Shown here: positions 1 to 64,000 of the stretch, piece by piece | How the letters are laid out: the number at the start of each line of letters is the position of its first letter | How positions within the stretch are numbered: position 1 is the stretch's first letter | Origin: Octopus vulgaris | Taxonomy: Eukaryota | Reading direction: 5' to 3' | Length of the DNA: 64,000 nt | Assembly: GCA_951406725.2 (NCBI GenBank) | Contig: OX597818.1 | Coordinates: forward strand, 51,274,001-51,338,000 | Made by a program: the position numbers and the translations under genes | Notes under the pieces: generated by a model | Seen by the model: only the letters and a program-made list of their open reading frames with translations | Database searches by the model: none | What the model was told of the DNA's origin: nothing

Positions 1-269
1 CCTATGAGTAAAGCCATTATAGCTGTCACTATCCTATCTGTATGTGTATCTAAGGTTTCATCATCCAGAATTTAAGTAAACAAAAAAGAAATTTCTCCAA
101 ATGATCTCTGAAATAATGATACTTGATAGAGATATGTTGCTTGTAGATCTGGCATTCTCTCTGAGTTGAGCCACTTCTCCACTCTGTAGAGTTGATTGGT
201 ATCAGGAAGGACATCCAGCCATAGAAGCCATGCCAAAACAGACATGGAGCCTGGGCCATTCTTGTGAAA

Positions 270-545
270 CCATCCAAAGTACTGTTCTGGTACTTTCGAT
301 ATGTAGTTAGAATGGTGCAGGAAAGAATCACAAGATGGATTCTTCAAGCGAAGCCAACCGGTAGAAGACTTAAGGAGAGAGCAAGAATGAGATGGATAAT
401 ATCAATCTCAGTTGGTTACACTTGGGAATCCAAAAAGTCTAATGGTGGTTGCTTCTGATTGGACCCTATGGAGGGCGTGCCTGAGGGCACTACTCTACAT
501 CCAAGTCAGCATGAGGCACTACTCTACATCCAAGTCAGAAAGAGA
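270..545 (+). mobile_element. Degraded RTE-type LINE, 3' end of RT ORF
   Basis: Translation LFWYFRYVVRMVQERITRWILQAKPTGRRLKERARMRW...WRACL resembles the RTE C-terminal LRWFGHVxRM...GxRxRGRPRxRW region; boundaries approximate. Confidence 0.55.
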
Positions 546-558
546 TGTAATGAAAAAG

Positions 559-968
559 GGATCTTTTCGGTTTGAACGGCAGTTTTTTCTAGCGGTGTCA
601 TATGAAATTGTCACTCATAATTATGACCCTAGTATCGAGCTATTGCATTTCAATCTGTTTTAGGGTTAGGGTTAGGAGTTGGGGGAAGGGTATCTTTTTT
701 TCTTCACAAATGTAAATAAACTCAATCTGTTTCTTAAATGAGGGACATATTCATACGGCACAGAATGTTTACACCTCAATAGACATCATTGATTGGTTGA
801 AATTGCAGAAAAAAAAAACAACAAATATCTTACAAACTATAGAATTTTCTCAATAAAGCCAAGAGAAAAAGATGTTTTATGAACACATTCTACCAGTATA
901 CGAAGTTTAAAAGTGTTTAGTTATGTGGAAATTATTTTTAAAAACTGCCGTTCAAACCGAAAAGATCC
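559..968 (+). mobile_element. Merlin-like MITE, copy 1
   Basis: TIR GGATCTTTTCGGTTTGAACGGCAGTTTTT / AAAAACTGCCGTTCAAACCGAAAAGATCC; perfect 8-bp TSD TGAAAAAG (551-558, 969-976); internal TAGGGTTAGGGTTAGG. Confidence 0.85.
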
Positions 969-1034
969 TGAAAAAGTATTGTCTTGGGAAAAGTGATTTT
1001 AATTTTCTAAATGATGCTTTTTTTCTTATTGTAG

Positions 1035-4000
1035 AGAAAAGATGTGAAACCTGGTTCGTCTCCCTCTCCGAAACAAATATAAGCAGAACTGACCATAATT
1101 GTCGAGCATCGAGCACTTCTAATAGTAAACGAGGTCAGAGACATGTCAGGAGTGATTCGGCAGGTGTGAGGAAAGTGAGCAAACATAAAGAGCAGATGCC
1201 TGTTATCTTCAATAACTCATTCGACAGCCATTCGTATTCCTCACGGAGCAACAGACCAAGGATAACATTACAGGTGATTTTTTTTTTAAATATTTTCTTT
1301 TAATTGTTTCCGACATTGAACTGTAGCCATGCTGGAGCACTGCTCTGTAAGGTTTTGTTAATCAGATCTACCTCAGTATTTTTTATGTTCATCTGGTACT
1401 CATTCTATCAGTTTCTTTTCATCAGACCGCTAACAAAGCAACACCGGTTATCAGGCAGTGAGAAACCAACACCAACACATTAACGCACATGTGTGCGCAC
1501 ACACACATACACCGCATTAAAGGTGACGCAAGCATTTTCATACACACAACAGAACTTCTGCCTACCAAATCCACTCACAGGGATTTGGTCAGACCAAGGC
1601 TATTGCAGAAGACATTAGCCTAAGGGGCCATGCAGTGGAACTGAACCTGAGGCCTTGTGGTTGAGAAACAAGCTTCCTAACCACACAGCCATGCCTGTCC
1701 CCACAGCTATGCCTATACACCTATATCATCATCATCATCGTTTAACGTCCGCTTTCCATGCTAGCATGGGTTGGACGATTTGACTGAGGACTGACGAACC
1801 AGATGGCTGCACCAGGCTCCAATCTTGATTTGGCAGAGTTTCTACAGCTGGATGCCCTTCCTAACGCCAACCACTCCAAGAGTGAAGTGAGTGCCTTTAC
1901 ATGCCACCGGCATGAGGGCCAGTCAGGCAGTACTGGCAATGGCCACGCTCAAATGGTGCTTTTTTATGTTCCACCTGCACAGGAGCCAGTCCAGCGGCAC
2001 TGGCAACAACCTCGGGCGAATGTTTTTTCACATGCCACTGGCACAAGTGCCAGTAAGGCAACACTGGTAATGATCCCGCTCGAATGATGCCTCTTGTGTG
2101 TCACTGGCACGGAAACCAGTTAGCTGCTCTGGCAACGATCACACTCGGATGGTGCTCTTTAGCGCTCCACTAGCACGGATGCCAGTCATCGAATTTGATA
2201 TATGTAAAATTGTTGTTTTCACTGTGTACGACAAAATCTGAAATGGCTCACATATTTATTTTTAATACTTCTGGTAGATTCAAATGCAAATATACTAGTT
2301 ACCTAAGTAAGTCCTTTTCATGAGGTGTTCATAACGAACTCAGCTCATTGATGCAAGGGATTCTGAGACACTGCTCTTTCGACTGTTGTGTTACATCAGC
2401 CAGAAGCTTCTCCAGTGCTTCATTGACGTTTTATAGCAGCCGAACGTTTCCATCTATCCTCATATCATACTGTTCCATATAAAAAGTAGCAGAATCATGC
2501 TGGATAAGCTTGGCATCCGTGCTACTGGAGCGCTAAGAGCACCATCCGAGCGTGATCGTTGCTAGAGCAGCTAACTGGCTTCCATGCCAGTGGGACGCAA
2601 AAAGCACCATTTAAGCGTGATCGTTACCAGTGTTGCCTTACTGGCGTGTAAAAAAAAAGCATTCAAGTGAGGTTATTGCCAGTGCTGCCAGACTGGCTCC
2701 TGTGCAGGTGGCACATAAAAAATACCATTTGAGCATAGCTGTTGCCATTACCGCCTGACTGGCCCTTGTGCCAGTGGCAGGTAAAAGCACCCACTACACT
2801 ATCGGAGTGGTTGGCGTTAGGAAGGGCATCCAGCTGTAGAAACTCTGCCAGATCAGATTGGAGCCTGGTGCAGCCATCTGGTTCGCCAGTCCTCAGTCAA
2901 ATCGTCCAACCCATGCTAGCATGGAAAGCGGACGCTAAACGATGATGATGATATCTGGGGGAAAAAAAATTCAACTGGGATGGTCATGGCTTGACTGTTT
3001 TTGATTATTGACATAAACAACAACAACAACAAACAACCCACCATGATGGCATTTGAGTTGGCGTTACTTCTTCTTTGCTTTGCTCTTCAGGAGGCCTTTC
3101 AGAACTACATGCCAACTTGGATATCAAGGAGCAGAGAACGGCAGAAGAGAATTTTATTGGCTGCACAAGAAAGGCGCTACCAGATGCAGATGGAAATGGA
3201 ACGCAACAAAATCTTTCAGAACAAGAAACCCTCAACAACTGCATCTGAAAATGATCCCATTTGTGGTAAGAATTCTTTCTTAGCATCTCTTAATATCTTC
3301 AGGAAAAAAATATTGATTGCTAAAATAGGTAGAAGAACTCTTATATATAATGTGTGTGTGTGTGTGTGTGTATTGTATAAGTGTGTGTGCACACGCACAC
3401 ACACACACACAAGAATATACATCATCATCATCATCATTTAACGTCCGTTTTCCATGCTAGCATGGGTTGGACGGTTCGACCGGGGGATCTGGGAAGCCAG
3501 AAGGCTGCACCAGGCTCCAGTCTGATCTGGTAGTGTTTCTACAGCTGGATGTCCTTCCTAATGCCAACCACTCCGAGAGTGTAGTGGGTGCTTTTAAAGT
3601 GTCACTGGCACAGGTGCCAGGCAAGGCTGGCAATGACCACGATCGTATTGGTGCTTTTTACGTGCCACCGGCACGGAAGCCAGTCAAGGCGGCGCTGACA
3701 TCGGCCACGTTCGGATGGTGCTTTTTACGTGCCACCGGCACGGAAGCCAGTCTAGGCGGCGCTGGCATAAGCATTATATAACAAGCTTCTTACAGTTTCC
3801 TTCCACCAAATTTCACTCATTCAGATACAGTAGAGGACATCCAGTTCCATCTAGTGCAAACAAAATCGAAACCAGTGTGGTTCCCCAGTGAACACTAAAG
3901 GGTTAAGAAGTTTATTTGCAATTCTATTCGTCTGGATTCAGCAATGATGTGTGAGGCTTCTACCCGAGTCTCAGTTTTACCTAAAACTCCTGAAATAAAT

Positions 4001-7000
4001 TGGGTAGACAGAAATTGCACAGAAGCTCATGTATCTGTTCTTCTTGGATTACTCTTTTACCCTTTTATTTGTTTCAGTCATTTGACTGTGGCCATGCTGG
4101 AGCACTGCCTTTAGTCGAGCAAATTGACCCCAGGACTTATTCTTAGTAAGCCTAGTACTTCATTCTGTCGGTATCTCTTGCCAAAGCGCTAAGTGACAGG
4201 GACGTAAACACACCAGCATTGGTTGTCAAGCGATGTTGGTGGGGACAGACACAGACACACAAACATATACACACACATACATATACATATATTTACATAT
4301 ATACGACGGGCTTCTTTCAGTTTCCGTCTACCAAATCCACTCACAAGTCTTTGGTCGGCCTGAGGCTATTGTAGAAGACACTTGCCCAAGGTGCCACGCA
4401 GTGGGACTGAACCCGGAACCATGTGGTCATGTGGTAAGCTACTTACCACACAGCCACTCCTGTGCCTATGGTAAACTTAATTATAATCTGCTACCATGGA
4501 GTCACATGGCTTAGGGGTTTGGGTGTTGGATCATAAGGTTGTGGTTTCAACTCCTGGACCGGCTGGTGCATTGTGTTCTTGAGCAAAACACTTCATTTCA
4601 CGTTTGCTCCAGTCCTCTCAGCTGGTAAAATTGAGTAACCCTCAATGGACCGGTGACCCAGCCAAGGAGAAATATATATACCAGAGAAACTGGGAAACCG
4701 GCCTATGCTCCTTGCAGAGTAATCTGGACTAATCATCAAAATCAATCACCTTGTTTAACACCACTACCTTGTCTTTCAATGTCCTTAGCAGAATCTACTC
4801 AGACCAAGTCTCTAGACTAGGGCTGGCCAACCTGAGGCCCACAGACTTTTATATTGTGGCCCGCTTGATAATTTCTTGAAGTGGGTTTATTTAAACAAAC
4901 ATTTAAAAAATGTTATCAAAAATTAAAGATTGTAATGTAAAGTTAAAAAGAAAGATAGGCACAGGAGTGGCTGTGTAGTAAGTAGCTTGCCTTACGAACC
5001 ACATGGTTCTGGGTTCATTCCCACTGCATGGCACCTTCGGCAAGTGTCTTCTACTACAGTCTCGGGCTGACCAAAGCCTTGCGAGTGGATTTGGTAGAGG
5101 GAAACTGAAAGAAGCCCATCGTGTATATGTATATGTATATATATGTGTGTGTTTGTGTCTCTGTATTTGTCCCCCCCAACATCGCTTGACAACCAATGGT
5201 AGTGTGTTTGCGTCCCTGTAACTTAGCGGTTCGGCAAAAGAGACCGATAGAATAAGTACTAGGCTTACAAAGAATAAGTCCTGGGCTCGATTTGCTCAAC
5301 TAAAGGCGGTGCTCCAGCATGGCCGCAGTGAAATGACTGAAACAAGCAAAAGAGAGAGAGCACTGTTTTTGCAACAGTAATATTTCATGTTGAATCAGCG
5401 ATCATTCATTCATTATTGTAATAATAGCACAAGAAAGCAAAATGCTTTCGATTCTGTCAGTATACCAGCAGCCCTCAAAAACCTGTCTGTGATTAAAGTG
5501 TCCCACAATGTAATTCGAGTTGGCCAAGCCTACTCTAGACCAAAGTTTCTTTCCTCCTTACTACCAAACACTCATCATGCCTTCCATTGTTTATTTATTG
5601 TTTTGTGTTTAACCCTTTAGTGTTCGCATTATTCTGCCAAAATTAATCCTTTTTTATCCACATTGCCTTGAACTAATTAGGCATTATCTTGTAGCTATGA
5701 GATTTTGATAAGGTAGCTGTTAATTTTTAAAACGATATTGTAGGGTTGGTGTGAGAGACCAGATCTGTCCAGTTTGAACATAAAACAGGCAGAATACTTT
5801 TGGCCAGATATGGCCGGTTTAAATACTAAAGGGTTAATACATTTTCATTTTTTTTTTATCTATTTTTAAATCCTATTTCAGAGAATCTTTACAAGCCGAA
5901 GAAAAGAGCGTTTTCCAAACAAGAAATGAAAGAATTAAACTGGAAGTAGGTTTGCTTATTTGACTTTAATAAATGTAACATTTTTATTTCTTGTCGTCCA
6001 ACCTGAGGGTGTCACCATGAAATTTGACTATAACATGTTCTAGAAATATGCGTAGCTTTCTAGTAGGCAGCCACCGGTTTCAAGAGGCCATGGATCTGCG
6101 CCTGAAGAAATCATGTCAGCTGTTGATGGTGATTCAGTGTCTGTTGTCGCTGTACGGGTCCACATGGGAGTGGCAGTCACACATACAGTGACTGCATTTG
6201 AAGGATCTCTCTACCAGTGCTACTGGTTTTTCCTTCTGCTGAGTGTGCTTTTCTTTGGTGGCAAGTTCCTGTTTTTCTTCCACTCATTTCATCCTCGTTT
6301 GCAGTATTTGTCTCCAGTGTGGGCCATCATTTGCGACCACCTTCCATCTCAGGACGTCCAGATCAAGCAACTTTGTATCTCTCTTACAGACATCCTTGAA
6401 GCAAAGATGAGGTCGTCTTCATATATGTTTTAGAAATATGTGTAGCTTACATTTATTTGTGATGTGATGTCCTCAGATGCAACCAAACTTGGCTCAGACT
6501 CTGACAGTTTGTCCAACCCATGGAAAGTAAACTGATCCAGATCTTTTCAGTTTGAACGGCAGTTTTTCTAGCGATGTCATATGAAATTGTCACCCATAAT
6601 TATGACCCTAGTATCGATCTATTGCATTTCAATCTGTTTTAGGATTGGGGTTAGAGGTGGAAGGAAGGGTATCTTTTTTTCTTCAGAAATGTAAATAAAC
6701 CCAATTTGTTTCTTAAACAAGGGACATATTCATACTGCACAGAATGTTTTCAACTCAATAGACGTCATTGATTGGTTGAAATTGCAGAAATTGAAGAAAA
6801 AAAACAACAAATATCTGACAAACTATAGAATTTTCTCAATAAAGCCAAGAGAAAAAGATGTTTTATAAACACATTCTACCAGTATACGAAGTTTAAAAGT
6901 GTTTAGTTATGTGGAAATTATTTTAAAAAACTGCCGTTCAAACCAAAAAGATCCACTGATCCTAATGAACTTTGTTACACCCTCCTTTCAACTGTGTGCT

Positions 7001-10000
7001 CTCTCCCTCTCAGGAATGGTTTAAAGTATTAAATAAGCCATGTTCACTAGGATGGACATCATTTTAGTGTCTGTAATTTTTATCGCTAGGCACACACAGT
7101 CATGCATTCACCTACGAAATTCCTAATCTGGTGCTCCTCTTCTTCAGCCATAACAAGCATTCAAAGCAAGATGGTTAGTTGGCAGAAACATTAGCACACT
7201 GGGCAAAATGTTTAGCAGTATTTCGTCTGTCTTTACATTCTGAGTTCAAATTCCGCCAAGGTCAACTTTCATCCTTTTGGGGTCGATATATTAAGTACCA
7301 GTTGCATATTGGGATCGATCTAATCAACTGCCCTCTCTTCCAAAAAGTTTAGGCCTTGTGCTTAGAGTAGAAAAAAAAAGGAAAAAAATAACGCGCATTC
7401 AAAGCAACAAATACAAAAATATTCTTATTGTTCCATAAGATTGTCATCATTATTATGATGATTTAACATCTGTTTTCTATGCTGGCATAGGCTGGGCAGT
7501 TTGACCAGAGGACTGCAGCAAGCTCTATTTTCTGCTTTGGCATGGTTTCTACAGCTGTATGTCTTTCCTAGTGCCAACGACCTTATAGAGTGGACTGAGC
7601 CCGGGTAAGGTCAGCAAGTAATTTACAAGGCTCTTCAAGTGATGGAGGAGTATTATTAAGGGAGCGGCTTTGTGCTAAGTAATGAGAAGTTAGAGTATGA
7701 TAGAGGGACAGAAACGGGTGTCTTGCTATAGGAGATACATGGCCATCCCATTCAGAGAGAGAGAGATGGCAGCAATGTGTCATGGCATAACCTCAAGGTC
7801 CAAGGAGGTGAATATTAGTGGAGTGGCGGTGAGCTGGGAGAAACGTTAGCACACTGGGCAAAATGCTTAGCGGTATTTTGTCTGCCACTACGTTCTGAGT
7901 TCAAATTCCACCAAGGTCGATTTTGCCTTTCACCCTTTCGGGGTCGATTAAATAAGTACCAGTTACACACTGGGGGTTGATATAATCGACTTAATCCATT
8001 TGTCTGTTCTTGTTTGTCCCCTCTATGTTTAGCCCCTTGTGGGTAATAAAGAAATAGAACGTTAGTGGAGTGGTACAGTGGATTGGACCAGGCGAATGAG
8101 CAGGGAGTTTATGGGAGTGCAAAGGGACAGAGGGGAGGAGAAGAGGAATGCCTTTGATAATTTCTTTCTAAATCACATCTTCTTCTTCATCTTTTAACAG
8201 GCTTTATAGAAATCTTCCAGAAGTTATAAGTCAAAAAGTTGAACAGACCCGCAAGATTCAGTATAAATATAACAAGACCAAAAGTCGTGTTTTTAGTATG
8301 GTATGTATCACTAAATAATGAATGTAATTATTGTGGCTTCTCTTATGTTAGGTGTGTAGTGACGTCATATTCCAGTGTATGCACACGTAACGTCATTCTT
8401 CAGTGTGCGTGTGCGGAATGTATTCTTCAGTGTGCGTGTGCGGAACGTCCTTTTTCAGTGTGCGTGTGCGGGGTTGGAACCTTCTGGAAAGGCATAAGGA
8501 AGTTCCCTCATGCACATGCGCTAGAGACTGGGGAAGAAATTCTATCGCGTTCCTTAATAGTGTCGTTGACTTGAGACACGGCGATAGAAGAGAAAGGACG
8601 TATTTTTAAACGTGTGATCAGCCTATTCTCCTGTCCTAGACGCTTAGGATTTGACCTGTTCTGTTGCTGCTGGATTGTTGTAAGAATCTTACAAACGTTA
8701 GAATTCAGCCTTGCTGTGTTGAACTAAATGGATACCAATATGCCATCGTGCTTCATTTGTGAATAAGAGAATAAAGAATCGTATATATTTTTAAAGTTGC
8801 GTTTTGTTACCGACTGGTAGTTTCTAGAAACAAAAAGAAAGGAAATTGTGTTGCACCCAAGTTGCACCCCAAAAGTGTAAAGAAGCAACCAGTTCCCTTT
8901 ACAGGTGTATAGCAATGTGTTTTAATGCAATGTAAACATCTCTGCAAGCTATGACCATTACCTTAATTTCAATTCAATCATTGAAATGGGGTCAATGTAA
9001 TCGACCTGCCCCTTCCCCCGAAACTGCAGATTATGTACGTATAGTAGAAAGGATTTTCATTATTATTGAGTGAGAGAGCAGTGCATGCCATCAAAGTGAC
9101 ACTGGGATAAAATATACAAAGCCCAGTAAACCCATCATGACTACCCATCTGATAAGGATAGACCAGACACATGCATCACAACCATATGTGCATGGCTTGG
9201 TGATCTCATAGCAAGATAGACCAGAGGGTGCACACTCTCCTACCCTGATGTAATCTCCAGGGATACAGGCATCCAGCAACAGGACCTCTGTAATGCTATG
9301 ATGGACCATGAAGTCTGGCATAACATAGTATATTCCATTGTCTCGACCACAGTCAAACAATGATAGTGAATATTGCATTTGACTGAGGAAGTTGAATGCT
9401 GATGGCTTAATAAAAGAAAATTGTTTCCCTCACATTTTACTCTCGTAAAAAAGGCAGGAAATACCAAAAGATGTAGTCCAAGGTACCATATGGCTGAAAT
9501 ACTTTTGATCTTAGATCTACTTGATGAAAGTTGGCTAGACAATGACAACAACAATCAAAGAAAATTTTTACTGAATTCCTTTTCTTACATAATTAACAAT
9601 GGGGTACACTTAATGTTAATATATTTAAATAGGGAACTCCATCTTACAAACAATAACTCTGAGCACCTTTTCAAACTCCACCCGTCTAACACCCGTGGAC
9701 ATATTTACAAAGTCAGAAAACAGCACAGCTCCCATGACTTCAGGAAACATTTTTTCACGCTGAGAGTTGCTGAAGCATGGAACAAACTGCCGGCATCGGT
9801 TGTTAGTTGTCGGAGCACTGCATCCTTCAAAACTTCCATGCTTTCAGAGATTCACCAACACTACACCTGATTTTCTCCCCTCCATACACATGCAAGCATG
9901 TATCTGACTCATACACTGTTCACTTTCCAGACATTTGTACATTACTGCATATGCTTTATACGCACTTTCTGACAAGTTGTGGTGCACCTGAGCACTGTAT

Positions 10001-10182
10001 ATAATAATTTCATTATTATTATTATGTAGAAAATAAACGTACATCTCTTAGTTAGTATTTTAAGGGCATGCTATTACATTATCGCTCCTGTAATTAATTA
10101 TTTATTCATTTATGTTTTTATTTTTCTATATTAACAGAAAGTACAGAAAAATATCTTGAACAAAGTCAGTAGAAAGATATGA
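1035..10182 (+). CDS. ALMS-motif protein (ALMS1-like centrosomal protein), 3' exons: 1035-1273, 3091-3265, 5882-5945, 8201-8300, 10138-10182 (TGA); 5' exons lie upstream of the window
   Basis: All introns are GT-AG and phases are consistent (0,1,2,0). The spliced product reads TLQEAFQNYMPTWISRSRERQKRILLAAQERRYQMQMEMERNKIF...ENLYKPKKRAFSKQEMKELNWKLYRNLPEVISQKVEQTRKIQYKYNKTKSRVFSMKVQKNILNKVSRKI*, matching the ALMS motif pattern (LQEA..FISRSxER...ENLFKPK...KxIYxxLPEV) of ALMS1/C10orf90/CEP295. The first exon is less certain. Confidence 0.85.
1726..2200 (-). mobile_element. 5'-truncated RTE LINE (3'UTR tandem-repeat region plus (GAT)n tail)
   Basis: Same sequence as the 3'UTR of the RT-bearing copy at 47059-48530; ends ...CATGCTAGCATGGAAAGCGGACGTTAAAC(GAT)n. 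Confidence 0.75.
2510..2952 (+). mobile_element. 5'-truncated RTE LINE 3'UTR copy
   Basis: GGCACGTAAAAAGCACC-type repeats followed by the conserved tail and (GAT)n. Confidence 0.75.
3421..3770 (-). mobile_element. 5'-truncated RTE LINE 3'UTR copy
   Basis: (ATC)n TTTAACGTCCG...; same family as 47059-48530. Confidence 0.75.
4052..4468 (-). mobile_element. tRNA-derived SINE family A
   Basis: Reverse copy of GGCGCAGGAGTGGCTGTGTGGTAAG...GGTTCAGTCCC...CCTTGGGCAAGT...GACTGAAACAAGTAAAAGAG; Pol III A/B-box-like head. Confidence 0.8.
4957..5360 (+). mobile_element. tRNA-derived SINE family A
   Basis: Full-length copy with internal TA/TG microsatellite. Other copies at about 1310-1715(-), 17589-17790, 18236-19125(-, cluster), 25870-26790(-), 37968-38388(-), 44108-44510 and 54348-54750. 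Confidence 0.8.
5608..5838. mobile_element. piggyBac-type MITE
   Basis: TTAA|CCCTTTAG...CTAAAGGG|TTAA termini; relatives at about 41687-42650, 53069-53292 and 60772-61190. Confidence 0.7.
6059..6421 (-). mobile_element. 5'-truncated RTE-like LINE of a second family
   Basis: Minus strand encodes RPHLCFKDVCKRD (an RPxLRYKDVCKRD-like motif); flanked by a near-perfect direct repeat ATGTT(C/T)TAGAAATATG(C/T)GTAGCTT at about 6035-6058 and 6425-6448. Confidence 0.65.
6539..6954 (+). mobile_element. Merlin-like MITE, copy 2
   Basis: Same TIRs as 559-968; perfect 8-bp TSD ACTGATCC (6531-6538, 6955-6962). Confidence 0.85.
7824..8057 (+). mobile_element. tRNA-derived SINE family B
   Basis: GGCGGCGAGCTGGCAGAAACGTTAGCAC...GAGTTCAAATTCC...CTTTCATCCTTTCGGGGTCGA...GTAAAGAAATAG family; other copies at 7170-7375 and 10852-11063(-). 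Confidence 0.75.
8370..8472. repeat. About 28-bp tandem repeat, 3.5 copies
   Basis: Unit approximately TCATTCTTCAGTGTGCGTGTGCGGAA(C/T)G. Confidence 0.8.
9640..10024 (+). mobile_element. CR1/L2-clade LINE 3' end
   Basis: NTRGHIYKVRKQHSSHDFRKHFFTLRVAEAWNKLPASVV (TRGH...FFxxRVxxxWNxLP motif) followed by an (ATT)n tail. Confidence 0.8.
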
Positions 10183-10326
10183 AGATAAAACAGAGAAACT
10201 CCACTTCTGGAGGGTTTGAAATGTCCAGCAACAGCCATGTAAATTATATTTATATGTGTAGATAAATATATTATATATATATAAATATATCTTATATATA
10301 TATATGTCTGTTTGTATTATATTTTC

Positions 10327-10332
10327 AATAAA
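10327..10332 (+). terminator. Candidate polyadenylation signal of the ALMS-motif gene
   Basis: AATAAA 145 nt after the stop codon, followed by GT/T-rich sequence. Confidence 0.5.
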
Positions 10333-11732
10333 CGTTTTTGTGAACTATTCCAGATTCGATCATCATCATCATCATCATTTTATATCCATTTTATACTGGC
10401 AACCCACCACTAACATCTTTATCCTCTTTTCGGTTATTCCCACCCTTGTATAATATAAGGTAGCCATACGTCGTCTCTTTACCAACCCACTTGTGTTTGT
10501 CCATCTATTGTACTATAGCCTCATCACCTGACATAAAGCCATATCGCTCTCTCATATTTTCTGACCCTCCCAACTTAGTCAAGGGGAGCTTTTTTTTCCT
10601 GTTCTTTTCCTGTCTTGCAAATTATGTGGTAACCTCACTTGTGCCAGTGGCATGAAAAACACACACACAGTACACGCTGTAATTTGGTTGGTGTTAGGAA
10701 GGGAATCCAACCATAGAAACCAAGCTAAAGCTGACAGAACCCAAAGCTGCTGTCAAACCATGTAACCCCTGCCAGTATGGAAAACAGACATTAGATAATT
10801 GTGATCTCCATGCTGGCTGGGTTAGACAGGTTATTACTGTCCACGTCCATTCTTATTTCTTTATCGCCCACAAGGCACAAGGGGCTAAAAAGAGACAAAC
10901 AAAGGGATTAAGTCGATTACATCAACCTCAGTGCGTAATTGGTACTTAATTTATTGACCCCGAAAAGATGAAAGGCAAAGTCAACTTTGGCGGAGTAAAA
11001 ACGTAAAGACAGACAAAATACCGCTAAGCATTTCGCCTGGCGTGCTAACGTTTCTGCCAGCTGCCAACAAGAATGTCCAAGTCCATTCTTGTTGACAGCC
11101 ACTCTTCTCATTAACTGATGATTGCATGTCATTTCAATAGAAAATTATTACAAATAACACCATTTTTCAAGATGGTCAAACCTTGCATAAAAATTCCATG
11201 TTAATTCATGTTATAAACTCTAGCATAATAATGGGAATTATTGTACTAAATCCATTATTTTCAAAATTTGTTTTCAACTGAAAAATAGTAGCAAAAAGGT
11301 TTATTTTTATACAACCACCATGCACCTTGTTACCACTTATGGTGTACTCTTTGAGATTCATTCATTTGGAGGCTCTTTTCTTTGGCTCAGCAACTAAGAA
11401 AGTTGTACAGACATGATGTGAATAAATAATGCTCTCTGATGGCTATGGAAGGTGTCTCAGGCAAAGACACAGCAAAAAAGGGAGGTTATTGTTTTAACTA
11501 CAGATTAGTCCTGACTCTGTGGACATCTCAGTTATGACCATCCTGACTTTTTCATAAGCAACTGTGTATTTAGGATTGTATTATCAGGCGAGCCCTGCAC
11601 ACACACACACACACACTTTTTTTTTAATGCAATATTACGTCAGTTGAGAGAAAATGAGTTACTTCCCTTACAATGTCAAATGACCATGTATTTATCTCAC
11701 TGGCTCAGAAAGAGTATGTGATCACACCTCAT

Positions 11733-12131
11733 GGATTTTTTCGGTTTGAACGGCAGTTTTTTAAAATAATTTCCACGTAACTAAACACTTTTAAACTTCG
11801 TATACTGGTAGAATGTGTTTATAAAACATCTTTTTCTCTTGGCTTTATTGAGAAAATTCTATAGTTTGTAAGATATTTGTTGTATTTTTTCTTCAATTTC
11901 TGCAATTTCAACCAATAAATGACGTCTATTGAGGTGAAAACATTCTGTGCCGTATGAATATGTCCCTCGTTTAAGAAACAGATTGGGTTTATTTACATTT
12001 GTGAAGAAAAAAAGATACCCTCCACCCCTACCCCTAACCCTAAAACATTGAAATGCAATAGATCGATACTAGGGTCATAATTATGGGTGACAGTTTCATA
12101 TGACACCGCTAGAAAAAACTGCCATTCAAAC
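11733..12131 (-). mobile_element. Merlin-like MITE, copy 3 (one TIR truncated)
   Basis: Reverse orientation of the 559-968 family; the right TIR stops at TTCAAAC. Confidence 0.8.
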
Positions 12132-12639
12132 CTCATTAGGTGTGATCACATACTCTCTCTCTGAGCCATATCATTTCAGACAGTTGAGGTGAATGGCAAT
12201 TTTGTGACACAAATGATTTGATATGTGTGGAAATTTGTCTGTCTGAAGACTTCAGTAATTACTAAGCCAACAACAGAATGAAATTAAAACGAACTTAATA
12301 TATTAATATGGTAGCAAGCTGATCAAGTCATTAGAGTATTGGACATATCTTGTACTGGTTTCAATTCGCTCTGCAATCAGTTTAAATTTTGTCTTTCACT
12401 CTTCTGGGCTCAAATAAAGTACCAGTCTTCTGTGGAGAGATGTGTACTTCTACCTCTCTCACAATCAGCTATATCACACCATGACAAAGGTCATGTATGA
12501 AGACCAATCACACCATTCCTATCTCCAGAAATTGAAAAAGAAATAAAGGAGACCGGCAGCCTGTTCTCATAGAAAAATCTGATACAGAACTGGAACTAAC
12601 AATGGATATACCAATGTGCAATATTTCAAAGAACATTTC

Positions 12640-13035
12640 ATCTGTGTTTACGTTCTGATTCTAATTCCGCCAAGGCTGACTTTACCTTTCATCCTTTCAG
12701 GGTCAATAAATTAAGTACCTATTTCTTTACTACCCACAAGTGGCTAAACAAGGACAGAGAAACGGATTAAGTCGATTATATCGACACCAGTGCGTAACTG
12801 GTACTTAATTTATCGACTCCAAAGGGATGAAAGGCAAAGTCGACCTCAGCGGAATTTGAACTCAGAACGTAACGGCAGATGAAAAACGACTATGCATTTC
12901 GCTCGGCGTGCTAACGTTTCTGCTAGCTTGCCGCCTTAAATAAATTAAGTACCAGTTGCATACTGGGGTCGATCTAATCGACTGCCCCTCTCCCCAAAAA
13001 TTTTGGGCCTTGTGCCTCGAGTAGAAAAGAATATT
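12640..13035. mobile_element. SINE B (minus) nested in SINE B (plus)
   Basis: The inner copy at about 12720-12938 is flanked by a 15-bp TSD AATAAATTAAGTACC. Confidence 0.75.
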
Positions 13036-13123
13036 TCAAGGAACAGAAATAAAAAAAAAGAGAATATACTGATAAATATTTTAATAAAATCAGAAAACCC
13101 AAGCTTGAAATATTTCTGTCAAT

Positions 13124-16100
13124 CTAGAAACAGACAGAGAATTTGCAGGAAGTCTCCGTTAGACATCTTACAGGTAACAAAGTATAAAGTGGAGTACACA
13201 AAGCTTTGAGTACATTTTGTAATTTTGAGTCCAATTCAGTGTAGTCAAAAAAATCTTTGCAGAAGAAAACCTTAATTGTTGGAATATCATCCCAAGTTGT
13301 ATTCATGTCTTTGACTAAGTTGTTAATAACAGTAAAAAGTTCGCTTAACATTGTGTCTTTTGAAATGGAATCAGTTGAGAATGTATCAGTTATTAAAACA
13401 GAACCTTTAAAGCCTGAGATTTTACTGCATTCATGAATGCGATATTCTAAATGGAGCCTGCCACATGTAATGGTATGTTCCTGCTTTTTGATATCACTTT
13501 GTTCAGTTAAGACTGCTCTACAATCCCATTCAATATGAGCATTCTTGGGTAAACCAGATAAAACAACAAACTGTATTATTGGACTCAGTTCAGAACTAAA
13601 AGCATCTTCATCCAAGCACAACATTCGCTCCCATTCATCTTTCGCCACTTGAAGGAATGTTTGGTCTCTAATATAACAAATGCACAAAGCAATATTCTGG
13701 AAAGTACATTCTCCATGCATAGCTTTTAGTATTCGGTGTACGTGTCTTAAAGATAGTCTGGCTTCAGTTTTAATACAAAACGGTTCTAGAAGCTTCATCG
13801 TTGCTGGACAGAGCCCTATTTGTCCAGCAACAAAAAGGTCCGTGTTAATTTTCACTGCTTGGCTATACGGTCCTATGTTTGCTGGAGCCCAGTGTGAAAG
13901 GCTTTGCACGTGCATGGAATGCCTATCAGGATGTTGTATTTGAGAGCTACCTGCAACATCCATCTTCAAAAGTACATTTGACGGTAAATCCATTTCGACA
14001 CAAACACGAACCGGAGGGTTAGGTCCAAAATATTTCTTATAAATACTATTAATCACACTATAAGTTTCCATATTTTTTACATATAAATGTACAGAGTAAA
14101 TATTTTTGAAAGTAGGAGAAATTTTACAGAGAGACAGTGATTCTTTTAGAGAACCCATCACTTGCTGGCTTGCTGCTTCTACATCTCTTCCACAGCCAAC
14201 AAGGTTAGCAATCCAAAAATATTCATTGGATTCTTTGATTAAAGGCGGTTTAATTTCCACTGAAGCAAGATTTTCAGCAACACGGTTCTCTTGTGATTTA
14301 TCAAACTGCAAGCTCTCTTGCTCTTCAACAGAAAAGAGTTCATCAATTAGGAATTTACTGGATTTCATTGACAAATCTGCCAGAGACTGATCTATACCAT
14401 CTTTTACTTCGAGATGCAGAGACTTGAAACTTATATAGCCTACTGGGGCAAAAGCATCATCCGAATGGCATACAATTTCACTATCATCAACGAGTATTTT
14501 TTTCTTGAACAATGGGCAATCAAGCGTGAAGGTTTCATACTCTCCGCCTTCACCACAAACATTTAATCCATACTTTTGGTGAAGCTGGATCATACTTGGA
14601 TAAATCTCTTTCAACGAAAGTCTAAGGTGTTTCTCCGGCATCAGTCCCATAGCTGCGACTTTGATAATAATTGCATCTACTTTTGCATCGATCATTTCAG
14701 CAAGGAGTTCTTGTTGGTCTCGCCGCCACAGATAAGCAAGTACGGTCAGTCCAAGTCGACTACAGACGTTTTCGACACGAACACGTTGGTAATCTGAAAG
14801 TATAGCTCCCACCGATACGGCATCTACTTCTTCAACTTCTTCCATTACCAATTTTAAGAGATTGTACAAGTCTTCCACTTCATCTCCTTCGGTCAGGTCA
14901 TAATCTCTGTCTGTTCTCTTGGAGTTTCCTTCTATGGTTCTCCGGAACAATGGTACTTCCATAGCTTTACCATACAAATCAATAGCATGATGACCAACAG
15001 TCTGTAATGAGAAACAGTAGCTATGTTACAAAGAGTTTTGTGTGTGTGTGTGTGTGTGTAATCATCATCATCATCATTTTAAGGACCACTTTTCTATGTC
15101 TGCATGGGTCAGAGAGAGTTTATGGAAATACATTTCTTATAGCTGGATGCCCTCCCTGTTTCCAAGCAAAGTAATATTTTCCCATAACCAACATCTTCTC
15201 ACAGAATATTAGAAATGAATGCCACTGCTTGTATGATTGTCACAATAATTTTACAATTAAGTAACATCTTAAAAACACAAACACAGAGTTTATCATGGAA
15301 TAATAAATGATCAGTGCGTTGAACAAAAATATCTTGTGGTATTTTGTTCCCCCTTAGGTTATGTACTCCTCTCTCCCTTTCGGAGAGGCACTGAGCACCT
15401 ACACACACATGGCAGTAACTTCCGCCTACCGAATTCAATCACAAAGCTCCGGTTGGCTCGGGGCTACAGTAGAAGACACCTGCCCAAAGTGCCACGCAGT
15501 GGGACTGAACCCAAAACCATGTAGCTAGGAAGCAAGCTCCCTAACCACACAGCCATGCCTGTGCCTACTACCATTACGCTCAATTAACTTTGCATTTTGT
15601 CCCTTAGGAAGTCGATAATAAAACTACCAGACCAAGTCCAGCAAGCCAATATAATCAACTAAAATCTTTTAAATGTAGACCCAGCATGGCCATGATCCAA
15701 CGACTGAAACCATTAAAATCATCATCATCATCATCCAGTGCTTTCAATCCAGGTTTTGTCCCCATTAACAGGGGTGTCCAGATCTGCCATGATGCCATAG
15801 CAACCGAGGTAGGCAGGTGCAGCACACCCCAACCTTTGGGCTGGCTGGCTGGCTGGTGCCCATTCTCCTTTGCTATCCTGAGGCTTTTTTGGAGATGGAT
15901 TTTCTATGGGGAGCATGCCCCTGCTTACCCCCAATTTCAGTTTCTAGACATGAGTGGTCCCAAGACCAAGGCCTCTCTACCACAATTTTTAAGAAATGTA
16001 GTGGAAAACTAGCTCAGGAAGGCAGGGATGCTACGACTGGAGCCTAGTGCAGCCTCCTGGCTTCCCAGACCCCGGTCGAGCTGTCCAACCTATGCTAGCA

Positions 16101-17556
16101 TGGAAAACAGACGTTAAACGATGATGATGATGATGAAAAAGGCTGCAAAACAGTTGTAATCCTAAGAATGTCAAGTGATTAAATAAATACATACACCTCT
16201 TATACCTCCTGACTCTTTATAGATATATATATATATATATATATATATATCAAATCAATATCATTTAATGTCCATTTTCCAAGCTGGCATGGGTTGGACA
16301 GTTTGACTGAAAACTGGGGACCTGCACCAGGTTTCAATCTGATTTGGCATAATTTCTATGGCTGGATGCACTTCCTAACATCAACCACTCCAAGAGTGTA
16401 GTAAGCGCCCTTCATATGAATTCCAGAGCCCTCCTACCAGAAAAAAGAAGTTAGAAAAATATTAATTGTATGTAATACTCTTCTGTATTAAAATCAGATG
16501 CTAAACTACTCCTCCCACTCTTTTTCTGACTTCTACACAGGAAGCACAACTACATCAGACAATTAATTAATTACAACTGTACTATTATTTAACACAGTCA
16601 AATTTGACACAATTACATTTAGTCATACTAATTAGGTGAATACACTGCTATCCTCACTAACCCTTCCTTACTGTCTCTTTATTATTATGTCCAGAATTGA
16701 ACTAGATTCAAACCAATAAGAGAGCCTCTATGTGTCTTTTGCCCTGCAAGAAACTGCAGCAGAGAAGTCACCCTCAAACCACACCTAACTATCTTAATCA
16801 AAAAAAAAAAACATTCAATAAAACTGTGTAAGGCATGCTGTATTTCAAATATATATTTATAAATTTGCAGTATAAGATATGAATTCAGAGAATTGTGTGG
16901 TTATCACAGAAAGCTCCTCTAATGGACTTAGCTATCAGACCACAGAAAATTAATACAGAGAGGTGTAATGCAAAGTGTCCTTGCAGCTGAAATGCAGAAA
17001 ATCCAATCAATGAAATTACTTCATGAGAAGTATATAAACCATAAAAAGTCAGGAGGCATGAGAGGTGAATCTATTTATTTAACCACTTGACATCATGAGG
17101 ATTACAGCCGATTTTCCGCTTTCTTAATATAATAATAATTTCAGTGTATAATAAATTAGGTTTTCATGTTAATGTAAACATATAAACATTACTTTATTCC
17201 ACACTGAAATTATCATTATGGCACATAAAAAGCACTATCCGAATATGGCTGATGCCAGCGCCACCTTGACTGGCTTCTGTGCCGGTGGCACGTAAAAAGC
17301 ACCAAACAATCATGGCCGTTTCCAGCCTCCCCTGGTACCTGTGCTGGTGGCACGTAAAACACACTCACGGAGTGGTTGGTGTTAGGAAGGGAATCCAGCT
17401 GTAGAAACTCTGCCAGATCAGACTGGAGCCTGGTGCAGCCATCTGGTTTGCCAGTCCTCAGTCAAATTGTCCAACCCATACTAGCATGGAAAACAGACAT
17501 TAAACATATTAAACATTAAACAGACATTAAATATATATATGTCATGGAAAACAGAC

Positions 17557-17588
<32 letters not shown>

Positions 17589-17789
17589 GGAGTGGCTGTG
17601 TGGTAAGTAGCTTGCCTACCAACCATATGGTTCCGGGTTCAGTCCACGTCACCTAGCGGTTCGGCAAAAGAGACCGATAGAATAAGTACTGGACTTACAA
17701 AGAATAAGTCCCAGGATCGAGTTGCTCGACTAAAGGCGGTGCTCCAGCATGGCCACAGTCAACTGACTGAAACAAGTAAGAGTAAAAGA

Positions 17790-17829
<40 letters not shown>

Positions 17830-19507
17830 AATCAACATCATTTAATGTCCATTTTCCAAGCTGGCATGGGTTGGACAGTTTGACTGAAAACTGGTAAACT
17901 GGGGACCTGCACCAGGTTTCAATCTGATTTGGCATAATTTCTATGGCTGGATGCCCTTCCTAACACCAACCACTCCAAGAGTGTAGTAAGTGCCCTCCAT
18001 ATGAATTCTTGTAGATATGACACAAATAAATTGTCCGACGTTCCAAATTGTCACCATGATTTTCTTTTCACTCGCATCCACATATTCTACATATTTTGCG
18101 TGTCAACGGACCCCGTTTGTGAGATCCACAAAGTTCTCATGGTACACAGTCACTTCGTGGGTGTAATGTCGATATCTTCCCTTTCATTCTTATTTACTTT
18201 TTTAAACACACTAAACTAAAAAAAATTACCTAGTACTCTTTTACTTGTTTCAGTTATTTGACTACGGCCATGCTAGAGCACCGCCTTTAGTCGAGCAAAT
18301 CGACCCTAGGACTTATTCTTTGGACGCCTACTACTTATTCTATCGGTCTCTTTTGCATCGGTTGTCAAGCGATGTTGGGGGACAAACACAGACACACAAA
18401 CATATACATATATACAACAGGCTTCTTTCATTTTCCATCTACCAAATCCACTCACAAGGCTTTGGTTGGCGTGAGGCTATAGTAGAAGAGACTTGCCCAA
18501 GGTGTCGCGCAGTGGGACTGAACCCGGAGCCATGTGGTTGTTAAGTTACGGGGACGTAAACACACCACCATCGGTTGTCAAGCGATGTTGGGGGGACAAA
18601 CACAGATACAAATATTTATACACACGCATACATATATATATATACATATATACGACGAGCTTCCTTCATTTTCCATCTACCAAATCCACTCACAAGGCTT
18701 TGGTCGACCCAAGGCTATAGTATTATCACGTGTATATATATTATTTCACTTGTTTTAGCCACTTGACTGCGGCCATGCTGGAACACCGCCTTAAAGGTTT
18801 TTGTTGAAGAAATCGACCCCAGGACTTATTCTTTGTAAACCTAGTACTTATCCTATTGGTCTCCTTTGCTGAACTGCTAATTTGCGAGGGCGTAAACACA
18901 CCAGCATCGGTAGCCGAGGGATAGACACATGCACATGAATATATACATACATATATATACGACGGGCTTCTTTCAGTTTCCGTCTACCAAATCCACTCAC
19001 AAGGCTTTGGTCGGCTCGAGGCTATAGTAGAAGACACTTACCCAAGGTGCCACGCAGTGGGACTGAACCTGGAAGTATGTGGTTGGGAAACAAGCTTTCT
19101 TACCACACAGCCACCCCTGCGCCTATGACATGTGTATAACATACGTGAACACGTGCACAAGGAAACTGTACGGTCGTCCTGCGAGAAATATGAAACGAAT
19201 AACCTTAAAATCATAGCTTCTTGTTTTAAATAATGAATATCAAAAACAGAAAAAAAAGAGATAAATCGGGATGGTCATGGCTAGAATTCCATTGATTATA
19301 AGAGTTTCCGATCGGAGCTGTCTTAGGTTTAAACAACACCACGTGCACTATAAGAAAGAAGTTTACCTGAAACATATAACTATCCATTTCGTCTACATCA
19401 GGTGGTCTTAAATTCGCCAAGGCGACAATTTCGTGGCCTTCGGCCACACATTGCATCATATTATAGGTACTGTCTTTACCACCGCTGATCAAAGCGACAA
19501 CCTTCAT
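13124..19507 (-). CDS. DPH6: Diphthine-ammonia ligase with C-terminal RidA/YjgF-like domains; exons 19507-19367 and 15001-13124; 672 aa
   Basis: MKVVALISGGKDS PP-loop; DSYMFQ|TVGH joined by a phase-0 GT-AG intron; GAILSDYQRVRVENVC, CGEGGEYETFTLDCPLF and HVQSLSHWAPANIGPYSQA motifs. Confidence 0.95.
18001..18165 (-). pseudogene. Merlin (ISXO2/IS1595-like) transposase fragment in the DPH6 intron
   Basis: Manual translation YTHEVTVYHENFVDLTNGV / TQNM*NMWMRVKRKSW*QFGTSDNLFVSYLQEF (one frameshift, two stops) matches the Merlin motif YxHxxVxHxxNFVDPxTGxHTQxIExxWxxxK...YLxEF. Confidence 0.7.
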
Positions 19508-19678
19508 GTTGGTGATCCGTCTGTTTACACCGGAACCAATAATTGCGATGAAAGTAATTTCCCTTTGGTTGAATGGCTAAAGACAGCGACAAAATGCTGT
19601 GAGATATTTGGTTGCTTCCCTTTACGTTCTGAGTTCGAATCCCATTGGGAACGACTTCGATATATATACTGCTCGATT

Positions 19679-20062
19679 AAGGCGGCGAGCTGGCAGAAAC
19701 GTTAGCACGCCGGGCGAAATGCGTTGCGGTATTTCGTCTGCCGTTACGTTCTGAGTTCAAATTCCGCCGAGGTCGACTTTACCTTTCATCCTTTCGGGGT
19801 CGATAAATTAAGTACCAGTTACGCTCTTGGGTCGATGTAATCGACTTAATCCGTTTGTCTGTTCTTGTTTGTCCTCTCTGTGTTTAGCCCCTTGTGAGTA
19901 GTAAAGAAATCTATATATGTATTTTTCATTCTTTATAGAGTGAAATGTGTTCTGGGTTCAAATTCCACCGAGGTCGACTTTGCCTTTCATTTTTTCGGGG
20001 TCGATGAATTAAGTACCAGTTACGCACTGTTTGTTCCCTCTGTGGGAAGTAAAGATATATAT
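19679..20062 (+). mobile_element. Composite SINE B insertion about 170 bp upstream of the DPH6 ATG
   Basis: Full SINE B plus a partial second body, flanked by the direct repeat ATATATACTGCTCGATT. Confidence 0.7.
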
Positions 20063-20853
20063 ATATATATACTGCTCGATTTTGATTTTAATGAATATCT
20101 AATCGACTACTTTTACGTCTAGACATTATGAGTTATGCTTTAAAATGTGAAACGTCTTCTATTTGTATGATTTTGGCACATCAAATATTCAGGATTTGAA
20201 AATAAATAAAGAATTTATAAAAAAGAAACTAAATAAAAGACTCATAACTGTAGTGTGTGTGTGTATGTATGTATGCCCACAAAATGATACGTGAACATTT
20301 GAGAAATTCATTGATATGTACCAGTATCCACCTTTCTCTTTTCTTTAATTTTTTAATTAAATTCCGATATTAAATTCCGATATACACCAACTGAAATGAA
20401 TTTGTAAAAACTTTTCTCTTAAAAATGCCCATTTTTATAAAAGTGATGAGAAAATAAAATTGATTGGGGCTCACTTGTATAGGTATGCTCGAACGGGTCC
20501 CGAATTTTATTTGTAAGAATTTAAATTTCCAAGAGGCTAACGTAGGCTTGGATTAATTATATCCAAAGAATAATTCTTTCTACAATAGGCACATGGCCTA
20601 TTACATCGAACTCTGAGTTTCATTGGGGCTTAATTTCTCGACCCCGAAAGGATAAAAGGCATTCAATAATGCGAGGATATAACAGTGATATCATCTACAA
20701 ATGAAATTGTACGTTTTTTAGAGGCGTGGTAGGTTGAGTACATTAGACGGATTATGAGAGGTTGAGAGACCAAATCCGGCATAACTACAGAATTGATCTT
20801 CACCCACCCCCGTCCGACTTTGTTTTTCCTATAACTTTCTTTAAAATATATCT

Positions 20854-21084
20854 ATTTCTTTACTACCCACAAGGGGCTAAACACAGAGGGTACAAACAAG
20901 GACAGACAAAGGGATTAAGTCGATTACATCGACTCCAGTGCGTAACTGGTACTTAATTGATCGACCTCGAAAGGATGAAAGGCAAAGTCGACCTCGGCGG
21001 AATTTGAACCCAGAACGTAGCGGCAAACGAAATACGACTACGCATTTCGCCCGGCGTGCTAACGTTTCTGCCAGCTCGCCGCCC
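20854..21084 (-). mobile_element. tRNA-derived SINE family B, young copy
   Basis: 20-bp TSD ACTTTCTTTAAAATATATCT (20834-20853, 21085-21104). Confidence 0.85.
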
Positions 21085-21239
21085 ACTTTCTTTAAAATAT
21101 ATCTTTAATGAGACTTTACTGTGATACGTTTTCAAGATTGTTGAGTACAATTGTCTTGAGATATGAAAGAAAAAAACCAAAGATTTTAAAATAAAACAAC
21201 GGGCAAAGGAAATTTACAATAGAGTTTTTATATATTAAA

Positions 21240-21498
21240 AATTGACCAAAATTGAGAGTATGATAGAAGAAGGCGTGTTCTTCATTCCGTAGATGAAAAA
21301 TTCAAATAGGACCATGTTAACACCAAAAATTATTTACATCTAAAAGGTGCCTTTTTTTTCTATGAAAATCCCTATTTTTTACGATTTTTTTACTGCTGTG
21401 TTGCCATTTTTCGGTGTATTTCAATCAGAAAAATGTTCACTTAAAGAAAATAAGCTACATAATGCAAAAATCCGGGCAACAACGGGCAATGCTGCTAG
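21240..21498 (+). mobile_element. Non-autonomous Helitron, 3' part
   Basis: Homologous (reverse complement) to 28129-28426; ends CCGGGCAACAACGGGCAATGCTGCTAG|T. The 5' end was not identified. Confidence 0.7.
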
Positions 21499-21557
21499 TA
21501 CTAAATAAATATATTAAAAAGCTTTAGCTTTAAATGTTTGCAATAAAATTACGATGC

Positions 21558-21629
21558 CTCCCCGGCGGGGAATCGAACCCCGGTCTCCCGCGTGACAGGC
21601 GGGGATACTTACCACTATACTACCGAGGA
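21558..21629 (-). tRNA. tRNA-Asp(GTC)
   Basis: 72-nt TCCTCGGTAGTATAGTGGTAAGTATCCCCGCCTGTCACGCGGGAGACCGGGGTTCGATTCCCCGCCGGGGAG; intact cloverleaf and A/B boxes. Confidence 0.95.
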
Positions 21630-21712
21630 CAGCTGATGAAACCTTTTACTTATAAATATCAAATAAATATATTAAAAAGTTTTAGTTTAAAATCTTTACA
21701 ATAAAATTAAGA

Positions 21713-21731
21713 CGCCGGGCGATGTTGCTAG
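21713..21731 (+). mobile_element. Second Helitron-type 3' terminus
   Basis: CGCCGGGCGATGTTGCTAG|T, matching the terminus at 21480-21498 and at 28129-28146 (-). Confidence 0.55.
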
Positions 21732-21739
21732 TGATAATA

Positions 21740-23188
21740 GGTACTTGTCAATTGTCGTGGTCCCGGTTTTGCACACGCGAATTCGCGCGCGCGCGCGCCA
21801 GACGTAGGTACTCGATACTCGAGATCCTACGAGGTGACTTGCGCATGCGCAGTGCAGAATTCGCGCGTGCGCGTTAACCCCCCCCTAAAAAAAAAGGTGT
21901 TGGATTTCACTAAAAATATATGTGTGTGTGTGTGTGTATATATAACATTTTCAATTTTACACAAAAAAATTACATAGTCGCTTTCCTCGCGGATTTACAG
22001 AGAAATGAATTAATTACTATTTTACAGAATAAAATTAATGAATTAATTATATAAATTAAATAATTCTTGAAAATTAATTAATATTAATAATATTTTTTGA
22101 ACAAAGTAAATAATTTATAAAACTTGGTTAATAATTTTTTTTACACAAACGCGAACGTATATAATTTGTGAAACTTTTTTTTTTTTACAGACGTATATAA
22201 TTTGGTAAACTTAATGAATTAATTTCTTCTCATCATCATCATCGTTTAACGTCCGTTCTCCATGCCAGCATGGGTTGGACGGTTCGACCGGGGATCTGGG
22301 AAGCCAGAAGGCTGCACCAGACTCCAGTCTTATCTGGCAATGTTTCTACAGCTGGATGCCCTTCCTAACGCCAACCACTCCGAGAGTGTAGTGGGTGCTT
22401 TTTACATGCCACGGTCGGATTGGTGCCAGTCGAGGCGGCTCTGGCATCGGCCACGATTCGGATAGTGCTTTTTACGTACCACCAGTCCAGGGGTCCTGGC
22501 ATTTGCCGGGTGCCACACTTGCCCCAACATGTCTTCGCAAGCAAAGGGGGTTGGCATGGGTGCCTGTCGTGGGATGAGGTTCGATATCAACTTCGCTTGC
22601 CTCAACAGGTCTTTGTGTATAAATGTATAAATTTTTCGCACTAAATTCTTTCCGTAGAATTTATAAAAAAACGCGCAAAATTATTCCGTAGACTTTATCA
22701 AATTAAAAAACGCAAAATTAATATATTTTTTGAAATTGCAAATTATTTAGAATATAAAACAAATTAAGTTAAATTTTAAAAATAAATGTCATATACTTAT
22801 ACTCTGTAAGGTGCTGTGTTCACACTTCAATTTACTATTTTCTAGAAATGTTGCTTTTCTAATTGAAACAATTTTTCTCAATCTCCATTTAAAAGTCCAT
22901 AATGCCTCTTGAGCCATATCAAAATGAACAACTTTGAATTACCCGGTGGTGGTGTGAGGTTCTAATTTTTTTTCTGATCTCTCTTTGCCCCCTCTTTATC
23001 TCAGTTGTTCATTCAGCTAATATTTAGAAAAATTTTCGCGCCCAATTTTTGTTGTCGCGGGAAAAGATGAACGATTTAAAATAAATATATCTTAATTGTA
23101 GTGTGAGAAAGTATATATATTCTGATGACAAAATATATTATCTTTCAAAAACATCCCAAATTTATAGACTATATCGTGTAGGTTTAAG

Positions 23189-23223
<35 letters not shown>

Positions 23224-24605
23224 TATAGATATATATATACATATATAGTAGAGAATGAAACATCTTTCATCTGTCTCCCCACCACACCTCCATCTAGGGG
23301 GGGCAAAGAGAGATCAGAAAAAAAATTAGAACCTCACACCACCACCACCACCACCGGGTAATTCAAAGTTGTTCATTTTGATATGGCTCAAGAGGCATTA
23401 TGGACTTTTAAATGGAGATTGAGAAAAATTGTTTCAATTAGAAAAGCAACATTTCTAGAAAATAGTAAATTGAAGTGTGAACACAGCACCTTACAGAGTA
23501 TAAGTATATGACATTTATTTTTAAAATTTAACTTAATTTGTTTTATATTCTAAATAATTTGCAATTTCAAAAAATATATTAATTTTGCGTTTTTTAATTT
23601 GATAAAGTCTACGGAATAATTTTGCGCGTTTTTTTATAAATTCTACGGAAAGAATTTAGTGCGAAAAATTTATACATTTATACACAAAGACCTGTTGAGG
23701 CAAGCGAAGTTGATATCGAACCTCATCCCACGACAGGCACCCATGCCAACCCCCTTTGCTTGCGAAGACATGTTGGGGCAAGTGTGGCACCCGGCAAATG
23801 CCAGGACCCCTGGACTGGTGGTACGTAAAAAGCACTATCCGAATCGTGGCCGATGCCAGAGCCGCCTCGACTGGCACCAATCCGACCGTGGCCGTTGCCA
23901 GCCTCGCCTGGCACCTGTGCGGGTGGCATGTAAAAAGCACCCACTACACTCTCGGAGTGGTTGGCGTTAGGAAGGGCATCCAGCTGTAGAAACATTGCCA
24001 GATAAGACTGGAGTCTGGTGCAGCCTTCTGGCTTCCCAGATCCCCGGTCGAACCGTCCAACCCATGCTGGCATGGAGAACGGACGTTAAACGATGATGAT
24101 GATGAGAAGAAATTAATTCATTAAGTTTACCAAATTATATACGTCTGTAAAAAAAAAAAAGTTTCACAAATTATATACGTTCGCGTTTGTGTAAAAAAAA
24201 ATTATTAACCAAGTTTTATAAATTATTTACTTTGTTCAAAAAATATTATTAATATTAATTAATTTTCAAGAATTATTTAATTTATATAATTAATTCATTA
24301 ATTTTATTCTGTAAAATAGTAATTAATTCATTTCTCTGTAAATCCGCGAGGAAAGCGACTATGTACTTTTTTTGTGTAAAATTGAAAATGTTATATATAC
24401 ACACACACACACACACATATATTTTTAGTGAAATCCAACACCTTTTTTTTTTTTAGGGGGGGGGGGGTTAACGCGCACGCGCGAATTCTGCACTGCGCAT
24501 GCGCAAGTCACCTCGTAGGATCTCGAGTATCGAGTACCTACGTCTGGCGCGCGCGCGCGCGAATTCGCGTGTGCAAAACCGGGACCACGACAATTGACAA
24601 GTACC
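21740..24605. mobile_element. Foldback-type non-autonomous DNA transposon (2866 bp; arms 21740-22992 and 23299-24605; about 305-bp spacer)
   Basis: Near-identical inverted arms starting GGTACTTGTCAATTGTCGTGG; perfect 9-bp TSD GTGATAATA (21731-21739, 24606-24614); no transposase. GG termini and a 9-bp TSD fit Merlin or Mutator. Confidence 0.9.
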
Positions 24606-25079
24606 GTGATAATAATATCAATAGGTCATAATAATGTTATTTCATGCATTTGTTTTGCAAGGTGTGGCTGTGGTGGTTAGGAAATTGCTTCCTAGTCACA
24701 TGGTTTAGTTCCACTGCGTGACAACCCGGGTAAATGCCTTTCAATATAACCCCGGGTTGACTAAAACCTCGTGAGTGGATTTGGTAGATGGAAAATGAAA
24801 GAAATCTGTCACACACACACACATATAGGGTGAAAGGGTTGGTATGTGAAAGCACGTGGTTGGATGTATAAAAAACAAAATAGAAGGAAAAAGCTACAGA
24901 TTTGTATTATATGGTTTAAAAATATATTAAAATCGTCATATTAGGAAAGTAATATAAATGATATAAAACTTTGTGAATAAACAAAATTTCATATCATTTT
25001 CCTAACATGACAATTTTAATATATTTTTTATCATATAATACAAATCTTCTGTAGTTTTTCATTCTGTTTTGTGTGTATA

Positions 25080-25150
<71 letters not shown>

Positions 25151-25152
<2 letters not shown>

Positions 25153-25365
25153 CGGAGATGTACTCGCATAGCAAGTAATTTGATCTGAGATCGTGTGCTG
25201 AAACGAAAACAATTGCAGCGTGGAAGGTGTTTATAAGCCATTTAAGAAACACACAAAAGCCGTTCGATTCACTCCAACATTTAAGTTTAATTTGTCAAAA
25301 TATTTTCGTCGCTAAAATCCGCGACCTGTTCAATGACAAAGTCCGTGCTGCATCTCTTTTAAAAA
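25151..25365 (-). mobile_element. Penelope-like terminal fragment in (TA)n with a degenerate hammerhead-like fold
   Basis: 25291-25340(-): TTTGTCA-TTGAACAG-GTCGC/GCGAC-GAAAATATTT-TGACAAA; stems I-III present, core non-canonical. Confidence 0.4.
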
Positions 25366-25368
25366 GTT

Positions 25369-25402
<34 letters not shown>

Positions 25403-26109
25403 ACAAGTTTGTATATGTATGTATTATGTATTATATCTGTATAGTTGTCACCATCATCGCTTGACAACTGGCGTTGGTTTGTTTACGTCCCATGATTTGG
25501 TAGTTTTGTAATAAAAATAAAAGAAAAGTACTTATTCGACAGGAGCCGCAGTCAAATGACTGAAATAAGTAAAAGACAAGGATCTTTTCATTTGTGAAGA
25601 GAAAAAAAGATAAATGCACATCATTAATACTAAAATGGTTGGAATAAATAAAAAAATTTTTCAGCTTTTTTATTCTCAGTTTTATGTTTTTTAGGAATTA
25701 TAATTGTAAAACGTATGCACAAATCCAGAATCACCAAATTTACTTCATGAGTTCATGAAATATATTTGCCACAGATTGGGAAAACCCTGGCAAGGATTAT
25801 CTCTGAGAAAGCAGACGATCCAGTCACATGACACATTGATATTCTTTTCTTCTTTTCTTCTTTATTTTTTGTCTTTTACTTGTTTTAGACTTTGGAGTGT
25901 GGGTCATGGTGGGAACGCCGCCTTGAAGAATTTTAGTCGAACAAATCGACGCCAGTCACCTTTTTTTGGGCTGCCTTTTTTTAACGAAAGATCGCCCTTT
26001 TTTTAAAAAAAAAAATCAGTTATTTATTCTATAAAGTTCTTTGGTCGATCGACCTGCTAAAATACAGAACAAAACATACTAGAGGTAGAAATAAACACGA
26101 ACACGCGAG

Positions 26110-26163
26110 TATGTTTGTGTGTGTGTGTGTGTGTGTATGTGTGTGTATGTGTGTGTATGTGTG

Positions 26164-26204
<41 letters not shown>

Positions 26205-26315
26205 GTATACATATATACATATATATAGAGAGAGAGAAAGAGAGAGACATATATGTGTGTGTGTCTACATATATACATATGTGTGTGCGTGTGTGTCTAT
26301 ACATATACATGTGTG

Positions 26316-26363
<48 letters not shown>

Positions 26364-26627
26364 CATATATATACATATATACATATACATATATATATAG
26401 AGAGAGAGAGCGACATATATGTGTGTATGTGTGTGTCTATACATATACATATGTGTGTGTGTCTATACATATACATGTGTGTGTATGTGTACATATATAT
26501 ATATATACATATATATACATATATATACATATATATATACATGTATATATAGAGAGAGCGACAGATATGTGTATGTGTGTGTGTGTGTGTGTGTGTGTAT
26601 ACACATACATATGTGTGTCTATACATA

Positions 26628-26660
<33 letters not shown>

Positions 26661-26662
26661 CT
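26110..26662. repeat. Compound TG/TA/GA microsatellite with about three higher-order units, inside SINE A
   Basis: Recurrent block AGAGAG(C/A)GACA(T/G)ATATGTG...GTCTATACATATACATGTG. Confidence 0.85.
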
Positions 26663-26900
26663 ATCAAAGATTTAGTCGGCCCGGGGATATAGTAGAGAAC
26701 ACTTGCTCAAGGTGTCACATACTAGGATTGAACCCACGAACCATGTGATTGAAGAAGCAAACTTCTTATCACGTAGTCACGCCTCTACACCTATTCATGG
26801 AGTTTATAAAATAACGACATGAATAAGCAGCAAAAATGAAAGAAAGAGTTTTATATACTATAATTATTTAATATTCGTAAGTAAAAAGTTTCATCAGCTG

Positions 26901-26972
26901 TCCTCGGTAGTATAGTGGTAAGTATCCCCGCCTGTCACGCGGGAGACCGGGGTTCGATTCCCCGCCGGGGAG
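26901..26972 (+). tRNA. tRNA-Asp(GTC), array copy 1
   Basis: Matches the consensus. Confidence 0.95.
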
Positions 26973-27058
26973 GCATCTTAATTTTATTGCAAATATTTTA
27001 AATTAAAGCTTTTTAATATATTTATTTGCTATTTATAAGTAAAAGATTTCATCAGCTG

Positions 27059-27129
27059 TCCTCGGTAGTATAGTGGTAAGTATCCCCGCCTGTCACGCGG
27101 GAGACCGGGTTCGATTCCCCGCCGGGGAG
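27059..27129 (+). tRNA. tRNA-Asp(GTC), array copy 2 (1-nt deletion in T-stem; possibly pseudo)
   Basis: GACCGGGTTCG instead of GACCGGGGTTCG; this could be a homopolymer sequencing error. Confidence 0.75.
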
Positions 27130-27215
27130 GCATCTTAATTTTATTGCAAACATTTTAAACTAAAACTTTTTAATATATTTATTTGGTATTTATAAGTAAA
27201 AGATTTCATCAGCTG

Positions 27216-27287
27216 TCCTCGGTAGTATAGTGGTAAGTATCCCCGCCTGTCACGCGGGAGACCGTGGTTCGATTCCCCGCCGGGGAG
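27216..27287 (+). tRNA. tRNA-Asp(GTC), array copy 3 (T-stem G>T)
   Basis: GACCGTGGTTCG. Confidence 0.8.
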
Positions 27288-27373
27288 GCATCTTAATTTT
27301 ATTGCAAACATTTTAAACTAAAACTTTTTAAAATATTTATTTTGTATTTATAAGTAAAAGATTTCATCAGCTG

Positions 27374-27445
27374 TCCTCGGTAGTATAGTGGTAAGTATCC
27401 CCGCCTGTCACGCGGGAGACCGGGGTTCGATTCCCCGCCGGGGAG
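27374..27445 (+). tRNA. tRNA-Asp(GTC), array copy 4
   Basis: Matches the consensus. Confidence 0.95.
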
Positions 27446-27531
27446 GCATCTTAATTTTATTGCAAACATTTTAAACTAAAACTTTTTAATATATTTATTT
27501 GGTATTTATAAGTAAAAGATTTCATCAGCTG

Positions 27532-27603
27532 TCCTCGGTAGTATAGTGGTAAGTATCCCCGCCTGTCACGCGGGAGACCGGGGTTCGATTCCCCGCCGGG
27601 GAG
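27532..27603 (+). tRNA. tRNA-Asp(GTC), array copy 5
   Basis: Matches the consensus. Confidence 0.95.
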
Positions 27604-27689
27604 GCATCTTAATTTTATTGCAAACATTTTAAACTAAAACTTTTTAATATATTTATTTGGTATTTATAAGTAAAAGATTTCATCAGCTG

Positions 27690-27761
27690 TCCTCGGTAGT
27701 ATAGTGGTAAGTATCCCCGCCTGTCACGCGGGAGACCGGGGTTCGATTCCCCGCCGGGGAG
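27690..27761 (+). tRNA. tRNA-Asp(GTC), array copy 6
   Basis: Matches the consensus. Confidence 0.95.
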
Positions 27762-27847
27762 GCATCTTAATTTTATTGCAAACATTTTAAACTAAAACTT
27801 TTTAATATATTTATTTGGTATTTATAAGTAAAAGATTTCATCAGCTG

Positions 27848-27919
27848 TCCTCGGTAGTATAGTGGTAAGTATCCCCGCCTGTCACGCGGGAGACCGGGGT
27901 TCGATTCCCCGCCGGGGAG
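27848..27919 (+). tRNA. tRNA-Asp(GTC), array copy 7
   Basis: Matches the consensus. Confidence 0.95.
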
Positions 27920-28005
27920 GCATCATAATTTTATTCCAAATATTTTAAACAAAAGCTTTTTAATATATTTATTTGATATTTATAAGTAAATGTTTTCATC
28001 AGCTG

Positions 28006-28077
28006 TCCTCGGTAGTATAGTGGTAAGTATCCCCGCCTGTCACGCGGGAGATGGGGGTTCGATTCCCCGCCGGGGAG
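28006..28077 (+). tRNA. tRNA-Asp(GTC), array copy 8 (CC>TG at variable loop/T-stem; possibly pseudo)
   Basis: GAGATGGGGGTTCG instead of GAGACCGGGGTTCG. Confidence 0.7.
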
Positions 28078-28128
28078 GCAACTTAATTCTATTGCAAATA
28101 TCTTAAACTAATTTTTTTTTACTTAGTA

Positions 28129-28517
28129 CTAGCAGCATAGCCCGGCCTTGCTCGGGTTTGTTTCGACCCTTTAGAATTGGGATTTTTGAAAAATAAAAAT
28201 TTTGCATTATGTAGCTTGTTATTCTCTTTAAGTGAACATTTTTCTGGTTGAAATACACCGAAAAATGGTGACACAGCAGTCAAAAAATCGTTAAAAAAGG
28301 GATTTTCATAGAAAAAAGCACCTTTTTGATGTGAATAACATTTGGTGTTAACATGGTCCGATTTGAATTTTTCTTCTATGGAAGGAAGAGCAAGCCTTCT
28401 TCTATCATACTCTCAATTTTGGTCAACTTGCACTGCAGGGTCTCGGAGGAGATAATGTTAGTTGAAGGCTACCAAACCTGCCATACACAGACAACTTCAG
28501 GTTTATATATAGAGAGA
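28129..28517 (-). mobile_element. Complete non-autonomous Helitron (389 bp)
   Basis: Minus strand reads A|TCTCTCTATATATAAA...CCCGAGCAAGGCCGGG (imperfect hairpin) CTATGCTGCTAG|T: 5'-TC, 3'-CTAG, subterminal hairpin, A|T target, no TSD. Confidence 0.8.
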
Positions 28518-29004
28518 TTTGGCTAATTAAAAAATGAGCTGTGGGAAAACATAATAGCTTATGCCTATTTTTTGTCCAGAGCTTAATTCCCTACAAAATC
28601 GTTAGAGAATTGATGAGGAAATGCCTGCAGCATTTAGTCAGAATCCAGATGTTAAAAGACAAAAAAAATCACAGAAGGTCTAATGTCACGATAAGGTGTT
28701 TTCATCTGGGCATACCTACACAAGTGTGCGCCCCACCCCGACGTCTTTGTTTCCTCATAATTTCCAGAAAATGGATATATTTTTATAATGGAATATTCTA
28801 CAAATACGCTTCAGATGATGTAGATTCTGATATAATCGGAATTTTTTATGAAGAAGTTTTTTCAAGGGCGAGAAGAAGAGTTGGTTTTGTTTCCTCATAA
28901 CTTTCTGAAAAATTGATATTTTTAATGAAATTTTCGAAAGGTACCCTTCCCCAAAAAATTTCGTGCTTTGTACCTAGAGTAGAAAAGAATATTAGTTTCA
29001 GAAT

Positions 29005-29403
29005 ATGGTGGTGAGCAGGCAGAAACGTTAGCACGACGGGCCTAAAATCTGCCGGTCAAAGCGAAAAGATCCCTGAGTTCAAATTCCACCGAGGTCGACT
29101 TTGCCTTTCATCCTTTCGGGGTCGATTAAATAGGTACCAGTGACGCACTGAGGTCGATATAATCGACTTAATCCCTTTGTCTGTCCTTGTTTGTTCTCTC
29201 TGTGTTTAGCCCCTTGTGGGTAGTAAAGAAATAGGTATTTCGTCTGGCTTAACGTTCTTAGTTCAAATTCCGCCAAGGTCGACTTTGCCTTTCATCCTTT
29301 TGGAGTCGATAAATTAAGTACCAGCTGCGTACTGAGATCGATCTAATCGACTGCCCCCCTCCCCCAAAATTTCGGTCCCTGAGCCTAGAGTAGAAAAGAA
29401 TAT
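29005..29403 (+). mobile_element. Dimeric SINE B (head, body, tail 1, body, tail 2)
   Basis: Junction GTAAAGAAATA|GGTATTTCGTCTG; the second unit ends ...CCTAGAGTAGAAAAGAATATT. Confidence 0.7.
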
Positions 29404-30234
29404 TCAAATAAAATGTCACTTTTTTTCAGTGACTTTTTTCCTAATTAAAATTGTCCTTTTTTTTTTTTGTAATTTTCTTTCTGGGCTTTTTTAGTTATGG
29501 CTATTCGCTTCATTGAAGTCAATTTGCCTTTCATCCTTCTAGGGTCGATAAAATAATGTACCAGTCATGACATGAATCAATTCCTATAAAGCATCGTAGT
29601 TTTTGAATGGCATTTTTGCAGTCAGTAGCAGGAGAACCAGCAAAACGCTTAGGTTATTTAAATCGGTAGACCAGCATACGTACACAAGAGCATCCACCGA
29701 CTTTGTTTTCTCATAACTTTCAGAAAAATAGATACTATAATGAAATTTTCTACACATAACTTTCAAATAGAGAAAATTACAATTATATCGGAGTTTGTTA
29801 TGCATATGTTTTTCGGAGGAGAGAGGAGTTTCGAAAAATTCACACGGGATGACTTTGTTTCCTCATAACTTAGAAAATGGATTTTTTTTAAATGAAATTT
29901 TCTTTAAATACCTTTTAGATTGTGTAGCTTACGATTATAGTATAATTTAATGGGAAGAACAAAAAGAAAGGAAGAATGGTGGGCGCATAGACATAAATAC
30001 TAACAAATCACATTCTTTTCAAAATTTCAAGTTTCGTCTTGTAGATATGAATGTAAAACTTTTTACTCTTTTACTTGCTTCAGTCATTTGACTGTGACCA
30101 TGCTGGAGCACTGCCTTTAGTCGGGCAAATCGACCCCCAGGACATATTCTTTGTAAGCCTAGTACTTATTCTATCGGTTTCTTTTGCCGTAATATATTTA
30201 TTTGATATTTGTAAGTAAAAGGTTTCATCAGCTG

Positions 30235-30306
30235 TCCTCGGTAGTATAGTGGTAAGTATCCCCGCCTGTCACGCGGGAGACCGGGGTTCGATTCCCCGCC
30301 GGGGAG
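30235..30306 (+). tRNA. tRNA-Asp(GTC) inside SINE A
   Basis: Consensus sequence with the array-type flanks. Confidence 0.9.
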
Positions 30307-30393
30307 GCATCTTATTTTTATTGCAAATATTTTAAATTAAAACTTTTTAATATATTTATTTGATATTTTATAAGTAAAAGGTTTCATCAGCTG

Positions 30394-30466
30394 TCCTCGG
30401 TAGTATAGTGGTAAGTATCCACCGCCTGTCACGCGGGAGACCGGGGATCGATTCCCCGCCGGGGAG
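30394..30466 (+). pseudogene. tRNA-Asp(GTC) probable pseudogene
   Basis: Inserted A (TATCCACCGCC) and B-box change GGTTCG>GGATCG. Confidence 0.75.
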
Positions 30467-31032
30467 GCATCTTATTTGCCGAATTTTTACGGGGACGTAA
30501 ACACACCAGCATCGGTTGTCAAGCGATATTGGGCGACAAACACAGACACACACACACATATATATACAGTATATATAGACATATATACGATGGGCTTCTT
30601 TCAGTTTCCGTCTACCAAATCCACTCACGAGGCTTTGGTCGGCCCGAGGCTATAGTAGAAGACACTTGCCCAAGGTGCCACGCAGTGGGACTGAACCCGG
30701 AACCATGTGTATGTGTATGTGTATGTATGTGTGCACGCTCACCAATGTGTATGTATGTGTGCACGCTCACCATGTGTATGTATGTGTGCACGCTCACCAA
30801 TATTTTTCACATTAGATTCTGATATAATCGTGATCTACACCACTCGAAAAGTATTTGCAGAAAATTTCGTCAAAAAATATCCGTTTTTTTAGACATTTAT
30901 GAGGAAAAAATTCAGCGGGGGCGGCACAATGACTAGGTACAACCAGGTACATTGAGCAGTAGCCTTAAGATCTCCTATGTCTAGGGGGCCAAATTTTGCT
31001 CTACGTAAGTTTTAACTAGCTCTCAATAAATA

Positions 31033-31033
<1 letters not shown>

Positions 31034-31071
<38 letters not shown>

Positions 31072-31078
31072 CAGCAGC

Positions 31079-31115
<37 letters not shown>

Positions 31116-31177
31116 GTAGTAGTAGTAGTAGTAGTAGTAGTAGAAGCAGTAGTAGCAGTAGTAGTAGTAGTAGTAGA
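31034..31177. repeat. (TAG)n/(CAG)n/(TAT)n trinucleotide tract
   Basis: Directly visible. Confidence 0.9.
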
Positions 31178-31389
31178 AATGTAATCGACTTAATACCTAT
31201 GTCTGTCCTTGTTTGTCCCCTCTATGTTTAGCCCCTTGTGGGTAATAAAGAAATAGGTATTAGCAGTAAGTAGTAGTAGTTGCAGCAGCAGCGAAAGTGG
31301 TGGAAGCTGTCGTTAAGGGCCAGGTCAACCCAGGAAAGTTTTCCCTGTTTTAATTAATTCGCTCAGAGCAGTTATCGATTAGGCACTTA

Positions 31390-31510
31390 TAACCAATCAA
31401 AACAGGCTCAAGCTACTTAGCTGTTTCCTCCTACGTCGGTTTACATTTTGGCGGGAAAAACAGTTTGCGGGAGGGGGGGTCATAAGACGGTGTTCGTAGA
31501 TGACGTCACG
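31390..31510. promoter_or_regulatory. Promoter-like motif cluster (CCAAT, E2F, CRE)
   Basis: CCAAT 31393-31397, TTTTGGCGGGAAAA 31446-31459 and TGACGTCA 31501-31508 in unique CpG-containing sequence; no linked gene identified. Confidence 0.35.
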
Positions 31511-32702
31511 GGTGCAAAGGGCTGTTCCACTTTCCCTTGTAATTATGAATGTAGACTCTGTAGAGAGAGAGAAAGTGAAAACAAATCTAAATTTGGAAAT
31601 AGGCATGTCACATGACAGATGACATGTGATCACAGTAACAAGCGTGAGGTAGGAGTTGTCGGGGTGGCAGAATCAATAAGTAGTCCTCCGTGCTAGAAAT
31701 AGCAACCAAATTTCCCTCAATCACACTTCGCCTTTTTTAAAAAATAGATTTCATGGATCTTGCTAAATTTCTTCCAATCACTTAAATTATTTCAAATTTT
31801 CAACAGAATATTTTCTAAAATATCTGGTGAAAATGTGCAAAAAAAGAAGTTACGTCAGTGTACAAAAATCTGGTGGAAATTTGAAACACTTAGAGTGGTT
31901 GGATGTAATTGAAAAAGATCCGACATATAATAATATACTCAGAGATATATAATGTATGGATGGCCACATCTTTGATCATAGATCAATTTGATGAAAGCTG
32001 TCATTGGGATAAACAAGGAAACAAAACATTGAGCTTAGTGTATCGGTTACCAAGTGTTAAAAATTAATGTTTTTAAGCATGTTATCGTAATTACTAAATT
32101 TAGATATCTGAAATAATTCTTATCAACTTTCAAACGTATGATTTTTAGAGGGGTGGCTGACCCTTGTCTAGGCAACAACCCCCATGCGGTAGCTTTTACG
32201 TGTAGATTTGGGCACTACTATACAATACGGGTCCCGTCAATTTATTTCCATTATCTTGAAAATTTGAAGTGGATTTCAGTACGTGCTTTTATGTGGACCA
32301 ACAAATAATAAAGAAGAGTAGGTGTTCTAAAATCCACAAGGTTTTATAATACTAAGAAAGAGATAGAATCTTGCCAGATTCTCAAAAGGCAAGCTAAAAT
32401 ATTTTCATGAAACTTTAGCAATAAAATCAGCCATTTAAGATATTATTTTAAAGTGTTGTAACATGCAGGCTTCCATGAATTCGATCCTGGAATTTTTAAG
32501 ATCCAAAACCAAAACAGCTGGCAAATAATTTTACTCTATTTGGTAATGCTCTTTCTTCTAAGGGTACAAGGCTTGAAATTACATCAACCCCAGTGCTCAA
32601 CTGGTATTTATTTTATCAACCCCAAAAGGATGAAAGCCAAAGCCAACCTTGGCAGAATATGATCTTAGAAGTGGAAGGAAATGGTGTAAGGCATTTTATC
32701 TC

Positions 32703-33341
32703 AAAGGGCCTCTCGCAGTGAAAGGCTGACTGTATGATGCCTGTGTGCAAACAGCCATGCTACACAGCAGTGAGACATGGGTTGTGACCGCTGAGGACGT
32801 GGGTAGGCTTGTAAGAAATGAAGCTTTGTTGGGTGTGTATTGTCAGTGTGCATACACGACAGAGTGTAAGTGTCTTGAGAGAAAAGTTAGGCATAAGAGG
32901 CATCAGATGATGACTGTGCTGATATGGTCATATGATGTGTATGGATGAGGACAGCTGTGTAAAGAGGCGCTGCACTCTGATGATGGATGGAGCCTGTGGA
33001 AGAGGTAGACCCAGGAAAACATGGGGCAAGGTGGTGAAGCATGGTCTTCGAATGTTGGGCCAAGACTCTTGGTGATATACACTGCTTGAGAAGACCCATC
33101 AAGCAGAGTGAGATCATAGTTGAGGCTAGTGTCACATCAATGGTATCCATGCTGGTGGCACATAAAAAGCACCCACTACACTCTTAGAGTGGTTGGCATT
33201 GGGAAGGGCATCCAACCGTAGAAACCATGCCGAATCAGATTGGAACCTGGTGCAGCTCCCTAACTTACCAGTTTTCAGTCAAACTGTCCAACCCATGCCA
33301 GCATGGAAAGTGAATGTTAACTGAGGATGATGATGATGATG
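32703..33341 (+). mobile_element. 5'-truncated RTE LINE (RT C-terminus plus tail)
   Basis: YDACVQTAMLHSSETW...GRGRPRKTW, then the family 3' tail and (GAT)n. Confidence 0.8.
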
Positions 33342-33480
33342 ACACTGATGATCAGTCAGCTTGTCACCTTTATATTTAGTAATATTAACTAAAGATAATT
33401 ACCACTGTTGATTAATAAATACTATATTTAGTAATATCCAGCCAACCATCTGTGACATCATTTTGTGATAGCAGTGATAG

Positions 33481-34247
33481 TAAGTTAAGTTAAGTTTAAT
33501 TTTTTGGCTCAAAAAGCAAAAAGCAAGGCCATGTAGGGGGACATGGAATTATGTACAGGGTGGTGTTCATGCAAAGAGTTCAGGTCATTTCTGATCAAGG
33601 GAAACTTTGAACCGAGCAGTCGTTGGCATCTTCACTATCTTCTCCGGCAGCTTATTCCGCGGATCTGCAACCCAGACGGAGAAAGCCCCTCTCCTTCAAA
33701 TGAGATGAAATCGTCGCAGATAGAGCTTTTCAGAGTGACCCCACAGCCGACGCTCTGGAGCAGGAGTGAAGAACAGCTCTTTTGAGAGGTTACACTTTCC
33801 GCTTAGGATGTTGTGAGCAAGAATGAGATCACCATGGCGGCGGCGTTTTTCTAGAGAATAAAGGTCGAGTGTCTTCAGCCTTTCTTCATAAGACAAATTC
33901 TTGAGACCAAGAACCATGCAGGTAGCCAGCTTCTGGACTCTTTCGAGATGATGTATGTCTTTGAGGAGATAAGGAGAAGAGGCTTGAATCCCGTACTCCA
34001 ATATGGGTCTCACCAGCGTGACATAGAGCGGTAGGAATATGGCTGCTGTAAGCATTCCGAATGACCATCGAATCAAAAACAGAACTCCGCGTGCTTTGTT
34101 GGCAGCATGGACGCACTGGGCCGAAGACGAAAAGGAAGAATCCACCAAGATACCCAGGTCCTTTACCTGGTTGGTCCTCTCCAGCTGCAAATGACCCAGC
34201 TCGAAATCAAGTTGAGTTGCAGAAGAGCCAACAGGCAGATGACAGGA
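33481..34247 (-). mobile_element. CR1-clade LINE, 5'-truncated
   Basis: VKDLGILVD...LYVTLVRPILEY...LERVQKLAT...LSYEERLKTLDLYSLEKRR..GDLI; (AACTT)n tail. Confidence 0.9.
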
Positions 34248-34430
34248 AAGTTTAATGTTTACACATAAAAGATTTATGGGACTTCCTAGAACCGCTTGAC
34301 AGACTTATAAAAACACTTGGATTCAACACTTTTAGGAATTTTTTCATATTGCAGCCAATTAAATCAATTACTTCCAGTTATTGTTGTGTAACCACACTAG
34401 TTGTGATAAAGCAAATCTAATTGATACAGG

Positions 34431-34665
34431 TGGAGGCGTGTGGCTTAGTGGTTAGGGTGTCAGCATCATGATCATAAGATTGTGGTTTCAATTCCTGGAC
34501 CAGGCGACGTGTTGTGTTCTTGAGCAAAACACTTCATTTTATTGCCCTAGTCCACTCAGCTGGCAAAAATGAGTAACGCTGTGATGGACTGGCGTCCCAT
34601 CCAGCTGGGGAACAAATACGCCATTGAAACCAGAAACTGGGCCCATGAGCCTGGTTAGGCTTTAA
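34431..34665 (+). mobile_element. tRNA-derived SINE family C
   Basis: GGAGGCGTGTGGCTTAGTGGTTAGGGTG...GGTTTCAATTCC...GTGTTCTTGAGCAAAACACTT; relatives at about 4498-4710 and 53790-53970. Confidence 0.7.
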
Positions 34666-35130
34666 AAATGTAATGGCAAGTATTTATTGGCCTTTTTCTT
34701 TCCTTTAAAAATTGACATGAACTTTCCGGACAACTCAATATTTTATCTCTCTTTCCTTCACCACATTGGTTACTTCAAATCTGGAAAGCAGATGTTAAAC
34801 AACGACGATGACGATGATGTTTATATGATCAGAAATATAATTTCGAAGTGTTCACGGTGTCATAGTGAGGATCTGATCAAAGATTTTGCAATTAAAAAAA
34901 AAAAAGTAGGAGAAAGCTTTTCAGATATAAAGTGTACAAAAAGAAACATTATTTTCCATCTTAGTACTAGGTTAGTTTCATTTTGAAAAATTAAATTTTA
35001 TTTTATGGTTTATTTCTATTTATATTTTGAATTACATATATGGGGTGCATAAGGTATTTGTGGGTATACGTTAATTTAACTATAGCAGCATATTTATCAA
35101 CTTAATATTTTCTATATTTCAGAATTATGA

Positions 35131-36327
35131 ATGGTAGACTCTATGATTACACAAGAAATGAAGAGGCATGCAGTCATCATGGCTATAAAGGCTGAACATA
35201 ACGATTTAGAGATAGCACGATTTTTAAAAGTTGCTAGATCTTTCGTCTACAAAATTTGCAAGGAGTTAGAGGCTAAAGACAGAAATGTATCACCAGTATC
35301 AAAATGTAAGAAACATTGTAGATGCACTGATACTATTAGAACACCAGAATTTATTCTACAAGTAAAGCAGACCATTAATGATAATCCCATGAGATCCATG
35401 AGGTTGGTTGCAAAAGAACACCATGTGTCAAAAGGAAGAATCCGAAATGTTGTCCACAAAGACATCAGGTACAAATCTTATGCGATGAGAAAAGGTCATT
35501 TCATGCCAGAAGCATTGAAAGAAAATTGCTTAATGAGATCTGAAAGACTCCTGAACAAACTTAAAAACCCAGCAGAGAAAGATGTCATTTGGTTCTTCTC
35601 AGATGAGAAAAACTTTGATCAAGATCAGAAAGTAAACAGAAGAAATGACAGATGGTTATGTACAGACCCTTCAGAAGCTTTAAGAGTAATGCATACAAAA
35701 TTTCCTGCAACTGTCATAGTTTGGGGGGGCTGTCAGCAATGAAGGACATGTGATGTCGCCTCACTTCTTTCCACAATGTCTTTGAGTAAACGCTGTGGCC
35801 TACATAGATGTTCTGAACACAGTGATTAAGCCATGGATCAATAATAAATGCAACGGAAGACCTGTGTTTCAACAAGACTTGGCACCATCATACAAGGCTA
35901 CAGCAATGCAGAAATGGATGGTGGAAAATTTTCGTGACCACATAACCTCCAACATTTGGCCTCCTAGCTCCCCAGATCTCAATCTACTGGACTACTATGT
36001 ATGAAGCATAGTTGAGAAAGAGGTTAATGAGACCCCTCATAACACCAAAGAATCCCTAAAAGCTTCCAGGAGTCAGAGTAATGTCTAATATGAACACAGA
36101 CCACTTGATCCTAACATGCAGGCAATTCAGACCTCACGTCTGCTTTCCATGCTAGCATGGGTTGGACGATTTGACTGAGGACTGGCGAACCAGATGGCTT
36201 CACCAGGCTCCAATTTGATCTGGCAGTATTTCTACAGCTGGATCCCTTCCTAATGCCAACCACTCTGAGAGTGTAGTGGGTGCTTTTACATGCCATTATT
36301 GAAGCTGAAGGAGATTTTATTGAATAA
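35131..36327 (+). pseudogene. Tc1/mariner superfamily transposase, DD37D (maT) type, disrupted
   Basis: WFFSDEKNF, FQQDLAPSY and WPPSSPDLNLLDY with 37 residues between the second and third D; frameshifts and stops; an RTE tail is inserted at about 36137-36294; ends IEAEGDFIE*. Confidence 0.85.
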
Positions 36328-36366
36328 AATGATGAAACAATATGTTTATTTTATTCTTATCCTCCT

Positions 36367-36749
36367 AGGCGTAGGAGTGGCTGTGTGGTAAGTAGCTTGC
36401 TAACCAACCACATGGTTCCGGGTTCAGTCCCACTGTGTGGCACCTTGGGCAAGTGTCTTCTACTATAGCCTTGGGCCGACCAAAGCCTTGTGAGTGGATT
36501 TGGTAGATTGAAACTGAAAGAAGCTCGTCGTATATATATATGTGTGTGTGTGTTTGTGTGTCTGTGTTTGTCCCCCAACATCGCTTGACAACCGATGCTG
36601 GTGTGTTTACGTCCCCGTAACTTAGCAAAAGAGACCAATAGAATAAGTACTAGGCTTACAAAGAATAAGTCCTGGGGTCGATTTGCTCGACTAAAGGCGG
36701 TGCTCCAGCATGGCCACAGTCAAATGACTGAAACAAGTAAAAGAGTAAA
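36367..36749 (+). mobile_element. tRNA-derived SINE family A
   Basis: Full-length copy close to the family consensus. Confidence 0.85.
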
Positions 36750-38184
36750 ACCTTTTTTCAGTAAAAAGGTATTATTGCCTGTTTCTAAGAGTCGTTTTTG
36801 TGTAAGTGTATAACTGTCCTCAAATTCGTATATGGGGTGTATGGCTTTTAATCTGGCATTGTATACAGGAAAGGCATCCAGTTGTAGAAACTATACTGAA
36901 GCAGACACTGTTACACGATGCAGTCCTCGGATAGCATCGGATCTTGTTAAACCTTCCAACCCATGCTGGTATAGATGATGATGATGATCATCATCATCGT
37001 TTAATGTCCGCTTTCCATGCTAGCATGGGTTGGATGATTTGACTGAGGACTGGCGAACCAGATGGCTGTGCCAGGCTCCAATCTGACCTGGCAAAGTTTC
37101 TACAACCAGATGCCCTTCCTAACGCCAACCACTCTGAGAGTTTAGTGGGTGCTTTTACGTGCCACTGGCATGGGGCCCAGTCTGGCGGTACTGAATATTA
37201 AAAAACATGATGGTGAGTGCGGCGGTGGTGGTGGTGGTGGTGGTGGTGGTGGTAGTGATAATGATGACAACAATGATGATGACGAGGAGGAGGAGGAGGA
37301 AGATTTAGATGAATGTTTATAATTTTTTGGGGTTTTTTTTTTCCTCCCGTATCCATTATTCTTTAATGAGAGTTTTTGATTTTTCATTGTCTAATTGTGA
37401 TTCATGAGTCAAAATTATCACAATTGCTTCCTAGCCAAGAGAAAGATTAAAAACTGGTTCTTGACCAGGCTAAATCTCTAAACCAGAGATAGAATTGTTT
37501 TTGTACTTCAACAACAACAACAACAAAAAAAAACAACATAAAAACAATTGCATTAACAAAAACAATGTCTATTCAGATTATCTCAATACTAGTACATTTC
37601 TTTTATCAAATTGATAAGAGCTATTTTTTCCAGCATTTAGATAATCTAAACAAATATTGTTTTAATAGTGTGGTTCTTTTTGGTAAAGTTCAAAACAGTT
37701 CTATGTGTGATAGGAAGATACAAATCAACTGTTCGTTATATTTGTAATTTGGAAACTGTGAGATGTTCTTGTTGCTAAATATTCTGAATAGTTGCTGGAA
37801 TATGAACTTTTGAAATCATTCAAGTTGACAGACTCTGTGTCCATTGTAACTAAAAAGTTCACCTTTTTGATTTTTGCCCTTTTGATACGAGTCTACCTGG
37901 GACGGCCACAGAGACTGCTTGTAAGTATGATACACGATTACTGTTTAAAATTTTCTAAATCAGTGGTTACTCTCTTTTACTCTTTTACTTGTTTCAGTCA
38001 TTTTGACTGCGGCCATGCTGGAGCACCGCCTTTAATCGAGCAACTCAACCCCGGGACTTATTCTTTTTTGTAAGCCCAGTACTTATTCTATTGGTCTCTT
38101 TTGCTGAACTGCTAAGTAACGGGGACGCAAACACACCAGTATCGGTTGTCAAGTAATGCTAGGGGAACAAACACAGACACACAA

Positions 38185-38215
<31 letters not shown>

Positions 38216-39322
38216 CATTTATACGACGGGCTTCTTTCAGTTTCCGTCTACCAAATCCACTCACAAGGCTTTGGTCGGCCTGAGGCTATAGTAGAAGACA
38301 CTTGCCCAAGGTGCCACGCAGTGGGAATGAACCTGGAACTATGTGGTTGGTAAGCAAGCTACTTACCACACAGCCACTCCTGCGCCTATTGTCAACAATT
38401 TTTTTGTTTTTTTTACCTATACATCCCTTTGATTCCTATCATACTTGGATGGACCTTCATAGCCATTTAATGTCTACAAAAGCAGCCTGTTATATTTTTG
38501 TAGTAGCTTCAGCAGTACATACAGTAATCCCTTGGCTATCACAGGTACTACGTTCCAAAACCCCTAGCAATAGATGAAAATCCGCAAAGTAGAAACTGTA
38601 CTGTATATTTTTTAAATTCATCATCATCACCATCGTCGTTTAACGTCCGTTTTCCATGCTAGCATGGGTTGGATGGTTCGACTGTGTTCTGGGAAGCCAG
38701 GAGGCTGCACCAGGCTCCAGTCTGATCTGGCAGGGTTTCTACAGCTGGATGCCCTTCCTAATATCAACCACTACGAGAGTGTAGTGGGTGCTTTTTACGT
38801 GCCACTGGCACGGGGGCCAGTCAGGTGGTACTGGCAACGACCTCGCTCGAATCTTTTTACACATGCCAACGGCACAGGTACCAGTAAGATGATGCTGGTA
38901 ACAATCCCGCTCGGATGGTGCTTCTCTTACATGCCACCGGCATGTATATATTTATTTTATTATAAATGCAAAACAACACCACAGAGGAATCGACATAAGC
39001 TTAAATAATAAACGGTGGTAGGTGAACCGCAATAGGTGAACCGTGGAATGGCGAGAGATTACTGTACATATTTTTATTACCTTTCTCAGTCTTTCATTGC
39101 CAAACACATTTCATGCTGTTAACACATAATGTTTTTTTTTTATGAGCGCTAATCGTCCATTCAAATTATTATGACTCCATACCTGCACAATTGTGTCTCT
39201 CTCGCAAGCATAAATCATCACGTGTCTTCATTGCCTGCTCTCCATTGCTCAAGTTTCCATTGTAAACACTCCCACCCATGCCAGCATGGAAGGCTGACAT
39301 TAAACGATGGTGATGGTGGTGG

Positions 39323-39364
<42 letters not shown>

Positions 39365-39924
39365 TAGAAAGGAGGAGGAGGAGGAGGAGGAGGAGAAGAA
39401 GAACAAGAAGAAGAAGAACAACAACAACCATGCAGATCTAATTCTTCATAAAGCGTGCCATTAGAATGCCTATAAATACCAAAGAACAGCCCTCACTGTT
39501 TTTGGTATTTAGAAATTAAGTGTTTTAAGATTTTTGTCTCTCGACCATCATCCAGGTTTCAACATTCTTCTACAGCTTTTTATCATTTTCTGCAATAGCC
39601 ATCAGCATAGAAACGTTATCTGGTACATCAAATCTTACAGCTTAAAGACCTACAGAAGTATTCTATCTAACTGTTCAAAAATGTTGTCTTTCAAGTTGCT
39701 TGAATTTGTTTCCTTAAGTGAGAAATAGCCCTTGTACCTAGTCCATCCTGAATATTTCAGCACTTAACTGTGTATGGTTCTGATTTTATGGGCATTCAAA
39801 ATAGGAGGCTGAGCCAAATTTGAGGATTTTGTTAAATTTGGAGCCATAATTAACGTCTAATATCTCAATATTGAGACATTTTCAACCTTTGAAACTTTGT
39901 GCATGCAACCTACTTCAGGAATAT

Positions 39925-40227
39925 GTTTGTTCCTTCTCAAGCCACACCTGGCTCATAAGGGCCGGTTTCCCAGTTTCCTTGATGTATAGGTTGCCCACCT
40001 GGATGGGACGCCGGTCCGTCACAGGTGAGCTGCAAGATACAGAAGGAAAGAGTGAGAGAAAGTTGTGGTGAAAGAGTCAGCAGAAGTTCGCCATTACCTT
40101 CTGCTGGAGCCATGTGGAGCTTAGGTGTTTCACTCATAAACACATACATCACCCAGTCTGAGATTCGAAGCCACGATCCCTCGACCTCGAATCCACTGCT
40201 CTAACCACTAGGCCATGTGCCTCCACC
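39925..40227 (-). mobile_element. tRNA-derived SINE family D
   Basis: Head GGAGGCACATGGCCTAGTGGTTAGAGCAG...GGCTTCGAATCTC; 13-bp TSD ACTTCAGGAATAT (39912-39924, 40228-40240); relative at about 53437-53749. Confidence 0.75.
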
Positions 40228-40730
40228 ACTTCAGGAATATATTACAAATAAATTATTATTACAAATTATTATGACAGATCATAAATATCTCTATTGTTTT
40301 CAATGCAATTCTAAAAATGAGAAAAAAAGTTCAAAAAGTGAGATTTTGGGAGATTTTAGCATCCATTATTATAGTTCCAGGCAATTAAGCTAATTATATT
40401 CTGAAAGTAGAAATCAATGTATATTATATTACCAAAATTAAGACTTTGAAAATATTAGATCTGGAATATTAATCATTGAATAGTGACCCAAGGCTCAAAT
40501 CTACCATGTTTGACCCCCAGAAATCCAATGTGGAGCCATTTTTTCCTAAAGGAATTTTTCGAAAATGACATCAATAGAACATGGATGATTTTCAGATAAA
40601 AATGGTTTCAACTCTTAACTTAAAGTCATTTGCTTCTAAAATAAGCAATAAACTGACCTAGAAATTAGAAATATTAAATTTCTAAATATCTCAGAGAGAC
40701 ATGAGCGGTGGTGGAGCAATAGAGTGGTTG

Positions 40731-40950
40731 TATACTGTCAACATAACATGACAGTCCCCGTAGCTTTAGGAAGCATTGATGCTTCCTGTCGGCCTTGACA
40801 CATTTCCTGTGTCCTTATATATTTACGAAGGGGAGACAAGCACCCCCAACAGCTAGGCCTGCATCTAGAGACATGCATGTTTCTGGGTCTTGCCCGTCAT
40901 CAGTCTGGAGTAGCAAGGCCTGCTAGCTGAAGATACCTATCTAGACTTCG

Positions 40951-40996
<46 letters not shown>

Positions 40997-41203
40997 GTGA
41001 AGTTTATTCACTGATAACCAAAATTAGAAATATTAAATTTCTAAATGCAAGCCTAGCTGTTGGGGGTGCTTGTGGTCCCCTTCGTAAATATATAAGGACA
41101 CAGGAAATGTGTCAAGGCCGACAGGAAGCGTCGATGCTTCCTAGGGCTAAATAGCGGTGGTGTAATTCCCTTTACGGGACTGTCATGTTATGTTGACAGT
41201 ATA
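40731..41203. mobile_element. Penelope-like inverted pseudo-LTR remnant
   Basis: 40731-40868 is inverted at 41041-41203; contains a hammerhead motif and (TA)n. Confidence 0.6.
40865..40908 (-). ncRNA. Minimal type I hammerhead ribozyme motif
   Basis: CCAGA-CTGATGA-CGGG CAAGA CCCA-GAAA-CATGCATGTC-TCTAG: intact core, palindromic stem III, GUC cleavage triplet; one mismatch each in stems I and II. Confidence 0.65.
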
Positions 41204-41711
41204 TGACCTAGAGATCTTGAAGTAAACTTATATTGAAAAACTAAGTACACTGTAGCTTTATGCATCAACTTCACTGAAACATCTTGATTTTTGGCTGAAA
41301 TATCTTCACATACCATTATCATAAATTATCATAAATTGCATCTACTTATAGACTGATTCTCAGTTTTTCAACTGAAATAAATGTCAACACATTTTGTGAG
41401 GATTCATATATCCATAAAATCAGAACCATACACATAAGTTAGGAGCTGAAATTTTCAGGATTGACTGGGTATAAGGATTACTTTAGTTATGGAAAATTTC
41501 AGACAATTTGAAGGACATCATCTTTCAAGCTTGGTTCAGAATGAGCTGGACAACCCCATTAATTAATTAGTAGGATGAGAGGCAAAGTTGACTGTGGCAA
41601 GATTTGAAGTCGGAATGTTAAGGGCTGGAACAACTACCTAAGGCATTTTGTCCCATACCTTAATGATTCTGCTAGTTCATCACCTTTAACCCTTTAGCAT
41701 TCAGATTCTTC

Positions 41712-42125
41712 TTATTTCTTATTTCTTTACTGCCCACAAGGAGCTACACACAGAGGGGACAAATAGATTAAGTCGATTATATCGACCCCCCAGTGTGTAA
41801 CTGGTACTTATTTAATTGACCCCGAAAGGATGAAAGGCTAAGTCGACCTCAGTGGAATTTGAACTCAGAACGTAGCAGCAGACGAAATACCTATTTCTTT
41901 ACTACCCACAAGGGGCTAAACACAGAGAGGACAAACAAGGACAGACAAATGAATTAAGTCGATTATATCACCCCCAGTGTGTAACTGGTACTTATTTAAT
42001 CGACCCCAAAAGGATAAAAGGCAAAGTCGACCTCGGTGGAATTTGAACTCAGAACATAGCGGCAGACGAAATACAGCTATGCATTTCACCTGGCGTGCTA
42101 ACGTTTCTGCCAGCTCGCCACCTTA
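41712..42125 (-). mobile_element. Dimeric SINE B inside a piggyBac MITE
   Basis: Same tail/body junction (AAAGAAATA|GGTATTTCGTCTG) as 29005-29403. Confidence 0.7.
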
Positions 42126-42221
42126 TGACTATGGATGTCTAAATTACAACAGGTATACAGCCCGTTGTTTGTATTATAGTGCATTGTTGTACCATTCAAA
42201 ACTTTTTATTCCATCTATATA

Positions 42222-42274
<53 letters not shown>

Positions 42275-44565
42275 AGAGAGAGAGAGAGAGAGAGGGAGGT
42301 TATGAGAGGTAATGGTGTCAGTGAGACCCAAAGGTGTCAGGTAATGCTGAATAAGTGCTATGGATAGACCATAGGTAAGTTCCAGATTTGGTGATTATGT
42401 GAATAAGGGGTCCAACTTAGGTCATATATCAGCGTGTGTATAAAAAAATTTTTTCCCGTAATGATATAAAAAAAACAAGCATTCAGGTTCTTCTGTCAAA
42501 TGTAATGCTTTTTTATTCACATTGCTTTAATTTAATCATGCATTATGTTGTAGCTTCAAGAATGATATTGCAGGGTTAGTGTGATAGGCCAGATATGGCA
42601 GAATTGAACATAAATTAGGCAGAACATTTGGACCAATGTTCAAGGGTTAAAAGAATTATAATAAATAAAACAGAATAAGAAACAAAAGTTTAACGAGCAC
42701 CTTTTTATGTGCTAAGTTTCTTTACTAACAAGCCATTAATCCTCTCTTGATCTTCTCATCAGCCACACCAGGCTACATTCTCGGTATCAATGGTAGAGAA
42801 ATAAAAAAATTTTTTTCTCTTACCAAATAACTTTGCTTGTAGTGGAGTTACAAGAAACTTGGCATCTCTGTAGATGCATGCTGGCACAAATCCAAACTGC
42901 TTATTCGCTTGCACATATTTTAAAATTCTCTCAACAGCTTTTGCAACCTAGTTCCATCAGTTTGAAGCCTTTAAAAAAAAAATTCTCTTTCCAGTGCAAC
43001 CCCTTTGGAGTTGAAGCAGTTTATGATAATACTGACATAAATAATTAATTAAATTAATAACTAGTATTGTTCCTGTATAACCTAATACTCTAAACAACTC
43101 ACTAACCACTTTTGCTCTCATCTTCTCAATGGCTTTATTTACGATACTTCAGTGTGAAGGCTTATTGCTGATAATGCAGTTGGCTCCACTGGTAGCAGGT
43201 ATTCTCTCCTAATCTCACACACTATACCTCATACAACCAGTAAAGAAGCCTCTGCTTGGTCCATTAGAAATAATAGCTAAATCTTCCTGAAATCATATTT
43301 TCTTCTTTTATATAAGATAAAAGAACATTTTTAGATAATGTGGTTCTACACACAGGGATGGTAATGTACTGAAGAAATTCACTTCACAAATGCGTGGTTT
43401 CAGGTTCAGTCCCATTTGATGGCACTTTGGGAAAATGTTTTCTACTATAGCCCCCAAGCCAATTAAAACCATGTGATTGGATTTGGCAAATGGAAACTTA
43501 TTGGAGGTTATTAAGTATCACCACCACCACCAACACCACCACCTTTGTCATCGTCATTGTCATCAACATTGTCATCATCATCATCATCTTCCATGTCCAT
43601 CTTCCATGCTGGCAAGGTTTGACAAGGGTCCAGTGAGTCAAGGACTGCATCATGATCCAGTATCTGCTTTGGTATAATTTCTACTGCTGGACGCCCTTCC
43701 ATGTGTGTGTGTTTGGAGCAGATTTTATGGAGTTATCCCCACATCATAAGCAGTAGTCCGAAGAGGTCTGCTCTGGGTGGTCCACCCCAGGTGGTTTGCC
43801 CTGGGTGGCACTTTTAAAGGGGCACCACTTTTGGGTCTGCTGCAGGCAATATGTGTTTTTATGAAACACCTTGACTTTAAAATCTCAATTCTGTTGTGAT
43901 ATGCAGGTCTTCTTTTATATATATATATATATATATACATATATATACTACAAAATTAGAGAATGGAGAAACATACTTAAATCAATAAGATGATACCCAA
44001 TCAATATGGCAGTATATTGGATATATATTATCCCATGGTGGGTTGAATTTTCAACCCCTATCTCATTTTATATACATATATATATATATACATATCTATA
44101 TATATATAGGTGCAGGAGTGGTTGTTTGGTAAGTGGCTTGCTTACCAATCACATGGTTCCAGGTTCTGTCCTACTGCATAGCCCATTGGGCAAGTGTCTT
44201 CTCCTGTGCCCTTGGGCCGACCAAAGCCTTGTGAGTGGATTTGGTAGATGGAAACTGAAAGCAAACCGATGTATATATATATATATATATATGCATGTAT
44301 ATGAATGTGTTTGTGTGTTTGTGTCTGTCCCACCATTGTCACTTGACAACTGATGCTGGTGTGTTTTCATACCCTATAACTTAGCGGTTCAGCAAAAGAG
44401 ACCGATAGAATAAGTACTGAGCTTACAAAGCTTGGGGTTGATTTGTTCAACTAAACAGGCAGTGCTCCAGCATGGCCGCAGTCAAATGACTGAAACAAAT
44501 AAAAGAGTAATACACACACACACATATATATATATATATATGTATGTGTGAGTGTGTGTGTATGC

Positions 44566-44620
<55 letters not shown>

Positions 44621-45023
44621 CACATGTATGTATGTATATATGTATATGTATGTATATATGTATATGTATGCATGTGTGTGTATGCGTTTGTGTATGAATG
44701 TATGTACACACCCATTTCTATATATACATGTATTGCTCATTGACATGTAACAAGTTGTATTATATGCATTATAAAAAAATGATTTGTATTTCTTATTCGT
44801 TGTGCAACAAAATCAAGGAATTTGTTTCTTTTCCACAACTATTTGCAACATGTTATTCTGTGAACATGTATATATTTGGGTCAACTATCCAAATAAGTCA
44901 TATAACCTTACTTTTTGTGTGTATTTAAAATAGAAACTGAATCAACCAGCTCAGCTACCTACCAAAGTATTTCTATATTACAGTACAGACTGCAAGTATG
45001 TAATCGTGTGTGTGTATATATAT

Positions 45024-45091
<68 letters not shown>

Positions 45092-45306
45092 GTTAGTGTA
45101 TTTAAATAAAAAATATTATATGTATATCCATCCATATGTGTGTGTGAATGTAAGCATTTATATATACATATAAATCATCATCATCATTTAACGTCCGTTT
45201 TCCATGCTAGCACAGGTTGGACTGTTCGACCAGTGTCTGGGAAGCCAGGAGGCTGCACCAGGCTCCAGTCTGATCATGTATATATATATGTGTGTGTGTG
45301 TGTGTG

Positions 45307-45375
<69 letters not shown>

Positions 45376-45724
45376 CATTATATATGCATACATGTATGTT
45401 TGTATGCTCATATATGCATAATTATTCATAAATACCCACTCATACACACACACACACACACACACACACATGCCTATATATTTATATGTATGCATGTGTG
45501 CACATATATGTGTGTATGTGTGTATCTCTACCTCTCTCTCTCTCTCTCTCTCTCTTGTTTAAGAAAAATGTCCATTTCCTTGGTTTTGTGTTTATGTTTT
45601 CGTTTCTCATTGTGTTCGACATTTTTTGGTGTCCTGTACCCATATATGCGTGTATATATACATGTAGAGGTAGGTACGTACATATATGTATATATATATG
45701 CATATGTTTTATTTATTAATTTGT

Positions 45725-45789
<65 letters not shown>

Positions 45790-46053
45790 TGGTAAAATAG
45801 AAAGATGAATAATCTTGTTGCAGATTAATCAAAAGTTTAACCGATACCTTGGTAGCAAAAATCACGGCAGAAGAAAGCACGGTTGGAGATAAAACCTTTT
45901 GGTGTCGCAACCGTGCGTTGGTGCGGATAATTGAATTTTAGTATTATTAGTGAATTGAAGAAATGAAGTTGAACGAAGATTGAACAGAATTCCTTTTATT
46001 GCATTCTACACATGTTTCAAAAGCCACAATTTTCCAAATTCTGATTTTTCAAA

Positions 46054-46099
<46 letters not shown>

Positions 46100-46349
46100 A
46101 AATATTATGTAGGTAGGTTTAAAATCTAAGCTGTGACCGCTTGAAGCTCATCTGCTTATTCCAGTATTACAATTCAATATGTCATTGTTATAATAGTTAT
46201 ATGAGGTACATATCAGAGCTGAAAATTCTGGGAATATTAGTTGCAGGATAATTATATATTGAAACAGGAAGCAAATGAAACATGTGTAATGGTGAATAAA
46301 TAATACTGAAAAAATATTTTCAACTTCCTCTTTCGATATATATGTATGT

Positions 46350-46354
46350 GTGTG

Positions 46355-46428
<74 letters not shown>

Positions 46429-46452
46429 GATATAGATATAGATTGATAGATT

Positions 46453-46506
<54 letters not shown>

Positions 46507-46815
46507 CAGACAGATAATGAGAGGGAGAGAGAGAAATAGAAATGTACATACGTTACATTTATGCATACATGTGTGTATGTGTGAGTGACTACATATGTGT
46601 GTGTATGTCCGCTACTCATTCTCTCTCTCTCTTCTCTCTTTGTCTGTCTGTCTCTTTCTCTCTCTCTCTCTCTTTCTCTCTGTGTCTGTCTGTCTGTGTT
46701 TCTCCCTGTCTCTCCCACACTCTGTCTCTCTGTCTCTTTCTCTCTCTCTCTCTTTCTCTCTGTGTCTGTCTGTCTATCTGTCTATCTGTCTTCTGTCTGT
46801 CTGTGTCAATCTCCC

Positions 46816-46877
<62 letters not shown>

Positions 46878-46886
46878 CTCTCTCCT
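46350..46886. repeat. Compound (TA)n/(GATA)n/(CT)n microsatellites
   Basis: Directly visible; similar tracts at 44510-44710, 45000-45790 and 54750-54930. Confidence 0.9.
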
Positions 46887-47058
46887 TCCAAATTAACTGC
46901 ATTGCACAGTGAGATGGATGTTTGAAACCATTCTCTCCAGGACAGCCATTCCCATTCTGTTGTATCAATTTCAGAAAAGGAATGTTGTGAATGATGCTTT
47001 AGCAGAATCTGGTACATAATGAAGACATATACACACGAACATATATATAATGTATATA

Positions 47059-48530
47059 TCATCATCATCGTCGTCATCATCGTTTAACGTCCGCTTTCCA
47101 TGCTGGCATGGGTTAGACGGTTTGGCTGAGGACTGGCGAGCCTGAAGGTTGCACCAGGCTCCAATCTGATCTGGCAAAGTTTTTACAGCTGGATGCCCTT
47201 CCTAATGCCAACCATTCTGAGAGTGTAGTGGGTGCTTTTACGTGCCACCGCCACGAGGGCCAGTCAGGCAGTTCTGGCAATGACCACGCTCAAAAGGTGT
47301 TTTTTATGTGCTACCTGCACGGGAGTCAGTCTGGCAGCACTGACAACGACCACACTCAAATGTTGTTTTTCACATGCCACCGGCACATGTGCCAGTAAGG
47401 TGACACTGGCAACGATCATGCTCGAATGGTGCCTTTTACGTTCCACTGGCACGAGTGCCAATCAGGCAGTAATGTCATCGGCCACATCAGCAATTTTGAT
47501 TTTGAATTTTTTTTTTTTTTCGCTTGCTTCAACAGGTCTTCACAAGCATAATTTATTGTCCAATGAATGAAAGGTACTCATAAGTGGGCTGGTTACATTG
47601 ACTGACATAGGCCACAGGTTATGGTCTTACTTGGTTTGTTGGGTCTTCTCAAGCACAGCATATCTCCAAAGGTTTCGGTCACTAGTCATTGCCTCGGTAA
47701 GGCTCAATGTTTGAAGGTCATGCTTCACCACCTCATCCCAGGTCTTCCTGGGTCTACCTCTTCCACGGGTTCCCTCAACTGCTAGGATGTGACACTTTTT
47801 CACACAGCTGTCCTCATTCATTCACAACAAACGACCATACCAGCACAGTCGTCTCTCTTGCACACCACATCTGATGCTTCTTAAATCCAACTTTTCTCTC
47901 AGGGCGCTTTCACTCTGTCATGTATACACACTGACATCACACATCCAGTGGAGCATACTGGCTTCATTCGTTGCAAGCTTACACATGTCCTCAGCAGTCA
48001 TAGCCCCTGTTTCACTGCCATGTAGCATGGCTGTTTGTACACATGTGTCATACAGTTTACTTTTTACTCTGAGCAAGAGGCCCTTTGTCACCAGCAGAGG
48101 TTGGAGTTCTCTAAACTTTGCCCAGGTCATTCTTATTCTAGCAGCTACACTTTCAGAGCATCCACTCCCGCTACTAACTTGGTCCCCTAGGTAACAGAAG
48201 CTATCAACTACTTCTAGTTTTTCTCCCTGGAATGTGGCAGAAGTTGTCCTCTGCAGATTTTCAGTGTTTATTGCTCCTGAGCATCTGCCATATGCAAACA
48301 CTATCTTCCCAGTTAGCCTTCCTTTGATACAGCTGCACCTCTTATGTGCCCATAGCTTACACTGGGTACATCTTATGGAGTTTCTACCTATGCCTTTTCT
48401 ACAGACCGAGCAGGGCCAACTACCTGAAGGGATTTGTTTTTTACCTGCCTTCCTACTTATTAGGACTTTGGTTTTAGTTAGGTTGACTTTAAGGCCCTTC
48501 AATTCTAATCCTTGCTTCCACACCTGAAAC
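47059..48530 (-). mobile_element. RTE-clade LINE, longest copy (RT 3' part with Cys/His-rich insertion, repeat-rich 3'UTR, (GAT)n tail)
   Basis: GLKVNLTKTKVL...WPCSVCRKGIGRNSIRCTQCKLWAHKRC...LEVVDSFCYLG...AMLHGSET...GRGRPRKTW is contiguous with the 3'UTR shared by many short copies. Confidence 0.9.
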
Positions 48531-48593
48531 TTTACTACAAAGCCATGCTTGTGCCCATTACTAAAGCTTTGATCAACACATGTGTATATAGTC

Positions 48594-48776
48594 CAGTGCT
48601 TTTCAAACTTTTTGTTCGAGCGGAACCCCAAGGAAACATTCCACTGTGCAATAATTTAATAGTCTTATGCACACATATCTGCACAGGAGAATTAAAAATT
48701 ACTGCCAATTTTAGCAGTTTTGTAACTTCTTGCAGAACCCCTAGACTACTGGCGGAACCCTGGTTGAAAATCACTG
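48594..48776. mobile_element. hAT (Buster-type) MITE
   Basis: CAGTGCTTTTCAA...TTGAAAATCACTG; 8-bp TSD ATATAGTC with central TA. Confidence 0.85.
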
Positions 48777-49491
48777 ATATAGTCTATTAAAGCTGAAGTG
48801 TTAGAAATGCACTCACAAGGCCTTGGGCTATAGAAGACATTTACTCATGGTGCCATACTATGAGACTGAACACAAGACCATAGAACTAGGAAGCAAGATT
48901 CTTACTACACTGCCATGCTCATGCCTATTACCAAGGCTTTGATCAACACATGTGTATATAGTCTATTAAAACTGAATTGTTATCTTACGTTACAAGTTTC
49001 AAGCCACTACAATCTCCAGGTGAGAACTGTTACAATTCATTTTGGGTGAGTATCTGGTAGTGTTTATGTTTGTGCTTTGGTTTGCATTTTACATGTCCTG
49101 AAAATTCCACACACCCTTGGCTTTGTTGTCTCATTTTATTTACCCCCCCCCCCCACATATATGTGTATATCTATATATAACAAGAAGTAAATTATAAATT
49201 ACATTTTTTTTTTGTTTGAAAAAGGTGAATGAGAGAACTTTTCAAATGATATTGAGCCAGAGACACATATCAATAATACAAACATTGAATTCAGGTTAAC
49301 GAACTTTATATATCCATGCTTCTACACTTCATGACATATAAATAATACCATGGCTTTCAAATGTCAAAACAACAAACACCAGGTAAAAATCATATATAAA
49401 AAAATATTAAAAAATACAAAAAATATAGAATAAGCAACTACTCTATTTATTATAGGGCATGCTCTTTTTCTGACTTATGAACTTATAATGA

Positions 49492-49540
<49 letters not shown>

Positions 49541-50199
49541 AAAATACAAACTGGGACAAGAACGCAAAACATTTAGAAGACAATACAAAAAACACAGACT
49601 GGTCATTCGAAGCCTTCAATCTTCAGTCAAGAACTGGATCATCCTTGCAATTTCGGCTGATTAATCTTGAGATTGCTCCAATCCGGCCAGCCCCAAGGAA
49701 AACTAAGCTAAGCGCATTATATTCCTTGGAAAAAAGCTTCGAATGTATCGAAAGCTTCGAACAAGGACAGAAAAACGGACGATATTACACGAATATGAAT
49801 ACAAAAATAATACGAAAAAACAATAATAATAATAAGAAGAAGAACAGGACATCACAACAGGCGTCTTTCGACTTAGACGAATTGAACTCAGCTGGCGTGT
49901 TAGGAATGTGCCTTGAGGCAGAGAAAAAAATGTTGATATATCTTCATTCTAAGTTCATAAGTCAGTTAAAGAGCATATTCTATAATTTATAGAGTAGCTA
50001 TTTTTGTACAAGTAATGTAACAATGTTAGAGAAATGCCTTTGGTTTCATATCTAGATGGTTGTTTTTAAAAACAACTTTTGTAGAGAACAGTTATTGCTA
50101 AGAGGAACTCATGTTATGTCTAGATCACGCTAACCATCAAGATATGAAACCAATGGTATTTGTCTAACATTGTTATATTACACATACAAAAAAAAAAAA

Positions 50200-50232
<33 letters not shown>

Positions 50233-50720
50233 ATAATTATAAATAATGGCAAAGAAAAAAAATTATTCTTTGCCAAGATGCTGAAAAATAGATGCTAAAT
50301 TGTCTAGCCAAATAAAATATTTTCCCTTGTATTACTACACCATGTGTCGAAATGAGGAAAGCAAGCTGACAGAAACTCATAAAAATATAGTTATCGCCAA
50401 ATCGGTTCCGATTTCTGGATTAATCCAAAAAGGATTTTTCCTTCATCAGCAAGGAACACAAAAAGAAATAAATGAAATACTTGGACATTCCCCGGAAAAG
50501 CTGATGCAAAGTCTTGAATACATTTGAGTACCCCAAATATACCCAAATTGAAATTCCATAGCAAATTTCGGCACAAATGTAGTCGGTCAGTAAATGCACG
50601 CAGGTGGTTAATCAATCCTAAAGTGAATGAGAATTAATTTACTTCTAATATAAGGATAAAATTTTATTAAAAAATTTATATATATATTTATATATATTAT
50701 ATTATATTAAATTAGAGATA

Positions 50721-50775
<55 letters not shown>

Positions 50776-50964
50776 AAGCACCCACTACACTCTCGGAAGG
50801 GCATCCAGCTGTAGAAACTCTGCCAAATCAAAATTGGAGCCTGGTGCAGCCATCTGGTTCACCAGTCAAAATCGTCCAACCCATGTTAGCATGGAAAGCG
50901 GATGTTAAACGATGATGATGATGATAATGATATATATATATGTGTGTGTATGTATGTATGTATA

Positions 50965-51014
<50 letters not shown>

Positions 51015-51015
51015 C

Positions 51016-51046
<31 letters not shown>

Positions 51047-51289
51047 CTGCTTGAGTTGTCTAAGAGACCATTGCCATTTCCCCTTCCACATTGGCTATCT
51101 CTGACGAGCATATATTGTATGACTGGTTTGTTGCCTCCATTATTTGATTTCATGCGAAACTGATTGGTTAGACCAGCTGTGATCGATAATTAATGAATAC
51201 TATTTAATTCAGACAGTGCTCCGGCATGGCCGCAGTCAAATGACTGAAACAAGTAAAAGAATAAAAGAGTAAAAGAATATATGTTTATA

Positions 51290-51631
51290 TGTAGCGTCAC
51301 CTTACTGGCACTTGTGCTGGTGGCACATGAAAAAACATTTGAGCGAGGTCGTTACCAGTGCCGCTGGACTGGCTCCTATGCAGGTGGCACATAAAAGGCA
51401 CCATTTGAGCATGGCTGTTGCCAATACCACCTGACTGGCCCTCATGCTGGTGGCACATGAAAGCACCCACTACACTCTCGGAGTGGTTGGCATTGGAAAG
51501 GGCATCCAGCTGTAGAAACTCTGCCAGGTCAGACTGGAGCCTAGTGCAGCCATCTGGTTCGCCAGTCCTCAGTCAAATCGTCCAACCCATGCTAGCCTGG
51601 AAAGCGGACGTTAAACGATGATGATGATGAT
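51290..51631 (+). mobile_element. 5'-truncated RTE LINE 3'UTR copy
   Basis: Family repeats and tail; further copies at about 17220-17510, 36990-37190(-), 38620-38940(-), 50775-50920 and 52240-52833. Confidence 0.75.
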
Positions 51632-54600
51632 GGACACACACGTACAATGGTCTACAATAACTTCATACATACGTACCCATGCATGCACATATGATGGCCT
51701 GCATTAACTTTAAAGTTAGGATGATACAAGAAACATTAAGTTAACTCATGGTTATTGAAAAATCAATGAAATTTCCTGTTAGTATTTTGTGAATCCTCCT
51801 TTATCTAATATCATTGCTTTCACTTGATTAGGCACCAATGGTAAACTGATTCATCTTTATTCACTTTGCAGTCAATTTGAACTTTCAGTTCTGTAACTGA
51901 TGTATTTTTCAAGGTTCTTGCATGCAGCCCTCTATGGAGATGTTCCTATCTGTGGTTCAATTAGATAAAGATCAGGCCTGTGAGCAACTTATTTCAGAGA
52001 TTTGATTCAGAGACCATTATCAAATTTGAGAATCGCTTGCTTGTATGACATAGTAGACCCTTTTCAAGAATTTGGCAGTATTTAGACTATTTAGTGAATT
52101 TTTAACAAAAATTAGCTCCGTTCTGCCCATCACCCCCCATAATATTACTCCTTTATATTTTGCTGTTCCTTTCAAACAACCTGGTTCCTTTGTTTCAGTT
52201 TTACTGTTCCACATGTATTTCCCCCGTGACTTTTGGAAACATGCTGTGCTTGAGAAGACCCGGCAAGCCAAGTGAGACAATAACCTCGTGGCCTATGCCA
52301 GGGGTGTAACCAGCCCACTTATGTGTACCTTTCCTTCCTTGGACACTAAACTCTGCTTGCGAAGACCTGTTGAGGCAAGTGAAATCGAATTCAAAATCAA
52401 ATTCGATGACTGGCATCCGTGCTAGTGGAGTGCTAAGAGCACCATCCGAGTGTGATCATTGCCAGAGCAGCAAACTGGCTTCTGTGGAGGTGGCACGTAA
52501 AAAGTACCATTCGAGTGTGATCATTACCAACGTCGCCTTACTGGTTCATAGGCTGCTATATATATATATATATTTATAAATATATATATATAAAGATAGA
52601 AAAAAGCATTCGAGCGAGGTTGTTGCCAGTGTCACTGGATTGGCTCCTGTGCAGGTGGCACGTAAAAGCACCCACTACATTCTCAGAGTGGTTGGAGTTA
52701 GGAAGGGCATCCGGTTGTAGAAACTCTGCCAGATCAGATTGGAGCCTGGTGCAGCCATCTGGTTCGCCAGTCCTCAGTCAAATCGTCAAACCCATGCTAG
52801 CATGGAAAGCAGATGTTAAACAATGATGATGATGGAGAATTGTCAGGAATTACTTTTGTCAGACCATATTAATTGTTGTCTTCATTATTGAGCAACTTTT
52901 TAGTGCAGTTGAACCTTTTATTCCTATTAGCAGTTGAAATCTTTGGCTTATTTCTTGCAACTCCTTCATTGACACCCAAGAGCTATCGATATAGTTTTTA
53001 TGCTGCATGGCAACATATCCAGAAAATTAACAATCTACACAATCTCTCTAACAGCTGCAAATCAATGTTTAACCCTTTAGCATTCAGATTTCTATGTCAA
53101 ATGTGATGTATATTTAACTGCATTATTTTGAATTAATCATGCATTATCTCGTAGCTTCAAGATTTCGCTGATGTGATTAAAAATTTTTGGAATATCATTG
53201 AAGGATAGCAGTGAGAGGCCAGTTATAGCCAATTTGAACACAAAACAGAATATTTGGGCCAGACATGGCTGATTTAAATGCTAAAGGGTTTATAACTTCC
53301 CTATTTTCTGACATCTTGTGTTTCTATAAAACATTTTGTGGCCTCCCTGATGTCTTCCTGATAGCAATCTCTTTTTTAAATCCATTTCCTCACTATTTGT
53401 TAATATATACATGGAAAACTTAGCTATTTCTCAATTTTTTTTAAATGTGCCCTTTTCAAGCCTAGCCAGGCTCATGGGCCCGGTTTCCCGGTTTCTGTGG
53501 CATATATGTTCCCCCCAACTGGACAGGATGCCAGTCCATCGCAGCATTACTCAAGAAACAGGAAGAAAGAGTGAGAGAAAGTTGTGGCGAAAGAGTACAA
53601 CAGGGGTCGCCACCGCTCCCTGCCAGAGCCTCGTGGAGCTTTTCAGGTGATTTTCCTCAATAAACACACACAACGCCCAGTTTGGGAACTGAAACCACAA
53701 TCCTCCAACCGCAAGCCCGCTGCCCTGACCACTGGACCATTGTGCCTCCTATTTCTCAATTGGAATTTCCATATTGATACCAGTCAGTAGTGAAGACATG
53801 TAGCTTAGTGGGTAAGATGTTGCATTCATGAATGCAAAATCTTGATTTCAATTCCTGGATGAAGAGGGGCATAGTGTTTTTGAGCAAAAATACATTTCAC
53901 ATTACACCAGTCCACTCAGCTGCAAATGAGAAACCCTTTAAAGGATCAACGTCCCATTCAGGGAAGATGTCTTGATATTGGCTACTTATACACCATGGGT
54001 ATGGGTAACTAATCCTGTGAGTCCAAAGACTTGTTCACATATAAATTCATTGATATCATTTTTTCACAATAATTTAAATTTTTTTTTATTGTGGTGTCTA
54101 ATAAAATGAAAATTCTGAATAATGCCAAACCAGAATTAAATTCATATATGTAGCTGCAAACAAGAGAAAATAGGAAAAATCAATTGGTGACTGAAAAGTT
54201 CATAGGTTGCTAAAGAGCGTAGGCTCGAAACGTAAAAGACTTTTTCTATTCCTGAGTGCTATACTAATACATTTGTTTGTTTGTACTCCACCTGCCTTCG
54301 TCTTTTGTTTATTTTCGTAAACTTTCCCTTTATATATATATATACATAGGCGCAGGAGTGGCTGTGCAATAAGGAGCTTGTTTGCGAACCACATGGTTCT
54401 GGGTTCAGTCCCACTGCATCGCACCTTGGGCAAGTGTCTTCTACTATAGCCTCAGGCCAACCAAAACCTTGTCAGTGGATTTAGTAGACAGAAACTGAAA
54501 GAAGCCCAACGAATATATGTATGTATATATATATATATATATATATGCATGTGTATGTGTTTGTCCACCTAGCATCGCTTGATAACCGATGATGGTGTGT

Positions 54601-56269
54601 TTACGTCCCCGTAACTTAGCGGTTTGGCAAAAGGCACCGATAGAATAAATACTAGGCTTACAAAGAATAAGACCTGGGGTCGATTCACTCGACTAAAGGC
54701 GGTGCTCCAGCATGGCCACAGTCAAATGACTAAAACAAGTAAAAGAGTAAATATATATATAGATAGAACGATAGATAGATAGATAAATAGATAGATAGAT
54801 AACTTGATAGATAGATAGATAGAGAGATAGATAGACAGATAGAGAGATAGATAGATAGATAGATAGATAACTTGATAGATAGGTAGGTAGATAGATAGAG
54901 AGAGAGATAAGTAGATAGACAGAGAGATTGAGAGAGGTTAGGTGGCAAACTCCCAGATTTGAAGTCAGTCTGGTAAGTGCCATGCATGGCACTCTAGTCA
55001 CTTATGTAATTTTCTGTAGATTATATGTAATTTTCTGTAGATTATATGTATGTATGTATGTTTGTATGTATGTATGTGTGTGTGTATGAATGTTCATACG
55101 CATATACATACTCATAATGTATAGATACACACAGCAGATGCGTGCGCGTATGCGTGTATATGTATGTATATGTCTGTCTGCGTATCTATGTATGTGTGTG
55201 CGTGTGTCTGTGTGCCGGATGTAAAATAGAAACCATGTTGGCGCTATATCGTTCTACAATTGATTGAAGCCTTGTTTTCGTAGTTGAAATTCAACATCTG
55301 ATTAAAAATTTCGCAAATTTAGTATTAAAAACAATTATTTGGTTTTAAAACTTGAGATAATTTTTAACGTAAGAGCAATTTAATTGTAATCATTTAAATC
55401 CGTATTCTAATTCAGACCTTTAACCTCTAGAGGTCAAAAGCACCTTTGATTCTTTTTCTTCTGAGCGATATAATATTAAAATATTATTTAAAGCCAGATT
55501 CGAATAAGGAAAAAATTAACAAAATAAAATATTAATATAGAAAAAAAAAGGAAGGAATGCGCTTAATATAAGCATAATTTGGAACGTCTATTTAATGGGT
55601 ATTGCTCAAGATATTTGCATACGAACACGGCCATATTAGATATTTGCTATGTTATGTTGAGCAAAAGATCTTGCTTATAAAAATCGCCTTTCATCCTGCG
55701 CACGGAATTCATACTGAACGGTATATCGTAATCGACATTTTGCCATTGATACTTCTCTATCACTCTCTATGACAATTTTCTTAATTACTATCACTTGACG
55801 CAGCGGAATATCCATCAGAAATCTCTTTAGCACACAAAAACAAAAGATAACATCTTTGAAAAAAAAAAAAAAAATATTGCCATAACTCAATTTTACGGCT
55901 CTTACACTATAGAAATATTTATATAAAATATATGTATACCTGTATGTATATTTATTTATACAAGCTTAAAAGAAAAAAGACAGTTCTGTGAGGTTTGTAA
56001 CTTTATAATCGTTCATTTTTCTCTCTTTTATTCCCAATTCATTTATAAAAATTCTCATGCATTTCGTCCTCTCTCTCTCTAATATATATATGTGGTTGTA
56101 TGTATACGTAAATATATTGGTTTTGTCGTAGAAAGCTTCTCTTTCTTTTACTCTTTATTTAATCCATGTGCTATTTGATATTAGTTTTTTTTAGCTTGAA
56201 TGAAATAAAAGTATATTTATTATAACTGAATTCTAAGCTGGTATGGCTTGGCTTTTTTTGTTTATACAT

Positions 56270-56322
56270 ACATGTGTAGATGTGTGTGAACTATACATCC
56301 ATATATATATATATATACATAC

Positions 56323-56362
<40 letters not shown>

Positions 56363-56800
56363 GTATATAATAAGAAAATGGAGAAACCCATTTAATACAA
56401 TAAATGAATTAATTGCATTGCAATTAAAGACATTTATGTATTAAGAATTTGGGTACTTTACCAACAGTATATTGGATAATTGATATCCCATAGTGGGTTA
56501 CATTCATAACCCCTATCTTACTTTGTACTATATATATATATATATATATATTTATTTACACACACATATATATATATATATTATATTTATTATATGTGTA
56601 GATGTGTGAAATATACATCCATATATATATATATATATATGATACAAATAAGAAAATGGAGAAACACATTTAATACAATAAATGAATTGCATTGCAATTA
56701 AATACATTTATGTATTAAGAATTTGGGTACCAAGTATATTGGATAATTGATATCCCATAGTGGGTTACATTCATAACCCCCAATCTTTGTACTATATATA
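56270..56800. repeat. Tandem duplication of a (TA)n-embedded element
   Basis: ATGTGTAGATGTGTG...AATAAGAAAATGGAGAAAC...CCCATAGTGGGTTACATTCATAACCCC...CTTTGTACTATA occurs twice; a diverged relative is at about 43950-44065. Confidence 0.8.
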
Positions 56801-57297
56801 TATGTATATGTGGGCAATAAAGAAATAGTATATATGTATGTATATATTCTATAGAGGCGCACACGAGTGCCTGTGTTCTTTATATAAATCTATAATGTAT
56901 CTGGAGTTCTGTGTTATTTCCAAGTGGCGCTTTTGGATGAATTTTATTTCACATTGTCATATTTCTATGGGAAGAGGTGGGGGGAAATAAACCACCTTTG
57001 TTCAATTATTTTTTTTTCCTAGATTAGAATAAGTTAATGATACTAACATTAAACTGTCTTAATTTAGAAAAATTGAATCTTTATTTCAGTTTAATACATT
57101 TTAACGAACCGTTTTTACACAAAAAGTTGGCAACTTTTTCATTTTATTTTTCCCACTTTCATTTTTAGCAAGAGTTCATTTTGGGTTTTTTTTTATTGAA
57201 CACTTGCGTAGTGGGGAGTTTAATGCGTTATATCTTTTTAAAAAAATACCAAGTAAGCTTTAATTTATATTGTATATTTAGGTTATAGTTTAATATT

Positions 57298-57341
<44 letters not shown>

Positions 57342-57859
57342 TTCCCCCGCAGGTAAATCGTTCCTCACACCCCCATCTTCTTTGCTCTTCACGCTCTGAA
57401 GGGACGTAATTCTGCCATTTAAATATTTCTCTTAATTAAATCTTTATTTCCCTTCCAAGACTCATTAACCATTTACTAATCAGCTCGAATAATGAAAGTC
57501 TAATGAAAATTGGAGCTTAGATAGTATTTTTTCGCCACTACACTGAATTAGATACTTTCTCCTTTTATTTTTTTTCACACACGAACTACTTTTTTAGGAA
57601 GTTCGGCAAGAAGACCCCCCCCCCTCCTCTCTCTTTCCTTCCTTGCCGTGTGTGTGTGTGCGCTAAATGCTTTAATTTTCAACTGTGGATATGAAATTTC
57701 CTGTTGAAAGAAAACCAGCTCCAACTTCATAAAACGGTTATTGGTCGACTATTTTAAGTTGTTCGCCAGAGAAAGTGTCGAAATTCCCCTTTTATTAGTC
57801 GACCGTATGTATGCAGTCGCGAGAACCTGCCTCACCCGAATTGCTTGGGACACAGGCTG

Positions 57860-58162
57860 GCAGCCATCTTTGTTTATTCTTTAAGATGTTCATTGGGTGT
57901 CTTTTGTTTCAGTTTCGGTCTGCCGTTTAACAGGTTGAGGTTATTTTACACACTTCTGTTTATCCTCCGTCAGTTTAAAGCAATTAGATATCCACATACT
58001 TGGTTTCACTTCATGCCTGACCTCTTTCAGTGAAGTAATCTATGGAATTTTTCTCTCAGTCGTAAACCGGTGCAAGAGGCTTTTTAGTTTAGTGGTTCCC
58101 CCACGAACCAAACTGGTTTAAGTCTACCCCCGTTAAGGAAGCAAAAACCCTTTTGTACCCGG
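57860..58162 (+). promoter_or_regulatory. Probable DDX6 non-coding first exon / TSS region
   Basis: YY1-type GCCATCTTTG at about 57863, CpG-richer upstream sequence, strong donor CGG|GTGAGT at 58162/58163 and acceptor TTTTCAG at 58592. Confidence 0.5.
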
Positions 58163-58659
58163 GTGAGTTACGCTACTTAGTATTATTTTTTGCGATATTT
58201 GTAGTAATGAGTGTTTTAGCTATTTTACGTAATTGAGCTTTTGAGATAATTCGTTGAATTAGAATCGTTTTCGTTGACTGCAAATGTATTCGATTTTGGG
58301 AGACTCAACAATTCGTTCTTGTCCACGAGAATTCGTGGACAACAACGAATATAAACGTATATACCATTATATAACGAAATATTGTTGCAGCTTTCTATGT
58401 CTAACAATTTTTGAATGTGCTCAAATTCGAAGCGGGTTTATATTTGCTATCAAAATTTTAGAAAATAGTTATTTTGGAACGATTTTACACAAGAACTCCT
58501 TAAAGAATTAAGGTTGGCACGTGAGAATTGAGGAACTTGGTAAAAATTCTGCTTGGAAGTTATATTCGGTATTTTCTCATTTTTATTTTCAGTTGCTGTT
58601 GCCTGTATCAGGCTGAAAAAAACATTTTTTTTGTTGGTGGATGACACTTTAGCTTTAAA

Positions 58660-61600
58660 ATGGATTCGGTTGATGATCAGAACCTTAGTATTGGAAACAT
58701 TGGTAATGTCAATCAGTCATTACTCGCTAGTATTGAACAGAACTCAGGAGCACAAAATGCAAAGTGAGTATAAATACTCTCATTTTAAGGACTTCGACAA
58801 AGAAATTTGAAACGAAATTAACAAATATTGGGCATTAGCCCCCTCGTGCTATCTTAAATACCGAAAATTTTATCTAACTAGATCCTTATTAGTGTAATTA
58901 TGGATTAATTTGTAAATTCATTTCAGTTCCAGTGTGAAATAATGTATCTGAATTCTTTTTTTCAGTGATTCCGGTTGGAAAGCAAAATTAAATATACCTG
59001 AAAGAGATCACAGAGTTAGAACTTCAGTAAGTGTTTTTATAAACTTTATATTTTTATTTTTTTAAACCGAAATTGCATTCCTAAGTTTGTGTACAGTGTA
59101 TATATGGATGGAATGGGGAACTGTATTACAGTCCAGTTTTAATTAAAATTCTTTTTTGTATGTGGCTGAAAGTGGGGTATTATAAGTTGATAGTTGCATA
59201 AAGGTTGTGATATATTAAACCCTTAACTTAGCAGTTGGCTCATCAGAAGGTGCATTGAAATCTTAGTTGTGGTATTAGCTTTGAGTATATTATTTGTAAT
59301 GGTTGTTTGGACCACTTGTTGGTAGTACAAGGTCATTAGGTGAACCCTGATGTAGAGTGAATTGTTTTTGGTTTTTAAGACTTATTATAACCCTTAGTTG
59401 CCTGTCTAGCTATCGATGAAATTTATATCTACAGTCCTCTGCTGAGTACAGTACCCATTAGTCTTCAACTAAGGAATTATTGAACTGCTAAGCTGGTCTG
59501 ATAGATCTGAACATTCCAATACATTTCTCCATTATTCAAGTTTGAAATGTTTCTGAATATTTTGTCCTTTTGGGAATGTTATTCTATGGGCTTTACTGAG
59601 GCTTGGCAATTGTCTGTATCTGTAGACTTGTTGCAGGTTTTGTGAGACCAGTGTCTGAAGGTGGAGATGTAACAAGTGAATTTAATTTGCGAAAGTTTTT
59701 ATTAAAACCTGTTTTGAATAGATTATATAAAATGAGGTATCAATTCCAGAACTAGTTAAATTAAGATTTTTACAGCTACTTCGAAATAGTTCCCTTACAC
59801 AGCAATTCACTGGTTCCAGCATTCCTGCCACTTTTGGAATCTGGCCCAGAAGTCCTTTTCCATAAGCAGGTCAGGGACCTTCTGTGATTTGCTCTGGATC
59901 TCAACTTTTTTTTAAAAAGTGCCCTTTGAACTGCATTTTCATCTTGGCAAAGATGGAAGTCCACAGGTGTTAAACTTGGTGAAAAGGGTGTGGAAGTGAT
60001 ACTGCTTTAGGTGAGACAATCATGAGTGAAGAGAGCTCAATGGCAGTGTATTGTCATGAAGAATCCAATTTGTGCTCTACAGATCCGGTTGTTTTCCACC
60101 AAATGTCCTTCCTCACATGCTTCAAAATGTCTATCTTCATGCACCAACTGAATTTCCTCCACATTTCTATGGATGATGCTCGTGGCAGGTCTTCCAGATT
60201 GCTCATCTTCCAGGGATGTTCTGCCTTTTGAAAGTGCTTGAGCCACTTGAAACATTCTATACGACCAATTGCCAAAACATGCATAATGTCTCTGTAGCAG
60301 ACTTCCCAAATTTAATGCAAAATGTCATGTTGGCTCTTTGTTCCAACTTTGTCCTTGGAAAAAAATTGCAGGTTACAGCATACACATCATGTAAACACAG
60401 CACCATCACTTGGTACACTGCCTCATGAAGGGCACTGCTAGCTCACTGCATATCCGTGTGCCATTTGTTGGCATGCTACAGAACTAGTTTGGGAGCTTTG
60501 TCCATTCATGGTATGGGAATTGGAACAGGTTAGATGCTAAAATGTATTTAATTTTTACTTGTCTAAAATTTACATTTCTCAACTCAAAGTTTTGTAAGAT
60601 ATACTCTAAGGCAACCATCCCATAACTTGTCAAGCTAAATGTGGTAGTTTGAATGCAAGTCAGTGTTAGTCCCTGAAACTAATAGGATTTTGGAAGTGGG
60701 TGATCCTTAGTACCAATGTATAATGTTGAATTTAGCATGCCTGTCTTATTTCGGGCAAGACACAAGTTATTTTAACCCTTTAGTACAGTGGCTTTCAACC
60801 AGGGTTCCGCCAGTACAGTCAAGGGGTTCTGCAAGAAGTTACAAAACTGCTTAAATCGGCAGTAATTTTTAATTCTGTGCAGATATGTGTGCAAAAGACT
60901 ATTAAATTATTGCACAGGGGTTCCTCGAGCCAGTGGAATGTTTCTTTGGGGTTCCGCTCAAGCAAAAAGTTTGGAAAGCACTGCTTTAGTATTTGCATTA
61001 TTCTATCAAAAGTTATGCTTATTTATTCATTGTTTTAAATTAATCCTGCATTATCTTGAAGCTTTGAGATTTTGATATAGTAACTATTTGTTTTTAGAAT
61101 TATATAGTAGGGCTGGTGTGAGAGGCCAGATCTCGCCAATTTGAACATAAAACAGAATATTTTGGCCGATTTAAATGCTAGAGGGTTAAATTAACAACTT
61201 TCCTAACCGTATTCTAATTGCTCTTTAGGTAGGATGAAAGAGGTTTTTGTGTATTTAAGCTTAATTTCTGACTTTTCTTCATCTAGGATGTAACGAACAC
61301 AAAAGGAAATGAATTTGATGACTTCTGCTTGAAAAGAGAATTATTAATGGGAATTTTTGAAAAAGGATGGGAAAAACCCTCACCAATTCAGGAAGCTAGC
61401 ATCCCTATTGCTCTAACTGGAAGAGACATTGTTGCCAGAGCAAAAAACGGAACGGGTAAAACGGGAGCTTATGCTATTCCCATTTTGGAAAGATGTGATC
61501 CAGGCAGAGATGAAGTACAAGGTAAATTGTTGCATTTCCACAATTTAGATTATATATAAAATTAAACTTTCAGTTAATAAGTAATTTTTGACAATTCCAA

Positions 61601-63667
61601 TTTTAAATTGGATGTAGAAATGTATTTTGGAAGTTTAATTTAAATCTTAAATTTCATGCATTTTTTCTTTTCCATCAGTTTTGAAATGTATTTTAAAAGC
61701 TAGTAATTTCTAAGTTTTGAAATTTTCATATGAATTTATATTTTCTGATCTTAACTTGAATTTCGAAAATTTTAATTTCAGCTTTGGTCATTGTTCCAAC
61801 CAGGGAACTTGCACTACAAACTAGTCAAATTTGTCGTGAACTCAGTAAGCATATTGGCTGCCAAGTCATGGTTACAACGGGTGGTACAAATCTCAAGGAT
61901 GATATTATGAGACTTTATGATCAGGGTAAGGAACTTTTCACTGCCAGACTTTTAATGTTCTAAATTAAAAACCTTGCATCAATTTCATGTGGATTTATTC
62001 TCAAAATTAGCTTAAGACCACATTTTAGTAAATTCATTTGCATTTAGTTAGTGCATTCCAGTAGAAAAGTGAAAATCTTGCATGTATTTTTAAATGATTG
62101 TACTTACAAGCTGTCTTTTATATTTTCAGTCCATGTCATAGTGGCCACTCCTGGGAGAATTCTCGATTTACTGAATAAAAATGTAGTCAAAAGCAGTAAA
62201 TGTAGTATGCTTGTACTGGATGAAGTAAGTTTTTTTTTTCATTTTTCTCTCCCCCCGTATATTTATACATTTATCAATATATTATAGTTATACAAATTTT
62301 TCATTTTTTCTTACAGGGAGACAAACTATTATCTCAAGATTTCAAAGACATGTTAGACTCTATAATAAACCATTTGCCAGGAGACAGACAAGTCTTGCTT
62401 TATTCAGCAACTTTCCCAGTTTCTGTGCAGCATTTTATGGTATGTATGTTTAAATTGACTATATAATTAGTGCAAAGATATTTTTAATGTGTTGCAGTAG
62501 CAACTGAACATGAACTAAACCCTATTTGTGAGCCCATGTAAGGTGGCCAAAAGTTTGCATTTGTAAATGTCTAAATATGGAAATTATATGAAGTTGGATT
62601 TTTTTTCTTTTAATAATTGATACCATACATCAGTTTGGAATGAGATAATACACTGAAGAAAGGTTTAATCCCACTCAGATTTTATGAAACTCGCATGTGG
62701 TTAGCATAACTGAATTATCAGTTTCAATGAGAATTAAGGGATCTTTTCGGTTTGAACGTCAGTTTTTTAAAAATAATTTCCACGTAACTAAACACTTTTA
62801 AACTTCGTATACTGGTAGAATCATCATCGTTTAGCGTCCGTTTTCCATGCTAGCATGGGTTGGTCGGTTCTACTGGGGTCTGTGAAGCCAGAAGGCTTCA
62901 TCAGGCCCAGTCAAATCTGGCAGTGTTTCTACGGCTGGATGCCCTTCCTAACGCCAACCACTCCGAGAGTGTAGTGGGTGCTTTTTACGTGCCACCCGCA
63001 CAGGTGCCAGACAGAGCTGGCAAACGGCCACGAACGGATGGTGCTTTTTATGTGCCACCGGCACGAGGGCCAGGCGAGGCTGTGTTTATAAAACATCTTT
63101 TTCTCTTAGCTTTGAGAAAATTCTATAGTTTGTAAGATATTTGTTGTTTTTTTTCTTCAATTTCTGCAATTTCAACCAATCAATGACGTCCATTTGGGGT
63201 GAAACCATTCTGTGCCGTATGAATATGTCCTTCGTTTAAGAAACAGATTGAGTTTATTTACATTTCTGAAGAAAAAAGATACCCTTCCCCCCACCCCTAA
63301 CCCTAAAGCAGATTGAAATGCAATAGATCGATACTAGGGTCATAATTATGGGTGACAATTTCATGACACCGCTAGAAAAAAACTGCCGTTCAAACCGAAA
63401 AGATCCAAATTAAGTTCTGGGCAATATGTTGAATTGTTTTACAGTCAAATTGGTTGCTGAAGAATTAAAGCCATTTGAGAAATGGATACAAATATTTTGA
63501 GTCTATGCAATAAATATTTACTTCTAATTTTTTAACAGCGAAAACATTTGAATAATCCATACGAAATAAATCTAATGGAGGAACTTACCTTAAAAGGTGT
63601 GACTCAGTATTATGCCTATGTAAGAGAAAAACAGAAGGTTCATTGTTTAAATACACTATTCTCAAAG
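58660..63667 (+). CDS. DDX6: DEAD-box RNA helicase DDX6/Me31B/Dhh1, 5' part; exons 58660-58763, 58966-59026, 61287-61521, 61782-61925, 62130-62224, 62317-62439, 63539-63667; continues beyond the window
   Basis: Phase-consistent GT-AG introns; [70 protein letters not shown]|[15 protein letters not shown] and [20 protein letters not shown]. Confidence 0.95.
59735..60500 (-). mobile_element. Internally deleted mariner relic in a DDX6 intron
   Basis: FKWLKHFQK / [14 protein letters not shown]-terminal motifs and a C-terminal W...C...G.YFE* like end; boundaries approximate. Confidence 0.6.
60786..60983. mobile_element. hAT (Buster-type) MITE inserted in a piggyBac MITE
   Basis: Reverse copy of 48594-48776; 8-bp TSD CTTTAGTA (60778-60785, 60984-60991). 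Confidence 0.85.
62739..63406 (-). mobile_element. Merlin-like MITE, copy 4, interrupted by an RTE tail (62821-63080)
   Basis: Both TIRs present; TSD (G/A)AATTAAG; the MITE sequence resumes exactly after the RTE insert. Confidence 0.85.
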
Positions 63668-64000
63668 GTAAGTACAACTGCTTTATGGATTCAAAACTTA
63701 GAAAAAATTTCTGTATTGTATCAGTCTATAAGCATAAAATTTATTTTGGATTATTTGCTTTATCCCTTGATAAAACAGAAAAAAAAAAACTGGTCTTGAA
63801 TTTCTGCTTTTCCCTAAGCTAGCTTTTCTTCATTTTGAATTAACCTGAAATAAGCATTAATTACATTTAACGGTAATCTGAAAGCTAAAGGGTGTAATTG
63901 TTATGTGCAGCTTCCAAAAGCAATGAACAGATGAGCCTATTCCTTTCATAGGGTTGCAGAATACTGACTGGATGACTTTGTAGTAAATGTTTCAAATTCA

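Follow-up and report, generated by a model that had tools for sequence, protein, structure and literature searches.

A solo tRNA-Asp gene between two Helitron-type termini, most likely a local DNA repair product copied from a neighboring tRNA array

RESULTS

tRNA-Asp genes and Helitron-like sequences at the locus

Eleven tRNA-Asp(GTC) genes lie in the window, by which we mean the whole 64-kb stretch of DNA that was analyzed: a solo gene on the minus strand (21558-21629), eight genes in a tandem array (26901-28077), and two more in a short fragment (30235-30466). The solo gene sits in a cassette (21240-21731) closed on both sides by Helitron-type termini, and the array abuts a full-length Helitron-like element. 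The features of the locus are the following.

21179-21241, strand unassigned: patchwork left junction of four 9- to 12-nt pieces that match the cassette, one of them inverted, at the position expected for a Helitron 5' end
21239-21498, plus: 5'-truncated Helitron-like body with a decayed hairpin and a 3' CTAG, from alignment to 28129-28517 (minus)
21499-21557, minus: first 59 nt of an array spacer, the 3' flank of the tRNA gene with its T4 run, from comparison with the central array spacer
21558-21629, minus: intact tRNA-Asp(GTC) gene, from ARAGORN and Rfam RF00005
21630-21715, minus: complete 86-nt array spacer, the 5' flank of the gene, from comparison with the central array spacer
21713-21731, plus: second Helitron-type terminus, consisting of loop end, right arm, and CTAG, without the left arm
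21731-21739, plus: left copy (GTGATAATA) of a 9-bp target duplication, its first base being the G of CTAG
21740-24605, strand unassigned: young foldback (long inverted repeat) element with arms at 21740-22995 and 23296-24605
24606-24614, plus: right copy of the 9-bp target duplication
26856-28128, plus: tandem array of eight tRNA-Asp genes with a 158-bp unit, the apparent donor (tandem repeat at 26859-28111, 7.9 units)
28129-28517, minus: full-length 389-bp nonautonomous Helitron-like element at the array end, in an A|T site
30190-30477, plus: array fragment with two genes and no Helitron sequence, lying within a dispersed repeat and bordered by a duplicated TTTGCCG and by a small scar of the deletion/filler type

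Elsewhere in the window, a minus-strand gene at 13124-19576 encodes Pfam Diphthami_syn_2 and Ribonuc_L-PSP domains and is diphthine-ammonia ligase-like; it consists mostly of one 1.9-kb open frame, and its likely start (19507) is 1.7 kb from the cassette. A 203-aa frame at 35131-35742 (plus), for which no Pfam match was found at 0.001, is taken by us to resemble a decayed Tc1/mariner-type transposase fragment.

The array and the element at its end

The central units of the array are homogenized (four of seven spacers are identical) and the end units diverged; three of the eight genes, at 27059, 27216, and 28006, are altered in or beside the variable loop and T stem. A first-pass annotation of this DNA had suggested that a Helitron perhaps amplified the array, a proposal that its structure does not bear out. 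No Helitron sequence was found in any array unit, and the left end of the array covers the spacer from about position 44 and its right end the spacer up to about position 62, which places both ends in one stretch of ~18 nt. The array as Helitron cargo was rejected on the strength of its Helitron-free units and of these neighboring ends, the latter being modest evidence (about 1 in 9 by chance). A native tandem duplication, arising between AT-rich flanks of similar sequence, would be expected to leave such ends.

Read on the minus strand, the element at 28129-28517 has the form A|TCTCTCTATATATAAA...CTAG|T, with both ends present: the 5' TC at 28517 and the 3' CTAG at 28129. It was inserted at A|T without a target duplication, and the flanks, when rejoined as TTAGTA|TTTGGC, continue the spacer by three bases. 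TC, hairpin, and CTAG ends at an A|T site without target duplication are the defining marks of nonautonomous Helitrons (PMC6544945). The subterminal GC hairpin of the element has an imperfect predicted stem (z = 0.20 against its shuffles), and none of the three termini in the window folds better than its shuffles (z, 0.20 to 0.31). The window contains two bodies of this family, and no Rep/Hel protein was detected among the 7 of its 52 open reading frames that were scanned against Pfam. Helitrons make up 1.02% of an O. vulgaris assembly, in 84 families of which 8 were recently active (PMC13282606), so that two family copies close together would be unremarkable if the window comes from such a genome.

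Matches to the terminus type, and not to the body, were obtained from public contigs. A 22-nt body motif had no matches in metagenome and viral contigs, and a degenerate terminus motif had none in viral contigs. A looser motif reaching from the loop to CTAG|T was found at 109 loci, from 46 of the 64 parts of the metagenome collection; many GC-rich loci among these are probably chance matches, one of the 109 has a tRNA, and none shares the body of 28129-28517. The left arm CCCGR, which was outside the search pattern, is present at 48 of the 109 loci, and 20 loci in one assembly (contig prefix JAAUXU) have common upstream sequence and 20 different 3' flanks. Since the left arm had not been requested and shared upstream sequence is joined to differing 3' flanks, we consider this terminus to be a widespread end type of dispersed repeats, whose intact hairpin, to judge from these contigs, would have the form CCCGRGC-AAC-GCCGGG. 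For the 20 JAAUXU copies, a search over 700 bp revealed no 5' end, and the Helitron status of that family, likely a eukaryotic one, thus depends on the 3' structure and the 20 different 3' flanks. The Helitron-like identity originally assigned to these termini is supported.

Anatomy of the solo cassette

ARAGORN, Rfam, and alignment confirmed the order of parts first described for the cassette, namely a Helitron body, CTAG at 21498, spacer, a perfect tRNA-Asp on the minus strand, a full spacer, and a terminus at 21731. The body covers positions 89 to 389 of the full element (28129-28517, minus), with 23 mismatches among 256 aligned sites; missing are the element's first 88 nt and 42 nt ahead of the hairpin. 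The first CTAG (21495-21498) is followed by TACTAA. Compared with the central array spacer, the spacer piece at 21499-21557 has 5 differences in 59 positions and the complete spacer at 21630-21715 has 5 in 86. The full-length gene between them, called by ARAGORN and scoring 60.4 bits against RF00005, has a T4 run 10 to 13 nt downstream and the commonest tRNA-Asp sequence of the window, common to 7 of the 11 genes. Its conservation over its spacers (0 of 72 against 10 of 145 positions differing; Fisher P = 0.033) suggests selection or gene conversion, and the gene may be expressed.

The junction GCTGCTAG|TACTAA is found at both 21498 and 28129, at the same base and in the same orientation to the gene, the two loci themselves being in opposite orientation. 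Because each array unit offers 15 AT sites, an identical junction at one of them, together with the common TACTAA, gives good support to one origin for both the solo copy and the end of the array, in line with the first-pass annotation. Two other ways of arriving at such a pair, which we jointly consider very improbable, are an assembly artefact and targeting, in which members of one Helitron family would have inserted independently into tRNA spacers. Long inverted repeats that are nearly perfect can arise as assembly artefacts, but the 9% divergence of the two bodies excludes a collapsed or duplicated read, and the adjoining foldback is flanked by a clean 9-bp duplication, with indels separating its arms. 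Targeting would agree with the AT-rich spacers, AT-rich DNA being the preferred Helitron target context (PMC4778049), but it leaves both junctions sharing the same base, the same orientation, and a variant.

At the second junction, the sequence reads spacer-AAGA|CGCCGGGC...CTAG|T. The terminus (21713-21731) shares 16 of its 19 positions with the array-end terminus and starts inside the hairpin loop, with the right arm kept and the left arm absent. It had been described as a terminus joined at a microhomology, and spacer AAGATGCC and terminus AACGCC do overlap in A-(T/C)-GCC, which is short enough for chance alone; what is joined there, however, is half a hairpin and not a whole terminus. The outer end of the cassette is CTAG|T at 21731, in keeping with CTRR|T. 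A terminus pattern has three matches in the window (21498, 21731, and 28129) against 0.03 expected, and 0 of 100 shuffles reach three, but the pattern was drawn from these same termini and the test shows merely that three copies exceed chance. At one diagnostic site the three termini all differ (T, A, and G).

A single cassette was found within the 64-kb window. Of 24 public sequencing runs listed, 21 hold part of 21085-21760, with a best share of 0.51; shares under 0.2 are uninformative, 87 of the 646 31-mers of this probe recur elsewhere in the window, and the pattern fits a diverged single locus or dispersed parts alike.

A foldback element inserted into the second terminus

The DNA outside the second terminus is occupied by a foldback element of 2.87 kb, with a 300-bp center and arms of 1.26 to 1.31 kb that differ by 3 mismatches in 1,256 sites and 5 indels. 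No foldback ends other than these two were found within the window. One and the same copy of a dispersed repeat of a common type is present in both arms (22219-22491 and 23817-24116), and the arms were therefore duplicated or homogenized after that repeat had inserted; GC-rich palindromic motifs lie near the foldback ends. Target duplications of 9 bp are associated with Mutator, and the foldback is Mutator-like by its duplication. As the duplication begins with the G of CTAG, the foldback inserted after the second terminus existed. Removal of the foldback and one copy of the duplication restores CTAG|TGATAATAATATC, an AT-rich and ordinary Helitron 3' junction, and such a clean CTAG|T in AT-rich DNA makes it likely that some element integrated here.

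The left junction lacks a Helitron 5' end

The first-pass annotation had proposed the cassette as a candidate for mobility. A|TC is absent from 21140-21245, ~105 bp around the left edge of the solo body, and the best 5'-end match near this edge is 11/16, which is the background level; for this reason a candidate decayed 5' end at 21225 was rejected. The left arm of the hairpin is likewise absent before the outer end. Deletion of the 5' end abolished transposition of Helraiser, for which this end is essential (PMC4778049), and the solo copy, having no 5' TC end, is predicted to be immobile. Mobility of the cassette is thus not supported by its structure.

In place of the 5' end there is a patchwork. 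Cassette-shared 12-mers cover 36 of 158 bases of the left flank, compared with a shuffle mean of 0.8, and such coverage was reached by 1 of 2,000 shuffles and by 0 of 56 AT-rich tiles, in a test designed after the matches had been noticed and with one piece overlapping the start of the body. Patchwork of this kind is a described mark of templated end joining (PMC12426944). Elsewhere in the window, three of the four pieces occur only inside the cassette and not in the array, which makes the patchwork as old as, or younger than, the private variants of the cassette. Since these three pieces match the solo copy only, the filler may postdate the capture and would then hold little information on how the capture arose. 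The patchwork accounts for the lost 5' end; alone it gives no capture date. Homology between the left flanks of the solo copy and of the array was also considered and rejected, the matches being just 8 to 10 nt long and AT rich.

A Helitron-free copy of the array

The two-gene fragment (30190-30477) is located 1,673 bp past the array-end element. Two of its variants are common to the left end of the array and one to the solo copy, and the central units are without these. The fragment ends at a T run after the second gene, which has one insertion and one substitution. A retrocopy, with which the T-run end would agree, is disfavored by the mid-spacer start and by the position of the fragment 2 kb from its source. 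Free of Helitron sequence and flanked by repair-type scars, the fragment indicates that the array was copied locally without a transposase. Each end of the array has thus given rise to a copy no more than 7 kb away, one including Helitron DNA and the other free of it.

DISCUSSION

Proposed capture by break repair and its alternatives

In all likelihood the solo cassette is a single product of DNA repair that arose locally and can no longer move. That it arose locally, by whatever route, we consider probable and hold with fair confidence; that break repair copied the array-end Helitron together with one tRNA unit into a resident Helitron, in what is known as filler-DNA capture, we propose with moderate confidence. 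The starting point would be the 389-bp element that occupies an A|T site where the tRNA array ends, together with a second copy of the family residing 6.4 kb away, inverted, and ending in CTAG|T at 21731. Following a break in or near the hairpin of the resident copy, its left end would have annealed to the array-end copy, and synthesis would have continued past the array-end CTAG and through ~215 nt of the array until the strand was joined again, at A-(T/C)-GCC, to what was left of the resident terminus; the junctions that such a course would leave are those observed. Short templated filler may have taken the place of the now lost 5' end, in the same event or subsequently. The foldback then inserted at the last base of CTAG, in the order given by its target duplication.

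Break repair is the simplest account of all of the junctions. It explains why only half a hairpin is present, why the outer CTAG|T is clean, and why donor and copy lie so close together (6,398 bp). Homology to the donor is of the filler type, with ~260 nt of shared element at the left junction and A-(T/C)-GCC at the right. Filler-DNA capture inside Helitrons, with junctions of 2 to 13 bp, is an established process (PMC6544945), as is end-bypass or composite capture (PMC4778049 and PMC4224331). The first-pass annotation had pointed to end bypass as the route of capture, which is not supported, since the new end is a 19-nt piece of a terminus of the same type joined in the hairpin loop. Against break repair, the body shows no visible boundary of a conversion tract and its 23 mismatches are spread along its length. 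When the junction-side spacer of the solo copy is aligned with the array-end unit, with many indels, 14 of 50 sites differ; as this exceeds the divergence of the body (9%), either the array served as donor in an earlier state or the solo copy underwent conversion afterwards.

Capture made by a transposase is, in our judgment, unlikely. The array-end Helitron would have read through its weak hairpin, taken one tRNA unit, and inserted whole, with a new end obtained by recombination with another terminus of the family or with its own circle and with the 5' end lost afterwards; such a cassette may have moved once or founded a family. Read-through and new 3' ends have been shown for Helraiser and bat copies (PMC4778049 and PMC4224331), and the imperfect donor hairpin, the clean outer CTAG|T, and the correct placement of the cargo 3' of the first CTAG are all as expected from it; the 5' loss may be secondary. 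A half-hairpin end joined by microhomology nevertheless requires a recombination step anyway, the 5' TC is absent, a Helitron-free spin-off of the array lies nearby, and there is only one cassette in 64 kb. Moreover, a position 6.4 kb from the donor would be expected at ~7e-6 per random event if the genome has the 2.8 Gb given for O. vulgaris (PMC13282606). Transposition explains the proximity poorly because 701 re-insertions of Helraiser, a reconstructed bat Helitron, showed no clustering at donors (PMC4778049), an argument weakened by the report that maize Helitrons insert near other Helitrons (PMC12477314), which also favors the transposase. On the whole, the local evidence leans against a mobile, dispersing cassette, and it is quite improbable that a Helitron subfamily bearing a complete, working tRNA-Asp gene has spread through the genome and seeded tRNA genes or new arrays at unlinked sites, with the solo copy as one of its damaged members.

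A local inverted duplication by template switching, without any resident target element, is a further possibility that we regard as doubtful. The second end would in this case have been copied once more, over a short length, from the donor terminus, or it would be what remains of a later Helitron insertion after a deletion at a microhomology. This course agrees equally well with the proximity, the inversion, the microhomology, and the patchwork, the divergence of the body is roughly even, and with T, A, and G at the diagnostic site of the three termini the source of the second end cannot be assigned. Without prior integration, however, a switch that ends exactly at CTAG|T would be a coincidence, and the version with a deletion needs an extra insertion event. 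Break repair into a resident Helitron remains our preferred reading.

Comparison with known captures

The insect Hel1 elements Sfru_Hel1Aa to Sfru_Hel1Ac, which have a hairpin, are short and noncoding with TC and CTRR at A|T, as is the array-end element, and like the solo copy they contain host DNA from an identifiable donor with short junction homology (PMC6544945). In the insects, capture was followed by amplification into subfamilies; at the present locus a single copy is known, and its cargo is a whole Pol III gene. The solo copy also departs from the insect elements in having lost its 5' end and in its left junction, where the homology is long and runs from element to element. In Helraiser (PMC4778049) and HelibatN539 (PMC4224331), as in the solo copy, the cargo follows the first CTAG on its 3' side and is closed off by another end of Helitron type, but the second end described here is a 19-nt stub cut in the loop rather than a whole downstream element or a chance CTAG, the 5' end is missing, and the donor is adjacent. 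The patchwork of the left junction is like the inserts of polymerase-theta-mediated end joining, which combine short pieces of nearby DNA in both orientations; theta inserts are generally under 25 bp (PMC12426944), and the 215-nt tRNA tract fits homology-primed synthesis better.

For tRNA cargo, the closest report is a tRNA-Cys cluster on Arabidopsis chromosome 5 that overlaps annotated Helitrons (PMC10701932). There, the annotation extends over whole units, none of three prediction tools detected a Helitron, and a Helitron role is described as speculative; unlike in that cluster, the junctions of the solo copy are base precise and the array units are without Helitron sequence. The same paper, from 2023, states that no capture of noncoding RNA by a Helitron had been reported, and a term search of a 2026 review of plant gene capture returned no mention of tRNA (PMC13317346). 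In the open literature, searched by title or abstract start with subscription papers outside the scope, no demonstrated tRNA capture by a Helitron was found. Two other kinds of mobile element, each of a different transposon class, are reportedly tied to Pol III genes: Dada transposons are said to target small RNA genes by inserting into them, and Cassandra is said to be a dispersed retroelement carrying 5S sequence. Neither gene insertion nor retroelement dispersal was seen here.

Significance

On this reading, the solo locus offers a snapshot, at a single site, of the acquisition of a whole gene by a Helitron, with donor, acceptor, and both junctions within 7 kb, and the Helitron-free spin-off nearby serves as a control for this reading. 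It bears on the question of filler DNA versus end bypass in Helitron gene capture, and on how tRNA arrays seed nearby solo genes. If dispersed copies exist, the cassette would be a base-precise case of a rolling-circle transposon that disperses an intact Pol III gene, and it would matter more.

Follow-up and report, generated by a model that had tools for sequence, protein, structure and literature searches.

By which route did two tRNA genes enter the middle of a SINE? Turnover of tRNA genes is fast, and the origin of new copies is usually inferred from synteny alone. The locus described here lies in a 64,000-nucleotide stretch of repeat-rich Octopus vulgaris DNA (the window) and can be read base by base, and its letters point to DNA-level patching that may have delivered a complete, possibly working gene. 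The first-pass annotation of this DNA had described an array-derived tRNA pair inside a SINE with TTTGCCG on both sides, and the coordinates and the anatomy that it gave hold. Its wider picture, of host genes jumping into a transposon, is not supported, since the SINE is merely the DNA that broke, and random breaks often hit SINEs. The locus adds a further templated insertion, a scar of a familiar type, and is not a case of tRNA genes acting as transposons.

ARAGORN and Rfam agree on 11 tRNA-Asp(GTC) genes in the window, eight in a tandem array, one on the minus strand at 21558–21629 and two in the insert, and the Rfam search of the window returned nothing beyond these 11. The insert (30190–30474, 285 bp) covers about 1.8 units of the 158-bp tRNA-Asp array unit and aligns without a break to adjacent array-unit pairs at 94–96% identity. 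Read on the plus strand, it opens with 45 bp of array spacer (30190–30234) that start at the last T of a spacer T5 run, followed by the first gene, INS1 (30235–30306, 60.4 bits), whose 72 letters are identical to those of the intact array genes, with both the A and the B box intact and a T5 run 9 bases downstream. A spacer of 87 bp (30307–30393) with runs of T5, T4, T5 and T4 leads to the second gene, INS2 (30394–30466, 47.2 bits), which is damaged by one extra base (at about 30421) and a B-box substitution (30447) and is followed by 8 bases of trailer up to the insert end. That spacer shows 5–9 differences from each of the seven array spacers and is nearest to the one between A1 and A2. With its array-gene letters, its 45 bp of upstream flank and T5 at +9, INS1 could be transcribed, while INS2 is likely a pseudogene given its inserted base and B-box change. 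An additional tRNA copy beside an eight-gene array is unlikely to matter much to the animal. As had been argued before, the insert is not a retrocopy of a mature tRNA, for it includes a full spacer, has 45 bp of flank upstream and lacks both CCA and poly-A; with that flank, the whole spacer and a second gene it is more than the transcribed sequence of one RNA, to which a tailless or processed tRNA retropseudogene would be confined.

Both flanks of the insert are collinear halves of one SINE, of a kind that we take to be octopus-type. The tail-side (3') half, at 30061–30189, shows 71–93% identity to 12 other places in the window and ends in CTTTTGCCG at the left junction, and the head-side (5') half lies at 30482–30709. 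The strand was set by a B-box-like head, read from the sequence, that points to the minus strand; both halves thus lie on the minus strand and the insert is antisense to the SINE. Of 303 positions compared with the majority of 8 other copies, 14 are different in the host (4.6%), and two of these belong to the junction; the 8 copies themselves range from 2.9 to 12.2% difference. The host is without the last 45–50 bp of its head, in whose place stands a 28-bp minisatellite (30717–30801), and on these letters it is a dead copy. It is also seen that the replacement of the head (30709–30801, repeats of 27–28 bp) starts at a CCATGTG common to the SINE. Since SINEs make up 11.6% of one octopus genome according to PMC13282606, insertion into one needs no special cause.

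The likely donor lineage is the array of eight tRNA-Asp genes (A1–A8) on the plus strand at 26856–28119, whose genes span 26901–28077; the insert lies 2113 bp away in the same orientation. The spacers A2–A3, A4–A5, A5–A6 and A6–A7 are identical and the edge units are diverged or decayed. The overall pattern is one of concerted evolution, with changed genes at A2, A3 and A8 (Rfam 48–53 versus 60.4 bits). All seven present pairs of adjacent units differ from the insert at 12–18 of 288 columns, and therefore none of them is the template. The A at −30 in the insert is common to A1, A8 and the tRNA-Asp copy near 21.5 kb, GG at −14/−13 stands in both inserted units and elsewhere only in the 21.5-kb copy (in none of the 8 array units), and INS1 has G at −24 and T at +31 in common with A1 only. 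From these alleles we infer that the insert was copied from the lineage of this array before its centre was homogenised and once the SINE was in place; another, related array may instead have been the donor. Birth of the 158-bp unit in place by fusion of the native 3' and 5' flanks was considered, but the homology data do not show it: upstream of A1 a decayed spacer homology extends to about −70 (reached by 1 of 2000 shuffles), whereas beyond the Helitron the flank keeps it weakly (77 of 2000). For the same reason we reject a start of the insert at the left boundary of the array itself. That tRNA genes give rise to local copies is not new as such (PMC4981973).

The junctions carry most of the evidence on mechanism. 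The left TTTGCCG (30183–30189, plus strand) is native SINE sequence and the right one lies at 30475–30481. The motif is common in the window, with 7 matches against 4.6 expected, so that only its placement counts; the chance at a given site is about 4e-5 for TTTGCCG and 1e-3 for GCCG alone. The first-pass annotation had taken the 7-mer as an ordinary duplication, a reading that the letters do not support: its TTT is also the donor's, 8 bases are lost beside it, and there is microhomology at both ends. The right junction is complex (30467–30494, plus strand) and reads trailer, then TTT common to donor and target, then GCCGAA, which matches the target, then a second TTT standing for 8 SINE bases, after which the SINE resumes. 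The lost 8-bp segment, CCGCTAAG, begins 2 bases past the right 7-mer and is kept, with at most a few substitutions, in 6 of the 8 other SINE copies; the few altered SINE bases of the earlier description are the replacement of this segment by TTT. After its gene INS1 reads TCTTATTTTT, in the same register as the first three letters of the right 7-mer, an allele that is found in none of the 8 array units and is absent from the 21.5-kb copy; INS2 reads TCTTATTT after its gene and then GCCG. Independent change at that +9 base has a chance of only 0.2–0.5%, and for this reason the donor is taken to have carried the +9 allele and TTT to be common to donor and target. The insert may accordingly end at 30477, inside the terminator, in which case the unambiguous duplication would be 4 bp (GCCG). 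It had been recognised that the insert spans a Pol III terminator, and missed that it also ends in the T-run of one.

The left join itself is blunt; the donor CTTTT just upstream of the insert equals a target CTTTT that lies 4 bases before the left join (5 bp). This start register is the single best of 159 donor positions for a match to the target end, and at the right junction 13 of 159 positions give at least 3 shared letters. In 200,000 random pairs of target and donor breakpoints, a simulation designed after the junction data had been seen, a left match of at least 5 arose in 0.58%, a right match of at least 3 in 1.5% and both jointly in 0.015%. The ATTTTTA that results at the right junction equals the donor letters at the priming site, though only three letters are free. 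Neither this microhomology nor the third, Helitron-linked tRNA copy at 21.5 kb had been part of the earlier picture. An unrelated indel of at least 3 bp within 10 bp is expected in 2.6% of cases at the window average (7 events in 2709 bp). Moreover, two other SINE copies carry microhomology deletions (8 and 36 bp) that start at the same TTTT/GC site, between GC repeats, so that deletions at the host-break site make up 2 of the 7 larger indels among the 8 other copies (p about 0.013). The TTTT/GC site is thus a plausible place for a break in the SINE, and the 8-bp loss becomes less firmly tied to the insertion event because the same site breaks in other copies. The two deleted copies lie near 18357 (36 bp) and 36621 (8 bp) and represent either a hotspot or subfamily variants. 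Hairpins at the junctions were not significant (folding z −1.2 and −1.5).

We prefer, at a probability of roughly 0.55, microhomology-driven template switching onto the nearby array at a break in the dead SINE, and we regard the insert as a real, moderately old, single-locus templated insertion. A break or a stalled fork in the old SINE would have been repaired by short-homology template switching, with an earlier state of the array, 2–3 kb upstream, as the template. The resected right end would have primed on a donor terminator T-run, copied a few bases and switched to the left break end, producing the apparent 7-bp duplication. A second priming on the same T-run would then have allowed 285 bp to be copied up to the next T-run resembling the target CTTTT, and the copied patch would have been joined to the left end, leaving one intact and one damaged additional tRNA gene. 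Polymerase-theta-like end joining and replication-fork template switching are the candidate machineries. The upstream flank, the spacer, the short distance to the donor, the common strand, the lost bases and the flank copy are all accounted for by DNA patching, and of the routes that the first-pass annotation proposed, capture at the DNA level is in our judgement the likelier. The features of a polymerase-theta scar are present, namely a deletion, a flank-templated insert and homologies of 1–3 bp, and the model accounts for every letter of the right junction. According to PMC4490562, small deletions together with inserts templated from the flank and 1-bp homology mark polymerase-theta repair in worm germ cells, and a cycle of annealing, synthesis and reannealing across the break is described for flies as trans SD-MMEJ (PMC5728401). 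Some points count against template switching. GCCG survives between the CTTTT match and the insert, where simple annealing would trim it, which the model does not account for neatly. Slippage in the T-run could supply the three free letters; should deletions recur at this SINE site, the 8 bases may have been lost in a separate event, leaving a clean 7-bp duplication; no present unit pair is the donor, so that an array elsewhere may have been it; and the insert end coincides exactly with the end of a Pol III transcript.

Both insert ends lie in donor T-runs, which also suits capture, at the SINE break, of a free fragment or circle of array units that had been excised at T-runs or released when the Helitron-like element facing the array was read through. 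The +9 T and the GG described above stand in both inserted units and in none of the 8 array units, a pattern expected if one unit was copied repeatedly. In the 21.5-kb copy the Helitron junction of the array is present together with a second CTAG that has a T behind it, and Helitron 3' read-through and circles have been shown experimentally (PMC4778049). Against this, the 5' flanks of the two inserted units differ at two places, one of them agreeing with A1 and the other with the remaining units, which favours two adjacent units over one circle. The insert has no Helitron ends (5' TC and 3' CTRR in an A-T site) on either strand (its minus strand starts with TA and ends with ATTA), and nothing would strongly predispose a free circle to insert only 2 kb from where it arose and with its orientation unchanged. 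We consider capture of such a fragment rather unlikely.

That the insert ends in a T5 terminator, and that this end pairs with the duplication over its first three bases (3 bp), recalls retroposition, in which a LINE reverse transcriptase, RTE being the candidate, would have copied a Pol III read-through RNA by priming from its 3' UUU on a target AAA. In this joint reading, which we hold to be unlikely, the 7-mer would be a target-site duplication and the 8-bp loss separate or a priming scar. Targets of tailless tRNA retropseudogenes are described as complementary to the last 2–18 nt of the RNA (PMC5322556), and RTE duplications as 7–15 bp long and T-initial when the RNA ends in T's (PMC6007223). 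Recent activity of RTE families in an octopus is on record in PMC13282606, and that of RTE and Helitron families taken together in PMC13282606 and PMC8967140. Set against the RTE signature, the 7-bp length and the first T fit, the stretch 30165–30174 is T-rich but broken, and a 5-T stretch is absent 10 bases upstream of the duplication. The human Pol III often passes weak terminators (PMC3141230); yet here transcription would have to begin at a gene lying before INS1 and pass three T4/T5 runs per spacer in two spacers, and the same source reports that in vitro human Pol III did not read through T5 and read through T4 very little. Although retroposition works in trans, neither dispersed copy is more than 5.3 kb from the array, and the duplication is not clean, 8 target bases being lost 2 bp past the 7-mer. 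The tailless tRNA retropseudogenes of PMC5322556 share with the insert the missing oligo-A tail, a target complementary to the 3' end and a flanking duplication; they are, however, single 3'-truncated RNAs, moved by L1 into A-rich targets with a stagger of 8–30 nt, whereas the insert is genomic DNA that holds two genes, the full spacer between them and 45 bp upstream of the first. A switch of template from SINE RNA to tRNA RNA during SINE retroposition is rejected, as the two lie on opposite strands.

Both partners of the junction are repeats, and array reads mis-joined into a SINE during assembly would produce something of this kind. A search of sequencing runs for a stretch of this DNA listed 20 holders in 24 rows with word shares of 0.20–0.77, one run at 0.77, one at 0.49 from another study of the same organism and one at 0.38 from a second organism; even the best run thus has only 0.77 of the sampled words, and the shares say nothing on the junctions because junction-spanning words number only 67 of 1291. 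An artefact is nonetheless very improbable. Against each adjacent unit pair the insert shows 12 or more differences in 288 columns, it has private alleles, 157 of its 255 internal 31-mers are unique within the window, the SINE halves are collinear, and an assembler does not invent a duplicated 7-mer together with an 8-to-3 replacement. That we are looking at an old SINE subfamily present in many copies, or at a piece of some larger duplication, is hardly credible: none of the 12 other left-half SINE matches in the window continues into array sequence, the insert is antisense and the head lost, so that this is no source copy, and the exact junction motif is absent from a metagenome collection that probably has no DNA of this animal.

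Among known systems, our insert comes nearest to the class 2 templated sequence insertions (TSI/TSIP) of Onozawa and Aplan (PMC5110952). As characterised there, a genomic patch of 70–400 bp fills a break, microhomology and a microdeletion accompany it and poly-A is absent, all of which our insert shares; the patch is copied from another place with the donor left intact, and here too the array is still present. The donors in that account are distant and argued to be RNA-derived, whereas the likely donor here is 2–3 kb away; and class 2 insertions are described as without duplication, whereas our insert has a 4–7 bp flank copy that is either a true duplication or templated. Polymerase-theta and trans SD-MMEJ repair, as reported in PMC4490562 and PMC5728401, resembles the insert in its small deletion, flank-copied inserts, 1–3 bp homologies and repeated priming, but the inserts given there are short and originate no more than tens of bases from the break, which a 285-bp patch from kilobases away exceeds. 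In common with the local and non-local tRNA gene proliferation described in PMC4981973 there are local copies, tandem clusters and decay into pseudogenes; unlike the cases given there, the junction letters are readable here and the target is a repeat of known sequence.

A different lead is offered by the third tRNA-Asp copy. At the edge of the array lies a non-coding Helitron-like element of 389 bp (28129–28517, minus strand), with 5' TC after A and 3' CTAG before T, by end criteria taken from PMC4778049. Its 3' end points into the array. Twelve bases from that end (the Helitron criterion being a hairpin about 11 bases in) stands an imperfect, weak GC palindrome that folds no better than shuffles do (z 0.29), and the window holds one other, partial copy. 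The third tRNA-Asp copy (21242–21731, minus strand) stands between two Helitron-like ends, a 5'-truncated element of about 260 bp and a second 19-bp 3' end with CTAG before T, and its gene has the same array-element junction as A8. It lies 5272 bp from the array, on the opposite side from the insert, and beside it 9 bases are copied from 24606–24614, a templated junction. In the same neighbourhood we observed an inverted duplication of 1.3 kb (21740–22995 versus 23296–24605, 95.6%) with a 300-bp loop, each arm of which ends in CpG-rich, promoter-like sequence (about 21770–21880 and 24470–24590). On its letters, the 21.5-kb copy records another local event, independent of the first, in which either a Helitron was read through or templates were switched several times in a row, and it is a candidate for Helitron 3' transduction of a tRNA gene. 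Set beside Helitron 3' transduction as described for Helraiser (PMC4778049), the element next to the array agrees in its TC and CTAG ends in an A-T site, and the 21.5-kb copy resembles such an element joined to downstream array DNA and a new CTAG end; the SINE insert has no Helitron ends and has a flank duplication, of a sort that Helitrons do not produce. The Helitron-linked copy may be a better lead than the SINE insert. Perhaps the array acts as a local seed bed, from which an edge Helitron reading into it and the patching of breaks scatter complete transcription units nearby, the 21.5-kb copy being a Helitron 3' transduction and the SINE insert a captured by-product; we offer this combined reading as a tentative suggestion. 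If it is true, there would be a DNA route for the birth of clustered tRNA genes without retroposition.

In titles and the beginnings of abstracts, mostly of the non-subscription literature, we found neither a report of array-derived tRNA genes inside a SINE nor one of Helitron capture of a tRNA gene. Metagenome and viral collections, in which DNA of this animal is probably not represented, gave 0 matches to the spacer, the SINE motif or the right junction. A single locus changes little, and its interest is mild, lying in the one of the two inserted genes that is intact; it would matter if such inserts are common around tRNA arrays or tied to Helitron read-through. More generally, a short flanking direct repeat need not imply retroposition.

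Other features were seen in the window. An uninterrupted frame of 633 codons (13124–15025, minus strand) carries diphthamide synthase (PF01902) and RidA-like (PF01042) domains and is an intronless diphthine-ammonia-ligase-like gene, possibly a retrogene. A second frame, of 245 codons (47918–48655, minus strand), has weak C1-domain matches below the Pfam cut-off and is possibly the 5' part of a decayed LINE; in the region of this frame, 47701–48087 has a 74% inverted paralogue at 32702–33061. Imperfect palindromes (70–78%) at 24875–25072, 40731–41203, 50001–50192 and 17129–17219 are possibly old MITEs or fold-back remnants.
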